Assembly (NCBI GenBank): GCA_963675245.1 | Contig: OY775910.1 | Coordinates: 960,001 to 1,024,000 of the forward strand | Source of the DNA: Acholeplasmataceae bacterium | GTDB lineage: Bacteria; Bacillota_I; Bacilli_A; Acholeplasmatales; Acholeplasmataceae | DNA: 64,000 nt | Direction: 5' to 3' | Shown here: positions 1 to 64,000 of the stretch, piece after piece | Position numbering within the stretch: the first letter of the stretch is position 1 | Layout of the letters: each line of letters begins with the position of its first letter | Made by a program: the position numbers and the translations under genes | The notes under the pieces: generated by a model | The model's input: only the letters and a program-made list of their open reading frames with translations | Database searches by the model: none | Told to the model about the DNA's origin: nothing

Positions 1-1
1 T

Positions 2-433
2 GGTAGATTAAGCGCAGTTGAAGGAGAAACAGAATTTCCACATATACCTGATTGGTATGAATGGCAAAGAGAACAAGTTAAACAAGAGATATTGAGTGGC
101 AAGTACTATTTTGAAGATAAAGTCAACATTGATTCTTTACCGAACGCTAAAGGATATATGCCATTAGGTGAGGGATCTTTAACACATGATATACATGGTT
201 TTCATTTAAAGGGACAAGATATTGATGGTAGTTTAGACTTAATCAAAGAACCTTTATCCATGTATGGCCTTCATATCGAATATGATTATATGGGACGTGG
301 AGACTGCATTGATTTATCAACACTCGAGGATACATATTATATTTATCCTTTAACAAAATCTAATGTGGTTACAAAACTGCATTTTGCAGTTGAAGAAATT
401 TATAAAATAGAAAAAGAAAAACTGAAAAAATAA
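2..433 (+). CDS. C-terminal part of a probable lysophospholipid/glycerol acyltransferase-family protein (5'-truncated by window edge)
   Basis: Frame is open from base 2 (GRLSAVEGETEFPHIPDWYEWQRE...) to TAA at 431-433. Resembles C-terminal extensions of long PlsC-like proteins; catalytic motifs are not in the window. Confidence 0.5.
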   Translation, partial: GRLSAVEGETEFPHIPDWYEWQREQVKQEILSGKYYFEDKVNIDSLPNAKGYMPLGEGSLTHDIHGFHLKGQDIDGSLDLIKEPLSMYGLHIEYDYMGRGDCIDLSTLEDTYYIYPLTKSNVVTKLHFAVEEIYKIEKEKLKK

Positions 434-447
434 GAGGTTTAATTAAC

Positions 448-924
448 GTGAAATATTGTCCTAAATGTGGTCGAGAACTTCATCAAAAAGCACACATTGA
501 AGGTCGTGATGTTCGTGTATGCACATGTGGATATATCGATTGGGATAATTGGGTTAACGTATCAGCTGTAACGGTTGCATATAATGAAGATAATGACATT
601 TTAATGGTTCGTATGAAACGCACGGGAAAATTAACATTTCCCGGTGGTTACAGAAATATTGGTGAATCATTAGAAGATGCGGCAAAGCGAGAATGTCTTG
701 AAGAATCTGGCTATGTAGTCGATGATTTAAAATTATTTAATGTATATACACTTGACCGATTAAGACTCGTTTGGATCATTTTTAAAGCTAAAGTTGTCTC
801 AGGTGATTTTATTGATAATGATGAGGTAAGTGAGGTTGTCTTTATTAATAAACATACATTGCCTAAAGATAGTGATTTAAGAGGGTCTTTGTCGATTAGA
901 TTATTAACAGAACTGTTTAACTAA
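448..924 (+). CDS. NUDIX hydrolase with N-terminal zinc ribbon
   Basis: CPKCG...CTCG ribbon; Nudix box GGYRNIGESLEDAAKRECLEESG; GAGG SD before GTG. Confidence 0.9.
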   Translation: MKYCPKCGRELHQKAHIEGRDVRVCTCGYIDWDNWVNVSAVTVAYNEDNDILMVRMKRTGKLTFPGGYRNIGESLEDAAKRECLEESGYVVDDLKLFNVYTLDRLRLVWIIFKAKVVSGDFIDNDEVSEVVFINKHTLPKDSDLRGSLSIRLLTELFN

Positions 925-932
925 TAATAGGT

Positions 933-1009
933 CGGGAAGTGGCTCAGCTTGGTAGAGCACTCGGTTCGGGACCGAGAGGTCGCAAGTTCAAATCTTGTCT
1001 TCCCGACCA
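933..1009 (+). tRNA. tRNA-Pro(CGG)
   Basis: CGGGAAG/CTTCCCG acceptor stem, anticodon arm CTCGG-TTCGGGA-CCGAG, GTTCAAATC T-loop, encoded CCA. Confidence 0.97.
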
Positions 1010-1078
1010 TTTTGTATCTTGAGTAATGATATTGACCTATTGTATAATAGAAGGTACGAAAGGCAAAAGGATACTAGT

Positions 1079-2899
1079 ATGATCATTGTCTATGTGATTG
1101 ATAATTACGGGGAACTATCAAATGGAACAACCATTACAGCACTTCGCTCTAAGGAACAATTAGAAAAGCGAGGACATACAGTGAGGGTTGTTACCTCAGG
1201 TCCAGTTGAAGGACCTGATATTTATCATTTAGAAAAAAGATATATTCCAATTGTTTCTGCTGTTTCAGAAAAACAACAAATGTATTTTGCGAAACCAAAT
1301 AAAAAAGTGATGACCGAAGCATTTAAAGATGCTGATGTTGTACATTTCTTTATGCCATGGAAAGTCTCAAGAGTTGGTATCAAATTATGTAAAAAATTAG
1401 GTGTTCCATATACAGCCGCTTTCCACACACAGCCTGAAAATATTACATTTGGTATGGGATTGGGACGATGGGGAAGTCCCGTTGCTTGGCTCATTTATCG
1501 CAAGTTTTGGCATCAGTTTTATCGTAAAGTAACGCATGTACATTGTCCAAGTCCATTTATTTCTTATGAACTTAAAAACCAAAGATACAATAATCGTTTT
1601 CATGTCATTTCAAACGGTATTGATAGTGTTTATCGTCGAGGTGAAGTTCATGAACATGACCATTTTCAAATTTTATCGACAGGTCGTTATGCATTAGAAA
1701 AAAGACAGGATATTATTATCAAAGCGATTGGACAATCTAAATATCGCGACAAAATTAAATTAATTCTGGCTGGTCATGGACCATTTGAAAAAAAATATAG
1801 AAATCTTGCTAAAAAATATCAGGTAGATACAACATTCGCTTTCTATACACAAAAAGAACTGATCGCTAAAATTCATGAGAGTGACTTATATGTTCATGCA
1901 GCGGATGCTGAAATTGAAGGTATCGCTGCGTTAGAAGCGATTGCTTGTGGGTTAGTCCCCGTTATCGCCGAATCAAACAAAAGTGCAACTGCACAATTTT
2001 CGATTGATGATCGAAACATATTTAAGGCAAATCAACATAAAGAATTATCGGAAAAAATCGATTATTGGTTAGATCGACCATATGAACGTAAAGAGATGTC
2101 TATTAAATATGAAGCACATGCTAATAATTTCCGCTTAGATCATGCAGTATCATTATTAGAACAAATGTTTAAACAATCGGTTGAGGATTATAAGCGTGCT
2201 GTTGTTGCAAAACAAAAAGATCAACGCAGTTATCGGAAGAATTTTAAGCAATCGTGGATAAAACGTACTGCTTCATGGCTTGTTTATTATGGTGTCGCCT
2301 TACCAATTTTAACGATTTATTTAAGATTAATTCGTGGTGTTAAGATCAAGAATAGAAAAAATCTTAAAGAACTTAAAGGCGGCGCAATCATGGTTTCAAA
2401 TCACGTACATACACTTGATTCTGTGATGAACGCTATTACCATTTTCCCTAAAAAACCGGTGTTTACAAGCATTAAATCTAATTTCAAATTGCCTGTTGCA
2501 GGAAGACTTGTTAATATTTTAGGATCAATGCCTGTTCCTGAAACACCATCAGAAATGAAAGTATTCTTTTACGAGTTATCAAAACAAGTCCGAAAAGGAA
2601 GAATTGTACACTTCTTCCCCGAAGGTGAATTGATTAAAGGTGATAGTAAACTTAGAGATTTTAAACGTGGTGCGTTTATGCTAGCAGAAGAAACGAAATC
2701 CCCAGTATTACCTGTAGGTATTAGTTTTCATGAAAAAAATAGATTCTTCCCACTAGTGGGTAAAGATCGTATTGTGATAAATGTAGGTAAACCTATTTAT
2801 CCCGATGTATTTAAATTAAAAAGAGAATCCATTGAAGATTTAAGTGATCAATCATTTGACGCGATGGACGAACTTATTTCATACGAAATGGTGTCATAG
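1079..2899 (+). CDS. GT4 glycosyltransferase fused to a C-terminal PlsC-type acyltransferase
   Basis: GT-B/GT4 features (FHTQPEN, GRYALEKRQD, EIEGIAALEA), then a hydrophobic helix, NHVHTLD (HX4D) and FFPEG. Start moved to ATG 1079 because the ORF-track start lies inside tRNA-Pro. Confidence 0.88.
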   Translation: MIIVYVIDNYGELSNGTTITALRSKEQLEKRGHTVRVVTSGPVEGPDIYHLEKRYIPIVSAVSEKQQMYFAKPNKKVMTEAFKDADVVHFFMPWKVSRVGIKLCKKLGVPYTAAFHTQPENITFGMGLGRWGSPVAWLIYRKFWHQFYRKVTHVHCPSPFISYELKNQRYNNRFHVISNGIDSVYRRGEVHEHDHFQILSTGRYALEKRQDIIIKAIGQSKYRDKIKLILAGHGPFEKKYRNLAKKYQVDTTFAFYTQKELIAKIHESDLYVHAADAEIEGIAALEAIACGLVPVIAESNKSATAQFSIDDRNIFKANQHKELSEKIDYWLDRPYERKEMSIKYEAHANNFRLDHAVSLLEQMFKQSVEDYKRAVVAKQKDQRSYRKNFKQSWIKRTASWLVYYGVALPILTIYLRLIRGVKIKNRKNLKELKGGAIMVSNHVHTLDSVMNAITIFPKKPVFTSIKSNFKLPVAGRLVNILGSMPVPETPSEMKVFFYELSKQVRKGRIVHFFPEGELIKGDSKLRDFKRGAFMLAEETKSPVLPVGISFHEKNRFFPLVGKDRIVINVGKPIYPDVFKLKRESIEDLSDQSFDAMDELISYEMVS

Positions 2900-2936
2900 A
2901 GGCGATATGCCTCTTTCACTTTAAAAGGGTAAAAAC

Positions 2937-3692
2937 ATGAAAGATGATTATGTTAAAAAGAATGCAAAAACTATCGATAAGTGGGTATCAGAAGGATGGG
3001 AGTGGGGAATTCCTATATCACACGAACAATATGTAGAAGCGCAAAAAGGAAATTGGGAAGTCGTTTTAACCCCTATTAAAACAGTTCCTAAATCATGGTT
3101 CCCTCCATTAAAAGGTTTAAGCGTATTAGGTTTAGCAAGCGGTGGCGGACAGCAAATGCCGATTTTTGCTGCACAGGGTGCTATGTGCACTGTCTTTGAC
3201 TTATCAACGAAACAACTTGAATCAGAAAAATTAGTTAAAGAACGTGAAGGCTATGACATTGATATCGTTCAAGGAGATATGACGAAACCATTACCATTTG
3301 AAAGTGAATCTTTCGACTTAATTTTCCACCCCGTATCAAACGTTTACGTCAAAGATGTCAGACATGTATTTAAAGAATGTTATCGTGTCCTTAAAAAAGG
3401 TGGCATTTTACTTGCTGGTTTAGACAACGGAATTAATTTTATTGTCAATTATCCAAACGAAAAAGAAATTGTTCATCGTCTTCCTTTTGATCCAACGACT
3501 GATGAAGCATTAATGGCTATGATGGAAGAAACGGATTCGGGCGTACAGTTTTCTCATTCATTAGAAGAGCAAATAGGTGGCCAACTAAGTGCAGGGTTTC
3601 ATATCGCAGATATTTATGATGATATTAATGGTGAAGGATATTTGCATGATATGAATATTCCTACCTTCTTCGCAACCAAAGCGATAAAATAA
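2937..3692 (+). CDS. Class I SAM-dependent methyltransferase
   Basis: Motif I VLGLASGGGQQ, LPFESESFDLIF, RVLKKGG. Confidence 0.9.
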   Translation: MKDDYVKKNAKTIDKWVSEGWEWGIPISHEQYVEAQKGNWEVVLTPIKTVPKSWFPPLKGLSVLGLASGGGQQMPIFAAQGAMCTVFDLSTKQLESEKLVKEREGYDIDIVQGDMTKPLPFESESFDLIFHPVSNVYVKDVRHVFKECYRVLKKGGILLAGLDNGINFIVNYPNEKEIVHRLPFDPTTDEALMAMMEETDSGVQFSHSLEEQIGGQLSAGFHIADIYDDINGEGYLHDMNIPTFFATKAIK

Positions 3693-3695
3693 TAT

Positions 3696-3719
3696 AAGAC
3701 GGTATTTACCGTCTTTTTT
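3696..3719 (+). terminator. Intrinsic terminator
   Basis: AAGACGGT-attt-ACCGTCTT followed by a T run. Confidence 0.85.
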
Positions 3720-3797
3720 AATTTAACATTTTGATTTATGCGCTGTATAATATAACCATATAACATTCGATTTAAAAACATACATAAGGAGATTTAC

Positions 3798-4685
3798 ATG
3801 GAACATATTATTGAAATCAAGAATCTCACAAAAGACTATGGTAATCATAAAGGCATTTTTGATGTCTCTTTTTGGGTTGGTAAAGGTGAATGTATTGGCT
3901 TTTTGGGACCGAATGGTGCCGGAAAAACAACAACGATGCGCCATTTGTTAGGTTTTATTAAGAATCATACAGGGGTTGTAACCATTAAGGGACTTTCTTG
4001 TTTTGAAAACCAAAAAGTACTTCAAGAATCAATTGGTTATTTACCAGGTGAAATTACATTTATAGATGAATTTAATGGTGAACAATTTATACAGTTTATG
4101 GCACGCATGAAGCGTGTAAATGATTTAACTTATGCAAATGAATTAATCGATACATTTGAGCTTGATACAACCGTATCAATTAAGAAGATGTCAAAAGGAA
4201 TGAAACAAAAATTAGGTATCGTTATCGCATTTATGAGCAAACCTAATATTTTATTATTAGATGAACCATCTAGTGGGTTAGATCCATTGATGCAAAATAA
4301 GCTCATTGAACTTGTCAATAAACACAAAAAAATGGGGGCGACCATTCTTTTATCTTCACACATGTTTGAAGAAGTTGAACGAACATGTGATCGTGTCTTG
4401 ATAATTAAACAAGGATATATAGTTGCTAATGAAAATATTGAAACGTTAAAAACAAATCGTCATAAACGTTTTATTATTAGTTTTAAAAATGAAGAAGAAG
4501 CAAAAAAATTTATGAATAATGAGACATGCAAAAAAATATCAAATACCATTATAAGTATTGATTTAAATACCGATATAGATAGTTTTATTAAAATGATTAG
4601 TCATTACTCAATTGTTAGTTTGGATGTACCGAGTCAATCCCTTGAAGAAATTTTCCTACAATATTATGGTGGTGATATGGCATGA
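3798..4685 (+). CDS. ABC-2 type exporter ATP-binding subunit
   Basis: GPNGAGKTT, MSKGMKQK, LLLDEP, H-loop SSH. Confidence 0.93.
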   Translation: MEHIIEIKNLTKDYGNHKGIFDVSFWVGKGECIGFLGPNGAGKTTTMRHLLGFIKNHTGVVTIKGLSCFENQKVLQESIGYLPGEITFIDEFNGEQFIQFMARMKRVNDLTYANELIDTFELDTTVSIKKMSKGMKQKLGIVIAFMSKPNILLLDEPSSGLDPLMQNKLIELVNKHKKMGATILLSSHMFEEVERTCDRVLIIKQGYIVANENIETLKTNRHKRFIISFKNEEEAKKFMNNETCKKISNTIISIDLNTDIDSFIKMISHYSIVSLDVPSQSLEEIFLQYYGGDMA

Positions 4686-5479
4686 TTAACTGGACATTAT
4701 ATAGTAAAGAAATGAAAAGCAATCTTTTCCTCGCCATTATATTTGCTGCGATTATAACATTATATGGCACGATGATTGTTGCGATGTTTGATCCTGAACT
4801 GTCAGATATATTCAGACAATTTTCTGATTCCATGCCAGGTGTCATGAATTTAATGGGTTTTGGTGTGATTCCTGATACGATGACTAATTTTATTTATGCA
4901 TTACTTTATGGCTTTTTATTTATTGTGTTTCCGATGATCTTTTCAATATTAGTCATCCAACGTTTGGTGTATCGTTATATTGATAAAGGATCGTTGGCAT
5001 ATTTATTATCTACACCTAACAGTCGGTTTCAAATTATCTTTACACAATTCTTTGTAATCCTGAGCTACCTATTGATACTCGTTGTATATTCGTTTACTTT
5101 AATTACAATAACCGCTGTCTTATTATATCCAGGCACATTAGATATCGGTAATTTCTTATATGGTAATTTGTCGTTATTATTAATGTTGTTATTTATTGCC
5201 AGTTTAACTTTTTTCTCATCTGCAGTCATTGGCGGTAAATATACAACTGGTATTACCGTCGGATTACCAGTGTTATTCTTTGTTTTTAAATTGATATCGA
5301 ATTTAGGTGATGACTATAAAATAGTCCGGTATCTTACACCATTTTCTTTGTTTAATGTAAATCTAATATCGACATATGATCCAATGTCGTTTGTGTTTAA
5401 CGGTATTTTGTTAGTCAGTACAATTGTTATTTTCGGTGCTACATTTTATCTTTTTGAAAGAAGAGATTTATCAATTTAA
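4682..5479 (+). CDS. ABC-2 type permease
   Basis: About six hydrophobic segments, GSLAYLLSTPNSR motif, C-terminal FERRDL; ATGA overlap with the ATPase gene. Confidence 0.88.
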   Translation: MINWTLYSKEMKSNLFLAIIFAAIITLYGTMIVAMFDPELSDIFRQFSDSMPGVMNLMGFGVIPDTMTNFIYALLYGFLFIVFPMIFSILVIQRLVYRYIDKGSLAYLLSTPNSRFQIIFTQFFVILSYLLILVVYSFTLITITAVLLYPGTLDIGNFLYGNLSLLLMLLFIASLTFFSSAVIGGKYTTGITVGLPVLFFVFKLISNLGDDYKIVRYLTPFSLFNVNLISTYDPMSFVFNGILLVSTIVIFGATFYLFERRDLSI

Positions 5480-5496
5480 GACAAGTGGAGGTTATG

Positions 5497-6174
5497 ATGT
5501 CCATACTTAAGGTTTTAGAATTAGAAAAATCATATCGTCAGAAAAAAGTGATTACACCTGTTTTAAGAGGTGTTGACTTTAATATTAATGAAGGTGAATT
5601 TGTATCTATCGTAGGACCTTCTGGATCAGGTAAAACCACACTCCTTTATGTTTTAAGCGGATTAGAAGATTATCAAAAAGGATCAGTTGAAATGTTCGAA
5701 AAAGAACTTTCAACGTATTCTGAAAGTGAAAAAGCTGAATTAAGAGCTAAACGTATTGGTTTTGTTTTCCAATTTTATAATTTAATTCCTAACTTAACAG
5801 TTTTAGAAAATGTGATGTTAGCATCAGTCATAGGCAAACAAAAGACCAAAAAAGAGATATCAGATCTATTATCACTTGTGGGTATGAGCGAATATGAAGA
5901 TAGATATCCATCACAGTTATCCGGTGGGCAGCAACAAAGAGTCGCGATTGCGAGAAGTCTCATTAATGATCCAGATTTAATATTTGCAGATGAACCAACT
6001 GGTAATTTAGATGAGAAAACAAGTCACACCATTATGGCATTATTCCAATCTTTACATAAAACATTACATAAGACCATTGTCATGGTTACACATAATGAAA
6101 GCCTAACAACCTATGGAACGAGAAAATTATCCATGCACGATGGAAAGGTCGTCAATGATGAAAAGGTGGTTTAA
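5497..6174 (+). CDS. LolD/MacB-type ABC ATP-binding protein
   Basis: [40 protein letters not shown]; start placed by GGAGG SD spacing. Confidence 0.93.
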
Positions 6175-8677
6175 AAAAGCCGCCTTCAGCTTTTTGTTTG
6201 CTTGGCGGAATCTAAGTGCACATCCTTTTAGAACACTTTTATTGATGATAGGTTTTCTAGGTGTTTCCATCACGATATTGATTTCAATTTCGATGAATGA
6301 TTTGCTGTATACTTATTATTATGGAAATCAAATAGAAACGTATCAAGATATCGATTTAAAAGTCGCGGTTGATAATGATAGTAGTTCTCGCTTTTTTAGA
6401 ACAACACCGCTTCAAAGTTCTAATATAGATGAATTTACGGATGGCATCTATCCGTTTTTTGAGTTTGATGTTCTTACACAAATCACAGAAGAAGATCGTG
6501 TTTATGTGCATGTTTTTGCATCATCAATAGATATGCTATCACATCTATCAAATCAACATATACAAACAAGTCAATTAGCAAATAATGAAGTCATTATTAC
6601 ATCCTCATATGCAAATGCTCATGATTTAAGTATTGATAATCAAATTTTATTACAAGCGGGTCAAGAAGAGCGTTATTTTATTGTGAAGGAAATTCTTGAT
6701 GATGGAAAATTATTCACCGGTCATAGTATCTTCATTGATAAACAATCTTCATTTTCTTTTTTCTTAACGGCATTAGATCCAGCTTTAGCAGAATTCCCGC
6801 CTATTTTATTAACGAATATTTACAGTGTGCTTTATGTTGATATCAAAGATGATGTGACGGTTAGTGAGGGTATTACAGCATTTAAAGCAATTAACGAATA
6901 TGAATCGCTAGATTATATTAAAGCGATTGATGACGTCGCGATTAATCAATTAATCAACCGAAATATTGCTTTAGTTAACGCACTATTAAGCCTTGTGTTT
7001 ATCGCGATTATATTTGTTTTACAAACGACACTCAATGTCTATTTTCACGAGCGAAAAGCAAATGCTGCAACCATTCATGTGCTTGGTGGACGATATCGTT
7101 ATGCATTTGGTATTTTAGGTATAGAAATCTTTTTTCAACAAGCTATCGCATTTATTATTGCAGTGATTACGACAAATATTAGTTTCAAAATCGGCATGAC
7201 CTATTTATCATCAGCATGGATTTATCAATTAACAGTTGATCGCATACTTATGGCGTTAGGTATAACGCTTGTTGTAATACTATCTATGTTTGCATATTAT
7301 GCATACCGTTATATGAAATCAGTTGATATGACACTTATTAGACGCATTGGTAATGAAAGACGACTAAATATGAAAGCACATATCATCATCGCACTTATGA
7401 GTTTATTACTTTATGGTGTGAGTTATTGGCAAATGTTAGTTGACCTGTTCGGTCATACGTTAAGTCTATTTAGAATTTTATTTGTGGCTTCATTCCTATT
7501 ATCATTTCCATTTTTTATTTATGATCTATGTGTTCACTGGTTATCTAAATATAAAGAACGAAAAAAAACGTATTATCATATGAAGATTTTTTCTGGCAAA
7601 AAAGGTTTTTCTCTATATTTTTCGATGACACTAATTGTCTCACTCATTATTTTCTTGCTCGTATTCATGATCCAACATTTGAATCAAAGAGAAGAAACGT
7701 TCGCAAATGAATATCAGTTTGATATGATTGTCACAAGAATGACAGGTAACGAAGAGACAATCTATCAAGATATTAATCATATGGACAATGTAGAACATGC
7801 AAACCGAGCAGATATTTATGATGCAGTTGAAGTACCTAACCAAGTGCTCAGTATTGATTATGTGATCTCAATGGATATTTATGATATTCAAACATATTTT
7901 GATTTTGTAGATCTTGAAGATCAAATCGTTCGGTTAAGTCAGAAATTAGAATCATCTATTATATTACCAATAAGGTATAAGGAAATATTTAACTATCAAG
8001 TCAATGATGTTGTCGTCTTAACACTTAATCCCGATATACCTGAACAATCATTTATCATTGCAGGATTCTTTGAAAAGCAAGGACTTGATGTCGCTTTTAC
8101 GAATCTTTATATGATTGATCAGGAGGTTCAAGACAACGCAAATAGTATTTTGATTACAGCAAAAGGAGATCGACATATTCTTTTTAATGATCTACTGGAT
8201 TCGTATAGTAAACAACTTGTCGTTGTGATTGATTTTAAGACGACGTATGTTGATGTATATGTATCCCAAATGAATCTAGTTAAAAATTTTATTATCGGTT
8301 ATATATTAGTATTAATTGCATGTTTTATTATGACGTTATCCAATCATCAAACGATGTTAAATATGACATTAGAAGCGGATCATGCGAGAATGTTAGCTAT
8401 GGGATATGGATATCAAGAATTATCCAAGGATACGATAAAATCAGATATGATGATATTAAGTTTGATGTTATTTGTATCCACTCTTAGCTACCTACTCATA
8501 TTTGATCAAATTAAGGGATTGTTTTCAGCCTTTGGAGCTTATGAATCGATTCGCTTTAATGTGACATCAATCTTTATTGGTATAAGTATCAATATTGTTC
8601 TATATATTGTATTGATAACGATGAGAATATTAAATGAACGAAAATTAAACATTAGTAAATATTTACGAATACTTTGA
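6155..8677 (+). CDS. FtsX/MacB-like ABC permease (duplicated architecture)
   Basis: AWRNL...RTLLLMIG N-terminus, two extracytoplasmic loops alternating with TM bundles; follows a LolD-like ATPase. Confidence 0.82.
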   Translation: MMKRWFKKAAFSFLFAWRNLSAHPFRTLLLMIGFLGVSITILISISMNDLLYTYYYGNQIETYQDIDLKVAVDNDSSSRFFRTTPLQSSNIDEFTDGIYPFFEFDVLTQITEEDRVYVHVFASSIDMLSHLSNQHIQTSQLANNEVIITSSYANAHDLSIDNQILLQAGQEERYFIVKEILDDGKLFTGHSIFIDKQSSFSFFLTALDPALAEFPPILLTNIYSVLYVDIKDDVTVSEGITAFKAINEYESLDYIKAIDDVAINQLINRNIALVNALLSLVFIAIIFVLQTTLNVYFHERKANAATIHVLGGRYRYAFGILGIEIFFQQAIAFIIAVITTNISFKIGMTYLSSAWIYQLTVDRILMALGITLVVILSMFAYYAYRYMKSVDMTLIRRIGNERRLNMKAHIIIALMSLLLYGVSYWQMLVDLFGHTLSLFRILFVASFLLSFPFFIYDLCVHWLSKYKERKKTYYHMKIFSGKKGFSLYFSMTLIVSLIIFLLVFMIQHLNQREETFANEYQFDMIVTRMTGNEETIYQDINHMDNVEHANRADIYDAVEVPNQVLSIDYVISMDIYDIQTYFDFVDLEDQIVRLSQKLESSIILPIRYKEIFNYQVNDVVVLTLNPDIPEQSFIIAGFFEKQGLDVAFTNLYMIDQEVQDNANSILITAKGDRHILFNDLLDSYSKQLVVVIDFKTTYVDVYVSQMNLVKNFIIGYILVLIACFIMTLSNHQTMLNMTLEADHARMLAMGYGYQELSKDTIKSDMMILSLMLFVSTLSYLLIFDQIKGLFSAFGAYESIRFNVTSIFIGISINIVLYIVLITMRILNERKLNISKYLRIL

Positions 8678-8805
8678 TATTGAAAGTGTTCACTTGTTAA
8701 TGCACGTTATTAGATGTATAATTAGGCTGAATATTGGCAGAAACACATGTATACATCTTTGTTACATATAAAAAATTGGATATTAAGCACATAGGAGGAA
8801 AGTCG

Positions 8806-11800
8806 ATGAAAAAAGTAGTAGGTTTTCTCTTTTTGGTTGCAGTGAGTGTATTTTTATATTCATGTACTGGCTTAACGCTAGAAGCCCCCACTGTAACATT
8901 ATCTGGTGATACGATTAGTTGGAGTGCTGTGCCTACAGCCACTCAATATTTCGTATATATTTATGAAACGAGTACTGAACCTGGAACAGATTTTGAAACG
9001 ATAACTACAACAAGTTTTGATTTATCAACATTATCATTAACTGATGGCACATATAATGTCTATGTCATTGCATCAAGCGGTGCAAGTTTCTCAGCTCAAT
9101 CTAATTTGGTTGAATATATTGTGAGTGGCGGTAGTGGCTTATCACTTAATGCCCCTACCGGTGTAACAATTACCGGTCATATACTTACTTGGAATGCTGT
9201 TACTGATGCAACTGGATATAAGGTTGTCATTGGAACTACAGAAGTAAATACAACATCCACAAGTTATGATTTATCCACAGTTAGTTTAGCTGATGGTGCG
9301 TATAATGTTTATGTCATCGCGACAGCTGGGTCTTCACGATCCACAAATTCCGCAACGGTGTCATATACAGTTTCAGGTAGTGGTGTTAGTGTACCAACTA
9401 CACCAACCAATGTATCAATCACTGGAAGTATCATTTCCTGGACCGCAGTTACAGATGCAGTTAGTTATATCGTTACAATTAATGGCACTAACGTTTCTGT
9501 GACAACAACAAGTTATGATTTAAGTAATCAAACATTAACGGCAGGAAACTATCCAGTAACTGTCATTGCCGTGAATACTGCAGGACAGTCAGCTGCGACC
9601 GCTGCAGTTACTTACACAGTAACTCAAATGTCAAGTGTTAATGCAATTATTGCAGGTGTATTACCAATAATTAATCCAGTTTATGAGCCAAATATGGTTT
9701 TATCAGACTTTGATGAAGCGTATGAATATGCGGACTATATGCAAGTCGTAGCAATCGTTACGATATATGCAAATGCGTCAGAAGATGTTAATCTTGCTAC
9801 AGCTGATGCGATTGGTGTATTCTCAGATATGGCTACTTTAATGGATTCTGAAGATCCACTTTTCACTAATCTTGAAACATTCATGGCAACAACATCAATG
9901 TTTGAAGATAATCATGTGACACCTGAAGTACTTGCACATATTTTAACCGCAGTAGGTACAGAAGCGTTGGCACTAGGTTCGAGCCAAATGATGTCATCAA
10001 TTGAAACATTAGAAACAGAATTATTAGCATTACAACAAACATTAGCATTGAATACTAGCTACCAGGAAATGTTAACGATAATCGATAGCAATACACCAGT
10101 AACTGCAGAAGCAATTGCTGCACTACTAGATGCAAATGATGATTATACGCGTGAGTTGTTATACATCTTCCTAGATAAATGTATTGATATTAACAATAAT
10201 GACATGTATTCAAATGATTATTATTATCGTGATTATCTTGACAATCAAGATGTTGATATGATGATTTCAATCGCGGAAGAAGTTGCAGCTGGAGATGATG
10301 CATCATTTATCGATAATGCAACTACTTACAGAATGATGTTTGACGGTATCAATTATTTATTTAGTCAAATTGATGAGACAAATGACCATATTTATGAATT
10401 AAATATGTTAGCTGATCGTTTAGATGGTTTAGATGTCATGCTTAATGATAGTCCTGAAACTATCGAATCGGCACTATCAACAGTTTTTGAATTTATGTTT
10501 ACTGTGAGAGCTTCAATGCCTGCAAATATCATTGAGTTAATAGATACAGCATTGGATAGTGAAAATGGTTTATCTGGTTTATCTACAGCTGACATCATTC
10601 TTATCAAGAATGAATTTGTGGACATTATATCTGACGCATTACCAGATGAAGCAACATTCCAAACATTCTTTCAATCAATGTTGATGATTGGAGAAATTGC
10701 GTTAAACAATGACATTTCAAATATACCTGATCATGCCGATTATTTAGGTTCAGTTAGTTATAATATGATTAACATTGAATTGATGTTCATTGGTGACATT
10801 ACGTTAGATGATGTAACAGAAATTCAAGCCTTAATTACCGCATTTGAAACGGCGTATGGTGAAGATGGAAATCCTTTAGAAAATCCAACTCCACTTATTG
10901 ACATGATTGTCTACGCTAGAACATATCTAAATGATTTTATAACACTTCATCAAACAGATGTTGATACATTAGAAATACTCTTAGGATCTACTGGAACAGA
11001 AGCTGTATATTTAGAAATTTTATCGCAATTAACTGCTTTTGCAACAGATCAAAATCCAAGAGAACTAGATATGATTTTATATATTCTTGATGCGCTAAAT
11101 TCAGAGTATGATCATATCATGACAATATTAGGTATTGCACCTGACATTGCAGATGGCTTACTTACAGCATTTGTAGATTCTGAAGCAAGTATCTTTGGTG
11201 TCATTATGGCGATGCAAAACATGGAACAACCAACATTAAGTGATATTGTGACAGCGCTAGAGTCATTAATAGATGAAGCAGCACTTTATCATGATGTGTT
11301 GGCAAGCCAATTCACACTTGCAAATATTGAAAGCATATTGTCGATGATGGTTATACCTGCGATGGCAGAATCTGGACTTTACGCTGATGATACGATGGTT
11401 GCTACAATTCAATCATTCATTCCTGATGTTGCTCAAATTATTTTAAATGTAGCATCCATAGAAGGTGATATGTTTGATGCACTTCAAACCCTCGTGATTG
11501 GCGATTATATTAACGAAACGAATGGTTTCACAGAACCTGTAGATGTTGGTAGTGCCTTAGCCTTTATTCATCTATTTGATAGTGTGTTGACACCAGCTAA
11601 TGAAACGTTGATTGATGATACACTTGATATTATCTTTATTGATATATTAGGTGACGCAACCTTACAAACTAATATTGGTGTTGCGTCATGGCAGTCCATC
11701 TTTAGAGATATGTTAGAAGATGAAACCATCACATTAACTGATCCAATCAATCTTGCAGAAATTCAAACACACTTATCTGACATTAGATTAAGAATAGAAA

Positions 11801-13473
11801 CAGTGCTTGATGAGTTTATGTCGTCAGTTCATGCATTCGCGTTAATTGATGTTACAACATTAACACCTGAACAAGAAGTTAGTGTGATGCAATTTGCCGC
11901 TCAATATGAATTATTTATCAATACCAGCCCAGAACACGAAGATCAATTGGCAAATGCGATTCCATTGACTGAAGGTGTTGTAGATACAAGTCTTTATTTA
12001 ACTGATGAAATGTATTACACATTTACACCAACAGTCTCAGGTTATTATGAGTTTACAGCAACATTTAGTGAAGAACATAGTGCATATGTGGAAGCATATG
12101 GCGGTATGAATAACATGTGGTTCATTTCTAATTGGAACGATGGTACGAGTATTAGTTTGAGTGGTTTTATGAATCCAAATGAAACGGTATATGTTGTTTT
12201 AGATATTGAAAATGCTGCATATGTTGATGTCGATGCAGTCATGACAGAACTAGATGTTCCAGAATTAACACTTGACGTACCAGTTGACATGTCTTTCAAT
12301 GATTATATATCAAATTACTATGTATATACACCAACGACTGATGGTTATTATGAAGTGACGATAAACGGTGCAGGTGAAATTCATGGTCAATTAAGGATTA
12401 TTGATAACGACGGTAATTACATTGTTGATCGTTATGTGGATGATAACATGGAAACACATTTCTACTTAGATGCCGCTATTGGAGTACCATTCTTCTTTGA
12501 AATTGTAGTTCATGAATGGAGTTCACCACTTACAATTGAAATAAGTGAATTTATGGCGACCTCATTAGAAATGGATGTTGCTGCAACGGTTCCAAGTAGT
12601 ACTAGTGCACAATATTATGCGTTTACTGTACCAACAGGAGGTCCATACACAATTGAACTCACATCAACACAAGATATTACATTTGATTTAAGACACTTTG
12701 GCAATCGTGGTGATTTGCAAAATGGATCATTTGAAATCATAGCTAATGATACATTATATCTTACTAACTTCTTAGCACCAAATCAAGTCTATATACTTGA
12801 AGTTACAAATATGACAGATACAGTAACGTTTGATATCACACTTACCGGATATGCAGCTCAAACAGTGACCTTAATTAATGATGCATCAATACCGGTCACT
12901 GCTGATCATGAATACTTCTTCGAGCTTGTCATAGATGAACATAGCTTATATCAAATCGATTTTACAACAACTGCAGAAACGTGGATCTTGGGAGATGTTT
13001 TAAAAACAGATGGTGAATATATTTATGGTTTTAGCAACGCTGTTGATCTTGCTGAAGGTTTCCACCCAGAATATTATTTTGTGCCAGGAACATATTTTGT
13101 AAGATTTAGTGTCAATGCTGATGTGACTATTGATGTTGGCTTGCAGATTCTAGAAACGCCAGTTGCGCATCTTGATGAAGAATTATTCATCGAAATTCAA
13201 GGCTATACAGATGTTATTATGCTATTCACACCAAATGTATCAGGAGAGTATATGATTTATTCTTATTCATCAGAGCCTTCTGATCCTTATATTGAAGTGT
13301 TTGATATGAACGGTTATGCTTTCATGTATGATGATAACAGCGGAGAAGGTTTAAACTTCGAAGTCTATACCTATCTAGAAAGTGGACAAACATATGCGAT
13401 TCACTTTAGTAACTATGATGATATGGTGTCGTATAATGCAAGGATTGAACTAGTTGAAGAATATATGAATTAA
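8806..13473 (+). CDS. Large acidic surface lipoprotein (1555 aa): 3 FN3-like repeats, helical core, C-terminal PPC-like beta repeats
   Basis: AGGAGG SD; MKK-hydrophobic-LYSC lipobox; three APT..W.AV..A..Y...TT.TSYDLS...G.Y.V.VIA repeats; repeated YY.FTP...G.Y motifs and DPYIEVFD..DDNSG. Confidence 0.8.
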   Translation: MKKVVGFLFLVAVSVFLYSCTGLTLEAPTVTLSGDTISWSAVPTATQYFVYIYETSTEPGTDFETITTTSFDLSTLSLTDGTYNVYVIASSGASFSAQSNLVEYIVSGGSGLSLNAPTGVTITGHILTWNAVTDATGYKVVIGTTEVNTTSTSYDLSTVSLADGAYNVYVIATAGSSRSTNSATVSYTVSGSGVSVPTTPTNVSITGSIISWTAVTDAVSYIVTINGTNVSVTTTSYDLSNQTLTAGNYPVTVIAVNTAGQSAATAAVTYTVTQMSSVNAIIAGVLPIINPVYEPNMVLSDFDEAYEYADYMQVVAIVTIYANASEDVNLATADAIGVFSDMATLMDSEDPLFTNLETFMATTSMFEDNHVTPEVLAHILTAVGTEALALGSSQMMSSIETLETELLALQQTLALNTSYQEMLTIIDSNTPVTAEAIAALLDANDDYTRELLYIFLDKCIDINNNDMYSNDYYYRDYLDNQDVDMMISIAEEVAAGDDASFIDNATTYRMMFDGINYLFSQIDETNDHIYELNMLADRLDGLDVMLNDSPETIESALSTVFEFMFTVRASMPANIIELIDTALDSENGLSGLSTADIILIKNEFVDIISDALPDEATFQTFFQSMLMIGEIALNNDISNIPDHADYLGSVSYNMINIELMFIGDITLDDVTEIQALITAFETAYGEDGNPLENPTPLIDMIVYARTYLNDFITLHQTDVDTLEILLGSTGTEAVYLEILSQLTAFATDQNPRELDMILYILDALNSEYDHIMTILGIAPDIADGLLTAFVDSEASIFGVIMAMQNMEQPTLSDIVTALESLIDEAALYHDVLASQFTLANIESILSMMVIPAMAESGLYADDTMVATIQSFIPDVAQIILNVASIEGDMFDALQTLVIGDYINETNGFTEPVDVGSALAFIHLFDSVLTPANETLIDDTLDIIFIDILGDATLQTNIGVASWQSIFRDMLEDETITLTDPINLAEIQTHLSDIRLRIETVLDEFMSSVHAFALIDVTTLTPEQEVSVMQFAAQYELFINTSPEHEDQLANAIPLTEGVVDTSLYLTDEMYYTFTPTVSGYYEFTATFSEEHSAYVEAYGGMNNMWFISNWNDGTSISLSGFMNPNETVYVVLDIENAAYVDVDAVMTELDVPELTLDVPVDMSFNDYISNYYVYTPTTDGYYEVTINGAGEIHGQLRIIDNDGNYIVDRYVDDNMETHFYLDAAIGVPFFFEIVVHEWSSPLTIEISEFMATSLEMDVAATVPSSTSAQYYAFTVPTGGPYTIELTSTQDITFDLRHFGNRGDLQNGSFEIIANDTLYLTNFLAPNQVYILEVTNMTDTVTFDITLTGYAAQTVTLINDASIPVTADHEYFFELVIDEHSLYQIDFTTTAETWILGDVLKTDGEYIYGFSNAVDLAEGFHPEYYFVPGTYFVRFSVNADVTIDVGLQILETPVAHLDEELFIEIQGYTDVIMLFTPNVSGEYMIYSYSSEPSDPYIEVFDMNGYAFMYDDNSGEGLNFEVYTYLESGQTYAIHFSNYDDMVSYNARIELVEEYMN

Positions 13474-13491
13474 AGAATTTTATTGACATAT

Positions 13492-13518
13492 AAAGGCAAG
13501 CTGAGGCTTGCCTTTTTT
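13492..13518 (+). terminator. Intrinsic terminator
   Basis: AAAGGCAAGC-tgag-GCTTGCCTTT plus T run. Confidence 0.9.
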
Positions 13519-13594
13519 GTAAATAAAATATCAAAATATTGTTAAAGATATATATAACCTATATAATGGAGACAATACATAAGGAGGTGGTTTT

Positions 13595-14503
13595 GTGGAT
13601 TATATACTTGAAGTGAAAGATCTTTACAAATCATATAAAGACATTAAAGCCGTCAATGGGATATCGTTTTCTGTGAAGAGAGGAAGTTTGTTTGCTTTTT
13701 TAGGACCAAATGGTGCAGGCAAATCAACGACCATTAATATCATCACGACATTGCTTGATAGAGATAAAGGTGAAGTGATATTAAATGGAAAAACTAATGA
13801 TACCTATTTTAGAGAAAAGATTGGTGTTGTATTTCAAGATAATGTCTTAGATGATCTTCTTACGGTTAAACAAAATTTAATTTTAAGAGGTTCACTGTAT
13901 TTAAATAACAAAGCTGCTGTTCACAAACGATATGAGGAATTAAAATCCTTTTTAAATTTAGAAGAATTCGAACATCAACCATTTGGAAAATTATCAGGTG
14001 GTCAAAAAAGAAGAACAGAAATTGCAAGAGCTTTATTTGCGAATCCTGAACTCTTATTAATGGATGAACCAACAACAGGGTTAGATCCTGAGACGAGACA
14101 AACAGTTTGGAAAGTCATTGATGAACTTAGAAAACGAGATGGATTAACGATTTTTTTAACCACGCATTATATGGAAGAAGCAGTAGGTGCTGATCACGTT
14201 GTCATTATCGATAAAGGTCTCATTAAAGTTCAAGGAACACCTGCAGCTTTAAAAGATCAATATAGTCATGATCGATTAGTTATCGTACCACACGATAAAA
14301 AAGCATTTGAAGCATCACTTCAAAAGGAAAATATAGTGTATAAGAAAATAGCAGATCAGTTTGTTATAAAAGTTGATGAAACAGATGAGATGTTTAGATT
14401 ATTAGATACATACAGAAAAAACATAAAATCATTTGAAGCAATTAAAGGGACGATGGATGATGTGTTCATCAATGTTATTGGGGAGGTGAATGGTAATGTT
14501 TGA
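13595..14503 (+). CDS. DrrA-like ABC ATP-binding protein
   Basis: GPNGAGKST, LSGGQKRR, MDEPTTGLDP, LTTHYMEEA; AAGGAGGT SD. Confidence 0.93.
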   Translation: MDYILEVKDLYKSYKDIKAVNGISFSVKRGSLFAFLGPNGAGKSTTINIITTLLDRDKGEVILNGKTNDTYFREKIGVVFQDNVLDDLLTVKQNLILRGSLYLNNKAAVHKRYEELKSFLNLEEFEHQPFGKLSGGQKRRTEIARALFANPELLLMDEPTTGLDPETRQTVWKVIDELRKRDGLTIFLTTHYMEEAVGADHVVIIDKGLIKVQGTPAALKDQYSHDRLVIVPHDKKAFEASLQKENIVYKKIADQFVIKVDETDEMFRLLDTYRKNIKSFEAIKGTMDDVFINVIGEVNGNV

Positions 14504-15380
14504 GTTATGGTCATTAACGAAAAGACACATGCTTAGATATTTAAAAGATCGTGCCGCTGTTTTCTTCTCATTCTTGAGTGTACTTATTTTACTGGCACTT
14601 TACATTTTATTTATTGGTCGTTCATATACGGATGGATTGCCTGACATCTTTCCAGAAGAACTTAAAACTTTCTTAGTTGTGAGTTTAACGATGGGTGGGG
14701 TCTTGGTGATTAATTCAATGTCCTTATCGTTAGGAATCATGGGGACTTTTGTAGAAGATATAGCTAAACGAAATATTGATGCATTTCTAGTGACACCTAT
14801 TAAAAGATGGAAAGTCATTATTAGTTATTATTTATCAGCAATCATTGTGACGAGCGTTTTATCATTAGTGATGTGGGGATTAACAATTGCTTATGTCGGT
14901 ATTGCATCTGGATATTGGTATAGTCTTATGGTTATACTAAAAGCGTCAGGTCTTCTAATTCTTTATACATTTATCTCATCATCAATCATGATTTTCTTAG
15001 TGACCCTATTAAAATCAATTAATGCATTTGGTGCACTGTCTGGTATTTTAGGAACTTTAGTAGGTTTTACATCAGGTATTTATATGCCACTCGCTATTTT
15101 AGGTAAGGGGATGCAGTATGTGGCTTCAATTAACCCTTTCACACATATGAGTGTACTTTTAAAACAGGTTTTATTGGAAGAACCGTTAGCGGAAACAATC
15201 GGTTACTTTGGTGGAAATATGGATGCTTATAATAATATGCTAAACATGTATGGCAGCGTAAATAATGGTATCTTCGGTGTTGATGTATCACTCATCTGGT
15301 CATTTTTAGGTATTGGCGTATTATCGGCACTATTATTAGCGTTTGCGTTTAATAACATGAATAAGAAGATAAAGAGTTAG
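14496..15380 (+). CDS. ABC-2 type permease
   Basis: Six TM segments, FLVTPIKR, SGIYMP motifs; GGGAGGT SD. Confidence 0.88.
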   Translation: MFELWSLTKRHMLRYLKDRAAVFFSFLSVLILLALYILFIGRSYTDGLPDIFPEELKTFLVVSLTMGGVLVINSMSLSLGIMGTFVEDIAKRNIDAFLVTPIKRWKVIISYYLSAIIVTSVLSLVMWGLTIAYVGIASGYWYSLMVILKASGLLILYTFISSSIMIFLVTLLKSINAFGALSGILGTLVGFTSGIYMPLAILGKGMQYVASINPFTHMSVLLKQVLLEEPLAETIGYFGGNMDAYNNMLNMYGSVNNGIFGVDVSLIWSFLGIGVLSALLLAFAFNNMNKKIKS

Positions 15381-15455
15381 ATGAAATAAAAATATTAATT
15401 AGCGGTATAATGAAAGTAAAGTTATATCGCTTTTTGTTTATATGAGGAGGCATTT

Positions 15456-16466
15456 ATGAGTAAATTACCATATTTTAAACCGAAATCATTAATATACACA
15501 GGTACACATGTTGAAGGAAAAGCTATCATAAGACACTATCATTATGATGAGATATACTTTAAAGCCTATGATACATTCACACCTGATAAGACATATAAAA
15601 ACTATATTCAAGTGATTGGTTTAACGGATACTGATATGATTAAAAAGATTCAAGAAACATATCAGATAGAACCGTTTATCATGGAAGATATTTTAAATGT
15701 GAAACAACGATTGAAATTTGATTATCACGAAGATTACATTTTTGCTACTTTGCATAACAGATATATAGATAAAGAAGATGTCAAAGCTGATTATCTTTCT
15801 ATTTATGCTGTGGATCATACGGTCATATCGTTTCATGAAACTGAACCCGCATATTTAACATCACTTATTCCTTTATTGAAAGATTACAAAGAATTAAAGT
15901 CGCAAGGCTCTGATTTATTGTTTTACCACATCTTGGATATGATTACAGATGATCATATTGAACTGTTAGACTTTTATGATCATCAAATGAATGCATTTGA
16001 AGAAGAAGTATTGGAATCCAAGAAATTTGAACAATCGGAATTTTATCTTTTAAGAAAAAGAATGCTTCAACTTCATAGTATTATTACACCTATGTACGAA
16101 CAAGTTGATAAAATGTTACAACGAAAACTACCTTTATTAACGGCGCATAGTTTAGGTTATTTTGATGATTTAAAAGATCACTTAAAACGATTAGATTCAA
16201 AACTCTTTCAATCAAGAGATATGATGCGTCAATTACTTGATTTACATATGAATAATCAATCAACTAAAATGAATAAAATCATGTCGACTTTAACATTGTT
16301 TTCTGCGATTTTCATACCACTCTCTTTCCTTACAGGATTCTTCGGTATGAACTTTCATTACTTTGAGGCATTGGATTTTCCATATGCGATTATCACATTT
16401 ATTATCAGTTGTGTGCTCATTGCTGGAGGTATGTTTATCTTCTTTAAAAAACGTCGTTGGTTTTAG
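15456..16466 (+). CDS. corA: CorA-family Mg2+/Co2+ transporter
   Basis: MNKIMSTLT...FFGMNF signature and two C-terminal TM helices. Confidence 0.93.
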   Translation: MSKLPYFKPKSLIYTGTHVEGKAIIRHYHYDEIYFKAYDTFTPDKTYKNYIQVIGLTDTDMIKKIQETYQIEPFIMEDILNVKQRLKFDYHEDYIFATLHNRYIDKEDVKADYLSIYAVDHTVISFHETEPAYLTSLIPLLKDYKELKSQGSDLLFYHILDMITDDHIELLDFYDHQMNAFEEEVLESKKFEQSEFYLLRKRMLQLHSIITPMYEQVDKMLQRKLPLLTAHSLGYFDDLKDHLKRLDSKLFQSRDMMRQLLDLHMNNQSTKMNKIMSTLTLFSAIFIPLSFLTGFFGMNFHYFEALDFPYAIITFIISCVLIAGGMFIFFKKRRWF

Positions 16467-16487
16467 GACCCTTAAGGTCCTTTTTTT
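16465..16487 (+). terminator. Intrinsic terminator after corA
   Basis: AGGACC-ctta-a-GGTCCT plus T run. Confidence 0.75.
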
Positions 16488-16512
16488 ACATGCTATTTAC
16501 AAAAGTATTACT
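16485..16512 (+). promoter_or_regulatory. Pho box-like direct repeats upstream of pstS
   Basis: TTTACA (16485), TTTACA (16496), ATTACT (16507) at 11-bp period, matching the Bacillus PhoP TT(A/T/C)ACA repeat. Confidence 0.7.
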
Positions 16513-16585
16513 AAACAGTGATAGATAGATTTCATCAGTTCTCATACAATAGAGATGATCACAGGAAAATTATAAGGAGAACATA

Positions 16586-17530
16586 ATGAAAAAAGTCGTT
16601 TTAGTATTAATCACTGTCTTAGCATTGACGTTAAGTGCATGTACAAGTAATGAAGGATTTGATGCATCATCAGATATTTCAGTTTATACAAGAGATACAT
16701 CTAGCGGTACAAGAGCTGGATTCATGGGTAAAATTGGTTTTGAAGAAGCAGAAGCTGATGATTCAGTTTTAGCTGATGGATTTATTATTGCTGGTAATGA
16801 TGAAATTATTTCAGCCGTTCAAGATGATTTATATGCAGTTGGTTATGTCTCACTTTCAACGTTAGATACAACATTATTTAAAGGGTTGAATTTTGAAGGG
16901 GTTGCTCCAACTGAAGCAAACGTACTATCAGGTGAATACTTATTAGCTCGTAGATTCAATTATATGTTACGTGATGACTACTCTGTTTATGGCGATGATG
17001 CAGAACGTATTGAAGATTTAGCAAATGCATTTGTTGCCTATATGGGATCATCAGAAGGACTAGCTACGATTAAAGCAGCTCATGGTATCGTTGATGTCAC
17101 TTCAGGTCAACCTTGGGCTACAGTTAAATCAGGTCAAGATTGGGAAGCAACTGTTAATGGAGATAACAGTGACTTAACGATTAAATTCGGTGGTTCAGAT
17201 TCTGTTGAAAAAATTGCAAAAGCATTATCTGCTGACTTTGCACCTAAAGCTGGTAATTTCATTCCTGAACATAATCATACAGGTTCATCAAATGCTTATA
17301 AAGGGTTGAATGGTGAAAACAGTGCAGTGAATGATGCATTATCTATTATGATAGGTTTCGCTTCAAGAGAATTTAAAGATACAGAACCTGCAAATGTGAC
17401 AGGTGTTGTTGCAATTGATGCAATCGTTGCTATCGTTAACTTAGAAAACCCAGTCATGAATATGACAGCTGAAGATCTAAAAAATATCTATAGTGGTTCA
17501 ATTACAACTTGGGAATCATACATATCTTAA
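16586..17530 (+). CDS. pstS: Phosphate ABC transporter substrate-binding lipoprotein (circularly permuted motif order)
   Basis: LSAC lipobox; RDTSSGTR, GGSDSV, IGFASRE, AIDAIVAIVN, IYSGSITTW; first gene of the pst operon. Confidence 0.9.
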   Translation: MKKVVLVLITVLALTLSACTSNEGFDASSDISVYTRDTSSGTRAGFMGKIGFEEAEADDSVLADGFIIAGNDEIISAVQDDLYAVGYVSLSTLDTTLFKGLNFEGVAPTEANVLSGEYLLARRFNYMLRDDYSVYGDDAERIEDLANAFVAYMGSSEGLATIKAAHGIVDVTSGQPWATVKSGQDWEATVNGDNSDLTIKFGGSDSVEKIAKALSADFAPKAGNFIPEHNHTGSSNAYKGLNGENSAVNDALSIMIGFASREFKDTEPANVTGVVAIDAIVAIVNLENPVMNMTAEDLKNIYSGSITTWESYIS

Positions 17531-17554
17531 ATCGTTATTAACTTAATTTAGTAA

Positions 17555-17582
17555 AAAACACCAGTCTAAGGATTGGTGTTTT
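17555..17582 (+). terminator. Intercistronic hairpin after pstS
   Basis: AAAACACCAGTC-taag-GATTGGTGTTTT. Confidence 0.65.
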
Positions 17583-17605
17583 CGCATGTTAAAAAGGAGC
17601 CATTT

Positions 17606-18592
17606 ATGCAATCAGTAAAAGAACACATCACCGCAAAAAACATCAGAAGAAAAAACCGTGCTGATCTGATTTTTAGACATATTTTTAGAGCTGCAAGTTT
17701 ATTATCCGCATCTTTTGTTATTATCGTTGTTATTGTGATTGCTGTAAGAGGAATAACACCATTTGTTTCGTCTTATGTTGGGTATAACAACTTAACCGGT
17801 CAAATCATTTTAAATCCAGTCAATCCTATTAGATTTATAACTAAAATGTCGTGGTTATCAGGTGCTGTAGGGGCTTCCAGTGATTATGGTGTCGGTTTTG
17901 CAATTTTAAATACAATCATAGCTGTATTAATGTCACTTATTATCACTGTGCCAGTGGCTTTGTTAACAGCACTTTTAATTGCAAAAGTCGCACCAAAAAG
18001 AATATCAAACTTTTTAAGTACTGTCGTTGAGCTTTTAGCCTCCATACCATCTATTATATATGGCGTGATTGGTTTAGGTGTGATTACGAATATTGTCGGA
18101 TGGATTGGTAATCTTTTTAATTATCAAACCTCTGCGGGTCTTTCACTATTATCCACAGTACTGGTTTTATTTATGATGACATTACCGACAATTACTGCGG
18201 TTGCTGAAACATCAATTAGAGCCGTTAAAAATGATATTATTGAAGGATCATTGGCGTTATCAGCAACACCGATGCAAACCTATTTTAAAGTCGTTTTAAC
18301 AAGTGCAAAAAGCGGTATTTTTGCAGGTGTGATTTTAGGTGTTGGTCGTGCTTTAGGTGAAGCAACTGCGGTTTCTATGGTATCAGGTAACTCTTTTAGT
18401 GGCGTGACAATAAACCCATTAGCAACTACATCCACATTGACATCACGCATGTTAATGGGTATTAAAGAAACGACTGGTATCGATTATGATATACGTTTTT
18501 CGGTTGGACTTGTACTCATGGTTGTCATTTTAGTTACAAACGTCCTACTTCGTTGGGTCATGAAGAAAGTAGGTAACTTAGATGAAAACTAA
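17606..18592 (+). CDS. pstC: Phosphate ABC permease PstC
   Basis: VELLASIPSIIYG, GVGRALGEATAV; AAGGAG SD before ATG 17606. Confidence 0.95.
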   Translation: MQSVKEHITAKNIRRKNRADLIFRHIFRAASLLSASFVIIVVIVIAVRGITPFVSSYVGYNNLTGQIILNPVNPIRFITKMSWLSGAVGASSDYGVGFAILNTIIAVLMSLIITVPVALLTALLIAKVAPKRISNFLSTVVELLASIPSIIYGVIGLGVITNIVGWIGNLFNYQTSAGLSLLSTVLVLFMMTLPTITAVAETSIRAVKNDIIEGSLALSATPMQTYFKVVLTSAKSGIFAGVILGVGRALGEATAVSMVSGNSFSGVTINPLATTSTLTSRMLMGIKETTGIDYDIRFSVGLVLMVVILVTNVLLRWVMKKVGNLDEN

Positions 18593-19811
18593 CATTAAAA
18601 AAAGTAAACAAACTTATGATAGAATCGCTAAAACATCTATTTACAGTATGGGTTTCATTGGCGTGTTGATACTTGCAATGGTGATTATCTATGTACTTAT
18701 GACAGGTGCATCACTCGTCAATTGGGATATGCTAACTGGAGATTCTCAAGATATTAATACGAATGTCTATTTAAATGTTGGTCCAAGTCATTTTGAAGCT
18801 GAACATGAATTAGGTGATGAAATATATTATTCATCAGCATGGGGTGTAGGTTTTGTTAATGAGATCAACCGGGCTGGACATGATATTGTCGAAATTGCTT
18901 ATATTCATTCTGATAGTCCATTCTTAAACGCGTTAGATAAAAACAATAGTGATGAAAATGGAAATCCAACGGTGATTAGGCTAAATGAAAATACATCGAT
19001 ACAAACCGCTATTTTTAACAATTTCACCTCATTCACGTTTTATACAGATGGAGCTGAAGCGGTTAGAGATGTCTTTCAACAAGCTACACAAGTTGATGAT
19101 GTCACCGTACAAGTTGTTGGTGGCGGGATTAGAGGGTCAGTCTTAACAACATTGTGGATGATTTTGATTACATTGATACTAGCGGTTCCCATAGGGGTTG
19201 CTACTGCAATATACTTTAATGAATTTGCGAAAAACACAAGATTCTCGAACATGATTAAATCACTTGTTGATATGTTAACAGGTGTTCCATCGATCATTTA
19301 TGGATTGTTAGGTGCAGCGGTTTTTATACCGTTACTTAATTCAACGGGGTTGACAGCAGGTGGTTCAATCTTAAGTGGTGCAATCACTATGGCTGTCATA
19401 TTGCTTCCAACGATTATTAAAAGTACAGAAGAAGCACTTAAAATCATTCCAAATGATTTAAGACAAGGTTCATTGGCTTTAGGGGCAAATGAGACGCAAA
19501 CTATATTCAAAGTCGTCCTTCCTAATGCAATACCAGGTATATTGACTGGAGTACTGTTAGGGATAGGTAGAATAATGGGTGAATCGGCAGCGTTAATCTT
19601 CGCTGTTGGTGCTGTAACAAAAGACACAGTTTCACTGACAGAACGCTCGTCCACCTTAGCGGTTCATATATGGGTTATAATGGGAGGAGAGGCACCAAAT
19701 TTCGAACTAGCCTCAGCCATCGCCATTATTATGTTAATTGTTGTATTTATCATAAACTTTATTGTTAAGTTATTTGCTAAACGACTACAGAAAAACATGA
19801 ATTGGAGTTAA
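18582..19811 (+). CDS. pstA: Phosphate ABC permease PstA with extracytoplasmic insertion
   Basis: [29 protein letters not shown]. Confidence 0.95.
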
Positions 19812-19815
19812 CACA

Positions 19816-20589
19816 ATGAATAATAATATACAAAATAAAGCAGTATTTAAATTAAATAATATCAATTTATTCTACGATGAATTTCAAGCAATTAAGAATA
19901 TATCGATGGATATAAACTATCATGAAGTCACAGCGTTCATTGGACCTTCTGGATGTGGAAAATCAACATTTATTCGTATTTTAAATCGTATGAATGATTT
20001 AATTTCTTCATGTAAGGTCACAGGGGATGTGCTATATGAAGAACAAGATGTCTATAGTAAAGACTTTGATGTGATTGAATTACGATCTAAAGTAGGTATG
20101 GTATTCCAAAAACCTAACCCATTTCCAATGAGCATTTATGATAATATTGCATATGGTCCAAAATGCCAAGGGATTAAAGATAAAAAAATACTTGATGAGA
20201 TTGTTGAAAATTCACTTAAGAAGGCTGCATTATGGGATGAAGTCTCTGATCGATTAAAAAATTCAGCGATGAGTTTATCTGGTGGTCAACAACAACGTTT
20301 ATGTATCGCAAGAACCATCGCGATGGAGCCTGAAGTGATTTTAATGGATGAACCAACATCGGCACTAGATCCGATTTCAACAGCTAAGATTGAAGACTTA
20401 ATTGTTGAATTAAAAAAAGATTATACGATTGTTATCGTGACGCATAATATGCAACAAGCTGCAAGAATCTCAGATAAGACGGCATTTTTCTTGTTAGGTG
20501 AGCTTATTGAATTTGAAGATACTGCAATGATGTTTTCAACACCCAAACATAAAAAGACTGAAGACTATATTACTGGTCGTTTCGGATAA
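19816..20589 (+). CDS. pstB: Phosphate ABC ATPase PstB
   Basis: [34 protein letters not shown]. Confidence 0.97.
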
Positions 20590-20602
20590 TAGGAGGAAAA
20601 TC

Positions 20603-21265
20603 ATGTCACTAAGACATACATTACAAGAATCAATTGAAGAATTAAAACAAGAAGTCACAGGGATGGCAGATCTTGCACTTCATAATTTAAGGGAAGGATT
20701 AAAAGCATTTAAAGATGCTGACATGGAACTTGCCAAACAAGTCATTAAAGGTGATGATGATGTTGATTTTTATGAAGAAAAGATTGCCAAGCAAGCTTTA
20801 AAGATCATTTGGAAAGAACAACCAGTAGCAACTGATCTACGGTTTGTTACAGGTGTCTTAAAATTAATTACAGATTTAGAACGTATTGGGGATCATGCGA
20901 GTGACATTGCAGAAATGACACTTCATTTAGAGGGCAAGCAAAACAAACGCGTGTTACCTATTACATCAACAATGGCTGAAATCGTTGAAAAAATGGTTTT
21001 AAAAGCGATTGAAGCTTTAATAAGAATTGATGTGGAATTAGCAAATGAAGTCATAAAAATGGATGATGATGTTGACAGTTTGTTTAGAGAATTGATACTA
21101 AAGATGACATCAGAATTAAAACATGATAAAATTGACCCAAATGATGCCATCTATACATCAATGGTCGCGAAGTATTTTGAACGTGTTGGTGACCACGCCG
21201 TCAATATTGCACAATGGATTATTTTTATCGAAAAAGGCACACATAAGAATACACTGTTATTCTAA
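20603..21265 (+). CDS. phoU: Phosphate signalling protein PhoU
   Basis: QPVATDLR, DLERIGDHA, ERVGDHAVNIA. Confidence 0.97.
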   Translation: MSLRHTLQESIEELKQEVTGMADLALHNLREGLKAFKDADMELAKQVIKGDDDVDFYEEKIAKQALKIIWKEQPVATDLRFVTGVLKLITDLERIGDHASDIAEMTLHLEGKQNKRVLPITSTMAEIVEKMVLKAIEALIRIDVELANEVIKMDDDVDSLFRELILKMTSELKHDKIDPNDAIYTSMVAKYFERVGDHAVNIAQWIIFIEKGTHKNTLLF

Positions 21266-21276
21266 GGAGGATAAGC

Positions 21277-21939
21277 ATGCCACTTATATATTATGTAGAA
21301 GATGATCAAGCAATCAGTCATATCATTGAAAAGACCATTGAAAATGCCAGCTTAGAAGGTCAAGGGTTTTCAACAGGTGAAGCATTTATGGCTGCTTTCC
21401 GGAAACAAAGACCCGATTTTATTTGTTTGGATATTATGCTTCCTGATGTGTCAGGGATTGACCTACTAAAACTCATCCGTAAAGTGGATCGTGATGTACC
21501 CATTATGATGGTTTCTGCATTACAGAGCGAAATGGATAAAGTCATTGCTTTAGATGCAGGTGCTGATGATTATCTGACGAAACCTTTTGGTGTTTTAGAA
21601 TTAACATCCAGAATTAGAGCGAAGTTAAGAAAAACACAAGGTCCTATGACATATCTTTTTAACAATGTCATGATGGATGATCGTAAACATCAAGTTAAAA
21701 TTAATGATGAAGATGTTTACTTCACACAAAAAGAATACGACATTTTAAAATTATTATTAAAAAACGAGCATGATATCGCATCTAGAGAAGCGATTTTTAA
21801 GAGTGTTTGGGATACTGACTTTATCGGTGAAACAAGAACACTTGACATGCATATCAAATCGTTACGAAAAAAATTATCTGAACATGGCGCAGACATAGCG
21901 ATTAAGACTGTACGAGGCGTCGGTTATCATTTAAAATGA
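21277..21939 (+). CDS. phoP: OmpR-family response regulator (PhoP/PhoB-like)
   Basis: VEDD, LDIMLP, GADDYLTKPF, TVRGVGY; pst context. Confidence 0.88.
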   Translation: MPLIYYVEDDQAISHIIEKTIENASLEGQGFSTGEAFMAAFRKQRPDFICLDIMLPDVSGIDLLKLIRKVDRDVPIMMVSALQSEMDKVIALDAGADDYLTKPFGVLELTSRIRAKLRKTQGPMTYLFNNVMMDDRKHQVKINDEDVYFTQKEYDILKLLLKNEHDIASREAIFKSVWDTDFIGETRTLDMHIKSLRKKLSEHGADIAIKTVRGVGYHLK

Positions 21940-23621
21940 AAAGGGCAATTATAAGAAACAATCTCTTGTTATTATTAGGAGCGTTTTTTATCTTTTTCAT
22001 CGTTGTCTTTTTTTCTTTATATACATTTGAAAAAAGGAATCAAGAAACCTTTATGGGGTTTTTATTAAACGAAGTCAATATTGCATATGAACAATACACG
22101 GGCACCGATAGTGAATTCGTTGATGATTATGGTTATGAAGATCGTAGAATCACCATTATGGATGAACATGCAGTCGTATTGGCTGATTCACACCATTCAG
22201 AAATAGGTTATGACGAAAGCGATCAATATGAGATTCTTAATTTAGGTCGTGTGGCATCCAGAGAATCTGCACATATCGGTGAACAGTTATTATATATCGC
22301 GATGCAATTAGATGATGGTGCTATCTTAAGAGTATCTATCCCACTTGCAACACAAACAAGATTATATAGCATTATCATATGGACATTAACGTTTGGTACG
22401 GTTGTGATTGGCGTCATTTATTATTATGGCTTAAAACAGGTCAATAAGAATCTTTTAAAACCTTGGAATTCTGTTAAAGAAGGACTGTTAGCATTAAATC
22501 AAGGTAAATATCAATTAATGAGTTTAACAAGCCCTTATCCTGAAATTAATGATATCCTTCATGAAATGAATACGATTAATGAAGAAACGTCAAAACATCT
22601 ATATCAAATTGAAGCCTATCATCATCAACTTGATCGTATTTTAAATAGTTTACAACAAGCAGTTCTATTGTTTAATGGCGATGAGAAGTTGACGTATTTT
22701 AACGCTGATGCAAAAGAACTCTTTAAATTAGATGATGATGACTTAATCGCACCTAGCTATTGGTTTATTAGAGATAATGACTTAAAACAAGCCATTCATG
22801 AAACGAATGTCAGTGGTGATGATTTAATCATGGACGTTTTATATGATGAAATCATATATGAAGTCAAAACGATTCATTTAGAGACAATAGAGGAATTTGG
22901 TGATCAACCTCGTATTCTTGTCATTCTTAAAGATGTGACACAACAAAGGCAACTTGAACAAGTCAAACGCGATTTTATTGCTCACGCTTCTCACGAGTTA
23001 AAATCACCTTTAACGGTTATTAAAGGTAATGCAGAACTGATTGAATTGGATATGTTGAAATCAAAGGAAGACATTAAAAATTCTGCCATTCAAATTAATA
23101 AGCAAACGATTCAAATGACAGCGTTAATTGAAGATATGCTTATGTTATCAAGGCTTGAAAACTTGACAGATAAACCACACGATGCATATGATCTATCTGT
23201 AATCTTAAGCGATGTTGTTGACCAGTTAAGCATAGAAGCGAAACAAAAAGATATGACATTAAATGTAGATGCTTCAAAAGTCACGATGATTTGTGATCCT
23301 CTAGATATACATAAATTGTTTAAAAATCTCATTGAAAATGCGATTAAGTATAGTGAAAATAAAAAAGCGATTCATATTAAATTAAAAAAAGAACAAAAAT
23401 TTATCACGTTTATTGTCAAAGATCATGGCATAGGAATACCCAAAGAACACCAACAAAGAATTTTTGAAAGGTTCTATCGTATTGACAAAGGAAGACTGGA
23501 TAAAGGCACAGGCTTAGGATTAGCCATTGTTAAGCATATCACACATAAGTATCATGGCGTCATTGGTTTGGAATCAAGTCTTCAAAATGGTACAGAAATT
23601 ACGATAAAATTTCATTTGTAG
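21936..23621 (+). CDS. phoR: Sensor histidine kinase with PAS domain (PhoR-like)
   Basis: Two TMs, H-box SHELKSPLT, NLIENAIKY, DHGIGIP, IFERFYR, GTGLGL. Confidence 0.9.
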   Translation: MKRAIIRNNLLLLLGAFFIFFIVVFFSLYTFEKRNQETFMGFLLNEVNIAYEQYTGTDSEFVDDYGYEDRRITIMDEHAVVLADSHHSEIGYDESDQYEILNLGRVASRESAHIGEQLLYIAMQLDDGAILRVSIPLATQTRLYSIIIWTLTFGTVVIGVIYYYGLKQVNKNLLKPWNSVKEGLLALNQGKYQLMSLTSPYPEINDILHEMNTINEETSKHLYQIEAYHHQLDRILNSLQQAVLLFNGDEKLTYFNADAKELFKLDDDDLIAPSYWFIRDNDLKQAIHETNVSGDDLIMDVLYDEIIYEVKTIHLETIEEFGDQPRILVILKDVTQQRQLEQVKRDFIAHASHELKSPLTVIKGNAELIELDMLKSKEDIKNSAIQINKQTIQMTALIEDMLMLSRLENLTDKPHDAYDLSVILSDVVDQLSIEAKQKDMTLNVDASKVTMICDPLDIHKLFKNLIENAIKYSENKKAIHIKLKKEQKFITFIVKDHGIGIPKEHQQRIFERFYRIDKGRLDKGTGLGLAIVKHITHKYHGVIGLESSLQNGTEITIKFHL

Positions 23622-23649
23622 CTTTCATTAATTTTCATTAAAAAAAGAG

Positions 23650-23678
23650 TTGAAATATTAAGTCAAATTCTCTATAAT
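23650..23678 (+). promoter_or_regulatory. Sigma-A promoter of the nrd operon
   Basis: TTGAAA-17 bp-TATAAT. Confidence 0.85.
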
Positions 23679-23684
23679 GGATAT

Positions 23685-23809
23685 ACACATCAAATAATGA
23701 TGGTGCATTATGGGGATAAGGCATAATCGAGAGGGCGTGCAGACTAGCTGCAAGTCTTTTCAGTTACCTCTTACACTCATAAAGCATACTATGTATGCTT
23801 TATTTTTTT
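23685..23809 (+). promoter_or_regulatory. Structured 5' leader with intrinsic terminator (candidate riboswitch/attenuator)
   Basis: Terminator ATAAAGCATAC/GTATGCTTTAT+T6 lies between the promoter and nrdI; competing pairing 23703-23714 with 23776-23787. Confidence 0.65.
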
Positions 23810-23830
23810 CATAAAAAGGACTGATAACAC

Positions 23831-24205
23831 GTGGTTGTAACTTATGATACATTAACTGGACAATCGAAACGTTTCGCGACTAAAATCAGTGATCGGATAG
23901 AGGACGTGAATAGATATATTCCCAATCCTGATGACGAAATACTACTCGTTACTAGAACCTTCCGATTTGGCGAAATACCTGATACCACCAAACGCTTCTT
24001 AGACCGCTTTAGCAAGCAGGTTATCGCAGTTTGCGTTTCTGGAAATAAAAACTGGGGAAAAGCCTTCGGTGCTGCAGGTGATAAAATTCAAGCGCAGTAT
24101 GGCATACCATTGATACACAAATTTGAAGCATCTGGTTTTGATACAGATGTCAATATGGTCCAAGCGTGGATAGAAAACTACCAAAATAGAAAAGGGGAAC
24201 AATAG
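23831..24205 (+). CDS. nrdI: Class Ib RNR flavodoxin NrdI
   Basis: YDTLTGQSKRFA, TFRFGEIP, SGNKNWGKAFGAAG, FEASG. Confidence 0.93.
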   Translation: MVVTYDTLTGQSKRFATKISDRIEDVNRYIPNPDDEILLVTRTFRFGEIPDTTKRFLDRFSKQVIAVCVSGNKNWGKAFGAAGDKIQAQYGIPLIHKFEASGFDTDVNMVQAWIENYQNRKGEQ

Positions 24206-24207
24206 TT

Positions 24208-26169
24208 ATGGCAATGTTTAAGACAACAGAAGATTTAATCAAGAAATTTGTAGGGGCAGAAGAAGATAAGTATACAGATTATTTAAAAAGAGAAAATAGT
24301 AACTTTGTGGTCTCTTTACCACTTTTAAGAAAAAATATCTCCAACAAAGCTGAAGAAGAATATTTAATGAATCATATTTTTCCAAGAAAGCTAGTTGATT
24401 TATATGAAGACGGTGTCGTTTATATTCACGACAAACAACTATCATCTTACTGTCAATCTGTTTCATGTAAAGATGTTGCTACAAAAGGGATTCCATCGAT
24501 TGCTAAAAACATGTTAGAATCTGATGCAGCTTCTTCATTACCAACACTCATTCGTCATTTTTCAAATGTCGTAACGTTAATGAGTCAACAAGTTTCTGGT
24601 GCGGTCATGTTATCACAAATGACAACTGTTATGGCAAGTTATCTTTATGAAGAAGAAATGAATAGACAGTTTTATACCGAACATACGTTAACTAAAATGA
24701 TGTATCAACTTATTTATGAACTTAATTTACCACTTCGTTCTGGTTCAGAAAGTGCTTTTTCAAACTGTACATTAGAATTCGGCAAACCTTCAGAAGAAAT
24801 CAAAGATGAATATGTCATCATTGGTGGTGAAGGTATGAATTACAAATACAGTGATATTCCGAGTGACTATTTTGATCGAATCAATATCGCATTTATCAAT
24901 GCGATGGCAAAAGGAACGAAAAAAGGTATTCCATTAACGTTTCCGCTTATTACCGTGCAAATTGATGATAATTTCAATTATGATAATGATGTTTTCCATC
25001 ACTTATTAGATAGAATGTATCAATGGGGTGGTGTCTATTTTGAAAACTTTAGAACGAGACCTTTTACTGATCATTACTACACGCAATTAAACCCTTATAT
25101 TAAACCAAAAGACCCAAGTGTTTCAAGAAGTTTATGCTGCCGTTTAAATATTGACTTATCCGTTCTTTCCAGAGCTGGTGGTGGTATCTTTGGATCGTCA
25201 GTAGGTAATGTTGGCGCGATTCAAGTCTTGAATTTAAATATGAACCGTATGTTAATTGAATTCGGTCATGATAAAAAATTACTTAAACTAAAAATACGTG
25301 AATACCTGGAAGTGATGGAAGAAGGACACATGGCGAAACGCGCATGGGTCGAAAATCACAAGTTCTTATATCCGACATTCTTCGCATTCAACCACGATCT
25401 TAAAAACTATTTCAATGTCTTCGCCGTGACAGGTATGCATGAAGGGTTGATTAACAGTGGTTATCCAGAAGGTTTAAATGATGAAAATGGTAAACCATTT
25501 GCACATGAACTGATGCAATACATTTCAGAAATCATTAATGACTTTATTGTTCGTGATCATGTCGCTTGTGGTATTGAATATGCTCCTGCTGAAAATGCTG
25601 GTATTAAACTTGCGAGAAGTGATGTCAAGTGGGCAAGAAAAAATGATCGAGAAATCTTTGTTCAAGGACATGACGATGACGTTTATTTAACCTCAGGATG
25701 CATGTTACCATTTGGTGAAGAAGATTTCACGAAACAAGTTGAGAATGCTGCTGAATTCCAAGGTTATGCGACCTCTGGTTCAATTCTTCATCACTTTATT
25801 GAATCAAAGATTGAACCTGAAGTTCTATCGTCATACCTTCAAAATTTATTCTCAAAACCAATTAATTACATTACGCTTACACCAACCATTACGAGTTGCT
25901 TAGAATGTGGTACTAAGATTGTAGCCAAAGATGCGAAAGATGTCGTTACATGTCCAGTATGTGGGTCAACTGATATTGCATCTTACTCACGCGTCATTGG
26001 TTATGTACGTATGATTGCTCGTCAAAATGTAAAAGTTACTGAAGAGGGTTACTATCAGGGAGAATATAATTTCTGGAGTAGAGCTAGACGCCTGGATTGG
26101 GCTCAAAGACGCCGTTTCAATGATAATGATGCAGCACCTAAAGAAGTCGAACAACCATCAGTTGAATAA
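24208..26169 (+). CDS. nrdD: Anaerobic (class III) ribonucleoside-triphosphate reductase, no ATP-cone
   Basis: YIHDK..YC, SLCCRL finger loop, EYAPAEN, CLECG..CPVCG Zn site, SRVIGYV glycyl-radical loop. Confidence 0.93.
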   Translation: MAMFKTTEDLIKKFVGAEEDKYTDYLKRENSNFVVSLPLLRKNISNKAEEEYLMNHIFPRKLVDLYEDGVVYIHDKQLSSYCQSVSCKDVATKGIPSIAKNMLESDAASSLPTLIRHFSNVVTLMSQQVSGAVMLSQMTTVMASYLYEEEMNRQFYTEHTLTKMMYQLIYELNLPLRSGSESAFSNCTLEFGKPSEEIKDEYVIIGGEGMNYKYSDIPSDYFDRINIAFINAMAKGTKKGIPLTFPLITVQIDDNFNYDNDVFHHLLDRMYQWGGVYFENFRTRPFTDHYYTQLNPYIKPKDPSVSRSLCCRLNIDLSVLSRAGGGIFGSSVGNVGAIQVLNLNMNRMLIEFGHDKKLLKLKIREYLEVMEEGHMAKRAWVENHKFLYPTFFAFNHDLKNYFNVFAVTGMHEGLINSGYPEGLNDENGKPFAHELMQYISEIINDFIVRDHVACGIEYAPAENAGIKLARSDVKWARKNDREIFVQGHDDDVYLTSGCMLPFGEEDFTKQVENAAEFQGYATSGSILHHFIESKIEPEVLSSYLQNLFSKPINYITLTPTITSCLECGTKIVAKDAKDVVTCPVCGSTDIASYSRVIGYVRMIARQNVKVTEEGYYQGEYNFWSRARRLDWAQRRRFNDNDAAPKEVEQPSVE

Positions 26170-26183
26170 GCATATAATTGATC

Positions 26184-26210
26184 AGCATCCCAGTTTGGGA
26201 TGCTTTTCTT
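26184..26210 (+). terminator. Terminator-like hairpin between nrdD and nrdG
   Basis: AGCATCCCA-gtt-TGGGATGCT-TTTCTT. Confidence 0.65.
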
Positions 26211-26223
26211 ACAAAGGATAGTT

Positions 26224-26898
26224 ATGAAGCCAATTAAGTATTATGAAAAAATTATTTTCTCACTAAGCGAGATTGAGAACCATCCCGTTCTTTTAGTGCA
26301 TGCGTTAACAGGATGTATGTTTCATTGTTATAAATGTTTCAACTATGAGGAACTCATTGAAAAGAAACATGATAAGTTTTATACCATTGATGATGTCTTA
26401 AAAACGATTGATAGACAAAAGAATATAATTGATTATATTTTATTTAGTGGGGGAGAGTATTTGCTTGCTCCAATTGAAAGTTTAATTCATGATTTAGAAC
26501 AAGTTAGAATGATCACTGATCGTAAAATTATCGTGTATACGACTGGCTATGAATTAGATAAAATGAAAGAACTTGTCAAGAGAAAGTTAATTGATGGTTT
26601 CCATATTGATATGAAACTCCCGTATCATTTATTAACGACAGATGATTTTGACCTCATAAAAAAAACCATGGGGATTCATGTAAAAGATCTAAAATTGATT
26701 CATAAATTAATGGAATCGATTGAATTTGTCGTTCAAAATGATAAGGGTTATAGTCAGGTTCGTTCAGTCAAATATCCATTTTTAGATGAGTCTGCATTTA
26801 TAGAGTGCAAATCATTTATAGATAGGCTTAATCGTTTGTATAATAGAAACATACCTTATTTTGCGAATCGGTTTTTGGATCCGTCTAAGGGGATATAA
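26224..26898 (+). CDS. nrdG: Radical SAM activase of class III RNR
   Basis: GCMFHCYKCFN (CX3CX2C), FSGGE; directly after nrdD; AAGGA SD before ATG 26224. Confidence 0.85.
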   Translation: MKPIKYYEKIIFSLSEIENHPVLLVHALTGCMFHCYKCFNYEELIEKKHDKFYTIDDVLKTIDRQKNIIDYILFSGGEYLLAPIESLIHDLEQVRMITDRKIIVYTTGYELDKMKELVKRKLIDGFHIDMKLPYHLLTTDDFDLIKKTMGIHVKDLKLIHKLMESIEFVVQNDKGYSQVRSVKYPFLDESAFIECKSFIDRLNRLYNRNIPYFANRFLDPSKGI

Positions 26899-26914
26899 AT
26901 AAAGGGGTGTTTTT

Positions 26915-29014
26915 ATGGATAGAACGAGTATACCAGAGTGGATTTTACTCAATAATCAAATCGTTGACGAACATGGTGGGATTCGTGATTTGAATAAAGA
27001 TAAGGAAGCAGTAAAATCATATTTTTTAAATGAGGTCAATAAACGAACTCAATTTTTTCATTCGCTTGAGGAACAACTTAACTACCTCATTCGTAATGAT
27101 TATTACGAAGCAGAATTCTTAGCACTATATACGATGGAACAGATTCAAGCCATCTTTGATATCGCTTATCATAAACGTTTCCGTTTTCCTACTTATATGG
27201 GTGCGTTTAAATTTTACAATGACTACGCCTTGAAGTCGCGTGATAAAAAGGTCTTTTTAGAACGGTATGAAGACCGTTTATCTGTAACTGCTTTATATCA
27301 CGCAAACGGTGACTTTGAGATGGCAAAACGTATTATCGAACGTTTAATCAATCAAGATTTTACACCAGCTACGCCAACACTTTTAAATACGGGAAAAAAG
27401 AAGCGTGGTGAATTTGTATCTTGTTTCTTATTAGAAGCAGGAGATTCACTTAATGACATTTCACGTATTTCTGAATTTTCTATGCAGTTATCAAAAATTG
27501 GTGGTGGTGTTTCGATTAATTTAAACAACTTAAGAGCTAAAGGAGAAGCGATTAAAGATATTCCTAATGTATCTAAAGGTGTTGTAGGGGTTGCCAAGTT
27601 GCTTGATAATAATTTCAGATATGCAGATCAAATGGGTCAACGTACAGGGGCAGGCGCTGTTTATTTAAATGTATTTCATGCTGATATTGAAGATTTTTTA
27701 AATATCAAGAAGTTAAACGCTGATGATGATATTCGTGCAAAAACATTATCAATGGGTGTCGTCATTCCTGATAAGATGATTGAACTTGCAAGAGAAAATA
27801 AAGATATGTATGTTTTCTACCCACATACTGTCTTTAAAGCATATGGTAAAGATTTCTCTGATATTTCAATTGATATGAATCACTGGTATGATATTTTAGT
27901 GGATGATCCACGTGTCCGTAAGAGAAAGATTAATCCTCGTAAGCTATTAGACGCGATTGCGTCACTTCAAGGTGAATCAGGATATCCATACATTATGTTT
28001 TCTGATAATGTCAATCGTGTTAACGCTATGGCAGATCCGGTCAAATTTTCAAATTTATGTACTGAAATTCTACAACCAACAAAGACATCACATTATTCTG
28101 ACTATGATAAACATGATGAAGATGAAATTGGTATGGACGTCTCATGTAACCTTGCTTCAGGTCATATGGGTAATATGATTAAACATAACACCATCAAAGA
28201 AACTGTGTTTGCAGCGATGGATGTGATGAACTCCGTATCAGAACAAACAAATATTACATATGTTCCAGCGATTGCAAAAGCGAATCGCTTAAATCGCAGT
28301 GTAGGTTTTGGTATCATGGGTCACCATGGTTTTATTTCTGAAAACTTTATTCCTTATGGTAGTGATGAAGATATTGATTTAGTGGATGTATTCTTTAGTA
28401 TAGTTAACTATTATTCATTAGTTCATTCAATGGAAAAGGCAAAATTAACAAAACTTAAATTTTATAATTTTGAAACATCAACCTATGCTGACGGATCATA
28501 CTTTAATGATCGAAAAGCAGTATATCCAAAAACAGAACGTGTCAAAGAAATCATGAAGGATATCTATGTACCAACAGATGAAGATTGGCGACAACTTAAA
28601 GAAGATGTCATGACATACGGATTATATAATTCTCATCGTCTCGCTGTCGCACCTAATGGCTCTATCGGATATGTCATGAGTGCTACCCCTTCTTTAACAC
28701 CAATTAAACAATTGGTAGAAGAACGTACTTATGGTAATTCTAAAACGTATTTCCCAATGCCTGCATTAGAAACAGCAGAATTTATGTATGAAACTGCATA
28801 TGTGATGGATAACTACAAAGTGATTGATGTCATCGCGACTGCTCAGAAACATGTTGATCAAGGGATTTCCTTTGAATTAGCCATTACATCAGACATTACA
28901 ACAAGAGACCTTCAAAAATATTATTTATATGCACATCATAAAGGGATTAAAACACTTTATTATACGCGCACTAAAAAGTTAAAACTTGAAGAGTGCGAAG
29001 CGTGTGCGGTTTAG
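26915..29014 (+). CDS. nrdE: Class Ib RNR alpha subunit
   Basis: PATPTLLN, FVSCFLL, SNLCTEI, AVAPNGSI, KTLYYTR, C-terminal ECEACAV. Confidence 0.97.
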   Translation: MDRTSIPEWILLNNQIVDEHGGIRDLNKDKEAVKSYFLNEVNKRTQFFHSLEEQLNYLIRNDYYEAEFLALYTMEQIQAIFDIAYHKRFRFPTYMGAFKFYNDYALKSRDKKVFLERYEDRLSVTALYHANGDFEMAKRIIERLINQDFTPATPTLLNTGKKKRGEFVSCFLLEAGDSLNDISRISEFSMQLSKIGGGVSINLNNLRAKGEAIKDIPNVSKGVVGVAKLLDNNFRYADQMGQRTGAGAVYLNVFHADIEDFLNIKKLNADDDIRAKTLSMGVVIPDKMIELARENKDMYVFYPHTVFKAYGKDFSDISIDMNHWYDILVDDPRVRKRKINPRKLLDAIASLQGESGYPYIMFSDNVNRVNAMADPVKFSNLCTEILQPTKTSHYSDYDKHDEDEIGMDVSCNLASGHMGNMIKHNTIKETVFAAMDVMNSVSEQTNITYVPAIAKANRLNRSVGFGIMGHHGFISENFIPYGSDEDIDLVDVFFSIVNYYSLVHSMEKAKLTKLKFYNFETSTYADGSYFNDRKAVYPKTERVKEIMKDIYVPTDEDWRQLKEDVMTYGLYNSHRLAVAPNGSIGYVMSATPSLTPIKQLVEERTYGNSKTYFPMPALETAEFMYETAYVMDNYKVIDVIATAQKHVDQGISFELAITSDITTRDLQKYYLYAHHKGIKTLYYTRTKKLKLEECEACAV

Positions 29015-29022
29015 GAGAGTAT

Positions 29023-30123
29023 ATGCCAAAAACAAAAAAGATAACCAAACCGAATAAACCTTTTTTTGAGCCACCAATCGATTTTACAGGTGGCAATTGG
29101 AATGTGAACGAAGATACATTTACACAGTTTTTCTATGAACAAAATTTAAGTCAGTTTTGGCGTCCTGAAGATATCAGTTTACAACCTGATTTAAACGTGT
29201 GGCAAATTTTACCTGAAGAAGTTAAATTAGCATATGCACAAAACTTATTAATATTAACCTTTTTAGATACCTATCAAGGGGATATAGGCATGCCTGTTGT
29301 GTCTCGCTCAATGGATGAAAAATATCATCAAAGAAAAGCCGTTATTAATTTTATGGCTGCGATGGAAAATGCCGTACACGCGAAAAGTTATTCAAATATT
29401 TTCATGACGTATTTACCTACGACAACTATTGATGAACTATTCAATTGGGGTGAACAAAATGAAAACCTTCAAAATATTATGAGTTTAATCGTTGGCACAT
29501 ACGAAACGTTAGATCGTTATAATTATTTAAAAAAATATGATGCTGAACAAGTGACCTTCTCAACTGAAGATTTTAATGAAGCACAATGGAAGGCTATGGC
29601 AGCGAGCGTCTTTTTAGAAACATGGTTATTCTACAGTGGTTTCTACTATCCATTATATTTTTATGGTCAAGGAAAGCTGATGCAAGCAGGAGAAATCATT
29701 AACTTAATTTTAAGAGATGAAAGTATTCATGGCTTATATATCGGCAGGCTTGCTCAAGAAGTATATGATACATTTAATGATGAGAAACAAAAAGAATTAA
29801 AAATCTGGTTAGATGACCTTCTAGATAAGCTCTATAAGGAACAATCTGCCCTTGTAGAGACAGTTTATGATCCAGTTGACCTCTCGCACGATGTGAAGGT
29901 CTTCGTTCGATATAACGCCAATAAAGCGTTAATGAACCTAGGGTTTGACCAAGCATTTCCAAATGAAGAAGTGAATCCGGTTGTTATTAATGGATTAAAT
30001 ACAGAAACAAAGACAATGGACAATTTCTCAATGAAAGGAAATGGTTATCAAAAAATGAAAAGTGAAATGTTAAAAGATTCAGATTTCTATTTTGACACAA
30101 AGCCAATTGGAGGTAACAAATGA
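29023..30123 (+). CDS. nrdF: Class Ib RNR beta subunit
   Basis: FWRPE, LDT, MENAVHAKSY, FLETWLFYSGFY, RDESIHG: all metal ligands are present. Confidence 0.96.
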   Translation: MPKTKKITKPNKPFFEPPIDFTGGNWNVNEDTFTQFFYEQNLSQFWRPEDISLQPDLNVWQILPEEVKLAYAQNLLILTFLDTYQGDIGMPVVSRSMDEKYHQRKAVINFMAAMENAVHAKSYSNIFMTYLPTTTIDELFNWGEQNENLQNIMSLIVGTYETLDRYNYLKKYDAEQVTFSTEDFNEAQWKAMAASVFLETWLFYSGFYYPLYFYGQGKLMQAGEIINLILRDESIHGLYIGRLAQEVYDTFNDEKQKELKIWLDDLLDKLYKEQSALVETVYDPVDLSHDVKVFVRYNANKALMNLGFDQAFPNEEVNPVVINGLNTETKTMDNFSMKGNGYQKMKSEMLKDSDFYFDTKPIGGNK

Positions 30124-30383
30124 GTCAGGTTTATATGCTGGCAAAACCAAATTGTCCAAATTGCCAAAAACTTAAAATGTTTTTAAAATTTGCTTTACAA
30201 GATAAATATAAAAATGATATACAAATCATTGATAAAGAAGAACATGCTGATCAATATGTTGACATGGTTAAAAAGTTTCAAGTATTATCAGTACCTGTAT
30301 TAATCCATGGGGATGATGTGTTGGTTCAAGTGGATCCATCTAAGGTAACAAACTTTTTAGAAAAATATATCGGTAAAAAATAA
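30120..30383 (+). CDS. nrdH: NrdH/glutaredoxin-like redoxin
   Basis: KPNCPNCQKLK (CXXC), SVPVL cis-Pro loop; last gene of the nrd operon. Confidence 0.8.
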   Translation: MSQVYMLAKPNCPNCQKLKMFLKFALQDKYKNDIQIIDKEEHADQYVDMVKKFQVLSVPVLIHGDDVLVQVDPSKVTNFLEKYIGKK

Positions 30384-30405
30384 AAAAAAGCCTAGTGGCT
30401 TTTTT
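30384..30405. terminator. Bidirectional terminator (nrd operon / original tRNA-Gln 3' end)
   Basis: AAAAAAGCC-tagt-GGCTTTTTT with A and T runs on both sides. Confidence 0.75.
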
Positions 30406-30415
30406 ATTTTTAATA

Positions 30416-30459
30416 TGGCAGGCCCAGCAGGATTTGAACCTACGGTGAGGGAGTCAAAG
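30416..30459 (-). repeat. att site: displaced 3' half of tRNA-Gln(TTG)
   Basis: TGGCAGGCCCAGCAGGATTTGAACCTACGGTGAGGGAGTCAAAG matches 35226-35269 at 41/44 nt; the 5' half of the tRNA is absent here. Confidence 0.93.
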
Positions 30460-30475
30460 CCCCGATAGGTAGATT

Positions 30476-30501
30476 AAGCACTCAATGATGAGTGCTTTTT
30501 T
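30476..30501 (+). terminator. Intrinsic terminator just inside the left att site
   Basis: AAGCACTCA-atga-TGAGTGCTT plus T run. Confidence 0.8.
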
Positions 30502-30508
30502 GTTCTCA

Positions 30509-30722
30509 TGGGCCTTAATCACAGCAAAGGGATATAAGACTTCTTTCCTCCCCCCCACAAAAAAAGAATTATTGTTCAGTTGCTGTGATTAAGGCTCACC
30601 TCTAGACTTTTTCTCACTATTGGTGAGTCAATAAAAAACGGCTAAAAAATGCGATTTGATAAGGCTCAATAGTTGGTTTCTTTGCCGTTACCATTCTGTT
30701 GAGTCGTATCAAGTCGCTTTTT
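30509..30722 (+). ncRNA. Candidate structured RNA leader of the rep gene
   Basis: 19-bp helix 30509-30527/30580-30598 and a long hairpin 30651-30717 + T5. Several non-Watson-Crick pairs are G-U on the + strand. Confidence 0.55.
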
Positions 30723-30741
30723 GCTAAAAAGGAGTTTTATT

Positions 30742-31593
30742 ATGGCTAAGAATGATAATACAAAATATTGGTGGATAAAATTGGAAACAAACTTTTTTTA
30801 TCAAAATGCAATTGACTTTTTAATGTCTCAAAAGAATGGAAGTAATTATGTTGTTTTATATCAAATGTTATGTTTGAATTCTGCGAATACACAAGGTCGA
30901 TTAGAGCAAAAAATAGGCGATATGATAGTCAAATATGATGTTGCCAAAATTCAACGCGACACAAAGTATTTTGATCTTGACACCATTAGAGTAGCTTTAG
31001 AATTATACAAAGGATTAGGGCTTGTTTATGAAGAAAAGGACGGTACACTATTAATCATAAATCATGATGAAATGGTTGGATATAAAACCGGTGGTGCAAT
31101 ACGAAAAGAACTTGCAAGAAAATCAAAGAGGGACAATCTAGGGACAAATGTCCCCAAGAGTATAGAGTTAAGAGATAAGAATAAAGATATTAAAGATAGA
31201 GATTTAATAACACCCCCTAAATCCCCCAAGGGATATGTGAGTGATAATAAACTTAAAGAAAATATCTCTATTCAATCTCAATTTGATTTATTTTGGAAAG
31301 AATATCCAAAACACATAAATAAGCAAGCTTCTTATGAGCAATTTAGAAGTATGAAGTTAGATAATGGTATGTTAACTACGCTAATAGAGAATCTCAATAA
31401 ACAAAAAAAGTCTATTGAGTGGTCGCGTGAACAAGGTAGATTTATACCTTCGCCGCAAAAATATTTAAAAGGTAAGTTATGGGAAGATGAGCTAACTTAT
31501 CAAATAACAGTTGGTCAACTAGGTGTTGATGAAGAAATAGAACGTCAAATGGATAATATATTCAAAAAACTACCATTTGGCAAAGGGGCATGA
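30742..31593 (+). CDS. Phage replisome organizer (replication initiator)
   Basis: N-terminal KYWWIKLETNFF..AIDFLMSQKNGSNYVVLYQMLCL (Phage_rep_org_N-like); C-terminal FDLFWKEYPK..GRFIPSPQKYL..WEDE; AAGGAG SD. Confidence 0.88.
   Translation: MAKNDNTKYWWIKLETNFFYQNAIDFLMSQKNGSNYVVLYQMLCLNSANTQGRLEQKIGDMIVKYDVAKIQRDTKYFDLDTIRVALELYKGLGLVYEEKDGTLLIINHDEMVGYKTGGAIRKELARKSKRDNLGTNVPKSIELRDKNKDIKDRDLITPPKSPKGYVSDNKLKENISIQSQFDLFWKEYPKHINKQASYEQFRSMKLDNGMLTTLIENLNKQKKSIEWSREQGRFIPSPQKYLKGKLWEDELTYQITVGQLGVDEEIERQMDNIFKKLPFGKGA
31129..31232. repeat. Probable replication origin inside rep
   Basis: AGGGACAA x2 at 11-bp spacing plus inverted TGTCCC, followed by a purine-rich AGAGAT/AAAGAT tract and two CCCCC motifs. 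Confidence 0.55.
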
Positions 31594-31784
31594 AAATGGG
31601 AAATGATGACATAAAAATTGGAAAAGTTGTGACTCAAAAAGAAACTAATCGAGAAGCTAGAATATATGACATTGATAAAAGTATTAATTATGTGTTTTTG
31701 CTTGTCAACATTGGTTATCAAAATAATGAAGTTGCGACAGTTCAAATAAAAGAATTCTTCGATTATTATGAAACGAGGTCATGA
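31590..31784 (+). CDS. Small hypothetical protein (element)
   Basis: ATGA overlap with the rep stop codon; 64 aa; no recognised motif. Confidence 0.6.
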   Translation: MKMGNDDIKIGKVVTQKETNREARIYDIDKSINYVFLLVNIGYQNNEVATVQIKEFFDYYETRS

Positions 31785-32358
31785 TATGTTTGGAAAAGAA
31801 AAAAAGCATACTTTAAGAACGAAAGTAATTACAGTTATTCATTCTGAAATTGTTGGTTTTAATAAAAAAGGTTTAGCAATTACAAAACCTCGAAAACGAA
31901 TGTATACTTTTTATGGCTCATCATTTAAAGATTTAAGGCTAAAGATAATCGCATTTAAAATTGATAATTATTTGAAATATGACACACGATTAAATGCCAA
32001 TACTGAGTTCAAAAGAGATGTGCGTTGTTTAGGTAAGAAGAGCAATGTAAAAGTAATGTTTTCATATGATTTTCAAGATAGGTACAACGCTATTAACTAT
32101 TTGTTATCAAAATATAATATTTCAGATAATCAAAGTATCGAGAAAAAAGATATCAAAAATAAAATTATCAAAGAAATCAATTTCGAATCACAAGGAAATG
32201 TTGATTTAGATTTACTGCAGATTGTTAGAATCGTGTATAAGTGTTTTGACTTCGATAAGCACAAAACAAAGGGGTTTTTGATGTCAAAAGATGGTGGATA
32301 TACACCGAGAGAAATAACACATGCGTTCAATAAATTAAGTAAAGAGGTAACAATATGA
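31768..32358 (+). CDS. Basic hypothetical protein (element)
   Basis: 196-aa Lys-rich ORF in the operon; the start could be ATG 31786 (GAGG SD). Confidence 0.7.
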   Translation: MKRGHDMFGKEKKHTLRTKVITVIHSEIVGFNKKGLAITKPRKRMYTFYGSSFKDLRLKIIAFKIDNYLKYDTRLNANTEFKRDVRCLGKKSNVKVMFSYDFQDRYNAINYLLSKYNISDNQSIEKKDIKNKIIKEINFESQGNVDLDLLQIVRIVYKCFDFDKHKTKGFLMSKDGGYTPREITHAFNKLSKEVTI

Positions 32359-32708
32359 TTTCAATGAATATAATGAATATCAATAATCAAATCAAGTCTT
32401 TATTAAGCCATATAAATATTTATTCTTTAAAACGTGAAAAAGCGTTTGAAATCGTTCGTGATTCCATTAGAGATGACATGGGAAAGATCTCAAGATTTGG
32501 AGCAGTGCGCACATATAGATTAGCTTTTGAATACTTTCAAAATGAACCAATAACAGATTGCTATATGCTTTCAGAATTCGAAGGATACACGAGATCGGAT
32601 ATTAAACAAATAAAGTATCAAATGAATAGGAGAATAAAAGTGTTTTCTGAAAATGTGACAAGTCAACATCAAATTAATCAAATATTAAAAATTGTTGGTT
32701 GGGACTGA
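32355..32708 (+). CDS. Hypothetical protein (element)
   Basis: GAGGT SD, ATGA overlap with the upstream ORF; 117 aa. Confidence 0.7.
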   Translation: MISMNIMNINNQIKSLLSHINIYSLKREKAFEIVRDSIRDDMGKISRFGAVRTYRLAFEYFQNEPITDCYMLSEFEGYTRSDIKQIKYQMNRRIKVFSENVTSQHQINQILKIVGWD

Positions 32709-32852
32709 ATAGTACAATATTAATAAATAGTTGATGTGCGTCGTAGAATATTTTATTATAAATATATGTTCATATTCCATATGAACTATATTATATAAAA
32801 CATCTCAATCCTATTTCATAATGTGATAAAATACATTTAAGGTGGGGTTGAG

Positions 32853-33236
32853 ATGAAAAGAACTTATATTTATGAGTCAATTGACAAGAGAAAAGGTGAA
32901 ATTGATTTTTATTATGAACATCACTATTATTCATTTAAACATGTTATGAATAACCGTAAACGGATTTTAAAACTGATTGATTTAAAGTGTAATACCGACC
33001 ATGTTAAATGGGATAAAAACCCAACAGATGAGGAGATAGCGTTTATCCTAGATATGTCATCAATCAACTTATCTAGAGTTATCAATGGTAGAGTCTCACT
33101 TTCAGTTGATGTGTTATTAAAACTATCCTGGTTTTGTGATGTGTCAACGGATAAGATAATTGCTTTTGAAAAAGAATTGGGTCATATAATAAAAAATAGT
33201 GATTTAATTGATTTTGATATCCTCAAGGAGACTTGA
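32853..33236 (+). CDS. XRE-family HTH protein
   Basis: EEIAFILDMSSINLSRVINGRVSLSVDVLLKLSWFCDVSTDKII; AAGGTGG SD. Confidence 0.78.
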   Translation: MKRTYIYESIDKRKGEIDFYYEHHYYSFKHVMNNRKRILKLIDLKCNTDHVKWDKNPTDEEIAFILDMSSINLSRVINGRVSLSVDVLLKLSWFCDVSTDKIIAFEKELGHIIKNSDLIDFDILKET

Positions 33237-33246
33237 GGTTTTTTTT
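33221..33246 (+). terminator. Intrinsic terminator upstream of the integrase
   Basis: CCTCAAG-gaga-CTTGAGG plus T8. Confidence 0.8.
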
Positions 33247-33345
33247 ATGTACATTAAATCTTAACATTGATGATAAAATAACAAAGTCAAAATTAAACAG
33301 ATTTAACGTGGCATATTAAACTAAAAGAAAATCAATTATAAAGGA

Positions 33346-34227
33346 GTGTCAACAATGCTATTCACAGATTTATTTAAGAATTATTTGGAGTATAGTTTAC
33401 TACACAAAGCAAGAGGAACTTATGATTACGAGAGAGCGAAGATAAATAGGCTTAATATCGTTTTGAACGATATGGGTGTGATTGATACCACTCGATTTGA
33501 CAGAAACGCTCTAAATCGCCTCATTTTATATCTTAAAACGAATATTAGTAATAAGACGATTAATAAATATTTACTAATTATGAAAAATGCTTATAAAATC
33601 AATGATCTTGACTTTGAATATCTACAAAAGTTTAAAAAATTAAGAGAGAATAAAGTTCACTTTGAAATTATTGACAAAAATGAACTTAAAAAAATAATTA
33701 ATTGGGCATTGAGATTAAAAAGCAATCAAGATAATAACTTAATGTATCAAACCATTATTTTTTTATTACTGGAAACGGGTGTTAGAGCAAATGAGCTAAT
33801 AAACATTGAAATAAAAAACATAGATTTAGAGAATAAGTCTATACTTTTAACCACTACGAAAACAAAAAAGAACAGACTTGTATTCTTTACAAATTTATCA
33901 AAAAAATATATTGTAGATATGATTGACTTGGGACCGAAGAATCGCAAGTTTTTGCTCTTTAATAGATTAAAAAAAAGACAAACGCTATTTAGAGATATTA
34001 AATATACGATTGATAAGATTAAGCACGAAACTAATATCATAAAATTGCACCCTCACATGTTTAGACATACATTCGCAACACTAGCTTATGAAAATGGTAT
34101 GGATGTCTTTGTTTTAAAAGAGTTATTAGGACATGAAAATATAGAAACAACAATGATTTATACTCACATTTCTGAAAATAGATTAAATCAAACATATAGG
34201 AAGGCATTTGAGAACGATATATTTTGA
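33346..34227 (+). CDS. int: Tyrosine recombinase/integrase (Xer-like size)
   Basis: TGVRANEL (R), TKTKK (K), [11 protein letters not shown] (HxxR), [13 protein letters not shown] (H, Y). Exact start uncertain (GTG 33346 or ATG 33355). Confidence 0.94.
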
Positions 34228-34295
34228 ATAACTGTGTATAAGAGTACATTAAAGTACATTAAAGTGCAAAAAAATGCTTAAAAAAGTAAAAAAAA

Positions 34296-34325
34296 TTGTA
34301 CTTTTCCACAATATTTTGTTATAAT
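34296..34325 (+). promoter_or_regulatory. Promoter of candidate antisense RNA
   Basis: TTGTAC-18 bp-TATAAT with extended TGn. Confidence 0.7.
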
Positions 34326-34330
34326 ATGTA

Positions 34331-34392
34331 TGTAAACTTTGTGGCTATGCACACAAAAAGAAAAAGAGGTTTTAGAGGAACCTCTTTTTTTT
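34331..34392 (+). ncRNA. Candidate ~60-nt antisense RNA against the yjzC-like mRNA
   Basis: Lies between a promoter and a terminator with no ORF; the first 28 nt are repeated (26/28) at 34671-34698 in the oppositely transcribed leader. Confidence 0.65.
34361..34392. terminator. Bidirectional terminator shared by antisense RNA and yjzC-like mRNA
   Basis: AAAAAGAGGTT-ttagagg-AACCTCTTTTT with A runs before and a T run after. Confidence 0.8.
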
Positions 34393-34441
34393 CCGAAACT
34401 TTCAATCATCAGTGCTGTGATTTAAACGGATTTAATTAAAA

Positions 34442-34624
34442 TTATTTTGTATGTTTGGTCGGATCAACTAAAACATAAATCTGATTTGGCTTGGGTGTTG
34501 GAGGTACTTTGTTGCCTTTTATTAGGGTTACCTCGTTCTGAGATATACGACCGTTTGAAAAACCTATCGCATACTGTCCAGAAACATCCGTAATTTGACC
34601 ACTTTTTATTGTATGTTTTGTCAT
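34442..34624 (-). CDS. YjzC-like small protein (60 aa)
   Basis: KSGQ...SGQY...EVTLIKGNKVPPTPKPNQIYVLVDPTKH pattern recalled from YjzC-family proteins; GAAAGGTGG SD. Confidence 0.75.
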   Translation of the reverse strand: MTKHTIKSGQITDVSGQYAIGFSNGRISQNEVTLIKGNKVPPTPKPNQIYVLVDPTKHTK

Positions 34625-34670
34625 TTGCAAATTCCACCTTTCTTATAAAATTATTTATAAGCAAGATGAC

Positions 34671-34698
34671 TGTAAACTTTGTGGCTATATACACAAAA
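34671..34698. repeat. Direct repeat copy 2 (copy 1 at 34331-34358)
   Basis: TGTAAACTTTGTGGCTAT-at/gc-ACACAAAA, 340 bp apart. Confidence 0.95.
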
Positions 34699-34742
34699 CC
34701 GTTTCGGAAATCAACAAATAATCATGTCTAAATCACAACAAC

Positions 34743-34771
34743 ATTATAACATAAATAAGGCGATTTGTCAA
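34743..34771 (-). promoter_or_regulatory. Consensus sigma-A promoter of the yjzC-like gene
   Basis: Minus strand TTGACA-17 bp-TATAAT with extended TG. Confidence 0.88.
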
Positions 34772-34856
34772 TGTTGAGCTGATATTGTCAATACTCGTAT
34801 TAAAAATAAAAAAGTAGTAATAGTAATAATTTTCCAGATAAAAAAAGAACGAACAT

Positions 34857-35072
34857 TTATTGCTCGTTCTTTTTATCATCATCTATTAAACCGAGTAAAT
34901 AATCTGCTGAACATTCAAGAACCTTAACAAGATGTCTTATTTGCTCTTCATTCAACCTGTAAACACCATTTTCATAGTTGGAAACATTGCTTTGTGGGAC
35001 ATCTAAAATCTTTGATATTTGAACTTGTGTCAAACCCTTTTTAATTCTTGCCTCTTTAAGTTTGTTACTCAT
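34857..35072 (-). CDS. XRE-family HTH repressor (71 aa)
   Basis: LKEARIKKGLTQVQISKILDVPQSNVSNYENG...SADYLLGL; AGGAG SD. Confidence 0.92.
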   Translation of the reverse strand: MSNKLKEARIKKGLTQVQISKILDVPQSNVSNYENGVYRLNEEQIRHLVKVLECSADYLLGLIDDDKKNEQ

Positions 35073-35097
35073 ATTAACACCACTCCTCATTTTAATG

Positions 35098-35126
35098 TTG
35101 ACTCCTGTATCGCTTTGAGCTATAAT
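35098..35126 (+). promoter_or_regulatory. Outward-facing promoter pointing at the right att site
   Basis: TTGACT-17 bp-TATAAT, divergent from xre. Confidence 0.8.
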
Positions 35127-35225
35127 TAAGGTGTTAAGGAAATATTGCTTTAAGCGATATTCAACGGTTAGAGTGCTTAATCATGATGTCACTCGTTCAT
35201 ATTCAAACGGCTTGTATAATTAGTA

Positions 35226-35299
35226 TGGCAGGCCCAACAGGATTTGAACCTGTGGTGAGGGAGTCAAAGTCCCTTGCCTTACCCCTTGGCTATGGGCCT
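35226..35299 (-). tRNA. tRNA-Gln(TTG), integration target
   Basis: AGGCCCA/TGGGCCT acceptor stem, AGGGA-CTTTGAC-TCCCT anticodon arm, GGTTCAAATCC, CCA. Confidence 0.96.
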
Positions 35300-35569
35300 G
35301 TATGGCTAAACAGGTGAATATACTTTTAAAAGGAGAGATATATTTTTAGTTCAGCATTTATGATTTTAGCATAATGTTAATCAAAACTCAACTATAAAAA
35401 GCGATAAAATAACTGTTAAGTTATATTACCCTAATTTCTAATGGATTTATTCATCTAAAATTACACTATAATATGTGATATGATGTATATCAAACATTTT
35501 TAGATAAATGGGTTTATAATAAAAATATGAAAGCGTTTTATATTTTTGTTAAAGGAGATATGAATAGTC

Positions 35570-36619
35570 GTGAAGATGACAGCGGTTATTAAAGACAAGA
35601 AAGATGTAGGATGCAAGGTCGTTGAGAAAGAAGTACCAGAAAAATTGGGGGAAAAAGATGTTTTAATCAAGGTTTTGGCGACCTCTATTTGTGGTACAGA
35701 TGTCCATATTTTTAAGTGGGATAAATGGAGCCAAGGTAGAGTGAAACCACCGAATATTATGGGACATGAATTTGCAGGTGAAGTCATAAAAATCGGTTCT
35801 GAAGTAACAAAAGTTAAAATCGGAGATATTGTATCTTCTGAAACACACATTGTATGTGGTGAATGTGAGTTCTGCAAAAGAGGAGAATACCACATATGTG
35901 AAAACACAAAAATTATCGGTGTAGATATTGATGGTTGTTTTGCTGAATATATTAGAATGCCTGAGTTTAATTTAATCGTGAACAACAACGGTATTGATCC
36001 TAAGTATTTATCGATTCAAGAACCACTTGGTAATGCCGTTCACACCATGTTGCATTTTGATATCAAAGACAAAGATGTTGCAGTTATAGGTTGTGGACCT
36101 ATTGGTTTAATGGGAGTCAATATCGCTAAAGCAGTTGGCGCGAAAAAAGTGATTGCTATTGAAATTCAACCATACCGTATAGCGATGGCAAAAATGTTAG
36201 GTGCTGATGTTGTTATAAACCCTCGTGAAGAAGACGTTGTTAAGCGTGTATTAGATGAAACAAATGGTAAAGGTGTTGATGTCATAGGAGAGTTTTCTGG
36301 TAACGAATTCGCGATCGAAGCTGCATTTAAATATATTAAACGTGGTGGTAAAATGGCGATGCTTGGTATCACGCCTGATAACGTGACATTTGATATTTCA
36401 AATGATTTTGTATTTAAAGGAATTACGATGTATGGTGTTGTTGGTAGAATATTGTTTGATACGTGGGATAAAGTCGGCTATTTGATTGACAACCATATGT
36501 TGGATTTAGATAAAATTGTGACACATGTCCTACCACTTGAAGAAGTTGAAAAAGGTATGGAGATTATGATGTCAGGACAGAGTGGAAAAGTAGTATTAAT
36601 ACCAAATCATAAGGAGTGA
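35570..36619 (+). CDS. tdh: L-threonine 3-dehydrogenase
   Basis: [42 protein letters not shown]; paired with kbl. Confidence 0.95.
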
Positions 36620-36623
36620 GTTG

Positions 36624-37793
36624 ATGGGGTTTTTAAAAGAAAAAATTGATGAATTAAAAGAAGCGGGTGTATATCGCACATTACCAGTTAATGATGGTCC
36701 ATGTGAAGCTGAAATCATCTTAAATGGTAGAAAGGTAATTAATTTATCTTCAAACAACTATTTGGGTTTCGCAAATCATCCAAGATTAAAAGAAGCTGCT
36801 AAAAAAGCGATTGATCAATATGGTGTAGGTGCAGGAGCGGTTAGAACAATTGTCGGAAACATGACAATTCATGAAACGTTGGATGAAACGATCGCTGCAT
36901 TTAAAAAAGAAGAAGCGGCTGTCGTGTTTCAATCAGGGTATAACGTTAATGCAGGCGTCATACAAGCGATCACAACCAAAAATGATTTAATCATATCTGA
37001 TGAACTTAATCACGCATCCATTATTGATGGTGTGAGATTATCAAAAGCGTCACGTACCGTTTTTAAGCACAGCGATATGATTGATTTAAAACGTGTTTTA
37101 GAAGAAAATAAAGGGAAATACGAACATACTTTTATTATTACCGATGGTGTATTTTCAATGGATGGGGATTTAGCGAAACTACCTGAAATTGTCAAACTAG
37201 CTAAGCAATATAATGCGTATACATATGTCGATGATGCTCATGGTTCAGGTGTTTTAGGTGATAGAGGAAGAGGAACAGTGGATCATTATCATCTGCACGG
37301 CCAAGTTGATTTCATTGTAGGTACCTTATCAAAAGCGATTGGTGTCGTTGGCGGTTATGTGTGTGGCTCAAATGATATGAGAGAATGGCTGTTACATCGT
37401 GGTAGACCATTATTATTCTCAACTGCTTTAATGCCTAGTGCAGCTGCCGCTATTATTGAAGCTTTTCACATGCTTGAATCATCTTTGGAGTTTACAGATA
37501 AACTATGGGAAAATGGTCGTTATTTCAAACAAAAGTTATCACAATTGGGATTTGATATCGGTCATAGTGAGACACCTATCACACCAATTATGGTAGGAGA
37601 TGAAGCATTGACGATGACGTTTTCAAAAGATCTATTAGATCATGGTGTTTATGTATCAGGCATTGTTTTTCCGACGGTACCTAAAGGTAAAGGTAGAATA
37701 AGATGTATGGTTTCTGCACTTCACACGAAGGCACAACTTGATCAAGCGGTTAAGATTATTGAAACTTCAGCAAAATCATTAGAAATCATTTAA
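36624..37793 (+). CDS. kbl: Glycine C-acetyltransferase (2-amino-3-ketobutyrate CoA ligase)
   Basis: [39 protein letters not shown] (PLP Lys). Confidence 0.92.
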
Positions 37794-37855
37794 TGTATAA
37801 AAACAAATAAAGGCCTTATCGATGGATAAGACCTTTTTCTATGTTTAAATATTTA

Positions 37856-37932
37856 TGGGGCGGCCGAAGGGAATCGAACCCTCGAATGTCGGGACCACAA
37901 CCCGATGCGTTAACCACTTCGCCACGGCCGCC
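37856..37932 (-). tRNA. tRNA-His(GTG)
   Basis: G-1 plus GCGGCCG acceptor stem, TCGGG-TTGTGGT-CCCGA anticodon arm, CCA. Confidence 0.96.
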
Positions 37933-38048
37933 ATGTCGTAGCGCAATATCTATTATACAATAAATTATTTTATTGTAAAGTAAAAATATGTAAAAACAGG
38001 TTTTTTGTTGTGTATTAATCTCTTTTCTAGTATCATATATAGGAGGAT

Positions 38049-39113
38049 GTGATTATTATGGGAAAATGGGTTGGCAGATTATTTTATGCCATCGTAATTG
38101 TCTTTATGACGTTCTTCATTATCCAGAGTGCATATGATTCTAGAAGCAATGCTTATTTAGTAGAAAATATGAATGGTGAATGGGATAATGAAGCACAGTT
38201 TTTCAAAGGTGTTAATACACTTTTAGACTTAGATTTTATGACAGCAGATCCAATTACAACTGCTTATGTAGATAATGCAGGTGAACACCAATTAACATTA
38301 CAGTTTTTCGGTATAGGTTATACAGACCAAGCAGGTAATCATCTTGATGGTATCATGGTGTTTGTTAATCATGTTAAAATATTTGAACCAGATGGAACGA
38401 CGGGTCGTTTAAAAGAAGTTGAAACACCATATATAAAACTGACCATTTATACGGATGAACCATTAAATGCGACATCTACTGACACTGTATCATATTCAGG
38501 CTTCGAAGGTCAGAATTTCGCAGCTGGATTCCTTTTTGATCAAGAAAGTGAAGAAGTTGCTTATGATTTAACGTATTATGTTGATCAAGACGGAAATTAT
38601 CTTTCATCAAATAGTGCTGATATTCCAAGTGACACGACTAGTGTACCAGTGATAGCATCTATTACACGTGTTGATGTTGATTATTCAAATGGTGAATCTG
38701 TCGGTGGTGATTTCACATATGCTACTGAATCATTGATGATAGTATCTAATCAAGTGATTGATGATCCAGTTTTTGATGATAGCTTTAAATTTACAGATTT
38801 TAGTTATGATCCACAACTGTATAGATTACAAGATGATTTAACCGAATGGCCAGTAAAAGAAGCTGAAAAAACGGCTTTAAATTTATTTACAGATCGTGAT
38901 GATTTATCAGCTTATAATTGGGAAATGGTACGTGTTTATCTTCTCTATGCAGGTTTCGTTCTAATTGTGACATATCTATTGTTCTTCCATAAGAAAACGA
39001 TGATATATATACGCACAAGACGCAATGCAAAAAAGAATAATAATATCATAGACGCTGAAGTAGTTGAATCAAAACCACAAGAACAAATATTTGAAGATAA
39101 AGAACCTAAATAA
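38049..39113 (+). CDS. Membrane protein with N- and C-terminal TM helices and an acidic extracellular domain
   Basis: 354-aa ORF, AGGAGG SD (start may be ATG 38058), followed by a terminator at 39115-39143. Confidence 0.8.
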   Translation: MIIMGKWVGRLFYAIVIVFMTFFIIQSAYDSRSNAYLVENMNGEWDNEAQFFKGVNTLLDLDFMTADPITTAYVDNAGEHQLTLQFFGIGYTDQAGNHLDGIMVFVNHVKIFEPDGTTGRLKEVETPYIKLTIYTDEPLNATSTDTVSYSGFEGQNFAAGFLFDQESEEVAYDLTYYVDQDGNYLSSNSADIPSDTTSVPVIASITRVDVDYSNGESVGGDFTYATESLMIVSNQVIDDPVFDDSFKFTDFSYDPQLYRLQDDLTEWPVKEAEKTALNLFTDRDDLSAYNWEMVRVYLLYAGFVLIVTYLLFFHKKTMIYIRTRRNAKKNNNIIDAEVVESKPQEQIFEDKEPK

Positions 39114-39196
39114 GAAGATGGAAAATAATTCCATCTTTTTTTTCGGTTTGAATTGCATAAAGGCTTCTTAATATGCTATACTTATACATGCCGTTT

Positions 39197-39271
39197 AGGG
39201 ATATGGTGTCAACGGTAGCACAGCGGTCTCCAAAACCGTTAGTTCGGGTTCGAATCCTGATATCCCTGCCA
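39197..39271 (+). tRNA. tRNA-Trp(CCA)
   Basis: AGGGATA/TATCCCT acceptor stem, GCGGT-CTCCAAA-ACCGT, GGTTCGAATCC, CCA. Confidence 0.96.
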
Positions 39272-39281
39272 TATTATTATT

Positions 39282-39355
39282 AGGCCCATAGCCAAGTGGT
39301 AAGGCAGAAGGCTCTGAACCTTCCATCGCTGGTTCGAATCCAACTGGGCCTGCCA
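39282..39355 (+). tRNA. tRNA-Gln(CTG)
   Basis: AGGCCCA/TGGGCCT, GAAGG-CTCTGAA-CCTTC, CCA; one C-A mismatch in the T stem. Confidence 0.93.
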
Positions 39356-39438
39356 CTTATTTTATAAGACCAATAAGGTCTTTTTCTTTTTAGTAAAAAA
39401 GAGGCTTCATGCTTATTATTAAGCAGGAGGAATGAAAT

Positions 39439-40980
39439 ATGAAAAAGATTTTAATGGCAATAATGATTATGTTATGTATCGGTTTTGGGATTACAACAAG
39501 CCAAGCGAATATTGATACTGAAGATATTCCAGGGGGTAAGAATTTATTAAATTTAAGGACTGTCTATACAATTGATCCAAGTAATGAAGGATATAGTAGT
39601 AGGCATTATGTAGGTGTTCATTCAGGTTCAACGTACACGTTTGTTATGGACTATGCTTATTATGATAGTTGTTCGTATGTATCTTTAGGGTTTGAATATG
39701 AAGAATATCCTTCAGGTAATCCTGGATGGGTTGAATATCAATTTGATGAAGTCAATCAAAGAGTTTATGCAGAGTTTATACCAAATGCAGATTATATTAA
39801 TATTTATGCAATGCCTGTTCCTAGTGGGCCATATGTCATGAGTTACAATGTCATGATATATGAAGGTGACTACGTTGATTTTGATGGTTTTGAACCATAT
39901 GTTTTAGATGGATTTTCTTATCAAGATGCAGGTACTTTAGAAATCAATTATGATAATATGTTAACACTTGAAGACATTGAATCGTTAATTATAGCAAAGG
40001 ATCCGGATGGTAATACGATTGATAAAACAATCATTTCAAATTCGTTTAGTTCAAGTGATAAAATGCCTGGAGAATATCAAATTATTTTTCAAGCGATGAG
40101 TAACATGATTGCGAGAACTTATTTGTTAAGTATTGTTGTTTACGATAATACACCACCTGTCATTGTTGGTGAAGATACCTTAACGTATGAGTTCACAAAT
40201 AGACCGTCTATTGAAGCTATTACGGCTTTATACACGGCAACGGATAATGTTGACGGGTCTGTTCTAGTGTATGTACTTAATCAAACATATGAAAGTGCAT
40301 CGATGATCGGTTCATATATTATCGAATATGAAGCAATGGATTCTAGTGGTAATTCATCAACGAAAGAAGTCATTATAGAACTAGTAGATACAACACCACC
40401 CACCTTCAATGGACCTACGGATTTATATATTTATACAACAGACATACCTTATACAGATGCTGAACTATTAGCAACACTCTCGGCCATTGATGAAATCGAT
40501 GGATCTTGTGAAGTGACGATCGCGTCAAACAATTATAATCAAACCCAATTAGCAGGTGTTTATGAAGTTGAATTCATCACAAGCGACGCACTAGGCAATA
40601 GTGTTATAAGAGGTGTCTGGATTCACGTCATTGACAACAGAGGACCTTCGTTTGAGACCAACGAATTAATTATTGAAACGACACCGTCTGAATTACTTTC
40701 GGAAAGCGATGTTTTGTCAACGTTTACGTCTCATATGGCAACGTTAAATATGAAAGTAGATAACGTTAAAATTCAATATAGTGAATATGATACACATGAA
40801 AATGAAACTGGAAATTACTATGTTTATTTGTCATATGATGTTGATGGCGTTACACAAACAACAAGGGTGCTAATTACAGTTAATAATGAAGGGTTATCAT
40901 TTTCGCCTTATTATTTATTAGGTATTGTTCCAATCGTAGGTTTAGCGGTTTACATTTTCATTAAAAAAAGACCATTTTAA
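39439..40980 (+). CDS. Surface protein with tandem Ig-like repeats and C-terminal TM anchor
   Basis: Signal peptide; DNTPPVI/DTTPPTF/DNRGPSF repeats with ATDNVDG..Y.A.D.SGN; C-terminal TM plus KKR. Confidence 0.82.
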   Translation: MKKILMAIMIMLCIGFGITTSQANIDTEDIPGGKNLLNLRTVYTIDPSNEGYSSRHYVGVHSGSTYTFVMDYAYYDSCSYVSLGFEYEEYPSGNPGWVEYQFDEVNQRVYAEFIPNADYINIYAMPVPSGPYVMSYNVMIYEGDYVDFDGFEPYVLDGFSYQDAGTLEINYDNMLTLEDIESLIIAKDPDGNTIDKTIISNSFSSSDKMPGEYQIIFQAMSNMIARTYLLSIVVYDNTPPVIVGEDTLTYEFTNRPSIEAITALYTATDNVDGSVLVYVLNQTYESASMIGSYIIEYEAMDSSGNSSTKEVIIELVDTTPPTFNGPTDLYIYTTDIPYTDAELLATLSAIDEIDGSCEVTIASNNYNQTQLAGVYEVEFITSDALGNSVIRGVWIHVIDNRGPSFETNELIIETTPSELLSESDVLSTFTSHMATLNMKVDNVKIQYSEYDTHENETGNYYVYLSYDVDGVTQTTRVLITVNNEGLSFSPYYLLGIVPIVGLAVYIFIKKRPF

Positions 40981-41036
40981 ATAGTTGTGCAAAAAGAATT
41001 GACACATGATTAAAAAAAAGGTATAATTCTTTTTGC

Positions 41037-41121
41037 GCGGGTGTGGCGAAATTGGCATACGCACTAGACTTAGGATCTAGCGCCTCACGGCATGCAGGTT
41101 CAAGTCCTGTCACCCGCACCA
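41037..41121 (+). tRNA. tRNA-Leu(TAG)
   Basis: GCGGGTG/CACCCGC, CTAGA-CTTAGGA-TCTAG, long variable arm, CCA; TTGACA..TATAAT promoter upstream and terminator at 41132-41162. Confidence 0.96.
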
Positions 41122-41256
41122 TACAACATATAAAAGGACTTCAAATCATGAAGTCTTTTTTTGTGTTTGTGAAAAAATGTACGATTTAAGATTGATTATT
41201 CTATGTATAGTTGATATAATCTATTAAACAAAACATTCGCTCAAATGGGGGACATC

Positions 41257-41586
41257 ATGCCGAATTACAGAACTTGGATCAAATATGTAAGTGCCAATAT
41301 TGTTTTTCATTTAATCACTTTGTTTATGATTGTGATGTTACTTATTTTTGGTAAATACACGATGATCAGTAGTGTCGTGACCGCTATGTTTATTTGCTTA
41401 GTAATGATTAGTCTAAATGGTTTAGCGGTATATGCCATAAAGAGAAGTCAAAAACGTCAAATTCAAATATGCAAACCTGCAAAATTGGTTGCGATCATTT
41501 CGCTAGTAGGTCTCATTATAGTTACGCTATTTGGTGTAAATCCTAGTCAGATAACAACGGATATAATTATGGAAGATAAAAATTAA
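41257..41586 (+). CDS. Small membrane protein (3 TM)
   Basis: Hydrophobic ORF; upstream TGnTATAAT; ends at the terminator 41586-41612. Confidence 0.6.
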   Translation: MPNYRTWIKYVSANIVFHLITLFMIVMLLIFGKYTMISSVVTAMFICLVMISLNGLAVYAIKRSQKRQIQICKPAKLVAIISLVGLIIVTLFGVNPSQITTDIIMEDKN

Positions 41587-41612
41587 AGGCATCCATTTGG
41601 ATGCCTTCTTTT

Positions 41613-42878
41613 TTAGTTTTCAGGAACGATTTCTTTTTTATATTCGAAATCAGGATAACTACTTGATAAACCATGTTCTAATAAGTCAAGTCCTGTAATT
41701 TCCTCTTCAGCAGATACGCGAAGACCAACCACAAGATCAATTACCTTAAATAGTACATAAGACGTTGTTAATGTCCATAATGCTACCGTTAATACACCAA
41801 GTGATTGAACGCCTAACATCATCGCACCGCCACCATAGAATAAACCACCTTCGGTTGCGAAAAAACCAACTAAGATTGTACCAACTGCACCACTTAAACC
41901 ATGAACGGCAATCGCCCCAACCGGATCATCAATTTTAAGCACAGAATCAATAAATGCTGATCCAAATACGATGACTAATCCAGCAATCGCCCCAATAGCT
42001 ATTGCACCACCAGCATCAACGATATCACAACCAGCAGTAATCGCGACTAAACCACCAAGTGCACCATTTAACGTGGCACCTACTTCAGGTTTTTTACTAA
42101 TGAACCAAGTAACACCCATTGTTACAATGGCACCTGTTGCTGCTGCTAGATTTGTTGTCATGAAGATATGAGAAGCAGAAGCACCACCATCACTGCTAAC
42201 ACCTAACGTTGAACCAGGATTAAAACCAAACCAACCAAACCAGAGAATGAATACACCGAGCGCGCCAAGTGTCAAACTATGTCCACTTAATTTATTGGCA
42301 CTACCATCTTTATTGTATTTGCCAATTCTTGGTCCTAATACAGCGGCACCAACTAATGCAGCCCATCCACCAACAGAGTGAACAACGGTAGATCCTGCAA
42401 AATCATGGAATCCGCCACCGATTTGACTTAACCAACCGCCTCCCCAAATCCAATGACCGACGACTGGATAAATAACGAGTGTAATAAAGAAGCTATAAAT
42501 CAAATAAGATACGAATTTTGTACGTTCTGCCATGGCACCTGAGACGATGGTTGCTGCAGTCGCTGCGAACACAGTTTGGAAAATCATAAAAGCAGGTAAA
42601 GGAATCGTTAATCCTAAATGTTCATAAAGTGAGTTAGAAAATAAATATATTTGTCCAAACACACCTCCAATACTTTCCCCGAACATAATGCTAAAACCAA
42701 AAATGAAATAAATGACAGAACCAACAGCAAAGTCCATTAAGTTCTTCATAATAATATTTCCGGCATTTTTAGCTCGTGTAAACCCAGTTTCTACCATCGC
42801 AAACCCAGCTTGCATAAAGAACACAAGTGCAGTAGCAACTAAAACCCAAATTGTATCAATGGCCATACTATAATCCAT
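41613..42878 (-). CDS. amt: Ammonium transporter
   Basis: FMQAGFAMVE, DFAGSTVVHSVGG, LWFGWFGFN, DDPVGAIAVHG; GAGGG SD before ATG 42878. Confidence 0.96.
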   Translation of the reverse strand: MDYSMAIDTIWVLVATALVFFMQAGFAMVETGFTRAKNAGNIIMKNLMDFAVGSVIYFIFGFSIMFGESIGGVFGQIYLFSNSLYEHLGLTIPLPAFMIFQTVFAATAATIVSGAMAERTKFVSYLIYSFFITLVIYPVVGHWIWGGGWLSQIGGGFHDFAGSTVVHSVGGWAALVGAAVLGPRIGKYNKDGSANKLSGHSLTLGALGVFILWFGWFGFNPGSTLGVSSDGGASASHIFMTTNLAAATGAIVTMGVTWFISKKPEVGATLNGALGGLVAITAGCDIVDAGGAIAIGAIAGLVIVFGSAFIDSVLKIDDPVGAIAVHGLSGAVGTILVGFFATEGGLFYGGGAMMLGVQSLGVLTVALWTLTTSYVLFKVIDLVVGLRVSAEEEITGLDLLEHGLSSSYPDFEYKKEIVPEN

Positions 42879-43276
42879 AAAAATCCCTCTTTCTTTACAA
42901 TAATATGTTGAAATCTTACTATAAAAGCAATCAATATACAACATAAAATGTAAATAAACTATAAAACTTTACATTGAAAATGTTTTCAAAGCTTATTCGT
43001 TTAGTATACGATTGCATATTTGGGTGTATTTATATTAAATATAGGGTAAATATGTAAAGTTCACTATAAATCATGAAAATTGCAAGAAAGGCTTTCATAT
43101 TGTTTGCCAAAGTGCTACAATTGATAAACGGTGGGGCATACCCTAAATGTCTTTTTTACAATGATTTTTAAAATCATTCTAATGTGGCTAAAAATTGAAA
43201 AAGGTCTTAAAAAAAACGACCTTTTGTAATATAATAAACATGTTAGTAATAAAGCGATGTAAAGGAGTATGAATAG

Positions 43277-43738
43277 ATGCTAAAAGCAGGCGTGAAAGCT
43301 GAACAATTCAGTTTGCCTGATGCTGATGGAAATATTCATAATCTATCAGATTATCGGGGTAAAAGAATCGTCTTATATTTCTATCCAAAAGATATGACAT
43401 CTGGATGTACGACACAAGCATGCGCATTTCGTGATGTGTATGATGAATATAAGGAAAGAGATCTGACATTGATTGGTATCTCAAAAGATGATGGGAAAAG
43501 CCATAAAAAGTTTATCGAAACACATGAACTTCCTTTCCTATTATTAAGTGATGTCGATACAGCAGTATGTAAAGCATATGGTGTATGGGTTGAAAAATCA
43601 CTTTATGGCAATAAATATATGGGTATTCAACGTGCAACATTCATCATCGATGAAGAAGGTACGATTATTAAAGTCTTTGAGAAGGCATCTCCAAAAGAGA
43701 ATGCAAATAATATACTTAAGTTTTTAGATCATTACTAG
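43277..43738 (+). CDS. bcp: Peroxiredoxin Q / BCP
   Basis: LYFYPKDMTSGCTTQACAFRD. Confidence 0.95.
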   Translation: MLKAGVKAEQFSLPDADGNIHNLSDYRGKRIVLYFYPKDMTSGCTTQACAFRDVYDEYKERDLTLIGISKDDGKSHKKFIETHELPFLLLSDVDTAVCKAYGVWVEKSLYGNKYMGIQRATFIIDEEGTIIKVFEKASPKENANNILKFLDHY

Positions 43739-43747
43739 GAGGTTAAC

Positions 43748-46700
43748 ATGGTTACAAAAAAAGTAATTAAGTCTATGGATGGTAATGAAGCTGCTGCTTA
43801 TTGCGCATATGCATTTACTGAGTTAGCAGGTATCTATCCGATTACACCATCCTCCCCAATGGCACAATTTATTGACCTTTGGGCATCGCAAGGCAAAAAG
43901 AATTTATTCGGTATGCCTGTAAAAGTAGTCGAAATGCAAAGTGAAGCTGGTGCTGCAGGTACTGTTCACGGTTCACTCCAAATGGGTGCATTAACAACAA
44001 CATTTACTGCATCACAAGGTTTATTATTAAAGGTTCCTAACATGTATAAAATTGCTGGTCAATTATTACCAGGAGTTATTCATGTTGCTGCTCGTTCAAT
44101 TGCCGCACAAGCATTATCAATCTTTGGTGATCACCAAGACGTCATGGCTGCTCGTCAAACTGGATGGGGTATGATTGCTTCCACATCTGTACAATCTTCA
44201 ATGGATTTAGCAGGTGTTGCTCACTTATCCGCAATCAAATCAAGCGTACCATTTGTTCATTTCTTTGATGGTTTTAGAACGTCACATGAAGTTCAATCGA
44301 TCGAAGTAATGGATTATGAAGTGTTTGATAGATTGTTAGACCGTGAAGCAGTTGCTAAATTTAGATCTATTGGATTAAATCCTGAACATCCAATCACACG
44401 CGGTACTGCACAAAGTGATGATGTCTATTTCCAAACACGTATTTTACAAGCATCACATTACGAACAAGTTCCTGATGTTGTTAATGACTATATGAAAGAA
44501 ATTTCTAAAGTCACGGGTCGTGATTATGCACCATTTGTATGGTATGGCGATCCAGAAGCAACTGATGCTATTGTTGCAATGGGATCAATTTGTAGTTCCG
44601 CTAAACAAACAGTAGACTATTTAAATGCAAATGGCAAAAAGGTTGGTCTTTTAACTGTTCACCTTTATCGTCCATTCAGCACGAAATATTTCTTAGATGC
44701 AATGCCAGCATCTGTTAAACGTATTGCTGTTTTAGATAGAACAATTGAACCAGGATCTATTGGAGAACCATTATATTTAGATATCAAATCATTATATTAT
44801 GATGCTGAAGATAAACCACTTATTCTTGGTGGTCGTTATGGCCTTTCTTCAAAAGATACAACACCTGCAATGGTCAAAGCGATTTATGACAACTTAGAAG
44901 GTGAACAAAAAGATCACTTTACGATTGGTATTGACGATGATGTCACACATACATCACTTGAATATGATAAGACACTTGATCTTGTTGATGAAAATACAAC
45001 AGAATTATTATTCTTCGGTTTAGGTTCTGATGGTACCGTTGGTGCCTCAAAGAATATTACGAAGATTATTGGTGACCACACAGACTTATTCTCACAAGCT
45101 TATGCATCTTACGATTCTAAAAAAGCTGGTGGTATTACGAGAATGCATTTACGTTTCTCTGATAAACCAATCCGTTCTACGTATTTAGTTAATTATCCAA
45201 ACTTTGTCTCTTGTTCAACAGATACCTATTTGAAAAAATATGATATGCTTAAAGGTCTTAAAGACGGTGGTACATTCTTACTTAATACACAAACACCTGT
45301 CGAAGATATTGAAGCACATCTTCCAAATCGCGTAAAACGTCAATTAGCACAAAAGAAAGCGAAATTCTATATTATTAACGCTGTAGATCTTGCTTATGAA
45401 ATTGGTTTAGGACGCCGTATTAACACGATTATGCAATCTGCATTCTTCAAATTAAACGAACATTTAATGAACGCTGAAGATGCAAATAAGTATATGAAAG
45501 AATATGCTAAGAAGACTTATGGACGTAAAGGTGACGCCATCGTTAAGATGAACGCTGCTGCAATTGATGCCGGCTATAAGAACTTAGTTGAAGTTAAAGT
45601 CAATCCTGATTGGGCACTCCTAACAGATGACGTTAAAGCTGAAGATAACGATCGTCCAGATTTCGTTAAGAAAATCGCAGATGTCGTTAATGCAATTGAA
45701 GGGGATTCACTTCCAGTTTCTGCGTTCTTAGGCTATGAAGATGCACATATGACAAACGGTACAACAGCATATGAAAAACGCGGTATCGCAAACTTCGTCC
45801 CTGAATGGCGTAGTGAAAATTGTATTCAATGTAATCAATGTGTATTCGCATGTCCTCATGGCGTCATTAGAGCATTCTTGGCAGATGAGTCTGAAGTTGC
45901 TGGCGCACCTGAAAGTGCTAAAATGTTAGATGCTAGAGGAAAAGACATGGCTGGTATGAAGTTCACAATTCAAGTGTCAACACTTGATTGTACAGAATGC
46001 GGACTATGTGTTGAAGTATGTCCTACAAAAGAAAAATCACTTGCTATGGTACCAATTGGCGATCAACTTGCACTTGGTTCACAACAAACAGCTGATTATT
46101 TCTTCAATGAAGTTACTTATAAAGATATGGGTACAAACAATCCTAAGAACCTATCATTTAATCAACCATTATTTGAATTCTCAGGTGCTTGTGCAGGTTG
46201 TGGTGAAACACCTTATATTAAGGCGTTAACCCAATTATATGGTGATCACTTAGTGATTGCTAATGCAACGGGTTGTACATCTATTTATGGTGCGTCATTC
46301 CCAGCAACACCTTACACAACAAACAAAGAAGGTTTTGGTCCTGCTTGGGCTAACTCACTCTTTGAAGATAATGCTGAATTTGGATTTGGTATGCGTATTG
46401 CTTATGAAACCATTAGAGATAGAGTACAAACACTCTTCGCTGATCATTTAGATGACATGCCTGCTGATTTAAAAGAAAAAGCACAATCATGGATTGAAAA
46501 CAGATCAAGTGCTGAAATCACAAGATCACTGAAGAAAGATTTAGTTGCAGGTCTTGAAAAAATTAATAAACCATTCGCCAAAGAATTATTAAGTATTAAA
46601 GAATACTTTGGAAAAGTTTCTCAATGGATTATCGGTGGAGATGGTTGGGCTTATGACATCGGTTATGGTGGATTAGATCACGTTATCGCAAATAACGAAG

Positions 46701-47290
46701 ACGTTAACATCCTCGTATTAGATACTGAAGTTTATTCTAACACTGGTGGTCAATCTTCAAAAGCAGCTCCAATGGGTGCGATTGCTAAATTCGCAGCTGC
46801 TGGTAAGCCAACTAAGAAGAAAGATTTAGGTGCAATCGCAATGAGTTATGGTCATGTTTATGTGGCTCAAATTTCACATGGTGCATCACCTGCTCAAGTT
46901 GTGAAAGCATTTAAAGAAGCTGAAAGTTATAATGGTCCATCAATTATTATTGCTTATGCACCATGTATTGAACATAACATCAAAGGTGGATTAACAAATT
47001 CATTTGCTCAAGCTAAACTTGCAACACAATGTGGGTACTGGCCAACTTATCGTTTTGACCCACGTTTAGAAGAAGAAGGAAAGAATCCATTCCAACTTGA
47101 TTCACGTGAACCAGTTTGGGATATGTATCAAGACTTCTTATTAAATGAAGGACGTTTCTCTCAACTTACACAAATCAACCCAGATCACGCAGCTGAGTTG
47201 TTAGATGCAAACATGAAAAATGCACAAAAACGTTGGCGTATGTATCAACGTTATAAAGCAATGGATTATTCACTTTCTGAAGAAGAATAA
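43748..47290 (+). CDS. nifJ: Pyruvate:ferredoxin (flavodoxin) oxidoreductase
   Basis: YPITPSS, EMQSEAGAAG, CIQCNQCVFACP, CTECGLCVEVCP, GACAGCGE, GGDGWAYDIG. Confidence 0.97.
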   Translation: MVTKKVIKSMDGNEAAAYCAYAFTELAGIYPITPSSPMAQFIDLWASQGKKNLFGMPVKVVEMQSEAGAAGTVHGSLQMGALTTTFTASQGLLLKVPNMYKIAGQLLPGVIHVAARSIAAQALSIFGDHQDVMAARQTGWGMIASTSVQSSMDLAGVAHLSAIKSSVPFVHFFDGFRTSHEVQSIEVMDYEVFDRLLDREAVAKFRSIGLNPEHPITRGTAQSDDVYFQTRILQASHYEQVPDVVNDYMKEISKVTGRDYAPFVWYGDPEATDAIVAMGSICSSAKQTVDYLNANGKKVGLLTVHLYRPFSTKYFLDAMPASVKRIAVLDRTIEPGSIGEPLYLDIKSLYYDAEDKPLILGGRYGLSSKDTTPAMVKAIYDNLEGEQKDHFTIGIDDDVTHTSLEYDKTLDLVDENTTELLFFGLGSDGTVGASKNITKIIGDHTDLFSQAYASYDSKKAGGITRMHLRFSDKPIRSTYLVNYPNFVSCSTDTYLKKYDMLKGLKDGGTFLLNTQTPVEDIEAHLPNRVKRQLAQKKAKFYIINAVDLAYEIGLGRRINTIMQSAFFKLNEHLMNAEDANKYMKEYAKKTYGRKGDAIVKMNAAAIDAGYKNLVEVKVNPDWALLTDDVKAEDNDRPDFVKKIADVVNAIEGDSLPVSAFLGYEDAHMTNGTTAYEKRGIANFVPEWRSENCIQCNQCVFACPHGVIRAFLADESEVAGAPESAKMLDARGKDMAGMKFTIQVSTLDCTECGLCVEVCPTKEKSLAMVPIGDQLALGSQQTADYFFNEVTYKDMGTNNPKNLSFNQPLFEFSGACAGCGETPYIKALTQLYGDHLVIANATGCTSIYGASFPATPYTTNKEGFGPAWANSLFEDNAEFGFGMRIAYETIRDRVQTLFADHLDDMPADLKEKAQSWIENRSSAEITRSLKKDLVAGLEKINKPFAKELLSIKEYFGKVSQWIIGGDGWAYDIGYGGLDHVIANNEDVNILVLDTEVYSNTGGQSSKAAPMGAIAKFAAAGKPTKKKDLGAIAMSYGHVYVAQISHGASPAQVVKAFKEAESYNGPSIIIAYAPCIEHNIKGGLTNSFAQAKLATQCGYWPTYRFDPRLEEEGKNPFQLDSREPVWDMYQDFLLNEGRFSQLTQINPDHAAELLDANMKNAQKRWRMYQRYKAMDYSLSEEE

Positions 47291-47303
47291 TAACATACAC
47301 AAC

Positions 47304-47339
47304 AAAAGGCTTCAATCTTTATAGATTGAGGTCTTTTTT
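47304..47339 (+). terminator. Intrinsic terminator after nifJ
   Basis: GGCTTCAATCT/AGATTGAGGTC (with G-U pairs) plus T run. Confidence 0.8.
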
Positions 47340-47454
47340 ACATTATTATCCATTTGAATGGTAATTCAAAGCAAAATATCGAAAATAAATTGAATTTCAC
47401 GTCATTTTATGATAGAGTATTATTATCCTAAAAATATGGAAGAACGGTGAAGTT

Positions 47455-47661
47455 ATGCAAGAATTTATCAAAAAATATAAATTTCTCTTAATTGTGATAG
47501 GGCTCGTCTTGATCTGTCTATTACCGACACTTATTCTATTCAGCATATTACAACGTGAGTTCGTTGATATCGGTTTATTATTTACAGCAATTTTGTTTGT
47601 TATACTCATCTTACCGATTAGAAGTGCTCTTAATAAATATAAGGAATCTAGAAAAGATTAA
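47455..47661 (+). CDS. Small 2-TM membrane protein
   Basis: 68 aa, two hydrophobic helices, basic ends. Confidence 0.6.
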   Translation: MQEFIKKYKFLLIVIGLVLICLLPTLILFSILQREFVDIGLLFTAILFVILILPIRSALNKYKESRKD

Positions 47662-47914
47662 TAGATACAAATTAGGGCGGGCGTAAATCCCAATATACTT
47701 TCTATATTTATATGCACACGTGAAAAAACGTCAATTCAAAACTGAAAGTGCAAAATCTTAAATTATTTGAAAGTTATTTGTAAAAACACCCTAAAGTGAC
47801 AAAGTTATTAAAAAAATCGTATGAGTAAACGTTTTCAACATGAGAAAATAGTCAAAATAAGGTTTTTTTGGTATAATACATATAAATATTTTTTTAAAAG
47901 GAGAGAAAAAAGTA

Positions 47915-50878
47915 ATGAAAAAAATTTTATCAATTCTATTCATCTTATCTTTCGCATTCGCACTCGTTGCATGTCAAGATGAACCTGAACCAGATCCAGT
48001 TAACACTGCTCCAGTGATCTCAGGTGCTGTTGACGTTCCTGACTTAGTGCATGGTACTGCCTTTGATCCACTTGAAGGTGTAAGTGCTGCAGATGCTGAA
48101 GATGGAGATCTTACATCATCTATCGTCGTATCAGGCGATACAGTTGATGTAAATGTAGATGGTGTATACGAAGTTACATACACTGTTGAAGACTCAGAAG
48201 GCTTAACAGACTCAGTGACGATTAATGTTACAGTCTACACACCTAACAGAGCTCCAGTTATTTCAGGTGCTTCAAGTTCAGCTATTGAAGTTGGTGGAAC
48301 ATTTGATCCAACTGCTGGCGTAAGTGCTGCTGATGCTGAAGATGGTGATATCACAGCTGATATCGTTGTTACAGGTTCTGTAGACAGTTCAGTTCCTGGT
48401 AGAAACCAAATCACTTACTCTGTTGAAGACTCAGAAGGTTTAGTTGGTTATGCAACTATCAACGTATTAGTCGTTGAAGATGTTGATGCACTTTATAGTG
48501 GTACATTAAATCTTAAGTTTGCTAGTTCCGACACTAAAAACACTTTCTTTGCTGCTGCTGAAAGATACTTATTAGATAACATGGTTGGTGGTATTCCATT
48601 CTATGTTGCTAACTCATTCTCATTGTTAGCTGCTCGTGTTACATTACCAGTTGATTCATATATTCCATCATATGGTTGGGGTACTCGTTATGCTCAAGTA
48701 ACTGCTGATGACTCACAAGTATTAAATGTTAGTGGTCAATTCGGCGAAGCTGGTGAATATACATACCGTGCTTGGGATACTCAAACATTCTCAACACTTA
48801 ATTACTGGATTTATGATGATTCAATATCAGCTGACTACATGGCTTATATTAACGGTGGTTTCTACGTTCAAGCATTAAATGATGCTCAAAACGGTTGGGA
48901 ATTCGTTCCTGAACTTGCTGATGGTGCTCCAGTTGCTGTAGGACCAACGGTAGCAGAAATTAACGGTAAAGTTACTTCTAAGTCATGGCAAATTTCACTT
49001 AAAGATGGCTTACAATGGGCGTTTAATTCAGGTATTGATACAACAGGATTTGATTTAGTAATCGATGCTAATGACTTCATCTGGACATATAAAGAAGCAT
49101 TAACACAAAATTACTTCCGTGCTATTTCTGGTGGTGGTGACTTCGTTTCTGAAATCGCTGGCGCTGAAGCATATTCACAACGTGCTGCTGAAATTTACGG
49201 TGGTGACGCTGAACCTACAGCTGCTGAACTTGCTGAATTAGAAACATTATGGGCTTCAGTAGGTCTTAAGAAAATTGATGACCTTACACTTGAATTCACA
49301 ACAATTAATGCTAAAGGCACATTCGATGCTTATTATCTATTAGCTTGGCCAGCAATCCAACAAGATCTTTATGACCAAGATCCTGAATCTTATGGTACTG
49401 ATGAATTACACATCGCTTCAAGTGGTGAATATGTAATGACTTCATTCGAAGCTGGCAAACTTACACAATTTAGAAAGAATCCTCTTTATCCAACTGATGA
49501 TGTTGGTGTAACACAATGGACTGGTTATGATATCTTTATCTATGAATCAGCTGAAGTTGCGTTCCAAGCATTCTTAGATGGGAAACTTGAAATGAGCGGC
49601 GTTCCAAATGCTCGTATCCAAGAATTCATTTCGGATCCAAGATTACTTCAAACACCAGATGCTACAACATGGAGACTTAATGTTAATGGTTTAAAAACAC
49701 CAGAACAACAACAATCTGAATTCCCTGGTTCAACATATGATCCAGAACCAATCTTAGGTTATACAGACTTTAGAAAAGCCCTTTACTACATCTTAGACAG
49801 ACAAGACTTACAAGAAAACTGGGTTCCTTCATCTGGTCTTGGTACAACTTACTTCTCAAATGCATACTATGTAGATCCAGAATCAGGTATTCCTTACCGT
49901 TCATCAGAACAAGCTCTAGAATTATTCAATGACTTTGGTGGTGAAACTTGGGGTTACAATAAAGGCTTAGCATTATCTTACTTAAGAAGTGCTGTAAGTG
50001 AAGCAATTGCAGATGGTTTCTATGAAGCAGGTACTGCTCAAGAATATAATGAAATCAAACTTGAAGTTCGTTTCATGAATATTACGCAAAGTGATGCAAC
50101 TAAAGTACGTTCAGACTTTGTCAAACAAGCATTCGAATTATTAGTTGATAACACAAACTACGTTAAAGTAGTCGTTGACATCGTTGACACACCATTCCCA
50201 TCAATCTATTATGATTACATGATGACTGGTGACTTTGATATCGCTATTGGTGGTATCCAAGGTTCAGCACTTGATGCTTCTTCATTCTTAGATGTATTCT
50301 CATCAGATAATCGTGGTGGCTTCACAATTAACTGGGGCTTTGATTCATCACTTCCTGAAGTTCCAGTAACTTGGGATGATGACAATGATCCACTTACACC
50401 AGATGTCACTAAAGTATTCTCATATGATGCGATTGTTACTGCTCTTAACGGTAAAGCAACAATTTCATTAGGTGATGACGTACCTCCAACGCTTGACGCT
50501 GGCGAATACGCTGACTGGGATGCTGTTAAATCAGAAATCGAAGACTTTGTTGATCCATATGCTTATCCAGAATTTACCGGTGGACCATTCGAAATCATTG
50601 AAGATGAATCTGCTCTTGGTGGTATTTGGATTGTTCTTCCAGAAGGTACAACATTCGCTGATGTTCAAACAGCATTTGCTACTTGGCATTATTGGACAGA
50701 AGAAGAGTATGAAGGCGATTGGGGTGCAGAATTCGAATCACCATCAGGTACATTCGTAATTTATGGACCAGATTGGACTGTTGAAGATTCAGCAGGTGCA
50801 GACTATGCTGCTTACTATGGCATCGTCGTTCCAACAGATAACGAAGGTAACCCACTTCCATCACTCTTACTTTACTAA
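47915..50878 (+). CDS. oppA: OppA-like oligopeptide-binding lipoprotein with two N-terminal Ig-like repeats
   Basis: LVAC lipobox; two N.APVISG...FDP..GVSAADAEDGD.T repeats; SBP-5 features (PELA, LKDGLQW, IDANDFIWTY, FRKAL); heads the opp operon. Confidence 0.85.
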   Translation: MKKILSILFILSFAFALVACQDEPEPDPVNTAPVISGAVDVPDLVHGTAFDPLEGVSAADAEDGDLTSSIVVSGDTVDVNVDGVYEVTYTVEDSEGLTDSVTINVTVYTPNRAPVISGASSSAIEVGGTFDPTAGVSAADAEDGDITADIVVTGSVDSSVPGRNQITYSVEDSEGLVGYATINVLVVEDVDALYSGTLNLKFASSDTKNTFFAAAERYLLDNMVGGIPFYVANSFSLLAARVTLPVDSYIPSYGWGTRYAQVTADDSQVLNVSGQFGEAGEYTYRAWDTQTFSTLNYWIYDDSISADYMAYINGGFYVQALNDAQNGWEFVPELADGAPVAVGPTVAEINGKVTSKSWQISLKDGLQWAFNSGIDTTGFDLVIDANDFIWTYKEALTQNYFRAISGGGDFVSEIAGAEAYSQRAAEIYGGDAEPTAAELAELETLWASVGLKKIDDLTLEFTTINAKGTFDAYYLLAWPAIQQDLYDQDPESYGTDELHIASSGEYVMTSFEAGKLTQFRKNPLYPTDDVGVTQWTGYDIFIYESAEVAFQAFLDGKLEMSGVPNARIQEFISDPRLLQTPDATTWRLNVNGLKTPEQQQSEFPGSTYDPEPILGYTDFRKALYYILDRQDLQENWVPSSGLGTTYFSNAYYVDPESGIPYRSSEQALELFNDFGGETWGYNKGLALSYLRSAVSEAIADGFYEAGTAQEYNEIKLEVRFMNITQSDATKVRSDFVKQAFELLVDNTNYVKVVVDIVDTPFPSIYYDYMMTGDFDIAIGGIQGSALDASSFLDVFSSDNRGGFTINWGFDSSLPEVPVTWDDDNDPLTPDVTKVFSYDAIVTALNGKATISLGDDVPPTLDAGEYADWDAVKSEIEDFVDPYAYPEFTGGPFEIIEDESALGGIWIVLPEGTTFADVQTAFATWHYWTEEEYEGDWGAEFESPSGTFVIYGPDWTVEDSAGADYAAYYGIVVPTDNEGNPLPSLLLY

Positions 50879-50906
50879 GATTATTAATTAATTTTAAATA
50901 ATTAAA

Positions 50907-50973
50907 TAGTTAGAACACGTAGGGAATAAATCATCCTTTCAAAAAGAGGATGATTTATTCCTATGTGTAACTA
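50907..50973 (+). other. Long intercistronic hairpin without U tract
   Basis: GGAATAAATCATCCT/AGGATGATTTATTCC core extended by ACACGTAG/CTATGTGT and TAGTTA/TAACTA. Confidence 0.75.
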
Positions 50974-51058
50974 TAAAGACAAAAAAAGACAAATATTGCG
51001 TTTCTTGGTATAATGTCAATAAGCACAATATTAACTAGATTTAGATTGGAGTTATACT

Positions 51059-52186
51059 ATGTTAAGATATTTCCTAATGCGTCTCTTATGGGTGTTTATC
51101 ATCTTGTTTACAATCTTAACAATAACATTCTTATTTTTGAAAATTCAACCAGAGTTTCCACCAACAAAATATGATGAGAAAAAATCTTGGTTAGCCAGAC
51201 AGTGGACTGATGGCTATATGACAAGAATAGTTATTGATATTGATTATAAACCAACACCGGATTCGCTTCCATTAAACAGAAACACTCTAGCTGCTTTACA
51301 AGATGAATATGTAAACAATTCAGAATACTATACAATTTATACAGATCAAGATCCTAATAATCCGCAGCGCACACTGTGGGTCTTTGAACGTGTGCCAATT
51401 TCCCAGCAATATGGGACATGGCTAAACAAAGTTTTTACCGAGTTTGACTGGGGAACCTCCACGAGAATTCAAACAAATGTTGACGCGACCTACATTTTAA
51501 ATCGAACATTCAAATATACAATTGGTGTCAATTTAATCGTTTTACTATTACAAATTCCTATCGGATTAATTATTGGATCTGTAGCAGCCATTAGGAAAGA
51601 TAAATTATTTGATAATATAACGTCAGTTGTTATTATGGTATTTATTTCTTTACCTGCTTTTGTTGTTATTATGTTGTTAATGAAATGGTTTGGATCTGAC
51701 CTCGGATGGGTACCCTATCAGTGGCCACCAGATAACGATCCATTAGCGACAAGAATTTTAGGATATTTTATTCCGGTAATTTCACTTTCGTTAGGTGGTA
51801 TAGCTGGTCTTTCACGTCGTGTAAGAGCAGAACTAGCAGAAGGCTTAACGCAAGATTTCGTATTATTAGCAAGAACAAAAGGTCTCTCAAAGAGACAAGC
51901 TATTTTCAGACATGCTTTAAGAATGAGTTTGACACCAATTATTCCGGGTCTATTCTTTAGTTTCGTAACACTACTTGGTGGTGCTGGTATCACTGAAACT
52001 GTTTATGGTATTCCTGGTGCTGGTCGTATGTTTATTCAAGCGAGTTTAAGAGGTACACCTGATTATAACGTTATTATGTATGATACTGCATTCTTCGGCT
52101 TTATTGGCCTATTTACAAGCATTCTCATTGATATGTCTTACGGCTTAGTTGATCCGAGAATCAAGATGGGAGCGCGCAATGGATAA
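51059..52186 (+). CDS. oppB: Oligopeptide ABC permease
   Basis: DWGTS, ISLPAFV, DFVLLARTKGLS, ETVYGIPGAG, LVDPRIK. Confidence 0.92.
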   Translation: MLRYFLMRLLWVFIILFTILTITFLFLKIQPEFPPTKYDEKKSWLARQWTDGYMTRIVIDIDYKPTPDSLPLNRNTLAALQDEYVNNSEYYTIYTDQDPNNPQRTLWVFERVPISQQYGTWLNKVFTEFDWGTSTRIQTNVDATYILNRTFKYTIGVNLIVLLLQIPIGLIIGSVAAIRKDKLFDNITSVVIMVFISLPAFVVIMLLMKWFGSDLGWVPYQWPPDNDPLATRILGYFIPVISLSLGGIAGLSRRVRAELAEGLTQDFVLLARTKGLSKRQAIFRHALRMSLTPIIPGLFFSFVTLLGGAGITETVYGIPGAGRMFIQASLRGTPDYNVIMYDTAFFGFIGLFTSILIDMSYGLVDPRIKMGARNG

Positions 52187-54125
52187 TAAACATATAGATA
52201 AAAATAAATTTGAATATGTAAAAGTCGATCAAAAGATTTTCGATACTAAATTCGAAGGCAAACCACGTTCGTTTTTGAGCGACGCTATGGTCCGTTTTGG
52301 TAAAAACAAGTTAAATGTTATTGCCACAACAATCGTTGTTATGGTTATCTTCTTATCCATTTTTGTACCAATTTTGACACCGAAGGATTATTTATCAGCT
52401 AATCTCGCTAACACTAAATTTTTACCACCAAGAGTTCCATTACTTGAAAATATGGGTATCCTTGACGGTACGATTAACGTTGTTAATTACGAGGCTGACT
52501 TAGAAAATTACATGCTCATAGATGAAACATTGGGTGATGTAGATGGTAATCGTTTGTATTTTCCAAAGAGTGACCAATACAACCCATTTTCTAATGAGTT
52601 TGTCAAATTAGATACACTCACTAATCTTCAGATTATTGGTGGTAATAAATCACCATCTTATGTTGGTGGGACCAATGATATTCTTTTAAGAAATCAAACG
52701 ACACATATGATTGGTTATATAGAAAACGCAGTTTATCTAAATTCTACGTTGACTTTTGATATTAATTCCATATCAGAAGGTAGTTATCTTGAAGTTATGG
52801 TTAGACCAAACAATATTGAAGAACTATTACCAGATGGTGTGACAATTACAGATTTAGAAAGCATGGATTATTATGTTTCTCTTGGTACAATCGACACTGC
52901 TGGTGTACATGAAATCACAAGCAATTTCGCTGTACAAGGCGCTTTGATGCTTGTCTATAGAGGAGAAGAAACTGGTAAAACACTTTCTATTAACTCTATT
53001 GGTGCTGAGCTATCTATTGGTGAAAGTTATTATTTTGAAGGGTATGAATTATCAGAATGGCCTTCAATTACAATGGAAACTTTTGGTGGTTCATGGATTA
53101 GAAGTAATGCAATTTACACAGTTACTTCATTTACTTATTATAAGTATAATGATATTTTTGCTGATCGTGAATCAACTATGGCAAACGAAGATTATGATGC
53201 TTTGTTAGCAGCAAATCCAGGTATGGCTGAATCAATCGTATACAACAATCCAGATAACCCTCTTGAAGGCTGGACTTTTGGCGAAGGATATCCGCTTGTT
53301 GCAGTTGTTTCTCAATCAACTCCACAGGTAGGACCTGATGGTGTCGAATATTTCTCATATCGTGTACTTAACAACGGTCTTATTTCTGCTGGTTTTGATC
53401 AATTACCATATTTTATCTTTGGTACAGATGGTAAAGGTAGAGACTTGTTTGCAGAAGTATGGTTATCACTTCGTACATCATTATTATTAGGTATTATTGT
53501 TTCCGTGATTAACATCATTATTGGTGTTATATGGGGATCTATTTCTGGCTACTATGGTGGTTGGATTGATTTCGGTATGGAAAGATTTGTCGAAGTACTT
53601 GCGTCATTCCCTGGTCTGACCGTTCTGGCCATACTGTATTTAGAATTTGGTGGCGGGTTCGCATTACTCCTTATTTATCTCACCTATTCTGGTTGGATAG
53701 GCGTCGCTAGGTTGACGCGTGTTCAGTTCTACAGGTATCGTGGACGAGAATATGTATTAGCATCTAGAACATTAGGTGCTGGTAATGCTAGACTTATTTT
53801 CAAACATATCCTACCAAATGGTATTGGCTATATTATTACATCAGTTGTCTTATCAGTACCAGCAATGATTCTAACAGAAGCATCACTATCATATCTTGGA
53901 TATGGTCTTGGTGAAGGTGCTGTATTAGACTTTGGTATATTCCAATTAAGTGGGTTATCATTAGGTATTATCCTTTATAATGGTCAATTAAATATGACCG
54001 CTCCTGGTCGATTCTACTTAGTTTTAATTCCAGCTATTATAATCATTATCATCATGATCGCATTTAACCTATTTGGTAATGCATTACGTGATGCAATGAA
54101 TCCATCATTAAGGGGGCAAGAATAA
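52179..54125 (+). CDS. oppC: Oligopeptide ABC permease with large extracellular insertion
   Basis: FGTDGKGRDLF, REYVLASRTLGA, HILPN, EASLSYLG, GNALRDAMNP. Confidence 0.92.
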   Translation: MDNKHIDKNKFEYVKVDQKIFDTKFEGKPRSFLSDAMVRFGKNKLNVIATTIVVMVIFLSIFVPILTPKDYLSANLANTKFLPPRVPLLENMGILDGTINVVNYEADLENYMLIDETLGDVDGNRLYFPKSDQYNPFSNEFVKLDTLTNLQIIGGNKSPSYVGGTNDILLRNQTTHMIGYIENAVYLNSTLTFDINSISEGSYLEVMVRPNNIEELLPDGVTITDLESMDYYVSLGTIDTAGVHEITSNFAVQGALMLVYRGEETGKTLSINSIGAELSIGESYYFEGYELSEWPSITMETFGGSWIRSNAIYTVTSFTYYKYNDIFADRESTMANEDYDALLAANPGMAESIVYNNPDNPLEGWTFGEGYPLVAVVSQSTPQVGPDGVEYFSYRVLNNGLISAGFDQLPYFIFGTDGKGRDLFAEVWLSLRTSLLLGIIVSVINIIIGVIWGSISGYYGGWIDFGMERFVEVLASFPGLTVLAILYLEFGGGFALLLIYLTYSGWIGVARLTRVQFYRYRGREYVLASRTLGAGNARLIFKHILPNGIGYIITSVVLSVPAMILTEASLSYLGYGLGEGAVLDFGIFQLSGLSLGIILYNGQLNMTAPGRFYLVLIPAIIIIIIMIAFNLFGNALRDAMNPSLRGQE

Positions 54126-55528
54126 TGAATAAAGAAAAAGTTATTCAAGTAAAAGATCTTGCCGTATCTTTTAGAACTAATCAAGGGCTTGTACATGCTG
54201 TTAGAGGTGTATCATTTGAGCTCTATAAAGGCGAAACATTAGCAATCGTTGGTGAATCTGGTAGTGGTAAATCAGTATCTTCTCGTTCTATTATGGGTAT
54301 TTTGGCTGGTAATGCGATTGTTGAAGGTGGCACGATCATTTATAAAAACCAAGATTTATTAAAGATTGAAGAAGAAGATTTCCACAAAATTCGTGGTAAT
54401 CAAATTGGTATGATCTTCCAGGATCCAACATCATCACTTAATCCAATTATGCGTGTCGGACATCAAATCACAGAAGCGATGATCTTAAACGGTAAACATA
54501 AGAAGAATAAACAAAAAGATCTTTATCATGATGCTGAAGTTTCATTGATTAATGCGAATGTCAAATATCGAGATATTCTGGATAATGAAAACCTGGATAG
54601 ACTAGAAAAAAATAATCTTTTAAAACAACAAAAAGCTGTCATTAAAGAAGCTAAAAAAGCGTTAAAGATTAGTAAAAAAGAAGCGAAAGCTAAAATTGAA
54701 GAAGAGTATGTTGCTTATAAAGAAAAATACAAAAATGATCGCAGAGAACTTATTAAGAACCATTCTTCAGGCTCAAAAGAAAACTTATTAAAAGAACTTG
54801 CAGATTTAAAAGATCAATATGAAAGAAAAATAAGAGTCACTAAAAGAGAAGCACGTGAAGAAGCTTACAAGATTATGACTGAGGTTGGTATTCCTGAACC
54901 TGAAAAACGGTTCAATATGTATCCTTTCCAATTTTCTGGTGGTATGAAACAAAGAATCGTTATCGCGATTGCGTTAATGGCTAAACCAGAAATTCTAATT
55001 TGTGATGAACCAACAACTGCACTTGACGTGACTATTCAAGAACAAATTCTTAAATTGATTAAACGCATTAAACGCGACAGAAACTTAAGTGTTATTTTCA
55101 TTACGCATAATCTAGGTGTTGTTGCGAATGTAGCAGACCGTGTGGCAGTGATGTATGCTGGTAAAATCGTTGAGTATGGCACATTGGATGATATCTTCTA
55201 TGATCCAAGACACCCATATACATGGGCACTCATGAGTTCTATGCCAGATATTAACAGTAAAGAAAAGCTCCAGACGATTTCTGGAACGCCACCAAACATG
55301 CTTTATCCACCTGTGGGTGATGCATTTGCTCAGAGAAATCCATATGCTATGCATATTGACTTTGAAGAACAACCACCGGTATTCCAAATCTCTGATTCAC
55401 ACTTTGCAGCAACTTGGCTGCTTCATCCAGATGCACCTAAAACAGAATTGCCTCAAACAATCAAAGATCGTATTCTTGCGATGAAGGAAGAGGTCAAAAA
55501 GCTAGGAGGTAAAGACAATGCAAGATGA
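54125..55528 (+). CDS. oppD: Oligopeptide ABC ATPase with coiled-coil insert
   Basis: GESGSGKS, IFQDPTSSLNP, YPFQFSGGMKQR, HPYTWAL. Confidence 0.94.
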   Translation: MNKEKVIQVKDLAVSFRTNQGLVHAVRGVSFELYKGETLAIVGESGSGKSVSSRSIMGILAGNAIVEGGTIIYKNQDLLKIEEEDFHKIRGNQIGMIFQDPTSSLNPIMRVGHQITEAMILNGKHKKNKQKDLYHDAEVSLINANVKYRDILDNENLDRLEKNNLLKQQKAVIKEAKKALKISKKEAKAKIEEEYVAYKEKYKNDRRELIKNHSSGSKENLLKELADLKDQYERKIRVTKREAREEAYKIMTEVGIPEPEKRFNMYPFQFSGGMKQRIVIAIALMAKPEILICDEPTTALDVTIQEQILKLIKRIKRDRNLSVIFITHNLGVVANVADRVAVMYAGKIVEYGTLDDIFYDPRHPYTWALMSSMPDINSKEKLQTISGTPPNMLYPPVGDAFAQRNPYAMHIDFEEQPPVFQISDSHFAATWLLHPDAPKTELPQTIKDRILAMKEEVKKLGGKDNAR

Positions 55529-56930
55529 CATCATTTTAAAGGTCGAGAACCTCAAACAGCATTTTAAAACTGGACATGGTAAATATAAGATTTACAATAA
55601 AGCAGTCGACGGTGTTTCGTTTGAAATTAAAAAAGGTGAAGTATTCAGTTTAGTTGGTGAATCCGGTTGTGGCAAAACGACGACTGGACGTACGATTATT
55701 AAGATTTATAAACCAACTGATGGCTCTGTTCATTTATTAGGTGAACGAATTGTAGCTGGTACTTTAGGTTACAAACAAGAAATTAATAAAATTAAAGCTG
55801 AAGTAAAACAAAAAGTAGCTGCATTAAAAGCATCTCATGTTGCAGATGCAAGCGAACAAATTAAAGCTTTAAACGATGAGAAAAAAGAAAAAATCAAAGC
55901 TTTAAAAGTTGAAATTAAGCAAGCTAAAATTGACCAAAAAGCGAAGTACAAACCAGATCCTGTCGAATATGCAAATGTAAAAGCAAAAGCACAAAGAGAA
56001 GTTGCTAAATTACGTCAACAAATCGTAGAAGCAAATAAAGAGTTTGCTCTATTTAAAGCAACCGCCTTCAAAGAAAGTGATAGCTTACCAGCTGGCACGC
56101 CTAAAGAAGAACGTGATGAAGTTCATGCAAAAGAACTTGCTGAATATCGCAAGCGTCGTGCTGATAAACAAGCATTGGTTAATAAGCTTTCAGATGAAGC
56201 TGTAAAAACATCTTTATCACCTAAATTCTTTAATCGTCCACTTCTTAATAAGATGCAGATGATTTTCCAAGATCCAATTGATTCATTGGATCCAAGAATG
56301 AGCGTTAAAGACATTATTGCAGAAAGCTTGTATATTAACGGTATCAAGAACGATAAGGTCGTTTTAGACCGTGTATACGATGTTCTAAAGCTTGTTGGGT
56401 TGCAACCAGACCACGCAGACCACTATCCTCATGAATTTTCTGGTGGACAACGTCAACGTATTGGTATTGCGCGTGCAATTATCTCTGAACCACAACTTAT
56501 TATCGCTGATGAACCTATTTCTGCTTTGGACGTATCCATTCAAGCACAGGTTATCAACTTATTAAATGAATTACGTATTAAATTAGGATTAACACTACTA
56601 TTTATCGCGCATGACCTTTCAGTTGTTAAATTCTTAAGTGATCGTATTGGTATTATGTATTTCGGTCATATCGTTGAAATGGGTGATAAGGATAAAGTCT
56701 TTAACAATCCATTACATCCATATACGCTATCTCTGATTTCATCTATTCCGATGCCTGACCCTAACTATGAAAGATTGCGTCAAGATACAGGTAGATATGA
56801 TCCACGTGTCCATGATTATTCTGTTCAAGGACCTACGATGCGCGAAATTGAACCAGATCACTTTGTACTAGCAAACGATGAAGAGTTCGAAAAGTATCAA
56901 AAAATTATCGCAGGTAACAAAAAGAAATAA
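55518..56930 (+). CDS. oppF: Oligopeptide ABC ATPase with coiled-coil insert
   Basis: GESGCGKTT, YPHEFSGGQRQR, DEPISALDVSIQAQ, HPYT. Confidence 0.94.
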   Translation: MQDDIILKVENLKQHFKTGHGKYKIYNKAVDGVSFEIKKGEVFSLVGESGCGKTTTGRTIIKIYKPTDGSVHLLGERIVAGTLGYKQEINKIKAEVKQKVAALKASHVADASEQIKALNDEKKEKIKALKVEIKQAKIDQKAKYKPDPVEYANVKAKAQREVAKLRQQIVEANKEFALFKATAFKESDSLPAGTPKEERDEVHAKELAEYRKRRADKQALVNKLSDEAVKTSLSPKFFNRPLLNKMQMIFQDPIDSLDPRMSVKDIIAESLYINGIKNDKVVLDRVYDVLKLVGLQPDHADHYPHEFSGGQRQRIGIARAIISEPQLIIADEPISALDVSIQAQVINLLNELRIKLGLTLLFIAHDLSVVKFLSDRIGIMYFGHIVEMGDKDKVFNNPLHPYTLSLISSIPMPDPNYERLRQDTGRYDPRVHDYSVQGPTMREIEPDHFVLANDEEFEKYQKIIAGNKKK

Positions 56931-57355
56931 TGAATGATCAAGAACAACACGTATCAAATAAATTAACCAATAAGCAAATAGCCATTAGAGCAGCCATTAG
57001 TTTTGCTGCTTTAGGCCTTATTTCACTCATAGTCCTGTGGTCTGTCTATGACTTTGAATGGTCACTTGATACGGTTAGTAATAGTGTGTTTATCGTTAAT
57101 GTACCAGTATTTTTAGTTGCTGTGGTCATGCAAACTGGTGCAACTAGAGTGACGATTGGAATGACGTATGCAACACGTATGTTCTTCACGTATCGCAAGA
57201 TGAAAGAAGAGTATGATGGTTATGGTGAATATTATGATGAAAAATCACCTGGTCATACGAAAAATATGGTTTATATCATGATTGCAGCTGGATTATGGAT
57301 TGCTATTGCATTTATCTTGTCTGCTCAGTATTTAGCTGATACACCTAACTTTTAA
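56930..57355 (+). CDS. Small membrane protein (DUF3899-like)
   Basis: Three TM segments; TAATG-coupled to oppF, the usual position of this family. Confidence 0.6.
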   Translation: MNDQEQHVSNKLTNKQIAIRAAISFAALGLISLIVLWSVYDFEWSLDTVSNSVFIVNVPVFLVAVVMQTGATRVTIGMTYATRMFFTYRKMKEEYDGYGEYYDEKSPGHTKNMVYIMIAAGLWIAIAFILSAQYLADTPNF

Positions 57356-57382
57356 TAAAAAAAGGAGCAAGAGATTTTCATC

Positions 57383-58150
57383 TCAAGCTCTTTTTTTATG
57401 CTTTTGTTTAGTGGGTTTTTCGAGTTTTGGATTACCGGTTAACTCGAAGATCAGATCAACTGCTTCTTGATAGTTCCTATTCGGTACATATTGTTTACTA
57501 TAAAGGAAATAAGCAAGATGGTCTGACAAACAAAGCCCAACATTAATTTGTGTGAACGTTTGTCTAGAAATCGTGTAAGATACAACTTCGCCGATTGCTT
57601 TCAAATCATCTTCTGTCATATCTTGATATTCCTTGAACGCGACAATCGCATATTTATTAGGAATTTCCTTTTTACTAAAAATGGTTTGTAATTTGGCGAT
57701 ATCATCATGAAGTCGCTTATCGAAAAAATCCAACGTTGATGTCGTAATAATAATGACAATCTTTAAATGATATCTTTTTCTGACGTTAGGCGTCTTATCT
57801 TGATAGTGATTATAGTATAAACGATAATTGCTTGTTGCAGTATAGAGGGTGTACTCTTTATTAAGAGGAGCTGGTTCTCTGACGATATTCTTTGTAAAAT
57901 GAATAGGGTCAGACTGCTTTCTCACAACCATCGCGATTCTCACTAGGTTATTATAACCAAGTAACGTAGATCTAAACGCCAATGTGACTAAAGCAAAGAT
58001 AAACACCAATATAATATTAATAAGTGACATGGTGTTATAATCTTCAATGTTTCTAAAAACGAGAATGATAGCAGTTGAGAATATCGCAACCACAATCAGA
58101 AAAAATATTAAGACAATGTTTCTTTTTTTAATAATTTGATTTGAATTCAA
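57383..58150 (-). CDS. Hypothetical membrane-anchored protein
   Basis: GAAAGGT SD, TTG start, two N-terminal TMs. Confidence 0.75.
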   Translation of the reverse strand: MNSNQIIKKRNIVLIFFLIVVAIFSTAIILVFRNIEDYNTMSLINIILVFIFALVTLAFRSTLLGYNNLVRIAMVVRKQSDPIHFTKNIVREPAPLNKEYTLYTATSNYRLYYNHYQDKTPNVRKRYHLKIVIIITTSTLDFFDKRLHDDIAKLQTIFSKKEIPNKYAIVAFKEYQDMTEDDLKAIGEVVSYTISRQTFTQINVGLCLSDHLAYFLYSKQYVPNRNYQEAVDLIFELTGNPKLEKPTKQKHKKRA

Positions 58151-58170
58151 AATAATCTAACCTTTCAAAG

Positions 58171-60477
58171 TTAGTCTCCGTTTAACACACCAGCTAATGT
58201 GTCATTGTCAAATAAATCGGAAACTAGAATTTCGTGATCAGGAGCTACACCGAATTCATTGACTGTGTATGTACCATCTGATTCGCGTAATGCGTTTAAG
58301 CTGTTACTACTCATCGTGAAGAATGTGCCATCTGGCAATAGAATTGGTGTAATAGAAGCAGCACCGCCACCTGTTGTACGACCTATTATAACACCTAACT
58401 CGTTTTGTTTAAAGATAGTGACGAGTTCATTAGCAGCAGAATAAGTAACTCTACTTGTAAGTAAGAACCAATTAAACTCTGTATAAGAGTCATAACTTGT
58501 AGTGATATATGTTGTTGAATAGTAGTCTGTATCACGATCGTAACCAGATACAGCAAATGGTTGATCAGTAATGAGACCTACAATACGATATAAAGCACCA
58601 ACATTACCACCACCATTAAATGTGAGGTCTAAACCAACGTTTGTAACGCTAGCATGATTTTGTTTGATTTCAAGTAACATTGTTTCCAAATATACTGCTG
58701 AATCAGAATCAATTAATCCACGAATATCGCCTTTGATTTTCCATGCCGCATCATATGTAGAAGGAAGAGTTGTTGTTAAACCAATATAAGCTGTATTATA
58801 TGTGGCATTATACGAGATAGAAACCATATAATCTATGTCATTTATAGTCTTAGTAAAATAACCGTTTTTGTGGTAATCAGTTGGTGTATCTTGATATACA
58901 TATGTCCAATCATCATTAATTAAAGAAATGGTATAAGTTGAAACAAATGTGTTTGTTAAGCCCCAAATAAGTGTTTCGGAAGCATCATCTTTATCATCTG
59001 ATTGATTGTAAACAAAATAACGCGAACCGTTATCGACAACAGGCAAAATATTAGTTTCATCAAATATAGATTGATAGGCTTCATCACTCCAAGTGAGTGT
59101 TTCTTCAATGTCTGATGTGACGAATCCATCAAACGAAATGACAGCTGAACTATCATCAATTAACCAATAATCAGGGCGACTCGAATGGGAATAAGACCAA
59201 CTTGTATATGAATCTGGTACGTTCCATTTGTCAGCGATTGCTTCATCAACTGCTAAGTAACCTTCTCTATAAAAATCATTAAAGCGTTCACCATAATTTG
59301 CAAGTGCATTCGTCGGTGGGTTATATGAAGTAGATGCATAATATCCTGAGAAACCATAAGATGTATGTGGATCATCTATGACTTTTAATAAGACATCAGC
59401 AATTGCTTGTGAAACGACTTCATAATCACTTGAAAGAAGATCTAATCGATAATCAACTAATACATCATAATATGAATCAACTTCAGCGATATCTTTTAAA
59501 CCATAGAAGTAATCTAGGTCAAAAGCGAACATATCATAACTGTGTTGCAACACATCTGATGGTGGAGTGGTTGAATTTAAGGAAGAACGACGGATCTTCA
59601 TGTAATCGAGTGATCCTGCTGAAATAGTACCATAAATACCACTTAAATCTTCACCATTGAAATAAACATTGTAATAACTTGATCCTGCAAATAATTGGTT
59701 AACAAGGTAGAATGGTGCGACCACACCACCATCGTAATAAGCTAAATCAAGATTATAGAGGTTTAAGTTATAAATAACATCCTCTTCTCCACCGATTTCT
59801 TCATTGTTTTCATCATCGTATAAATATTCAATATTTCTACCATAATTTGTTTCTGTTGAATAAATATAAGCCCAATAAAAACCTGGATCATTGGTTGTGA
59901 TAAGGTTCGTTTCTACATCAAATCTATTTTCTAGGTCATAGGTTGTATCTGAATCTTCATCATAATATTGATAAAATAGGGTGATACCTGTCTCATCTTC
60001 AGTAATGGTGAATTCGACTTCAGGATCAATAAATCCAGTGAGTAAATCAAAAAAGTCTGTCAATTTAACATAAGGAACATGTCCGTTTGCTGTGTAATAT
60101 AAATCTACAGATCCATCTTCAACATCAAACTCTGTCGTTAGATTAGTAAAATCATATGTAGTTGATCTTGATAAGACAACATCACTTGTTGACCAAAGTG
60201 CTGTTAATTTGATATCAGCAATCACTGGTGTTGAAAAATCATATGGTACATTGACATTGTCTAAATACCAATAACGAAAAACATAGTTAGATCTTGTCGG
60301 ATCTTCAGGTGCGACAGCTGTTTGGTTCGCTACAACTGATTGAGCGTCAACTGTACTTCCACCCGCAGAAGCATATGTTACTTCAAATGTTGATTCTTCA
60401 GGTTCAACTTCTCCTTGACAAGCAAATAAAGTAAAAGATACTGTGAATAAAAGAATGATTAGTAAATATTTTTTCAT
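58171..60477 (-). CDS. S41-family peptidase lipoprotein with InlB B-repeat
   Basis: LFAC lipobox; B-repeat (PEDPTRSNYVFRYWY..YDFSTPVIADIKLTALW); DPHT, DLTFNGGG, TYSAAN, IIGRTTGGGA, GVAPD. Confidence 0.85.
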   Translation of the reverse strand: MKKYLLIILLFTVSFTLFACQGEVEPEESTFEVTYASAGGSTVDAQSVVANQTAVAPEDPTRSNYVFRYWYLDNVNVPYDFSTPVIADIKLTALWSTSDVVLSRSTTYDFTNLTTEFDVEDGSVDLYYTANGHVPYVKLTDFFDLLTGFIDPEVEFTITEDETGITLFYQYYDEDSDTTYDLENRFDVETNLITTNDPGFYWAYIYSTETNYGRNIEYLYDDENNEEIGGEEDVIYNLNLYNLDLAYYDGGVVAPFYLVNQLFAGSSYYNVYFNGEDLSGIYGTISAGSLDYMKIRRSSLNSTTPPSDVLQHSYDMFAFDLDYFYGLKDIAEVDSYYDVLVDYRLDLLSSDYEVVSQAIADVLLKVIDDPHTSYGFSGYYASTSYNPPTNALANYGERFNDFYREGYLAVDEAIADKWNVPDSYTSWSYSHSSRPDYWLIDDSSAVISFDGFVTSDIEETLTWSDEAYQSIFDETNILPVVDNGSRYFVYNQSDDKDDASETLIWGLTNTFVSTYTISLINDDWTYVYQDTPTDYHKNGYFTKTINDIDYMVSISYNATYNTAYIGLTTTLPSTYDAAWKIKGDIRGLIDSDSAVYLETMLLEIKQNHASVTNVGLDLTFNGGGNVGALYRIVGLITDQPFAVSGYDRDTDYYSTTYITTSYDSYTEFNWFLLTSRVTYSAANELVTIFKQNELGVIIGRTTGGGAASITPILLPDGTFFTMSSNSLNALRESDGTYTVNEFGVAPDHEILVSDLFDNDTLAGVLNGD

Positions 60478-60576
60478 AAAGAGTCCTCCCGGTGTTTTAT
60501 TATGTCAATTATAGCATAATTGATGATAAAAAGTCGTATTAATAAAGCAGACATATAATAGAAAGCGTTTTTTAAT

Positions 60577-60730
60577 AAAAAAAGACCTCAATTAAGAGGT
60601 CGCTTTAAGGGAGTTACCTTGTTTCGTTAGTCTAGGATGGCGTTTAGACCAACATGCGTAAGGTTAACGCTATTGGGAGAAAAATACATAAAAGGTGTAA
60701 TGCGAATGACTAAAAGGTTTCGCGATTACA
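60577..60730 (-). ncRNA. Candidate stand-alone ~150-nt sRNA with C-rich single-stranded motifs
   Basis: Minus-strand TATAAT at 60736-60741, two hairpins, terminator GACCTC/GAGGTC+T7 at 60577-60601. Confidence 0.6.
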
Positions 60731-60886
60731 GAAGTATTATACAATATATTTATGAAAGTTTGTGAAAAGTTACATCACTTTTTCATTGAAAACGTTTCCC
60801 TTGTTTTTCATCCTTTATTTAGTGTTTCAATAGCAATATATAACGTATTATTATATAATAGTTATGGTAATTTTAAGGAGGAAGAC

Positions 60887-61654
60887 ATGGCAAAATTAGC
60901 AATTGAAAACCTTCATGTCGAAATTGAAGGAAAAGAAATATTAAAAGGTGTAAACCTTACGGTGAATTCAGGTGAAGTTCACGCGATTATGGGGCCAAAT
61001 GGTACTGGTAAATCAACGTTAGCAAGCGCACTTATGGGGCACCCTAAATATGAAGTTACAGCAGGTGTAGCAACACTTGATGGTGAAAATCTTCTTGATA
61101 TGGAAGTGGATGAAAGAGCACGTGCAGGCTTATTTTTAGCAATGCAATACCCTGCAGAAGTACCTGGTGTTACAAATAGTGATTTCATGCGTACTGCTGT
61201 TCGTGCGACATCTGGAAAAGATGTCGGATTATTCCAGTTTGCACTGGATTATGAGAAAAAAGTGGAAGAATTAAAGATGCGTCCTGATCTTGCACATCGT
61301 TACTTAAATGAAGGTTTTTCAGGTGGAGAACGTAAGCGTAATGAAATTCTTCAACTTAAAGTTTTAAAACCTAAATTTGCCATTTTAGATGAAATTGACT
61401 CAGGATTAGACGTTGATGCGCTAAAGATTGTAGGTCAAAATGTATCCGATATGGTGAACCCTGATTTTGGTTGTATTTTAATTACACATTATCAACGTAT
61501 TTTGGATCATATTAGTCCAACCAATGTCCATATTATGATTGATGGCAAAATTGTTTTAAGTGGTGGAGAAGAACTCATTAAGAAAATTGATGCTAATGGT
61601 TATGAATGGATAAAAACCGAACTTGGTATTGATTTTGAAGAGAGCGAAGCATAA
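60887..61654 (+). CDS. sufC: Fe-S assembly ATPase SufC
   Basis: GPNGTGKST, FLAMQYP, LNEGFSGGERKRNE, LDEIDSGLD; AAGGAGG SD. Confidence 0.97.
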   Translation: MAKLAIENLHVEIEGKEILKGVNLTVNSGEVHAIMGPNGTGKSTLASALMGHPKYEVTAGVATLDGENLLDMEVDERARAGLFLAMQYPAEVPGVTNSDFMRTAVRATSGKDVGLFQFALDYEKKVEELKMRPDLAHRYLNEGFSGGERKRNEILQLKVLKPKFAILDEIDSGLDVDALKIVGQNVSDMVNPDFGCILITHYQRILDHISPTNVHIMIDGKIVLSGGEELIKKIDANGYEWIKTELGIDFEESEA

Positions 61655-62529
61655 TGGTTGAGCTCATCGTTAAAGATCACCGAATTGAATCTAATCTTCC
61701 TGAAGGATTCACATTTGAAGAGGAAACATTAAATATTCCTGCAAACAAGGTCTATGACGATCCAGTTAAGGTGGTCATTAAAGACGATAATCATGAGGCC
61801 TTAAAAATTGTTGTCGGAAAAGGAACAAATGTCAAAATAATACTTGAAGTAGCTAGCGAACAAGCAGCGAAACATGATTATAATATTGAGCTTATTGCAA
61901 AACAGAATTCACATGTTAAATATTTATTGGTGTGTGAACTTGCAAGCGAAGAAGCACTATTAGCACATTATTTCACAGTTGAAAGAGATGCTTACCTTGA
62001 TTTAGTAGGTGGATTTGTTTCTAATGTGATAGACGCAAAAATGCATGTTGACTTAATTGGTCAAGGTGCGGAAGTGAAGATGCGTGCTATTGCTGTATCT
62101 TCAGATACACATAAACAAAATATTGATGTCTTAATCATTCATAAAGCGCCCTATACGATTGGTCACATGACGAATATCGGGATTGCCAATAAACATGGTA
62201 AAATAATATTAAACGGTGTCGAAAAAATTGAGAAAGGCATGAAACAAGCGAACGCTTTCCAGACTTTAAAAGGTATTATTACTTCTGATAATGCTATTGT
62301 TGAAGTTAATCCAATTTTATTAATTGATGAGTATGATGTTCAAGCTGGACATGGCGCAACCATTGGTAAGATTGAAGAAGAACAACTATACTACTTACAA
62401 AGTAGAGGCTTAACGAAAGCCGAATCTGAAAAATTAATCATAAACGGGTTTTTAACACCGATTATTGATGAAATTGAAGATGAACCGTTAAAGGAAAGAT
62501 TTGTAAACCTTGTGAATTCAAGAATATGA
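61654..62529 (+). CDS. sufD: Fe-S assembly protein SufD (short form)
   Basis: PILLIDEYDVQAGHGATIG, YYLQSRGL. Confidence 0.92.
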   Translation: MVELIVKDHRIESNLPEGFTFEEETLNIPANKVYDDPVKVVIKDDNHEALKIVVGKGTNVKIILEVASEQAAKHDYNIELIAKQNSHVKYLLVCELASEEALLAHYFTVERDAYLDLVGGFVSNVIDAKMHVDLIGQGAEVKMRAIAVSSDTHKQNIDVLIIHKAPYTIGHMTNIGIANKHGKIILNGVEKIEKGMKQANAFQTLKGIITSDNAIVEVNPILLIDEYDVQAGHGATIGKIEEEQLYYLQSRGLTKAESEKLIINGFLTPIIDEIEDEPLKERFVNLVNSRI

Positions 62530-63731
62530 TTGATGTTAAAAAAGTAAGACGTGATTTTCCTACATTTACACACCACCCTGAACTTGTGTATTTAGACTCT
62601 GCGGCATCTAGTTTAAAAGTGAGTAGTGCCATTGAAGCAGTCAATAATTACTACACACATTTAGGTGCAAATGTGCATCGTGGTAGTTATAAACTCAGTT
62701 ATGAAGCGACGAATTTATATGAAGATTCAAGAGTTGATGTCGCAAAACTCATCAATGCGAATCCTAATGAAGTTGTTTTTACAAGAGGAACAACATCCGC
62801 GCTTAATATGATTGCACATATGTATAGAGAAACATTAAAACCTGGTGATGAGGTTATTACGAGCGAACTTGAACATCATTCATCTGTCTTACCGTGGGTT
62901 ATAGCCACTAAACGTAGCGGGGCTACCCTGCGTTATGTACCTTTAAATGAAGAAGGTCGAATCACGGTTGAAGGCTTTAAAAAAGTATTATCTGATCATA
63001 CAAAAGTGGTTGCTTTAACGTATGTATCAAATGTTTTAGGTTATATTACACCAATCGAAGAGATTATCAAGCTTGCGCACGAAAAGGGTGCAATGGTAGT
63101 CGTTGATGCTGCACAAGCAGTTCCGCATATGCCAGTTGATGTGAAAAAGATTGATTGTGACTATATGGCGTTTTCTGGACATAAGATGTTTGGTCCAACA
63201 GGTATTGGTGTTCTTTACGGCAAAGAAGCATTACTTAATCACCTTGAACCATGTGAATATGGTGGAGAGATGGTTGAGGATGTCACGAAAGATCAAATTA
63301 TATTAAAAGAAGCACCAATCAGATTAGAAGCTGGTACACCGATTATTGCTGGTGCGATTGGTCTTGGTGAAGCAGCGAAGTATATATTAAAAGTAGGTGC
63401 AAAAAACATTCATGCACATACACTTAAATTAAAACATTATGCGCAGGAAAAGTTAGCCCTAGTAGAGGGCGTAACGATTCATAATAAATCAGCTGAAACA
63501 GGCATCTTAACATTCAATATCGATGGTGTTCATCCCCATGATGTTGCAAGTGTCTTAGATGAATCCAATATTGATGTGAGAGCAGGTAAGCATTGTGCTT
63601 ATTTGATTCACCAGAAATTAGATTTGTCATCAACGGTTAGAGCATCTTTTCATATTTATAATAATGAAGAGGATTGTGACCAATTGATTAAAGCAGTTAT
63701 TCAAGCTAGAGATTTCTTTAATGGCTTTTAG
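62526..63731 (+). CDS. sufS: Cysteine desulfurase SufS
   Basis: YLDSAAS, FSGHKMFGPTG, RAGKHCA. Confidence 0.96.
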   Translation: MIDVKKVRRDFPTFTHHPELVYLDSAASSLKVSSAIEAVNNYYTHLGANVHRGSYKLSYEATNLYEDSRVDVAKLINANPNEVVFTRGTTSALNMIAHMYRETLKPGDEVITSELEHHSSVLPWVIATKRSGATLRYVPLNEEGRITVEGFKKVLSDHTKVVALTYVSNVLGYITPIEEIIKLAHEKGAMVVVDAAQAVPHMPVDVKKIDCDYMAFSGHKMFGPTGIGVLYGKEALLNHLEPCEYGGEMVEDVTKDQIILKEAPIRLEAGTPIIAGAIGLGEAAKYILKVGAKNIHAHTLKLKHYAQEKLALVEGVTIHNKSAETGILTFNIDGVHPHDVASVLDESNIDVRAGKHCAYLIHQKLDLSSTVRASFHIYNNEEDCDQLIKAVIQARDFFNGF

Positions 63732-63739
63732 GAGTAAAT

Positions 63740-64000
63740 ATGAGAATTGAGCAACTATATCGTGAAGTCATCATGGATCATTATAAACACCCTAGAAATA
63801 AAGGTTTAGTTGATGATGCATCATATCTTACGATTCATTTAAATAATCCCAGTTGTGGTGATGAATTAACGATTCAACTCCATGTATTAGATCACGTGGT
63901 TGTTGATGTCAAACATCAAGGAACTGGATGTTCCATTTGTTGTTCATCAGCAAGTGTCATGTCAGAAGCGATTAAAGGTAAAACCGTTTCTGATGCATTA
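63740..64000 (+). CDS. sufU: SufU (3'-truncated by window edge)
   Basis: Translated by hand: MRIEQLYREVIMDHYKHPRNKG...NPSCGDEL...GTGCSICCSSASVM. Confidence 0.93.
   Translation, partial: MRIEQLYREVIMDHYKHPRNKGLVDDASYLTIHLNNPSCGDELTIQLHVLDHVVVDVKHQGTGCSICCSSASVMSEAIKGKTVSDAL

Follow-up and report, generated by a model that had tools for sequence, protein, structure and literature searches.

The window, as we call the whole 64-kb stretch of DNA analysed here, contains a 4.8-kb integrative element that sits in a tRNA-Gln(UUG) gene (Table 1). It has the marks of a tRNA-integrating element with a tyrosine integrase: one end holds an intact tRNA, the opposite end holds a displaced partial copy, and an integrase gene lies between them. 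The two ends form a direct repeat of 62 nt (87%; 30402-30463 / 35212-35273) and share an identical 16-nt core. The T-arm sequence of the left copy is that of the tRNA-Gln in the genus relative L062, and thus the left copy is of host origin; in the right copy, three positions of the T arm are different. In a search of the region against Rfam, the tRNA was the one family matched.

Table 1. Coordinates of the element's features in the window.
Feature	Coordinates	Strand	Basis or remark
Displaced 3' half of tRNA-Gln(UUG), host-derived, attL side	30417-30459	-	Last 16 nt (30444-30459) are the core common with the right copy
IR-L, GATTAAGCACTC, proposed 3' strand of antiterminator helix	30472-30483	+	Exact complement of IR-R
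Intrinsic terminator T1 (predicted), proposed insulator	30476-30503	+	9-bp stem 30476-30497, 4-nt loop, U tract TTTTGTTCTC
Hairpin H1, rep leader	30509-30598	+	19-nt arms, 95% complementary
T2, terminator-like	30651-30722	+	Long hairpin 30651-30717 plus U run; 20 nt upstream of rep start
Replication operon	30742-32708	+	Phage-type replisome organiser 30742-31593 (PF09681, phrog_5968)
Three small ORFs of replication operon	31590-31784, 31768-32358, 32355-32708	+	ORF list
Tyrosine integrase, Xer-like, two domains	33346-34227	+	293 aa from GTG start; PF00589 at residues 109-278
XRE-family repressor-like gene	34857-35090	-	PF01381 at 1.4e-12; phrog_8, phrog_3; divergent from outward promoter
Outward promoter P_out (predicted)	35098-35126	+	TTGACT-17-TATAAT, 11/12 consensus positions
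Palindrome AATATTGCT-TTA-AGCGATATT	35141-35161	+	About +9 to +29 of predicted transcript
IR-R, GAGTGCTTAATC, proposed 5' strand of antiterminator helix	35171-35182	+	About +39 of predicted transcript
tRNA-Gln(UUG), intact	35226-35299	-	tRNA prediction and direct repeat; 3' half 35226-35253 element-borne; core 35254-35269

The integrase matched no domain other than PF00589, and the remainder is of a size for one core-binding domain. In the alignment with the XerC model (295 positions), residues 12-288 span positions 5-290. The protein matches two-domain recombinases of the XerC/XerA type from one end to the other, and its best solved relatives are Xer-type. The view of the preliminary description that this integrase shows no obvious arm-binding domain is thereby borne out. 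The element also encodes small, unassigned DNA-binding candidates, namely an HTH protein of 127 aa and an ORF of 62 aa.

At the right end, the preliminary description had recognized a consensus promoter that fires outward with no gene to drive. The promoter, its coordinates and its direction held, while the absence of a gene held in part: a 44-aa ORF (35183-35317) begins directly after the 12-mer IR-R, and a host dehydrogenase-like gene (35570-36619) lies within possible read-through. No + strand terminator was predicted between P_out and that gene, so that the integrated promoter could read into it. For the 44-aa ORF, no ribosome site was seen by eye and no counterpart was found in the related element L001. 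The palindrome just downstream of P_out is likely an operator, and operator-like repeated sequences occur at the equivalent place in three other elements (L001, L062 and L064).

At the left end, the 9-bp stem reported earlier was recovered, and eight of the nine nucleotides of its 5' arm (AAGCACTCA) are common to the 12-mer IR-L. IR-L reaches past the stem on the upstream side, by 4 nt in the window and by 8 nt in L001, which fits the requirement that an antiterminator nucleate first. The rep leaders of the window and L001 were searched for a promoter of their own, which would have spoken against the preliminary reading, and no promoter-like + strand site (at least 9/12 matches) was found between the terminator and the rep start. 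A host terminator predicted at 30384-30405 already stands upstream of T1 in the window, and it is therefore not obvious why this site in particular should need insulation. Two further structures follow T1: hairpin H1, with positional equivalents carrying compensatory changes in L001 and L017, and T2, whose stem base (GCGATTT/AAGTCGC) and U run are conserved in the same two elements. T2 is a second terminator-like hairpin between T1 and rep that the antiterminator helix leaves untouched, and our model gives no account of it.

An exact search of the window with GAGTGCTTAATC returned two sites only, IR-R on the + strand and IR-L on the - strand, in agreement with the exact 12-nt complementarity first noticed. 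Up to two mismatches allowed, there were seven matches versus 5.1 expected; thus only the exact pair is exceptional. The parts stand in the order and on the strand that an antiterminator requires. In the circle joined in silico the 12-mers are 99 nt apart on the P_out transcript (about 100 nt had been estimated). Folding of the circle transcript gave probabilities of 0.91-0.98 for the 12-bp helix and of 0.02-0.08 for the terminator, and that of the integrated left-end transcripts gave 0.95 for the terminator. Thus the attP transcript prefers the helix over T1 and the integrated left end keeps T1, as the preliminary description would have it. The energy margin for the helix in the window is small (1.7 kcal/mol; 3.1 to 7.2 kcal/mol in the other elements), and IR-R is partly held in transient structure before IR-L is synthesized (mean probability of being unpaired, 0.32-0.56).

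The arrangement is present in all five reconstructable tRNA-Gln element sequences, related or neighbouring (the window, L001, L017, L064 and L062). Among them are four different helix sequences, of 12, 17, 16 and 12 nt: GAGTGCTTAATC in the window, CGAGTGCTTACTGTATA in L001 and L017, GTACCTATTAAATATG in L064 and GATTGTTAAATT in L062. Each matches the terminator of its own element, and in 5/5 the downstream strand coincides in part with the 5' arm of a hairpin that has a U tract behind it. The design thus covaries among relatives, as the preliminary description had proposed to check, in a sample that is small (five sequences and four helix sequences from a single bacterial family, with 9 nt of helix common to the window and L001). 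L001 and L017 have no differences in the 43 columns of helix and terminator stem; outside these, 36 of 202 columns of the right arm and 87 of 297 of the left arm differ.

The relatives folded in the same manner as the window. The circle helix and the terminator reached probabilities of 0.99 and 0.00 in L001 (integrated terminator, 0.97), of 0.96 and 0.00 in L017, of 0.94-1.00 (most pairs) and 0.04 in L064 (integrated terminator, 0.945), and of 0.93-1.00 and 0.003 in L062 (integrated terminator, 0.92). Moreover, when arms were exchanged in silico in a 4x4 design, the four cognate pairs all lowered the terminator probability to 0.00-0.08, while the 12 non-cognate pairs all left it at 0.86-0.97.

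The geometry is fixed relative to the transcript and loose relative to the recombination site. An outward promoter is predicted in the window, L001, L062 and L064 (with a weaker match in L064, 9/12 plus TG), the hexamers and spacing of the window recur in L001 and L017, and in every element the first nucleotide of IR-R falls between +36 and +39 of the predicted transcript. A predicted intrinsic terminator lies just inside the opposite end, upstream of the genes across the joint, in the window, L001, L062 and L064. The distance from IR-R to the crossover core is 87, 166, 15 and 49 nt across elements, and IR-L lies 12, 3, 40 and 24 nt beyond the core. In lambda-like attP, the arm-type integrase sites are short repeats in both arms. 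The repeats here likewise occupy both attP arms, but with one copy per arm and a variable distance to the core. Because the integrase has no N-terminal arm-binding domain and the sites are not at a fixed distance from the core, arm-type sites, which had been thought less likely from the start, are improbable.

We propose, with a probability of roughly 0.65 and from computation alone, that the element carries a split attenuator which is assembled by site-specific recombination. In the integrated state, the left-end replication operon would lack a promoter of its own and would be shielded from incoming transcription by T1, just inside attL, while P_out, probably controlled by the XRE-family repressor, would face out of the element at the far right end. 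Excision would bring the right end next to the left end, and the P_out transcript of the circle would then run from IR-R through the antisense tRNA segment of attP to IR-L and on into the 3' arm of T1. Pairing of IR-R with IR-L would precede synthesis of the T1 3' arm and sequester the 5' arm, so that RNA polymerase would continue into the rep leader. With P_out under repressor control and the ends joined only by excision, rep expression would need derepression and excision together. The excision-assembled promoter and antiterminator of the preliminary description are in this sense supported computationally. We also lean, with somewhat less assurance, to the wider view of a two-piece RNA attenuator whose strands are stored at opposite ends and written onto one transcript by excision, as an AND gate that opens genes of replication or recombination only after both derepression and excision, with a private helix per lineage; such devices may be widespread among small elements integrated in tRNA genes, far outside this family too.

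Of the rival explanations, the one that deserves most attention, albeit unlikely, is that a protein binds the inverted repeats as DNA, be it an accessory factor of recombination, a directionality factor, the integrase or a regulator, and so shapes the attP complex or loops the circle; the overlap with the terminator would then be secondary. By sequence, an inverted DNA repeat is formally indistinguishable from an RNA helix; both copies lie inside the attP arms, within ~100-170 bp of the crossover; the same 8-9-mer occurs three times if the 3' arm of the terminator is counted; and the small DNA-binding candidates could supply the protein. Several observations weigh against it, apart from the lack of an arm-binding domain in the integrase: i) repeat-core distances vary several-fold between elements, while positions relative to promoter and terminator are fixed; ii) the upstream extension of the repeat is absent from the 3' arm of the terminator; iii) L064 retains the design, yet no integrase was found there; iv) the L062 helix contains one G.U pair, which on the opposite strand is an A.C mismatch, so that the pair matches only as G.U; v) the elements hold no further repeat copies, the window having a single 10/12 match, inside int. 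What would favour an RNA over a DNA role thus comes down to that one G.U pair and the geometry.

A long-range RNA helix might also serve another purpose, as a processing site, as a 5' domain that stabilizes the RNA or as a clamp to conceal the antisense-tRNA segment, with T1 weak or irrelevant. In every fold the helix does close a self-contained domain of antisense tRNA sequence, and T2 shows that the leader holds more, unexplained structure; we nevertheless consider this improbable, as a stabilizing or processing role needs no overlap with the 5' arm of a U-tract hairpin, which is found in all five sequences, and typical RNase III substrates are longer than helices of 12-17 bp. More doubtful still is that P_out acts chiefly when integrated, on flanking host genes or as a tRNA-Gln antisense RNA, the left-end complementarity being a by-product of how the ends arose: the open path towards the dehydrogenase-like gene would allow it, but flanking host genes are not the same between elements, and four independent helix-terminator matches would be left unexplained. 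Chance complementarity in AT-rich DNA is the least credible, and very improbable. Other perfect inverted repeats of 12-17 nt do exist in the 5.7-kb region (e.g., 17 nt at 30399-30415 / 34798-34814), yet dinucleotide shuffles of the 137-nt promoter-side arm of the window, scored for a perfect complement of at least 12 nt with at least 6 nt of overlap with the terminator 5' arm, gave one in only 2/20,000, a complement as long as observed arose in 0/20,000 shuffles for L001, and the arrangement recurs in every sequence examined. Shuffled arms left the terminator intact (median probability ~0.95); among 200 per element, it fell below 0.5 in three for the window, one for L001, five for L064 and three for L062.

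Coupling expression to excision guards the host chromosome against replication started inside an integrated element, presumably the purpose here, and to our knowledge the means are known in detail for very few elements. In the trp, pyr and T-box leaders, two hairpins exclude each other because the antiterminator takes up, as its 3' strand, the 5' arm of the terminator together with sequence upstream of it, and a ribosome, protein, tRNA or ligand makes the choice. The split attenuator proposed here has the same build, a U-tract terminator hairpin whose 5' arm, along with some sequence 5' of that arm, can pair with a segment further upstream. Unlike in those leaders, the choice would come from DNA rearrangement, that is, from both halves being on one DNA molecule; no sensor was found (no conserved leader peptide and no Rfam match besides the tRNA). 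The junction promoters of IS911/IS30, Tn4451 and ICEclc (Pcirc, which drives intB13) are outward promoters or promoter halves that become productive only after circularization, as P_out would be towards the element genes, and we know of none with an RNA antiterminator split across the joint. In phage lambda, sib lies downstream of int and acts negatively, via RNase III and mRNA decay, on the un-integrated phage. There too att recombination decides whether a regulatory RNA structure shares a transcript with the controlled gene, but the candidate here precedes the genes it would control, and its effect, exerted on termination, would be positive.

The closest parallel is Tn916, which has an insulator terminator (its own T1), a promoter (Porf7) and an antiterminator (canT) (Wirachman and Grossman 2024, PMC11658703). 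In both elements the terminator is placed a short way in from one end, ahead of the genes for DNA processing and replication, and the main promoter and antiterminator (predicted in the element here) lie at the other end, face outward and are joined to the terminator end only in the circle; in Tn916 expression is thereby coupled to excision and shielded from host read-through (PMC11658703). The general logic of excision-coupled termination and antitermination is therefore already known (PMC11658703). The devices differ in kind. According to the same study, canT is a region of ~452 bp whose long antiterminator RNA is processive, active on heterologous terminators and thought to modify RNA polymerase (PMC11658703). 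The candidate here spans 12-17 nt and is the complement of a single terminator, in a promoter-side leader of only 68-218 nt upstream of the att core; exchanged arms fail in silico (cognate 4/4 versus non-cognate 0/12), and T2 stays untouched. The element itself differs in kind as well: it is non-conjugative, its Xer-like integrase is tRNA-specific, and its replisome organiser is of phage type.

If the proposal is true, the same end as in Tn916 would be reached by a minimal device that is easy to understand, a hairpin specific to one terminator and split across attP. It would leave a signature for annotation: a promoter that faces outward and, at a fixed distance from its start site, a short segment complementary to the terminator met first beyond the joint. 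Such a signature could help to locate the ends of small integrative elements and phage satellites and to read their regulatory state. Furthermore, as each helix sequence is private, nature may here offer a set of orthogonal switches gated by recombination. The regulated target would not always be replication: past the junction, L062 has recombinases behind an antisense cargo gene and no rep gene, and L064 has split HNH-like ORFs.

The tRNA-Gln(UUG) gene is the insertion site of the 4.8-kb integrative element, whose right end carries, as had been claimed, a consensus outward promoter (P_out, 11 of 12 consensus positions matched) that faces away from the divergently transcribed XRE gene, with a palindromic sequence following at roughly +9 to +29. 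The proposed exact 12-nt complement, GAGTGCTTAATC, occurs twice in the 64 kb, once on each strand, and the 9-bp terminator expected before rep (the replisome-organiser gene at the left end) was predicted as a stem of nine pairs followed by a U tract (T1); the left 12-mer spans eight of the nine nt of its 5' arm together with 4 nt upstream. When the promoter-side arm was shuffled 20,000 times, two shuffles yielded a complement of such length that overlapped the terminator arm. All parts named in the preliminary description were confirmed in place.

Features of the element in the window and of the related tRNA-Gln elements
Locus	Feature	Coordinates	Strand	Details
Window	tRNA-Gln 3'-half partial copy	~30417-30463		
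Window	Direct repeat, tRNA halves			62 nt, 87% identity
Window	Identical core	30444-30459 and 35254-35269		16 nt
Window	Left 12-mer	30472-30483	-	
Window	Terminator T1	30476-30503		stem 30476-30497
Window	Hairpin H1	30509-30598		19-nt arms, 95% complementary
Window	Long hairpin T2	30651-30717, then TTTTT (to 30722)		20 nt before rep start codon
Window	Replisome-organiser gene (rep)	30742-31593		PF09681, phrog_5968; first of four-ORF operon ending 32708
Window	Weak HTH protein gene (127 aa)	32853-33236		
Window	Tyrosine integrase	33346-34227		293 aa
Window	62-aa ORF	34442-34630	-	
Window	XRE-family protein	34857-35090	-	77 aa
Window	P_out	35098-35126		TTGACT-17-TATAAT
Window	Right 12-mer	35171-35182	+	
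Window	Intact tRNA-Gln(UUG)	35226-35299	-	tRNA prediction
Window	Host zinc-dehydrogenase-like gene	35570-36619		
L001	Outward promoter	7745-7773		TTGACT-17-TATAAT
L001	Terminator	2275-2300		
L064	3.3-kb insertion in tRNA-Gln	4179-7459 (G171)		repeat = tRNA 5' half and its upstream region
L062	4.5-kb tRNA-Gln element	154-4620 (G165)		

The left tRNA copy has the same T-arm sequence as tRNA-Gln in a relative from the genus (L062); it is accordingly the half displaced from the host, the right copy is element-borne, and the way in which the two ends meet on circularisation is thereby settled. We built the circle in silico by joining the ends at the shared core, with the transcript assumed to start 7 nt past the -10 hexamer. 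The spacing of about 100 nt put forward for the two 12-mers on one circle RNA proved to be 99 nt, and the minimum free energy fold of this transcript includes the 12-bp helix, which closes a domain formed by the antisense tRNA segment. Folding of the junction transcript favoured the helix (probability 0.91-0.98) over the terminator (0.02-0.08), with similar values for RNA that stopped at the terminator and RNA that extended to the rep start; in integrated-form left-end transcripts the terminator probability was 0.95. The energy margin is small (-50.1 vs -48.4 kcal/mol with either helix enforced), and the right 12-mer is only partly free before the left one is made (mean probability unpaired 0.41). 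Thus the model is favoured on thermodynamics, kinetics aside. The reading in which excision would assemble both promoter and antiterminator in front of rep, T1 being disarmed by the helix only in the circle, is supported as far as computation reaches, and we assign it a probability of about 0.65.

Comparison with other tRNA-Gln elements is the strongest part of the case. The covariation sought among relatives was found: the design is present in all five element sequences that could be reconstructed, and four different helix sequences occur among them (L018 and L010, being the same DNA as L001, were left out of this count). The closest element, L001 from an uncultured Mariniplasma genome (G100), encodes an integrase 59% identical to that of the window and has the same layout. 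Its inverted repeat of 17 nt, CGAGTGCTTACTGTATA, has only 9 nt in common with that of the window; the extension upstream of the terminator stem is altered on both sides, and the terminator stem itself has one compensatory change (A-T to G-C). Since a whole additional tRNA-Gln(CUG) gene lies between its right repeat and core, the L001 loop measures 169 nt, despite which the circle transcript was predicted to form the helix (0.99) and not the terminator (0.00). L017, a metagenomic variant of L001, differs from it at 36/202 right-arm and 87/297 left-arm columns outside the helices, and at 0/43 columns inside them. As the attP arm of L001 carries the complete tRNA-Gln(CUG), the lysogen has this gene twice (7850-7923 and 2122-2195, differing at two positions).

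Two more tRNA-Gln insertions, L062 and L064, were found in genus relatives via partial tRNA copies. They encode XRE proteins that share only 30-32% identity with that of the window; the L062 integrase is 37% identical to the window's over the C-terminal 194 residues, and no integrase was found in L064. Each of the two elements contains an XRE gene together with a predicted outward promoter and, just past the core, a predicted terminator, and in both a promoter-side segment is complementary to the terminator 5' arm plus its upstream flank: GTACCTATTAAATATG against CATATTTAATACGTAC in L064 (15 of 16 pairs, the helix being longer still in the fold), and GATTGTTAAATT against AATTTAACAGTC in L062 (12 pairs, one of them G.U). 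The predicted terminator probability was 0.945 in the integrated form and 0.04 in the circle for L064, and 0.92 and 0.003 respectively for L062. Moreover, when arms were exchanged in silico, the terminator was kept (0.86-0.97) in 12 of 12 non-cognate pairs and lost in all four cognate pairs. L064 contains two adjoining HNH-like ORF fragments and still retains the promoter, helix and terminator design. L062 encodes a tyrosine integrase, a serine resolvase and a 579-aa protein without family match, and its outward promoter, past the joint, would first read a 161-aa cargo gene in antisense.

The 12-mers might instead be sites for a DNA-binding accessory protein, and because sequence alone does not distinguish an inverted repeat in DNA from a helix in RNA, we examined the geometry of the paired strands. 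All elements have the promoter-side strand beginning between +36 and +39 of the predicted transcript and the second strand overlapping the terminator 5' arm. Distances to the crossover core are 87, 166, 15 and 49 nt for the promoter-side strand and 12, 3, 40 and 24 nt for its partner. Such positions, set by transcript start and terminator and variable relative to the core, would fit a transcript-level device and not a fixed nucleoprotein architecture; the G.U pair of the L062 helix, which is strand-specific, also speaks against DNA sites. For the version with lambda-type arm sites, the integrase is informative: it comprises a catalytic domain (residues 109-278) and one N-terminal domain, aligns with the XerC model over its full length (residues 12-288), and has two-domain recombinases of the Xer type as its best relatives among solved structures. 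The earlier impression that it has no arm-binding domain was thus borne out, making lambda-type arm binding unlikely, and we regard protein-binding sites in general as an improbable explanation of the 12-mers.

Under the split-antiterminator reading rep should have no promoter of its own downstream of the terminator, and indeed no + strand match at or above the cut-off (at least 9 of 12 consensus positions) was present up to the rep start in the window or in L001. The rep gene is preceded by a long leader (about 240-320 nt) that is rich in secondary structure. A hairpin with compensatory changes occupies the position of H1 in L001 and L017, and the stem base (GCGATTT/AAGTCGC) and U run of T2 are conserved in both, again with compensatory changes in the stem. 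T2 is untouched by the junction helix and is the chief feature left unexplained by the model; inspection by eye found no promoter-side leader segment able to pre-empt it. Expression of rep may need additional input, and T2 might act as another attenuator, as an operator for Rep or as an origin structure. On the host side, no + strand terminator was predicted between P_out and the zinc-dehydrogenase-like gene (window 35126-35570), and a derepressed P_out in the integrated element could transcribe antisense tRNA-Gln and this gene.

Experiments on Tn916 have demonstrated such logic: a terminator that serves as insulator sits within one end and a promoter plus antiterminator at the other, the two meet only in the circle, and the arrangement guards the host against replication of the integrated element (PMC11658703). 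Its authors describe canT as a processive region of ~452 bp which acts on foreign terminators, probably via modification of RNA polymerase, and voice the suspicion that other elements have similar systems (PMC11658703). In silico, the system here shares the functional logic of Tn916 but its defining mechanistic feature fails; the candidate is a strand of 12-17 nt specific to one terminator, and it therefore resembles half of a classical attenuator. Full-text literature searches, which returned as relevant only the Tn916 paper and a 2026 Tn916 preprint, yielded no account of a hairpin antiterminator divided across attP. Circle-specific promoters and lambda sib are remoter analogies. The regulation proposed here would belong to the recently described Tn916 kind, in a split-hairpin form predicted from sequence.

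The integrase search returned two loci in genome contigs (one close) and four in metagenome contigs (two of the L001 lineage, two at 28% identity). In viral contigs the single-protein search gave no match; the 29 loci retrieved with the alignment have identities of 24-26% and were left out of the comparison. Among phage records, Plasmavirus L2 has the nearest integrase (37.6% identity, 62% of the length covered). Integrase matches at E <= 1e-40 occurred in 24 of 307 genomes of the order, and all except those of the window and the L001 genome had E of 1e-42 to 1e-61, like the unrelated paralogue in the window's genome; class-wide, matches at E <= 1e-62 occurred in 4 of 400 genomes, three of them foreign (L069-L071). 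That paralogue (L021, 8407-9279; G000:C1:128407-129279), a 290-aa Xer-like protein 35% identical to the element integrase, was rejected as a related element: it lies within a long same-strand gene run, with a tRNA-Lys (the only tRNA in the 18-kb stretch around it) ~6.5 kb off. Most order-wide matches are closer to this paralogue than to the element integrase.

Six of the 172 genomes from the family, among them the window's own (G000), have rep protein matches, at loci such as L010 and those of G047, G053, G051 and G064, while a DNA pattern for the left end had no match in viral contigs. The pattern of an outward promoter plus tRNA-Gln 3' end, scanned without the 80-110 nt spacing and thus without the window itself, matched 3 of 172 genomes: G165, G100 and G078, the last in ordinary host context by eye. 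Partial tRNA-Gln copies in G081, G065, G071 and G131 were at contig ends or uninformative, a tRNA-Cys locus in G166 had no repeat within 12 kb, and a G170 locus (L063) with an integrase a few kb from tRNA-Gln had no partial tRNA copy among those listed. The draft contigs of G081, G065, G071 and G074 (L101-L105) break inside tRNA-Gln(UUG), and such breaks may point to more insertions of this kind that assembly left unresolved.

The element is very small, belongs to a little-studied bacterial group (its host, judged from relatives, falls in the Acholeplasma/Mariniplasma group), and may represent a phage satellite or else a plasmid-like replicon able to integrate. Contigs from three of four sequencing runs of one study contain its integrated form, and no circle joint was seen in contigs of the four runs. 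Rfam gave the tRNA as sole match over the region. A direct repeat of 36 nt (86%, with a palindromic core) occurs at 34323-34358 and 34663-34698; a 12/12 promoter with TG extension (34771-34743, - strand) faces the 62-aa ORF and has one copy in its 5' UTR, the other copy lies directly beyond the terminator of this ORF, and the two may form an operator pair or an antisense-RNA target.
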